DNA from: Candidatus Vampirococcus lugosii | GTDB lineage: Bacteria > Patescibacteriota > Gracilibacteria > Absconditabacterales > Absconditicoccaceae | Assembly: GCF_018420025.1 (NCBI RefSeq) | Contig: NZ_JAEDAM010000053.1 | Coordinates: 1-7,081 of the forward strand | Reading direction: 5' to 3' | Length of the DNA stretch: 7,081 bases | Shown here: positions 1-7,081 of the stretch, piece after piece | Layout of the letters: each line of letters starts with the position of its first letter | Position numbering within the stretch: the first letter of the stretch is position 1 | Made by a program: the position numbers and the translations under genes | The notes under the pieces: generated by a model | Databases searched by the model: none | Seen by the model: the letters and a program-made list of their open reading frames with translations, nothing else | Told to the model about the DNA's origin: nothing

Positions 1-90
1 CTACAGAGTGGTGTAAGAAGGGAATTAGCGACTGGGGTAAAGTCGTAACAAGGTATCCCTACGGGAACGTGGGGATGGACCATCTTTAAA
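1..90 (+). rRNA. rrs: 16S (SSU) rRNA, 3'-terminal ~90 nt; the 5' part lies outside the window
   Basis: Positions 40-55, AAGTCGTAACAAGGTA, are the universally conserved target region of the 1492R primer. Positions 31-55 match E. coli GACTGGGGTGAAGTCGTAACAAGGTA with one mismatch. Positions 55-76 fold as helix 45 (atccctacg / GGAA loop / cgtggggat; 9 bp including one G.U). The tail ggaccatctttaaa (77-90) aligns with GGAUCACCUCCUUA. The mature 3' end is placed by alignment from memory and is uncertain by a few nt. Confidence 0.9.
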
Positions 91-181
91 GTAAAGATAT
101 AAGTAGAGAATAAAATAAACAAAGGTTTATATACCATACTTCTTTTAATTATTATTGCATTGATATGAATATAAAATGTTT

Positions 182-216
182 AAAAAAAGCTAATTATTAA
201 TTTAATTAGTTTTTTT
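182..216 (+). terminator. possible weak intrinsic terminator downstream of the 16S gene
   Basis: An A-tract (182-188) is followed by the hairpin gctaatta (189-196) / taattagt (203-210) with a ~6-nt loop, then TTTTTT (211-216). The stem is almost all A-T with a single G-C pair, so it is thermodynamically weak. Such structures arise easily in AT-rich DNA. Confidence 0.25.
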
Positions 217-310
217 GTTGATTTTTTTAATGAAATTATTATATATACTATATATTATACTTAAGTTTTGTTTAAGTATAAATTTATTTATATTTATTAC
301 CAAAAAATAT

Positions 311-436
311 ATGAAAAATATGTGAGATAGATTTAATTTGTTAGGTGCAATAACTAAAGAAAAAAGTAAAAAGTTTTTTTCTCTTTTATTAGCTTTTCTA
401 TTAGTTTTTTCCAATATGACAAATTTTATTTATGCT
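311..436 (+). other. predicted Sec-type signal peptide (n-region KEKSKK, h-region FFSLLLAFLLVF, candidate cleavage IYA/IV)
   Basis: A basic stretch is followed by a 12-residue hydrophobic core and a small-residue x-A site (gct at 434-436). The n-region is long if ATG 311 is the true start. This is a by-eye prediction only. Confidence 0.5.
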
Positions 437-3400
437 ATTGTTCCTTCTGAGTATTTTCAATTTATAAAATCATCAAATCAAGACAATGTTGATTGAAATT
501 CTTTTGTAATAAAAAATTACACAGATATACAATGAACTTCTTCAGATTTATTTACTTGATTTGATAGTAATGATTGGGATGAATTTGATTGAAAAGATAT
601 ATCAGTTGATATAAGTTCAGTATGAACTTGAGAAATACATTGATTTACTTTGTGATCATGAGATAATGCAAACATAACTAATTTTGTATGAGTGCAAGAT
701 CAAGCTGATTTAGTCAGTAAAATAGAATCTTTACAATTTGCAAAAAATCTTACTGATTATTATAAACTTTTCTTAGATAATAATTTTTATTCTTTGAGAA
801 TTAATTTTGAAGATTGATATACTTTGGATTTTGTTGATCTAATTGGTTCAATGTCAATTGAAGAAGCATTAAGTTGACAAATTAAACAAATCTCTTGAGA
901 ATGAAATTATTGAACTTGAATAACAGAAAATATTGATTCATTTATAAGTAGTATAAGTGAAAATATTGAATATACAAGTTTTGATAATATTTTGGAAACA
1001 GAGACGATTTTATGAGAAGTTTTTGAACAAGTTGATGATCTTTATAGTATTTTTTCATTTTGATATCAAGATATTAAATTAGATGATAATAAATTTGTTA
1101 TCAAAAATCTTACTGATACAAAAGATGGAGATAATTTTAAAGAATTTTTTGTAAATACTGATCAATTGGATAGTAAGGATTTTGGTGCTGGTAAAAGTGT
1201 ATTGGTAGATTTAGAAAATGAAAAAGATTGAAAAATTTATTGATTTACAGTTTGAACTTGATCTACTGCAAATGAATTGATTTTTACTTGAAGTGGTGTT
1301 GATAGTATTGAAACTTTGATATGACAAATAGAATCATTGCAATTTGCAAAAAATCTTACTGATTATAATAATATTTTCTTGGAGAAAGAATTTTTGTCTT
1401 TGAAAATGAATTTTGAATGAGATAAAAGTATTGAATTGATAGATTTGATAGGATTGGATTATGCCTCTTGAGCTTTGGCTCAACTAGATACAGATCTTAA
1501 AACTTTTTTAACCAGTAATACTGAACCAGGGCTTTGAGAAACTATTTGAGATTGAGAATATTGAGATGCATCTGATACTCAAAATACTATTGATACTTTA
1601 ATTTGAATGATTGAAGATAATATAGATTTTTGAGATAGTGCAGATTATACATTAAATCAAAATGTTATTTTGTGAGAAATATTTAAAAATGCTTATCAGT
1701 GGAAAGATTGAGATTTAAGTGAAAATGATATAGTAGTTAAAAATCTTACTGATACAAAAATTTGAGAAGATTTTAAAGAAATTTTTGTAGATTCATCAAG
1801 TTTTGAAAACAAAAATTTTGGTTCTGGTGAAAATGTATTGGTAGATTTAGAAAAATTAGATAATTGAGAAATACATTGATTTACTTTGTGATCATGAGAT
1901 ACAGCAAATACAATTAATTTTGTATGACTTGAAAGTCAAGAAGATTTATTGAATGCAATAAAATCTTTTGAGTTCTTTAAAAATTATACTAATTATGGTG
2001 ATATATTTTTAGATAATGATTTTTTAACTGTAAAAATTAATTTTGATGATTGAGGAAGTTTATTATTAGTTGATTTAATTTCTTATAATGCAATTAATGC
2101 AATTGATGCAACAGTAAAAGATTATATAGAAAATAATTCAGCAAATGGAAAAGATTCTTTTGATGTTTCTATTGCAAATCTTGAAACTTTAAAGAAAATA
2201 GATTGAGTTTGAGATTCTACAGCAAACGATATTATTGATTTTTTTGGTTCAGGAGCTAATTTACCAGTTTGTAATATTTTGGATTTAGGTGAAGATTTAT
2301 GGGAAAATCCTTGAGTTACATATCAAAACTTGAAAAATACTTCTCATATCTCTATAAATAAATCTTGTGATTTATGATGAAGTTCTATTTGAGAAATAAT
2401 TATTTGAATGCTTACGGCAAATATAGAATATAATCAAATTGATTGAGATTGAGAAACTGATTGACAAATAATTTTGTGAGTTGTTGCTGATTATGTTGAA
2501 TCAGAAGAAGAATTAGTAGTAGATCCTCTTGAGGAATTAGTTGTTCAATATAATTTAATTTGATCTTGATTAAACCTTGTTTGAATTCAAAATAATTTTG
2601 ATCAGGTTTCAACTTGAAATATTCAAAATTTTACAGGTTTATCTTTCTCAAAAGAAAGTTTATGAAAAATTGAATTCAATACTTGATTTAATTTAACAAA
2701 TACTTGAACTATTGATTTTTTAAGTGGTTTAAACGATCAATTAGCAATGTCAGGTTGATATATACAATTTGATGCTGATGATTCTGTTTTTGATGTGTCA
2801 GCTACATTATCTATGAATTTGGAATGAGAATATGCAACTTGATTTGTAGAATATGCTAGTGGATGGGATTGAGAAGATTTTGATTGGATAAGTGTAAAAG
2901 ATAGTGATTGAAATGAAATTGAAGATTTATCAAATAAAATATCAAATTTAACTTGATCTTGTGATAATTGAGATTGTACAGTAAGTTTTGATACTGATTG
3001 ATTTACTTCTTTTGATCTGAATTTTGAAGTTTTGGAAGAAGTTGTTGACCCAGAAGAATATGAAATAGAATTTAATGTAAGTCCAGAAAATGCACAAATA
3101 GAAATTGATTGAAATACATATTCTCATAATCAAACTTGAAGTTTTGCTGATTGAAGCTATAATTATACTGCAAGTTTAACTTGATTTGTAACTAAAACTT
3201 GAACTTTTGAAGTAAGTTGAACTTGAAAAACTGTTAGTATTGAATTAGAAGAAGAAGTTGTTGACCCAGAAGAATATGAAATAGAATTTAATTTAAGTCC
3301 AGAAAATGCACAAATAGAAATTGATTGACAAACATATTTAAATAATTGAACATGAAGTTTTGTTAACTGAACTTATGAATATACTGCAAGTTTAACTTGA

Positions 3401-6400
3401 TTTGTAACTAAAACTTGAACTTTTGAAGTAAGTTGAACTTGAAAAACTGTTAGTATTGAATTAATTCAACCTTATTGAGAAGCTGAAATTAATAATATTT
3501 GTTTCTATTCTTATACAGATACTAATGAACAAGAATATTGTGATAAAAATATATTTAAAGATTCATTTAATGTTTATTTAACTTGAAATATTAATTGAAA
3601 TTCATTGTGAATAGCTAGTTGATATGATGATGAAGATTATAGTTTTGTATCAAAATATATTGATTCTCAATGAGAAGAAATAGAACTTGATTGATATCTT
3701 TATGAAAATAGAGATTGAGATATTGAGATAAGTTTTTATCTTGAAACATATAATCATGAAGAATGAGAAAATTTTGATATTAGTTCTTGAACTTGAACAT
3801 TAGAAATTAAATTCTTTTACAAAGAAGAAGAAGTAATATTATTGGAACAAGAAATGTTCTATGATAATGAAAAACCTCTTGTTACAGATATTTCTTCTGT
3901 AGATAATAATGATTGAACTTTTACTTTAACTGCTACTTGAACAGATAATTATTGAATAGAAAATTTTTATTGGTATGAAAATAATCCTGATAATTGTCAA
4001 AATTATCAAAATTATCAAATTAAATCTATATCTATGGAATGAGGAACTAATTGATTTTGTTGATATGATAGTTTTGCTACTTGATCAACAATAACAATAA
4101 CTCCTGATAGAGAAGAATATTTTGTAAAAACTTATGATTATGTTTGAAATTATTGAACTTGAAATATTAAATTAGATTTACAAGTTTCAAAACCTGAAAA
4201 TTTAATATCAACTTGAATTACTAATAATTGATTTACTATTGAATGGAATGAAGTAGAATGAGTTGATTCTTATGAAGTATTATTAAATTGAGAATTTAAA
4301 GAAAATGTATGAACTTGAACAAGTTATACTTTTGAAGGTTTAAGTTGATCTAAAAATTATTATCCATGAGTAAAAGCTGTTGAATGAGAAATAAAATCTG
4401 CTATTAATCAAATAAAAGTAAGAACATTATGAAATGAATTAAATTTGAATGTAAATGTAGATGAAAAATGTTTAGCTCCTGAATGAGAAAATCAAGAATG
4501 GTTATGGGTAAGACTTACAAAATCTTGATCTACAAATTGGAGAGATAATAAATATTCTTCAAGAAGTTTAACACAAACTTGAATAAATATTTTATTTGAA
4601 GATATTTCTTGAGATTATAGTTATAGAATTTCTACATGAAGATGTGGTGTCGTTAATTGAAGTTTAAATATTGATGGTGTTACTACTGAAACTGTAGAAA
4701 TATGAGTTGGTAAATGGATACAAACTATTATTAGAGAAAATACTTATACTTGAAGTATAGTAAGTAATTATAATTTACAATTAATAGATACTAATAGTAC
4801 TAAATCAACATTTGTTAGTTCTCAAACATGAACATTATTAAATTTATGAAATAATGATTATACAGTTAATATTAGAGATTGACAAACTTGGGCTAATAAA
4901 AATGTTGTTTGAATATATAGTTGAGCTAGTGAACTTTCTACATGAAATATATTAGAAAATTCTGATTATTCTACTTGAGATACTATAACAGTAGTAGTTC
5001 AAGAATGAAAAGTTATAAAATGAACTACAAATAGAGATTGATATATAAGTTTATATAATTCTACAACAAATTCTTATATAGCTTGAACAAGTATTAGAAA
5101 TTGAGAATTTGTGATGATGTGAATTCCAGCTTGAGAATATACTATAAATGCTAGGTCAAATAATTATAATTATAAAAATTATTCAAATTGAATTACAATA
5201 AATTGAGATTGAAATATTATTACTCATAATATTAATTTTGAACAAAAGGATTTAGATATATCATGAGAGTTTTCTAAAGATTATGCTTTAGAATGAAAAA
5301 ATATCTTTTTAAAACTTAATCCAAGTGAAAATAATTCTTGAAATATTAAATTTTTATCAGGTGATGATATAATAAATACTGCAAGTTATAGAGTTTTGGA
5401 TGATAATTGAGATTTGGTTAGTACTTGAACTATTGATTTGACAAATGGAGAAGATATAAATAATTTAAATTGAAATAATATTACAGTTAATTTACTATTA
5501 AAAGATAGTATTGATACTGATATTAATTTCTTAAGTATTGAGTTTGAAGCTTGAGATAATAAATTAGAATTATCTATTCCTATTGTTAGAATAGAATATA
5601 ATTCTCCTGCTACTGTAATTGAATGAGAAAAATTTAATGTAAGAGGTTTTGCAAGTCCTAATTCATTTATACATATATTACACAAATGAAATCTTATTTG
5701 AACTTGATCTACAAATAGAAATTGATGATTTAGTATAGAATCAAAAATAGAACAAGCTTGAACTTGAACAATTTTGATAAAAGATATTACTAATGATGTC
5801 TTTTCTGAAACATCAGATATTGAAGTTTGATCAAAAGATTGAGATTTACCTATATTAGAAAATTATGAAATAAAGGTAAATAATAATTCTAGAATAGATG
5901 AAGAAAATTGAAAAATACAATATTTTTCTGTTTGGGCTAATTTTAATCTTACAAGTGCTGATAAAGTAGAAGTTTTGGCTGATATAACAAATAATCCAGA
6001 TGAAGTAAATTATTATGTATGATGAGAAAAATTGACAAATTGAGTATTTGCGAAATGAACATATATTTGATATTGAACTAAAGATGTAGTTATTGAATAT
6101 ATTAAAAATAATAAAAAATATACTCAAACTATAGCAAAAATGGTAGTTTTGATTGATCCTGCTTGATTTGTATACAATAAAGATACTAATGAAAAAATTG
6201 CTTGAATAGAAGCAAAATTATATGAATTAGTTGATGAAAATTGAGATAGAATTGAAGATAAAACTTGAGTTGATGAAAGTTTATTATTATCTTGAGCATA
6301 TAGAGCTTGAAATTGATATAATAAAGATGATATAATAAATGATATAGATGTATGTAAATGATGATGAACTGCTTATCCATGTGAATGGCAAGAGTATGAT

Positions 6401-7081
6401 TCAAGTTGATATTGAGAAGAACCAAATCCACAAATTACAGATGAAGAATGAAAATATGCTTGGATGACTCCTACAGGTTTCTATTATGTAGATTTTACTT
6501 CAAATGATAATGATAAATATGATAATTTTGAATCAAATGTAGTATTTATACCACCAGAAGTAAGTGATCTTGATATATGAATTTATTACAAAGATTGATT
6601 TGAAGTTACTGAAAGTATTGATAATTGAGAAAGAAAAAGAACTTGGAATTGAACAGATAATAAATGGAATGATTGGGAATATACTTGTAATAGTGGTTAT
6701 GAAATAGATTGAAATGAATGTAAAAAATCTTCTTCATGAGGATGATGAGGATGATGAGGATGATGAGGATGATGAACTATATGGACTACACCAAGTGATG
6801 AAAATGATGAACAAGAGGAAAATAATGAAAGTGATGAACAAGAGGAAAATAATGAAAGTGATGAACAAGATGAAAATAATGAAAGTGATGAACAAGAGGA
6901 AACTGATGAAAATGATGAACAAGAGGAAACTGATGAAAATGATGAACAAGAGGAAACTGATGAAAATGATGAACAAGATAAAAATAATGAAAATGATGAA
7001 CAAGAGGAAAATAATGGACAAAAAAAATTATCGGAATATATAAAAGAACTTGAAGAACAGATACAATCTGAACAAAAATTG
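311..7081 (+). CDS. giant secreted multi-domain surface protein (putative adhesin), 3'-partial, at least 2,257 codons; requires translation table 25 (TGA=Gly)
   Basis: Hand translation of frame 2 (codons starting at 311, 314, ...) finds no TAA or TAG up to the last complete codon, 7079-7081. By hand count there are ~190 in-frame TGA, ~35 GGN and 19 TGG codons. Recognisable PEGA, FN3 and prealbumin-like motifs appear only in this frame. The N-terminus reads MKNMGDRFNLLGAITKEKSKKFFSLLLAFLLVFSNMTNFIYA/IVPSE. The start is uncertain: the frame is open from 206, and ATG 230, ATG 320, TTG 338 and ATG 416 are alternatives. ATG 311 gives the best n-h-c signal-peptide layout. Confidence 0.85.
497..1087 (+). 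repeat. N-terminal module copy 1 (~197 aa) of an unassigned ~200-aa repeat
   Basis: Shared landmarks, in order: FVIKNYTDIQG; GEIHGFTLGSGDNANITNFVG; IESLQFAKNLTDY; LRINFEDG; VDLIG; ILGEVFEQ. A 38-nt exact DNA match links 628-665 to 1864-1901. A 27-nt exact match links 734-760 to 1340-1366. Confidence 0.8.
1088..1726 (+). repeat. N-terminal module copy 2 (~213 aa)
   Basis: Landmarks: FVIKNLTDTKDGDNFKEFFV; FGAGKSVLVDLE; GKIYGFTVGTGSTANELIFTG; IESLQFAKNLTDY; LKMNFEGD; IDLIG; ILGEIFKN. These are collinear with copies 1 and 3. A 21-nt exact match links 1103-1123 to 1739-1759. Confidence 0.8.
1727..2330 (+). repeat. N-terminal module copy 3 (~200 aa; the 3' boundary is approximate and the tail is diverged)
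   Basis: Landmarks: VVKNLTDTKIGEDFKEIFV; FGSGENVLVDLE; GEIHGFTLGSGDTANTINFVG; IKSFEFFKNYTNY; VKINFDDGG; VDLIS. Similarity to copies 1 and 2 fades after ~2100. Confidence 0.7.
3035..3250 (+). repeat. PEGA-like domain, tandem copy 1 (72 aa)
   Basis: The sequence EEVVDPEEYEIEFNVSPENAQIEIDGNTYSHNQTGSFADGSYNYTASLTGFVTKTGTFEVSGTGKTVSIEL fits the PEGA pattern (s.PegA.v.vDG ... l..G.y.y.v...Gy ... v.v..g....v.v.L), with PENA in place of PEGA. By hand alignment it is ~92% identical in DNA to 3251-3466. Confidence 0.6.
3251..3466 (+). repeat. PEGA-like domain, tandem copy 2 (72 aa)
   Basis: The sequence is EEVVDPEEYEIEFNLSPENAQIEIDGQTYLNNGTGSFVNGTYEYTASLTGFVTKTGTFEVSGTGKTVSIEL. The offset from copy 1 is exactly 216 nt: gttgttgaccc occurs at 3041 and 3257, and ctgttagtattgaatta at 3231 and 3447. 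Confidence 0.6.
3875..4186 (+). other. possible bacterial Ig-like (Big_7-like) beta-sandwich domain
   Basis: The sequence reads PLVTDISSVDNNDGTFTLTATGTDNYGIENFYWYENN ... STITITPDREEYFVKTYDYVGNYGTGNIKLDL. It resembles the pattern 't.tatA.D..gi..v.fy.n ... a.a.D..Gn...s..i.l.v'. It contains one Cys pair (3995-3997 and 4058-4060). This is weak, by-eye evidence only. Confidence 0.3.
4193..4426 (+). other. fibronectin type III (FN3)-like domain
   Basis: The sequence PENLISTGITNNGFTIEWNEVEGVDSYEVLLNGEFKENVGTGTSYTFEGLSGSKNYYPGVKAVEGEIKSAINQIKVRT fits the classic FN3 layout: P.nl...t..s.ti.W..v.g...Y.v..ng......t.t.ytf.gL.....Y...V.A......S..i.v.T. It has the conserved Trp (tgg 4244-4246) and Tyr residues. 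Confidence 0.6.
4984..5242 (+). other. carboxypeptidase-regulatory-like / prealbumin-fold domain (tentative)
   Basis: The sequence is ITVVVQEGKVIKGTTNRDGYISLYNSTTNSYIAGTSIRNGEFVMMGIPAGEYTINARSNNYNYKNYSNGITINGDGNIITHNINFE. The core NGEFvmmgIPAGEYtInars.nY matches the family hallmark '(d)G.F.l..lp.G.Y.l.v...gY'. Confidence 0.4.
5585..5785 (+). other. possible Ig-like beta-sandwich domain
   Basis: The sequence VRIEYNSPATVIEGEKFNVRGFASPNSFIHILHKGNLIGTGSTNRNGGFSIESKIEQAGTGTILIKD resembles the common bacterial surface-protein pattern 'v.G.a.p.s.v.v...g..iGt..t...G.fsi.......G...i.v.d'. By eye only. Confidence 0.3.
6143..6577 (+). other. Cna-B / SdrD-B / prealbumin-like fold domain with an inserted Cys-pair loop (tentative)
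   Basis: It opens with VVLIDPAGFVYNKDTNEKIAGIEAKLYEL (family pattern 'IDPsG.VYd..t..Pi.Ga.v.L'). It closes with NPQITDEEGKYAWMTPTGFYYVDF ... VVFIPPEVSDLDI (pattern 'np..Td..G.y.f..p.G.Y.v'). The insert includes DVCKGGGTAYPCEW. Confidence 0.4.
6737..6775 (+). repeat. 13-codon poly-glycine run written as TGA/GGA, (TGA GGA TGA) x4 plus one TGA
   Basis: In-frame codons: tga gga tga tga gga tga tga gga tga tga gga tga tga. That is 9 TGA and 4 GGA, flanked by KKSSS and TIWTTPS. The run has 9-nt DNA periodicity. Confidence 0.8.
6794..7018 (+). repeat. tandem 27-nt (9-aa) acidic repeat, 8 full copies plus a partial leader; consensus [N/S]DEQEE[N/T][N/D]E
   Basis: Units start at 6803, 6830, 6857, 6884, 6911, 6938, 6965 and 6992. 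They encode NDEQEENNE, SDEQEENNE, SDEQDENNE, SDEQEETDE, NDEQEETDE, NDEQEETDE, NDEQDKNNE and NDEQEENNG. Units 5 and 6 are identical in DNA. Confidence 0.9.

What the first reader, a model, noticed from the sequence alone, without database searches (positions are those of the whole stretch)
311..7081. UGA read as glycine (translation table 25): a 2,257-codon ORF hidden behind ~190 in-frame TGA codons
Seen in sequence:
- Frame 2 has no TAA or TAG across the whole remaining window, although the DNA is extremely AT-rich. The standard-code track finds no + strand ORF longer than 109 aa.
- By hand count there are ~190 TGA (~8.4% of codons), ~35 GGN and 19 TGG.
- TGG alone gives a normal ~0.8% Trp. 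Reading TGA as Trp (table 4) would give ~9% Trp, which is implausible. Reading it as Gly gives ~10% Gly.
- TGA sits at canonical Gly positions: PEGA 'IDG' (tga 3110-3112 and 3326-3328), FN3 'VEGVDSY' (tga 4259-4261), 'IPAGEY' (tga 5132-5134) and 'TDEEGKY' (tga 6449-6451).
- At 6737-6775 TGA alternates with the ordinary Gly codon GGA in a single homopolymeric run.
Established knowledge: table 25 is the code of Gracilibacteria (BD1-5/GN02) and Absconditabacteria (SR1).
Inference: this contig comes from such a lineage, and TGA is its dominant Gly codon (~85% of Gly codons here). Standard gene callers would annotate the region as gene-free or as a pseudogene.
Basis: partly seen in the sequence, partly recalled or inferred. 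Interest (0 to 1): 0.75.

Follow-up and report, generated by a model that had tools for sequence, protein, structure and literature searches.

The report
Giant gene written in code 25
This is one very long surface-protein gene from an uncultured, extremely AT-rich SR1/Absconditabacteria-like bacterium that reads the usual stop codon UGA as an amino acid (almost certainly glycine). That genetic code is already well documented, so the finding is correct but not new.

Summary
Frame +2 has no TAA or TAG from 206 to the window end (2,292 codons; P about 1e-77). From ATG 311 it holds 190 TGA, 35 GGN, 19 TGG and no CGN codon.

UGA is therefore a sense codon. Trp is excluded: it would make 9.3% Trp, and every Pfam match disappears under that reading. 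Gly is the best-supported reading:
- It gives the highest summed Pfam score of all 20 residues (66 bits; Asp 51; Trp 0).
- PEGA, CarboxypepD_reg and Big_6 matches appear only with Gly.
- Within internal repeats, TGA aligns with GGN but never with TGG.

All these matches are weak, and fn3 actually scores higher with polar residues than with Gly.

The strongest support comes from lineage. Window 1-90 is a 16S rRNA 3' end. Its helix 45 and altered tail are identical to those of Absconditabacterales MAGs. In these relatives TGA aligns with Gly at 14 of 22 positions in solved homologues and never with Trp. They also have the SR1-specific 23S-5S-16S gene order, which explains why a protein gene follows the 16S here.

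The gene encodes an orphan secreted protein of at least 2,257 aa, built of repeats. The code is already known; the gene and organism are new members of a known kind. Interest is low to moderate.

The parts
1..90 (+). 3' end of a bacterial 16S rRNA gene (model positions 1439-1533). Helix 45 reads GGTATCCCTACGGGAACGTGGGGATGG. The tail reads GGACCATCTTTAAA instead of GATCACCTCCTT, so the anti-Shine-Dalgarno CCUCC is lost.
   Evidence: Rfam RF00177 at 51 bits, E=1.4e-12. Helix 45 is identical in L002-L005 and L007.
91..310 (+). AT-rich spacer between the 16S gene and the ORF. It has only weak promoter-like hexamers (126-155 and 230-258), no GC-rich terminator and no Shine-Dalgarno-like motif before ATG 311.
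   Evidence: Promoter and terminator scan; sequence as printed.
311..7081 (+). One open reading frame of at least 2,257 codons that runs off the 3' end of the window. It contains 190 in-frame TGA sense codons and encodes a giant secreted or surface protein.
   Evidence: The start at ATG 311 is inferred from the signal-peptide-like N-terminus; in-frame ATGs at 230 and 320 are alternatives.
311..436 (+). N-terminal signal peptide or membrane anchor (aa 1-42). It has a basic stretch KEKSKK followed by the hydrophobic FFSLLLAFLLVFS. This is the only strongly hydrophobic segment of the protein.
   Evidence: Hydropathy scan.
497..2308 (+). Three diverged copies (39-41% identity) of a repeat of about 180-200 aa: aa 63-240, 260-460 and 472-666. 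No family match was found. TGA columns are conserved between copies. Copy 3 carries a weak helix-hairpin-helix-like Gly-Val-Gly motif (aa 622-644) in which both Gly are TGA.
   Evidence: Self-BLAST and MAFFT. HHH match of 16.3 bits with the Gly translation only. No homologues found with the repeat profile.
3035..3463 (+). Tandem duplication (216-nt period, 2.0 copies, 92% identical) that encodes two PEGA-like beta-sandwich modules.
   Evidence: TRF. PEGA at 17.3 bits and CarboxypepD_reg at 16.6 bits, both below the curated cut-offs and seen only with TGA=Gly.
4187..4390 (+). Fibronectin type III-like domain (aa 1293-1360) containing 10 TGA codons.
   Evidence: Pfam fn3 at 24.1 bits with TGA masked and 23.8-24.6 bits with Gly. 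It is lost with Trp or Tyr and scores higher with polar residues.
5003..5203 (+). Carboxypeptidase-regulatory-like / EMC7-type beta-sandwich (aa 1565-1631).
   Evidence: EMC7_beta-sandw at 22.8 bits and CarboxypepD_reg at 20.8 bits with Gly. Gly is the best of the 20 residues for both.
5615..5812 (+). Bacterial Ig-like (Big_6-like) domain (aa 1769-1834).
   Evidence: Big_6 at 18.6 bits, seen only with TGA=Gly.
6736..6775 (+). Perfect 9-nt tandem repeat (4.4 copies), read in frame from 6737 as TGA GGA TGA TGA GGA and so on for 13 codons. Under code 25 it encodes a 13-residue poly-Gly linker.
   Evidence: TRF, 100% matches; codon listing.
6798..7016 (+). 27-nt tandem repeat (8.1 copies, 93% matches). 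It encodes an acidic low-complexity tail of DEQEENNES / DEQEETDEN units.
   Evidence: TRF; translation.

Best explanation
The window comes from an uncultured, very AT-rich (24% G+C) bacterium of the Absconditabacteria (SR1) type, or a close code-25 relative. In this lineage UGA is read as glycine rather than as a stop, presumably by a tRNA-Gly with anticodon UCA and with release factor 2 absent. That decoding step is inferred from the literature and was not seen here. AT mutation pressure has made TGA the main Gly codon in this gene (190 of 225, 84%).

The DNA holds the last 90 nt of the 16S rRNA gene. In SR1 this is the last gene of a 23S-5S-16S operon. A 220-nt spacer follows, and then a single gene of at least 2,257 codons.

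The gene encodes a secreted or surface-anchored giant protein. In order, it has:
- an N-terminal signal/anchor segment;
- three novel repeats of about 200 aa;
- two PEGA-like modules;
- fn3-like, carboxypeptidase-regulatory-like and Ig-like beta-sandwich modules;
- a poly-Gly linker;
- an acidic repeat tail.

The protein most likely acts in cell-surface architecture or attachment to a host cell. This function is inferred by analogy with the giant surface proteins of Vampirococcus.
For: **Shown in the window.**
- The frame is open for 2,292 codons despite 190 TGA; P about 1e-77.
- Third-position G+C is 6% and codon periodicity is strong.
- Replacing TGA with each of the 20 residues over 943 aa (90 TGA) gives summed Pfam scores of Gly 66, Asp 51, Ala 48.8, and 0 for Trp and Tyr. 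CarboxypepD_reg and Big_6 appear only with Gly. So does PEGA, which was tested against Gly, masked X and eight other residues.
- In internal repeats TGA pairs with TGA 44 times, with GGN 3 times and with TGG never. Relative to composition in the three N-terminal repeats, GGN is the most enriched non-identical partner (about 3.4-fold).

**Shown for the lineage.**
- Window 1-90 is a 16S 3' end.
- Among 185,579 species genomes, 6 matched a degenerate pattern requiring the altered CTTT tail. The 4 with the window's exact helix 45 are three Absconditabacterales MAGs and one MAG labelled Bacillota that carries the same features.
- In these relatives, with TGA masked, TGA aligns with Gly of solved homologues at 3/3 (RmlB GxxGxxG), 7/9 (Pif1-like Walker A and other motifs) and 4/10 (TilS SGGxDS) positions. 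It never aligns with Trp.
- The relatives have the 23S-5S-16S order, published as unique to SR1 (PMC4192840).

**From the literature.**
- UGA=Gly in Absconditabacteria and Gracilibacteria, whose G+C ranges from 0.21 to 0.53 (PMC8629427).
- Proteomic support for UGA=Gly (PMC4032931).
- Giant surface proteins with fibronectin and other adhesion domains in Vampirococcus (PMC8080830).
Against: - All domain matches under the Gly reading are below Pfam's curated cut-offs.
- fn3 is the best-supported domain, and it scores about 10 bits higher with Asp, Glu, Gln, Asn or Ser than with Gly.
- No homologue of the protein exists in the 5.8-billion-protein collection or among PDB sequences. No orthologue-based check of the TGA columns was therefore possible.
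- The lineage assignment rests on 90 nt of 16S.
- Neither tRNA(UCA) nor prfB status could be examined.
- Low Gly without TGA is partly what AT pressure would produce anyway, because Ala, Pro and Arg are depleted too.
- The adhesion function is by analogy only.
Confidence: 0.9

Rival explanations
1. UGA is read as tryptophan (translation table 4), as in Mollicutes, several insect endosymbionts and many mitochondria, which are also very AT-rich.
For: G+C is 24%. The TGA:TGG ratio of 10:1 resembles what AT pressure produces in table-4 genomes. The 16S tail lacks the anti-Shine-Dalgarno sequence, as many organelle rRNAs do.
Against: - Trp would be 9.3% of a 2,257-aa protein while Gly stayed at 1.55%.
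- With Trp at TGA, no Pfam family is found at all, not even fn3, which survives masking of TGA.
- TGA never aligns with TGG in the internal repeats.
- The 16S helix 45 and tail match Absconditabacterales. In those relatives TGA aligns with Gly at 14 of 22 positions and with Trp at none.
Confidence: 0.02
2. UGA is a sense codon for some other, generic polar residue (such as Asp, Glu, Ser or Asn). That would be a bacterial code not yet described.
For: fn3 is the only domain detected without assuming a residue. It scores 31-34 bits with Asp, Glu, Gln, Asn, Ser, Pro, Lys, Arg or Thr, against 24.6 bits with Gly. In internal repeats Asp (11) and Ser (9) are the commonest non-identical partners of TGA.
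Against: - Generic polar residues score well in any weakly conserved surface column, so the fn3 result mainly shows that TGA lies in loops.
- Summed over all domains Gly is best by 15 bits. CarboxypepD_reg and Big_6 are Gly-only among all 20 residues, and PEGA is Gly-only among the ten variants tested.
- After correcting for composition, GGN is the most enriched partner.
- Relatives with the same 16S signature put TGA at invariant Gly positions.
- In the 2021 genome-wide screen, every known bacterial UGA reassignment was to Gly or Trp (PMC8629427).
Confidence: 0.04
3. The region is not a functional gene. It would be a decayed pseudogene or non-coding DNA in a standard-code genome, in which TGA really is a stop.
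For: Under table 11 no + strand ORF exceeds 109 aa. No homologue of the conceptual protein was found.
Against: - Decay would introduce TAA and TAG as well. In 24% G+C DNA these occur at 7.5% of codons in the other + frames, yet there are none in 2,292 codons (P about 1e-77).
- Codon periodicity is strong.
- A signal peptide, conserved internal repeats and beta-sandwich domain matches are all in this one frame.
Confidence: 0.005

Closest known systems
Genetic code 25 (UGA = Gly) of Absconditabacteria/SR1 and Gracilibacteria/BD1-5 (Campbell 2013, Rinke 2013 and Hanke 2014, as cited in PMC8629427, PMC8080830 and PMC4032931)
   Same: - UGA is an abundant in-frame sense codon in a low-G+C, uncultured bacterium.
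- Gly is the best-fitting residue.
- TAA and TAG are the only codons absent from the frame.
- The 16S helix 45 and tail match Absconditabacterales MAGs, in which TGA sits at invariant Gly positions.
- A protein gene directly follows the 16S gene, as expected from the SR1 23S-5S-16S operon.
   Different: - At 24% G+C, the window lies near the low end of the published range (0.21-0.53).
- TGA makes up 84% of Gly codons in this gene. Relatives show the same tendency to varying degrees (L005: 23 TGA against 2 GGN; L003: 32 against 36).
- The 16S tail has one further change (CCATCTTT against CCACCTTT).
- The decoding machinery (tRNA-Gly UCA, loss of RF2) was not observable here.
Giant membrane or surface proteins of Vampirococcus lugosii (Absconditabacteria), 1,392-4,163 aa (PMC8080830)
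   Same: - Very long, at least 2,257 aa.
- A single N-terminal hydrophobic segment.
- Modular beta-sandwich and adhesion-type domains, including fibronectin type III.
- Same code and the same general lineage.
   Different: - No sequence homology to any protein could be shown.
- The three N-terminal 200-aa repeats match no family.
- The 3' end of the gene lies outside the window.
- The function is inferred by analogy only.
Genetic code 4 (UGA = Trp) of Mycoplasmatales/Entomoplasmatales and insect endosymbionts
   Same: The genome is AT-rich, and TGA is far more frequent than TGG.
   Different: Reading TGA as Trp gives 9.3% Trp and abolishes all domain matches. The 16S features are those of SR1, not of Mollicutes.

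Membership tests
Translation table 25 (UGA = Gly) | UGA occurs in frame inside genes, i.e. it is not a stop | tested here: met
   There are 190 in-frame TGA in a frame free of TAA/TAG for 2,292 codons, P about 1e-77.
Translation table 25 (UGA = Gly) | UGA positions correspond to glycine in conserved protein families | tested here: inconclusive
   In the window, Gly gives the best summed Pfam score (66 bits; Asp 51; Trp 0). CarboxypepD_reg and Big_6 are Gly-only among all 20 residues, and PEGA is Gly-only among ten tested variants. However, every hit is below its cut-off, and fn3 prefers polar residues. In relatives with the same 16S signature the feature is clearly met: 14 of 22 TGA align with Gly and none with Trp.
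Translation table 25 (UGA = Gly) | tRNA with anticodon UCA carrying glycine identity elements | not testable with these tools
   No tRNA is present in the window or in the five related loci. The source genome was not retrievable.
Translation table 25 (UGA = Gly) | Absence of release factor 2 (prfB) | not testable with these tools
   Only 7 kb of the genome is available, and it holds one protein gene.
Translation table 25 (UGA = Gly) | Genes terminate only at UAA or UAG | not testable with these tools
   The single ORF runs off the window end, so no stop codon is observed.
Absconditabacteria (SR1) lineage | 16S rRNA affiliation | tested here: inconclusive
   Only the last 90 nt are present. Helix 45 is identical, and identity is 85-92% over 72-87 aligned nt, to three Absconditabacterales MAGs, to L005 and to L007. 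The Chloroflexi hits that share the tail give 54/71 and 54/70. A full-length gene is needed for placement, and Gracilibacteria were not sampled.
Absconditabacteria (SR1) lineage | rRNA operon order 23S-5S-16S (PMC4192840) | tested here: inconclusive
   The window shows a 16S 3' end followed by a protein gene, with no tRNA or 23S within 7 kb. This is as expected if 16S is last in the operon. The upstream part is outside the window. The order is directly seen in relatives L002, L003, L005 and L007.
PEGA domain (PF08308) | Score at or above Pfam's gathering threshold (20.8 bits) | tested here: not met
   The score is 17.3 bits over two stretches, and only with TGA=Gly. The modules are PEGA-like; family membership is not shown.
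Fibronectin type III (PF00041) | Score at or above Pfam's gathering threshold (25 bits) | tested here: inconclusive
   The score is 23.8-24.6 bits with Gly and 24.1 bits with TGA masked, just under the cut-off of 25. The match covers profile positions 1-72 of 84.

The most novel reading that the evidence does not exclude
UGA in this organism encodes a residue other than Gly or Trp, which would be an undescribed bacterial code. The only opening for this is the fn3 domain, which is detected without assuming any residue and scores about 10 bits higher with Asp, Glu, Gln, Asn or Ser than with Gly.

A milder novel reading is more likely (about 0.3) but much less interesting. Under it, the window represents an unsampled, extremely AT-rich SR1-like lineage at the end-state of code-25 evolution. 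TGA has almost replaced GGN, CGN codons are gone, and the anti-Shine-Dalgarno tail has eroded further. The gene would also carry an orphan giant surface protein with a new 200-aa repeat family.
Probability: 0.04. Interest if true: 0.85.

Novelty: new member of a known kind. Interest (0 to 1): 0.25.

Why it matters
- **Practical.** Standard (table 11) gene callers would see no gene in 6.8 kb that is in fact one of the largest genes of this organism. Contigs like this one are also a known source of false "stop-codon reassignment" calls when they contaminate bins of other phyla (PMC8629427). One related MAG found here is labelled Bacillota although it carries SR1 features.
- **Biological.** The gene adds an orphan giant surface protein to the set thought to mediate attachment of SR1-type episymbionts or predators to their hosts. 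It also shows how far AT pressure can push UGA as the main Gly codon.
- **What it does not do.** It reveals no new code and no new mechanism.

Tried and rejected
- **Protein homology searches found nothing.** The searches were:
  - the whole Gly translation, aa 1045-2133, and a profile of the three N-terminal repeats, each against 5.8 billion proteins;
  - PDB sequences with TGA masked;
  - NCBIfam.
- **Two tools were not usable.** Structure prediction carries the same input restriction and was therefore not attempted, so no AlphaFold or fold search was done.
- **The source contig was not found.**
  - The exact 16S 48-mer was absent from genome contigs.
  - The metagenome scan returned only L007, a different organism at 39% G+C.
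  - A table-11 ORF look-up found nothing.
  - An ORF 48-mer was absent from viral contigs.
- **The neighbour and spacing test had no power.** It asked whether GGN shares the Gly-x-Gly spacing seen for TGA. Mixed TGA-x-GGN pairs were not enriched (p=0.87).
- **Conservation of TGA columns across the repeats was not discriminating.** TGA is conserved in 39% of aligned pairs, similar to Asp, Lys and Val.
- **The L005 ORF could not be identified.** It has 23 TGA codons but matched nothing in PDB or Pfam.
- **No homology to neighbouring ORFs in relatives.** The window protein shows no similarity to the ORFs that follow the 16S gene in the related loci.
- **Two observations were dismissed as artefacts.**
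  - The Rfam sR5 snoRNA hit at 6909-6961 (22.6 bits, below the gathering score of 40) is an artefact of ATGATGA/CTGA strings in the acidic repeat.
  - The high TGA count in frame +1 (198) comes from GAT-GAA and AAT-GAT codon junctions in this Asp/Asn/Glu-rich protein.
Full report
**1.

The window is 24.2% G+C. Frame +2 has nine TAA/TAG codons in its first 205 nt and none afterwards, so it stays open for 2,292 codons up to the window end. In the two other + frames TAA+TAG make up 7.5% of codons. The chance of such an open run is therefore about 1e-77. No other frame exceeds 246 codons free of TAA/TAG.

From ATG 311 the frame has 2,257 codons. They include 190 TGA, 35 GGN, 19 TGG and no CGN codon. 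TGA is evenly spread at 17-24 per 250 codons. Third positions are 6% G+C, and codon periodicity is strong. With TGA read as a stop, the longest + strand ORF is 109 aa and lies in another frame.

**2. What surrounds the ORF**

Its 3' tail reads GGACCAUCUUUAAA where the consensus is GAUCACCUCCUU, so the anti-Shine-Dalgarno CCUCC is missing.

A 220-nt AT-rich spacer follows. It has no tRNA, no GC-rich terminator and only weak promoter-like matches. The ORF comes next. No convincing gene lies on the minus strand.

**3. Which residue does UGA encode? Evidence from the window alone**

*Trp.* Trp is excluded. It would give 9.3% Trp. With Trp at TGA no Pfam family is found at all, whereas fn3 is found even when TGA is masked with X.

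*Substitution scan.* I replaced TGA by each of the 20 residues over 943 aa containing 90 TGA codons and scanned Pfam. The table gives bit scores for the families whose scores were compared across residues.

| Family | Gly | Other residues |
|---|---|---|
| fn3 | 24.6 | Glu 34.2, Gln 34.2, Asp 33.0, Asn 32.8, Ser 32.8, Pro 32.6, Lys 32.3; hydrophobic residues 12-22; Trp and Tyr none |
| EMC7-type beta-sandwich | 22.8 | Ala 19.6, Asp 18.0 |
| CarboxypepD_reg | 20.8 | none |
| Big_6 | 18.6 | none |

Summing the non-overlapping domains gives Gly 66, Asp 51, Ala 48.8 and Glu 48, with Trp and Tyr at 0.

*PEGA-like modules.* On the two tandem PEGA-like modules, PEGA (17.3 bits) and CarboxypepD_reg (16.6 bits) are reported only with Gly. 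They are absent with X, Trp, Asp, Ser, Glu, Ala, Asn, Thr and Pro.

*Helix-hairpin-helix motif.* A weak helix-hairpin-helix match (16.3 bits), whose Gly-Val-Gly hairpin is written TGA-GTT-TGA, appears only with Gly.

*Internal repeats.* TGA aligns with TGA 44 times, with GGN 3 times and never with TGG. After correcting for composition in the three N-terminal repeats, GGN is the most enriched non-identical partner, at about 3.4-fold.

*Caveats.*
- All Gly-dependent hits are below Pfam's curated cut-offs.
- The fn3 columns occupied by TGA behave as generic surface or loop positions, not as canonical Gly positions.
- The argument that Gly would be impossibly low at 1.55% is weakened because Ala, Pro and Arg are depleted as well.
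- A neighbour and spacing test had no power.

From the window alone, UGA is certainly a sense codon and certainly not Trp. Gly is the best reading, but this evidence does not prove it.

**4. Evidence from the lineage**

The exact 16S 48-mer is absent from one genome per 185,579 species. A degenerate pattern that frees the covarying helix-45 pairs but keeps the unusual CTTT tail found six genomes.
- Three are Candidatus Absconditabacterales MAGs (L002-L004) and one is labelled Bacillota (L005). All four have exactly the window's helix 45.
- The other two are Chloroflexi with a different helix 45.

Identity to the window over the aligned 16S stretch is 85-92% for L002-L005 and L007. For the Chloroflexi it is 54/71 and 54/70.

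A metagenome scan with the window's exact tail found one contig, L007 (39% G+C), which is not the source.

All five relatives contain long TAA/TAG-free ORFs full of TGA. I masked TGA with X and aligned three of these ORFs to solved structures:

| Locus | Protein | TGA aligned with Gly |
|---|---|---|
| L002 | dTDP-glucose 4,6-dehydratase | 3 of 3, two of them in the GxxGxxG motif |
| L004 | Pif1-like helicase | 7 of 9, including the Walker A motif |
| L007 | TilS | 4 of 10, including both Gly of SGGxDS |

In total 14 of 22 TGA positions align with Gly and none with Trp.

Rfam shows that these relatives carry their rRNA genes in the order 23S-5S-16S. That arrangement was published as unprecedented and specific to SR1 (PMC4192840). 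It explains why a protein gene, rather than tRNAs and 23S, follows the 16S 3' end in the window.

The literature establishes several relevant points:
- UGA=Gly in Absconditabacteria and Gracilibacteria, across G+C of 0.21-0.53 (PMC8629427).
- Proteomic confirmation of UGA=Gly (PMC4032931).
- Arg encoded almost only by AGA, with CGA/CGG reassigned to Trp, in Absconditabacteria (PMC8629427). The window has no CGN codon at all, so that second reassignment cannot be tested here.

**5. What the gene encodes**

The protein has a single strongly hydrophobic segment, at the N-terminus after a basic stretch. It is either a signal peptide or an anchor. After it come, in order:
- three diverged copies (39-41% identity) of a repeat of about 200 aa with no family match;
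- a recent 216-nt tandem duplication encoding two PEGA-like modules;
- fn3-like, carboxypeptidase-regulatory-like and Ig-like beta-sandwich modules;
- a 13-residue poly-Gly linker written as a perfect 9-nt repeat;
- an acidic tail made of 8.1 copies of a 27-nt repeat.

The gene continues beyond the window. No homologue was found in the 5.8-billion-protein collection, PDB sequences or NCBIfam.

By analogy with the giant surface proteins of Vampirococcus (1,392-4,163 aa, with fibronectin and other adhesion domains; PMC8080830), the most likely role is surface architecture or attachment to a host cell. This is inference only.

**6. Rival explanations**

- *Table 4 (UGA=Trp).* Rejected on composition, domain scores, repeat alignments and lineage.
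- *A pseudogene in a standard-code genome.* Rejected because TAA and TAG are completely absent from the frame.
- *A new code with UGA as another polar residue.* The fn3 result leaves a small opening. It is contradicted by the Gly-only domains, by the relatives and by what is known of bacterial UGA reassignments.

**7. Verdict**

The phenomenon (code 25) is already known. The gene and the organism are new members of known kinds.

The value is mainly practical. It lies in correct gene calling and in avoiding mis-binning: L005 is labelled Bacillota but carries SR1 features. Interest is low to moderate.

Noticed in passing
window 1-90: The window starts with the 3' end of a 16S rRNA gene. Its tail reads GGACCAUCUUUAAA in place of GAUCACCUCCUU, so the anti-Shine-Dalgarno CCUCC is lost. 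Absconditabacterales relatives read GGACCACCUUUCU, and L007 shares the window's extra C-to-U change. No Shine-Dalgarno-like motif precedes ATG 311.
   Followed up: partly
L002 3789-8000, L003 1-2255, L005 2265-6952, L007 954-5641: All four relatives with full rRNA genes carry them in the order 23S-5S-16S on one strand. This is the operon order reported as unique to SR1 (PMC4192840). In the window, the 16S 3' end followed directly by a protein gene fits this order.
   Followed up: yes
L005 (JBMOLK010000224.1, labelled 'MAG: Bacillota bacterium'): This contig has the SR1-type helix 45 and tail and the 23S-5S-16S order. Its ORFs carry 15 and 23 in-frame TGA against 4 and 2 GGN. It is probably an Absconditabacteria-type (code 25) contig that was mislabelled or mis-binned. 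Its ORFs matched nothing in PDB or Pfam.
   Followed up: partly
window 311-7081: No CGN codon occurs in 2,257 codons; Arg is written only as AGA (23) and AGG (1). Absconditabacteria are reported to read CGA/CGG as Trp (PMC8629427). The window cannot test this, but the total absence of CGN fits codon loss under AT pressure.
   Followed up: partly
window 6736-6775 and 6798-7016: There is a perfect 9-nt repeat (4.4 copies, poly-Gly) and a 27-nt repeat (8.1 copies, 93% matches, acidic DEQEENNES-type units). Both lengths are multiples of three. They could therefore vary in copy number by slippage without breaking the frame, changing linker or tail length.
   Followed up: no
window 3035-3463: A 216-nt tandem duplication (92% identical) of the PEGA-like module indicates recent domain amplification inside the gene.
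   Followed up: partly
window 497-2308: Three copies of a repeat of about 200 aa (conserved core g-EIH-g-FTL-g-S-g-D...LQFAKNLTDY...INFEDg...VDLIG, where g is TGA) have no match in Pfam, NCBIfam, PDB sequences or the 5.8-billion-protein collection. This may be an undescribed domain family.
   Followed up: partly
window 6909-6961: An Rfam sub-threshold hit to the archaeal C/D-box sRNA sR5 (22.6 bits against a gathering score of 40, E=0.058) lies inside the acidic 27-nt repeat. It is almost certainly an artefact of repeated ATGATGA and CTGA strings.
   Followed up: no
window frame +1: Frame +1 also contains 198 TGA, alongside 184 TAA/TAG. These arise from NNT-GAN codon junctions (GAT-GAA, AAT-GAT) of the Asp/Asn/Glu-rich protein in frame +2. 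They are not evidence of a second coding frame.
   Followed up: yes

Follow-up and report, generated by a model that had tools for sequence, protein, structure and literature searches.

Giant surface proteins are the usual suspects for the recognition and holding of prey by predators of the CPR, such as Vampirococcus and Absconditicoccus, and until now they have come without a molecular handle. Among known layouts, that of the MSCRAMM / Sdr adhesins, anchored in Gram-positive walls and provided with acidic repeat stalks, runs from a Sec signal to an N-terminal binding region, then to beta-sandwich spacers and to a charged low-complexity repeat near the wall. In Candidatus Vampirococcus lugosii, 'giant membrane proteins' are described and proposed as the agents of both a fibrous surface and attachment to the host, on a Gram-positive-type wall (Moreira et al., 2021, PMC8080830); that work does not discuss the module that concerns us here, and P0001, a hypothetical protein of this organism (MBS8122346.1 / WP_439099515.1; partial, 975 aa), is unannotated. 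Absconditicoccus preys on Halorhodospira (PMC11452946), and a code-25 CPR bacterium of the Gracilibacteria has a hypervariable PTD-repeat surface protein (Sieber et al., 2019, PMC6851277).

The whole stretch of DNA analysed here, 7,081 nucleotides long (the window), codes for a protein that offers such a handle: a defined head module, about 190 aa long, that lends itself to alignment. On balance, we take this protein to be a Sec-exported giant cell-surface fibril with an adhesion head, made by an Absconditabacteria-type bacterium related to Vampirococcus, the head probably binding a ligand on another cell.

Reading frame, genetic code and export

The gene lies downstream of a ribosomal RNA gene and begins with a candidate export signal:

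1..90, + strand: 3' end of a bacterial 16S rRNA gene (Rfam RF00177, 51 bits, E 1.4e-12, model positions 1439-1533)
183..216, + strand: AT-rich hairpin between the rRNA and the gene, with an A-run and a T-run on its flanks
311..7081, + strand: open reading frame under code 25, 2,257 codons, running past the window end
311..436, + strand: signal-peptide-like N-terminus, aa 1-42, with a basic n-region, the h-region FFSLLLAFLLVF and the c-region SNMTNFIYA

The tail of the 16S rRNA is devoid of the CCUCC anti-Shine-Dalgarno core. The hairpin is a 14-nt inverted repeat (I4), 93% complementary, with an RNA fold of -12.4 kcal/mol (z -3.3; as good in 0 of 200 shuffles), and it looks like a terminator. 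No tRNA gene is present within the window.

Frame 2 is open across 2,292 codons without TAA or TAG (log10 P about -77), and in the other two forward frames these codons make up about 7.5%. Counted from the ATG at 311, the gene contains 190 TGA, 19 TGG and 35 GGN codons, and neither TAA nor TAG. When the internal repeats are aligned, TGA faces TGA 36 times and GGT or GGA 8 times, and it never faces TGG, so that TGA must stand for glycine. Glycine is also present in homologues at the columns of the window TGA codons, and a run of 13 glycines is encoded by TGA alternating with GGA. Read as tryptophan, TGA would make a protein with 9.3% Trp. The gene uses code 25 (UGA = Gly), that of Absconditabacteria and Gracilibacteria. 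The initial annotation, which had proposed both this code and a giant protein of more than 2,257 aa still open at the window end, is borne out on the two counts, the code being visible internally in the in-frame TGA codons and in their place at glycine positions of repeats.

It had also seen a signal-peptide-like N-terminus, and here again the features are found, with n-, h- and c-regions ending in IYA. The signal peptide is called by rules and homology, without a trained predictor. By rule, the n-region has lysines K16, K18, K20 and K21, isoleucine at -3 of IYA is tolerated though atypical, and SNMTNFIYA is followed by the residues IV, so that cleavage at this point is putative. By homology, the N-terminus is 36% identical to that of P0001 over 67 aa that cover the hydrophobic core and the c-region, SNM(S/T)NF(L/I)YA included; because it aligns with the P0001 start, the ATG at 311 or 320 is favoured over the in-frame ATG at 221. 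The segment aa 22-45 is the single hydrophobic one in the protein (the sole one above 1.6 in a Kyte-Doolittle window of 19 residues). The signal sequence could be an uncleaved membrane anchor, placing the head beside the membrane. The acidity of the protein (pI 4.05, net charge -273), its lack of a further hydrophobic segment and its seven sequence-local Cys pairs (chance P about 1e-4 to 1e-5) suggest that it resides outside the cell. Export is also backed by a fibronectin type III domain scoring above threshold when scanned alone and by other beta-sandwich matches, which belong to extracytoplasmic families.

A module shared with distant bacteria

Behind the signal sequence come three tandem units:

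482..1078, + strand: head module 1, aa 58-256, internal repeat
1079..1720, + strand: head module 2, aa 257-470, internal repeat
1721..2380, + strand: head module 3, aa 471-690, internal repeat with a 14-aa insertion

These correspond to the three modules of about 200 aa noticed initially, and they are mutually 39-46% identical. Over 175 aa, module 1 shares 63% of its residues with module 3 of P0001, and the nearest relative of module 2 is module 2 of P0001 (47% identity). The segment that follows opens with an orphan fragment (aa about 698-731), the C-terminal part of a fourth module, which shows 55% identity over 42 aa with the end of module 3 of P0001. No family in Pfam, NCBIfam, PHROGs or the PDB covers the head module. 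Its predicted structure is of medium confidence (pLDDT 67, pTM 0.70), and no fold among solved structures resembles the model, so that the fold gives no functional hint.

The insertion of module 3 creates a helix-hairpin-helix match (aa 622-644), which brings to mind the capture of extracellular DNA, feeding a bacterium that imports nucleotides. Pfam HHH matches module 3, scanned alone, with E 3.6e-4, next to a weak comEA match (E 0.026), and for such bacteria a dependence on DNA uptake is presumed (PMC8080830). The HHH score is nevertheless below threshold (when the whole protein is scanned it reaches 16.3 bits, the gathering score being 24), the motif is the product of an insertion into a helix common to all modules, and it is a single one, in a module without a match in the PDB and in a polyanionic protein. 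We deem this role most improbable.

Word-indexed searches recovered no relatives of the module, a false negative exposed by a profile search. The query profile, made of 41 positions of TGA-free module cores, was run exhaustively against 1.84e9 proteins and returned 10 matches at E<=1e-3, the best at 155 bits; nine of them are real. The remaining one, P0007, was rejected as a low-complexity artefact. There is a practical lesson here: word-indexed searches with code-25 proteins lead to a false 'no homologue', while the profile of TGA-free fragments recovered the family. A profile of the full module, for which the window was the sole source, fits all nine real matches over about 115-210 residues (i-E 6e-9 to 4e-50). 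Conversely, when only the eight proteobacterial copies enter the profile, window modules 1, 2 and 3 score 125.5, 119.6 and 98.8 bits, against 6 bits for the best of 200 shuffles. The window modules thus match the family over about 115-210 aa, with its conserved blocks FV(I/L)KNxSD, IYGFTLG, SxxFAxNLTxY..F.DKEFLS.K.NF, ELIDLI and GxGxYG....D.

The module is carried by V. lugosii, Ectothiorhodospira sp. BSL-9, E. magna, Thioalkalivibrio sp. AKL12 and Rhabdonatronobacter, and it is also found on two other code-25 contigs. The named carriers are one epibiotic predator, which lives in a hypersaline lake, and Proteobacteria, the latter being soda-lake organisms. In the proteobacterial world its surroundings are telling: P0005 has Ca_tandemer domains (163.8 bits, cut-off 50), P0008 has RTX nonapeptide repeats (103 bits) with a serralysin-like C-terminus, and P0009 has one RTX repeat and a weak BapA prefix. 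Code-25 bacteria thus have the family in common with haloalkaliphilic Proteobacteria, in which it is part of giant adhesin-type proteins of the RTX or Ca2+-stabilised kind. As for the 'novel module' of the initial annotation, the word holds in that this is an undescribed family, missing from existing family databases; it does not hold in the sense of an orphan, since relatives exist in sequence space. That the module recurs behind signal peptides in code-25 bacteria and within proteobacterial adhesin-type proteins lends independent support to a role in adhesion.

One of the code-25 relatives, P0002 (70 in-frame TGA), has a particularly instructive layout: a signal peptide, three modules, a beta domain, eight glycines, an acidic linker, a helix and an SLH-like end, the SLH match of this homologue, not of the window protein, being below threshold (19.1 against 20.8 bits). 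Such an end is typical of S-layer-associated proteins, and it may evoke a purely structural fibril, forming a fibrous coat or a glue between sister cells in Vampirococcus stacks, without any recognition of a host. The surface of V. lugosii is indeed fibrous and 'sticky', with cells in piles (PMC8080830), and the window protein combines high acidity with a repetitive, beta-rich sequence. Yet unrelated bacteria have this head module in adhesin-type RTX proteins, which agrees better with a unit for ligand binding than with a lattice peculiar to one lineage, and adhesins that reach out have just this layout, a long stalk bearing three heads in tandem. A mere coat or glue is thus, to our mind, unlikely, and a fibril with an adhesion head is retained.

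Which ligand this head might bind is suggested by its carriers. They include salt- and soda-lake bacteria of the order that holds the two known prey of such predators, and Halorhodospira is a member of the Ectothiorhodospiraceae. To find the module in adhesin-type proteins of a bacterial family that contains a known prey is a lead of interest. To be sure, Halochromatium and Halorhodospira are not among the carriers returned by the module profile search, and for no proteobacterium that carries the module has it been demonstrated that it serves as prey. It is conceivable, if doubtful, that the triple head is an adhesion module shared by predator and prey, transferred to or from Chromatiales-type hosts, with docking either via the ligand bound by the giant RTX adhesins of soda- and salt-lake Proteobacteria, which have this unit too, or via pairing with the module of the prey itself. 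If this were true, host range could be read from the sequence of the module.

Stalk, hinge and tail

The remainder of the protein is a long succession of mostly beta-rich parts, up to the point where the gene leaves the window:

2381..3034, + strand: beta-rich segment, aa 691-908, ending in C884-x4-C889
3035..3466, + strand: two tandem 72-aa PEGA / CarboxypepD_reg-like beta-sandwich domains (216-nt tandem repeat, 92% identical)
3467..3874, + strand: segment with Cys pair 1064/1077, aa 1053-1188, with weak local similarity to aa 845-868
3875..4186, + strand: beta-rich domain with Cys pair 1229/1250, aa 1189-1292
4187..4393, + strand: fibronectin type III domain (PF00041), aa 1293-1361
4394..6736, + strand: remaining stalk, aa 1362-2142, with sub-threshold Pfam matches and Cys pairs 1387/1445 and 2015/2024
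within the latter, aa 2102-2141: terminal Cys hairpin, Cys 2126/2137, with the motif EYTCNSGYEIDGNEC at aa 2123-2137
6737..6775, + strand: Gly13 hinge (9-nt repeat x 4.4, 100% identical)
6798..7016, + strand: eight acidic 9-aa repeats, [ND]E[SN]DEQ[ED][EK][NT] (27-nt period x 8.1, 93% identical)
7022..7081, + strand: start of a helical, heptad-like C-terminal region, KKLSEYIKELEEQIQSEQKL

Neither aa 691-908 nor aa 1053-1188 matches a family; the former displays an amphipathic periodicity of the beta type, by a crude measure. The tandem copies score 16.9 bits with PEGA (PF08308; cut-off 20.8) and 16.7 with CarboxypepD_reg (PF13620; cut-off 32.3), and they are 36-46% identical to the repeats of P0001, which do pass the CarboxypepD_reg gathering score (34.0 against 32.3). 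The 19 differences between repeat copies involve all four bases, in both directions, unlike those in the target of a diversity-generating retroelement, which would be limited to adenines of one copy. Further on, aa 1189-1292 meet Ig V-type chains of the PDB at chance level (E about 0.03). The fibronectin domain scores 29.9 bits when scanned alone (gathering score 25) and 23.8 bits in the whole-protein scan, and tblastn matches it, with E 5e-3, to the major tail protein of a Bacillus phage. A CarboxypepD_reg/EMC7-like domain at aa 1561-1632 stays below threshold (21.6 against 32.3 bits for CarboxypepD_reg, 26.4 against 26.6 for EMC7), as does Big_6 (PF17936) at aa 1769-1835 (22.7 bits, below 27.6). 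Cna-B (PF05738) finds no match even at E<=10, and SpaA (PF17802), of prealbumin-like fold, gives E 0.11.

Several of these parts had been named from the letters alone. The CxxxxC pair, the Cys pair of the 3467-3874 segment, the later Cys-pair motif, the poly-Gly hinge with its acidic 9-aa repeat and the heptad-like tail are all located where listed above. The two PEGA-like domains exist as a tandem pair, although their PEGA score is below threshold. In the proposed beta-sandwich series, the FN3 domain stands, when scanned alone, while the CarboxypepD_reg and Ig names remain sub-threshold and Cna-B is unsupported.

The initial view that no catalytic motif is recognisable also agrees with our scans, since no toxin, peptidase or glycosidase signature is found in the 2,257 residues. 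This weighs against a carrier, similar to polymorphic toxins, of a C-terminal toxin or lytic effector that would help open the prey. Admittedly, the C-terminus, where the payload would lie, is missing from the window, the envelope of a prey must be breached for predation, and large Gracilibacteria proteins with toxin-like annotations are reported (PMC6851277). But no effector domain is recognisable at the end of either of the two code-25 proteins for which the C-terminus is available. One is the module-bearing P0002; the other is the product of the L004 neighbour gene, a code-25 protein of 1,849 aa, which shares with the window protein only the Cys hairpin (31-42% identity to three repeats, pairwise E 7e-5 to 1e-8). 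We consider a toxin carrier very improbable.

The tail has counterparts as well: eight glycines in P0002 and five in another homologue, P0006, occupy the place equivalent to Gly13, and in P0002 a helical segment, LKALLATLQEYEN, comes after the acidic linker and precedes the SLH-like region. LPXTG motifs and SLH domains (PF00395) are both absent from the 2,257 residues, the C-terminus lying past the window. One may then ask whether the polarity should be reversed, the N-terminal modules or an uncleaved signal anchor holding the cell's own envelope, and the unseen C-terminus being the working tip. Cleavage of the signal sequence is, after all, putative, the L004 neighbour protein ends in a 330-aa helical domain without recognisable anchor, and three tandem modules after a signal sequence resemble threefold wall-binding units. 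SLH and CWB2 are such triple repeats in Gram-positive wall proteins. The modules, however, have no similarity to either, and the SLH-like element of P0002 is C-terminal. Moreover, in the proteobacterial proteins P0003 (three modules) and P0005 (two modules), all copies but the last are located mid-chain, and the last one is near the C-terminal end, which in T1SS adhesins of the LapA or MpIBP type is the outward-exposed end. Reversed polarity therefore appears improbable.

Comparison with known surface proteins

For a surface fibril with an adhesion head, the following scenario may be proposed. The protein would be exported via Sec, and its missing C-terminal part would anchor it at a Gram-positive-type wall; the hinge and the polyanionic spacer would take it through the wall and away from it, and the stalk would hold the triple head at a distance of tens of nanometres, for the binding of a ligand on another cell. 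The most likely target would be the surface of a prey, or a ligand also bound by adhesins of the prey, because the head module occurs in adhesins of the Ectothiorhodospiraceae, the family of one known prey. The idea of an adhesin or attachment factor, already put forward in the initial annotation, is supported by the presence of the module in proteobacterial RTX or Ca2+-stabilised adhesin-type proteins, attachment to a host being presumed.

With wall-anchored adhesins of the MSCRAMM / Sdr type, the window protein has in common the order of its parts, a resemblance in layout only; it differs from them in having no LPXTG in 2,257 residues and no match of the Cna-B or SdrD type. With T1SS-type giant adhesins (LapA, MpIBP, BapA type), the likeness is in the module of roughly 190 aa itself (27-38% identity, 99-126 bits), in a long repetitive stalk with special modules, in strong acidity and in a probable dependence on Ca2+. 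Representatives are found in Thioalkalivibrio sp. AKL12 (WP_231376868.1), Ectothiorhodospira sp. BSL-9 (ANB03168.1) and Rhabdonatronobacter (NYS25581.1). Those proteins, in contrast, have RTX repeats, T1SS-type C-termini and Ca_tandemer/Big_13 extenders, without a Sec signal, and their modules are single or dispersed, whereas the window protein has a tandem N-terminal triple. In the window protein, no HemolysinCabind match is found, Ca_tandemer reaches E 0.16 and the N-terminus is of the Sec type. It is accordingly left out of the T1SS RTX / Ca2+-stabilised class, the head module being the only shared part (the C-terminus lies past the window).

Much closer is P0001, another code-25 protein of this lineage of small epibiotic predators. 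It has a homologous signal sequence and three copies of the same head module, and in both proteins the junction motif NQID..GDGQ(I/V)(I/V)LGVVADYVE is followed by tandem PEGA/CarboxypepD_reg-like domains. Yet the order of the modules is shuffled, with a spacer of about 80 aa (470-548) between modules 2 and 3 of P0001, which lacks the window segment aa 732-908 (roughly 180 aa) and has at least three full PEGA-like repeats, plus the start of a fourth at the record end, where the window protein has two. On the whole, the two seem paralogue-like rather than clear orthologues. Finally, the PTD-repeat protein of Gracilibacteria also combines an N-terminal membrane or signal segment with a beta-rich extracellular body, its assembly is also broken by an in-frame short tandem repeat, and one of its sequence elements also occurs in a large extracellular protein made by a co-occurring proteobacterium (PMC6851277). 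Its repeats are PTD, where the window protein has acidic 9-mers, and its shared element is a tripeptide repeat, possibly convergent, whereas what is shared here is a folded module of roughly 190 aa, of unambiguous homology.

Genetic code and setting of the gene

From ATG 311 to the last base of the window a single frame remains open for 2,257 codons, with neither TAA nor TAG. These triplets make up about 7.5% of codons in the other two forward frames, and an open run of this length corresponds to a log10 P of about -77. The frame contains 190 TGA, 19 TGG and 35 GGN codons; if TGA were tryptophan, this residue would reach 9.3% of the protein. In the internal repeats TGA stands opposite TGA 36 times, opposite GGT or GGA 8 times and never opposite TGG, while the run of 13 glycines (Gly13) alternates TGA and GGA. 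For these reasons TGA is read as glycine, of which it is the major codon (190/225, 84%), and the long code-25 frame proposed in the initial annotation, cut off by the window end, stands. GC3 is 6% and all 24 arginines are AGA or AGG; having no CGN codon, the gene is uninformative on the proposed CGA/CGG-to-Trp reassignment in Absconditabacteria. The in-frame ATG 221 is an unlikely start: the spacer has 13.6% GC and the homologue alignment begins at about residue 8. Antisense and alternative-frame ORFs (at most 109 aa) were judged artefacts of composition and repeats, and an exact look-up of five table-11 ORFs of the window gave no recorded protein.

Two features precede the gene (window coordinates):

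1-90: 3' end of a bacterial 16S rRNA gene (Rfam RF00177, 51 bits)
183-216: AT-rich terminator-like hairpin between an A-run and a T-run (-12.4 kcal/mol, z -3.3), in the AT-rich spacer 3' of the rRNA gene

The 16S rRNA tail (60-98, GGAUGGACCAUCUUUAAA) carries UCUUU in place of the anti-Shine-Dalgarno core CCUCC, and is able to pair with the bases directly downstream (ATCTTTA / TAAAGAT, 82-98). No purine-rich Shine-Dalgarno sequence was seen before ATG 311. The anti-Shine-Dalgarno motif is detected less often in a Parcubacteria subgroup, in a study that does not mention code-25 lineages (PMC9297842); a degenerate pattern of the tail found no match in genome_contigs, metagenome_contigs or viral_contigs. 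Neither tRNA nor 23S rRNA occurs within 7 kb of the 16S gene, so that the rRNA genes are unlinked, and relatives of the protein have no neighbouring rRNA: the adjacency is not conserved. The first base of the window lies within an rRNA gene, and its last 65 nt follow an array of eight 27-nt tandem repeats. Because both are typical assembly break points, the window is probably the whole contig and the gene was probably cut by the assembler.

The head modules and their relatives

The three unassigned modules of about 200 residues noted initially were recovered as paralogues with 39-46% identity:

aa 58-256: head module 1
aa 257-470: head module 2
aa 471-690: head module 3

Neither Pfam nor NCBIfam gave a model covering the module, here or in any other carrier, and profile searches of the PDB were empty. 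A crude count of amphipathic periodicity gives mixed patterns. The motif KN(L/Y)T(D/N) appears twice per module (512-526, 752-766, 1103-1117, 1355-1369, 1739-1753 and 1982-1996); invariant across the three modules, it is largely retained in all relatives as KNxSD and NxTxY.

These relatives were missed at first. Word-indexed protein searches with the glycine translation, the three-module profile or the TGA-as-Trp translation returned none, and a degenerate two-motif pattern matched all three window modules and nothing in metagenome or viral contigs. The word-indexed negatives were false, since a profile of the aligned 31-41-aa TGA-free core of the three modules, run against 1.84 billion representative proteins, later retrieved 10 proteins at E<=1e-3 (best 155 bits). 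P0007 (130 aa) was discarded as a low-complexity artefact; the other matches are:

P0001: Candidatus Vampirococcus lugosii, partial hypothetical protein
P0002 and P0004: metagenomic proteins from contigs rich in in-frame TGA (31% and 28% GC)
P0006: protein from a standard-code contig
P0003: Ectothiorhodospira sp. BSL-9, 6,526 aa
P0005: Thioalkalivibrio sp. AKL12, 3,085 aa
P0008: Rhabdonatronobacter, 3,360 aa
P0010: Ectothiorhodospira magna, partial
P0009: unnamed, 3,801 aa

A 213-column profile built from the window modules only aligns about 115-210 residues in all nine relatives (domain i-E 6e-9 to 4e-50). A profile from eight proteobacterial copies only gives 125.5, 119.6 and 98.8 bits on the window modules, i.e. 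E 2e-31 to 3e-23 even at 1.84e9 proteins, the best of 200 shuffled controls reaching 6 bits. A distance tree separates the code-25 copies from the proteobacterial ones, each set forming its own cluster. Within it, window module 1 is paired with V. lugosii module 3 (60-63% identity), and window module 2 has V. lugosii module 2 as its partner (47%). For the V. lugosii copy nearest window module 1, AlphaFold2 with a 13-row alignment gave a mixed alpha/beta model (pLDDT 67, pTM 0.70), for which Foldseek found no match in PDB or viral structures; the model of a 41-aa fragment, a single helix, was set aside as meaningless. The head belongs to an undescribed module family, which saline-lake bacteria of different phyla share.

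Several marks of rearrangement lie within the head. Modules 1 and 3 have an identical 38-nt DNA stretch (628-665 and 1864-1901) at a protein identity of only about 34-46%, depending on the alignment, which suggests intragenic gene conversion. After module 3 comes an orphan C-terminal piece of a fourth module (2402-2503, aa 698-731), which over 42 aa shares 55% identity with the last part of V. lugosii module 3; this piece and the differing module order in V. lugosii point to module shuffling. The simplest account of a helix-hairpin-helix match in module 3 is that it results from an insertion into a helix that all modules have.

In code-25 carriers two or three tandem modules follow a signal sequence. 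P0001, the V. lugosii homologue, has in common with the window protein its putative signal sequence, PEGA-like repeats and the junction motif NQID..GDGQ(I/V)(I/V)LGVVADYVE. Its own PEGA-like repeats reach the CarboxypepD_reg threshold, and it is the sole code-25 carrier with a spacer (about 80 aa) between module copies 2 and 3. P0002, retranslated with code 25, begins with a signal sequence and three modules; a beta domain, G8, acidic linker and short helix come next, and the protein finishes in an SLH-like region (19.1 bits, gathering score 20.8). This is the order of elements in the window protein, whose visible sequence stops at the helix. A reversed polarity, with the N-terminal modules as wall anchor, fits the homologues less well and is improbable. 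In P0006 (633 aa) two modules precede a beta domain, G5, acidic linker and helical end; its contig (ENA ERZ27301260, 12.8 kb, 39% GC) comes from the same metagenome as P0002 and uses the standard code, and the architecture is therefore not confined to code-25 bacteria.

The proteobacterial carriers are of another build. NCBIfam identifies the Thioalkalivibrio protein P0005 as a Ca2+-stabilised repeat adhesin (Ca_tandemer, 163.8 bits; cut-off 50), and it also has Big_13 and Big_6 domains; P0008 combines RTX nonapeptide repeats (103 bits) with a serralysin-type C-terminus, and P0009 shows a weak BapA prefix besides an RTX repeat. Going by these signatures, the module in Proteobacteria is part of giant adhesin-type proteins that resemble substrates of type I secretion. 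P0003 and P0005 each have one copy directly before the C-terminal region.

Putative export signal, stalk and distal end

Four lysines stand before the only hydrophobic segment of the window protein, aa 22-45, and SNMTNFIYA and then IV come after it; the signal-peptide-like N-terminus seen initially is in place, and P0001 starts with a homologous putative signal sequence. The mature part has a pI of 4.05 and a net charge of -273. Its 14 cysteines form seven sequence-local pairs (654/686, 884/889, 1064/1077, 1229/1250, 1387/1445, 2015/2024 and 2126/2137; P about 1e-4 to 1e-5 under random placement), the second and third being the CxxxxC pair and the lone pair already reported. LPXTG, RGD and DxDxDG motifs are absent from the visible protein, and N-glycosylation sequons are not enriched (32 observed, 34.8 expected).

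Beta-type patterns dominate most of aa 691-1990 by the crude periodicity count. A Pfam scan, run segment by segment, and the DNA repeats gave:

aa 923-980: PEGA-like (16.9 bits, under 20.8)
3035-3466: 216-nt tandem pair coding two 72-aa domains
aa 1293-1361: fn3 (29.9 bits, gathering score 25)
aa 1561-1632: EMC7/CarboxypepD_reg-like (26.4 and 21.6 bits, slightly under threshold)
aa 1769-1835: Big_6-like (22.7 bits, under 27.6)

Of the beta-sandwich names given to this region, FN3 holds, CarboxypepD_reg and Ig (as Big_6) stay below threshold, and Cna-B has no Pfam match in the protein; the two tandem domains are real, their PEGA assignment remaining under threshold. NCBIfam, PHROGs and PDB sequence searches added nothing significant, and the FN3 region alone gave matches when PHROGs and, by tblastn, phages were searched. 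Outside a 51-nt patch (3113-3163, aa 935-951) the PEGA-like copies are near-identical: the patch contains 15 of the 19 differences, and three of the other four are in the last codon of the unit. With a pN/pS of 0.86, this suggests either that the flanks underwent gene conversion or that one loop region diversified locally; a diversity-generating retroelement was rejected, the changes not being adenine-specific.

Distally, the Cys motif, poly-Gly hinge, acidic repeat and tail were all located, as a Cys hairpin, Gly13, eight acidic 9-aa repeats and KKLSEYIKELEEQIQSEQKL. Homologues of the hairpin (RTWNGTDNKWNDWEYTCNSGYEIDGNEC, 6614-6733, aa 2102-2141) occur as three repeats in a 1,849-aa code-25 protein (4917-10466 of the P0004 contig); after the last of them, as in the window, come a Gly-rich stretch and a charged linker. 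The gene of this protein immediately follows that of the two-module P0004. A stop some 20 nt short of a scaffold gap separates the two, which may be a single gene.

Proposed role in attachment and possible link to prey

Function is inferred here from context, which supports the adhesin reading of the initial annotation. The protein would be exported through Sec, and its C-terminal part would hold it at the wall, which in V. lugosii is of Gram-positive type (PMC8080830). The Gly13 hinge and acidic repeats could act as a flexible polyanionic spacer, and the beta-sandwich stalk would take the triple head outward to bind a ligand on another cell. It is unlikely that such a protein serves only as a structural or cohesive coat, and very improbable that it carries a C-terminal effector beyond the window. 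The protein is of a known kind, a further giant surface protein of a code-25 predator lineage: giant membrane proteins of V. lugosii were earlier proposed as fibrous surface and attachment mediators (PMC8080830).

The new element is the head module, shared with adhesins of Ectothiorhodospiraceae. The order of that family also includes Halochromatium, on which Vampirococcus preys. Halorhodospira, prey of Absconditicoccus praedator (PMC11452946), is placed within the family by taxonomy look-up; no proteobacterial carrier found is a proven prey. Conceivably, the modules of predator and prey recognise one ligand or one another. A similar case is a Gracilibacteria surface protein that has a PTD repeat in common with a Colwellia extracellular protein (PMC6851277). 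That protein likewise shares an element with a proteobacterial extracellular protein; by comparison with the PTD repeat, the element shared by the window protein is an unambiguous homologous domain.
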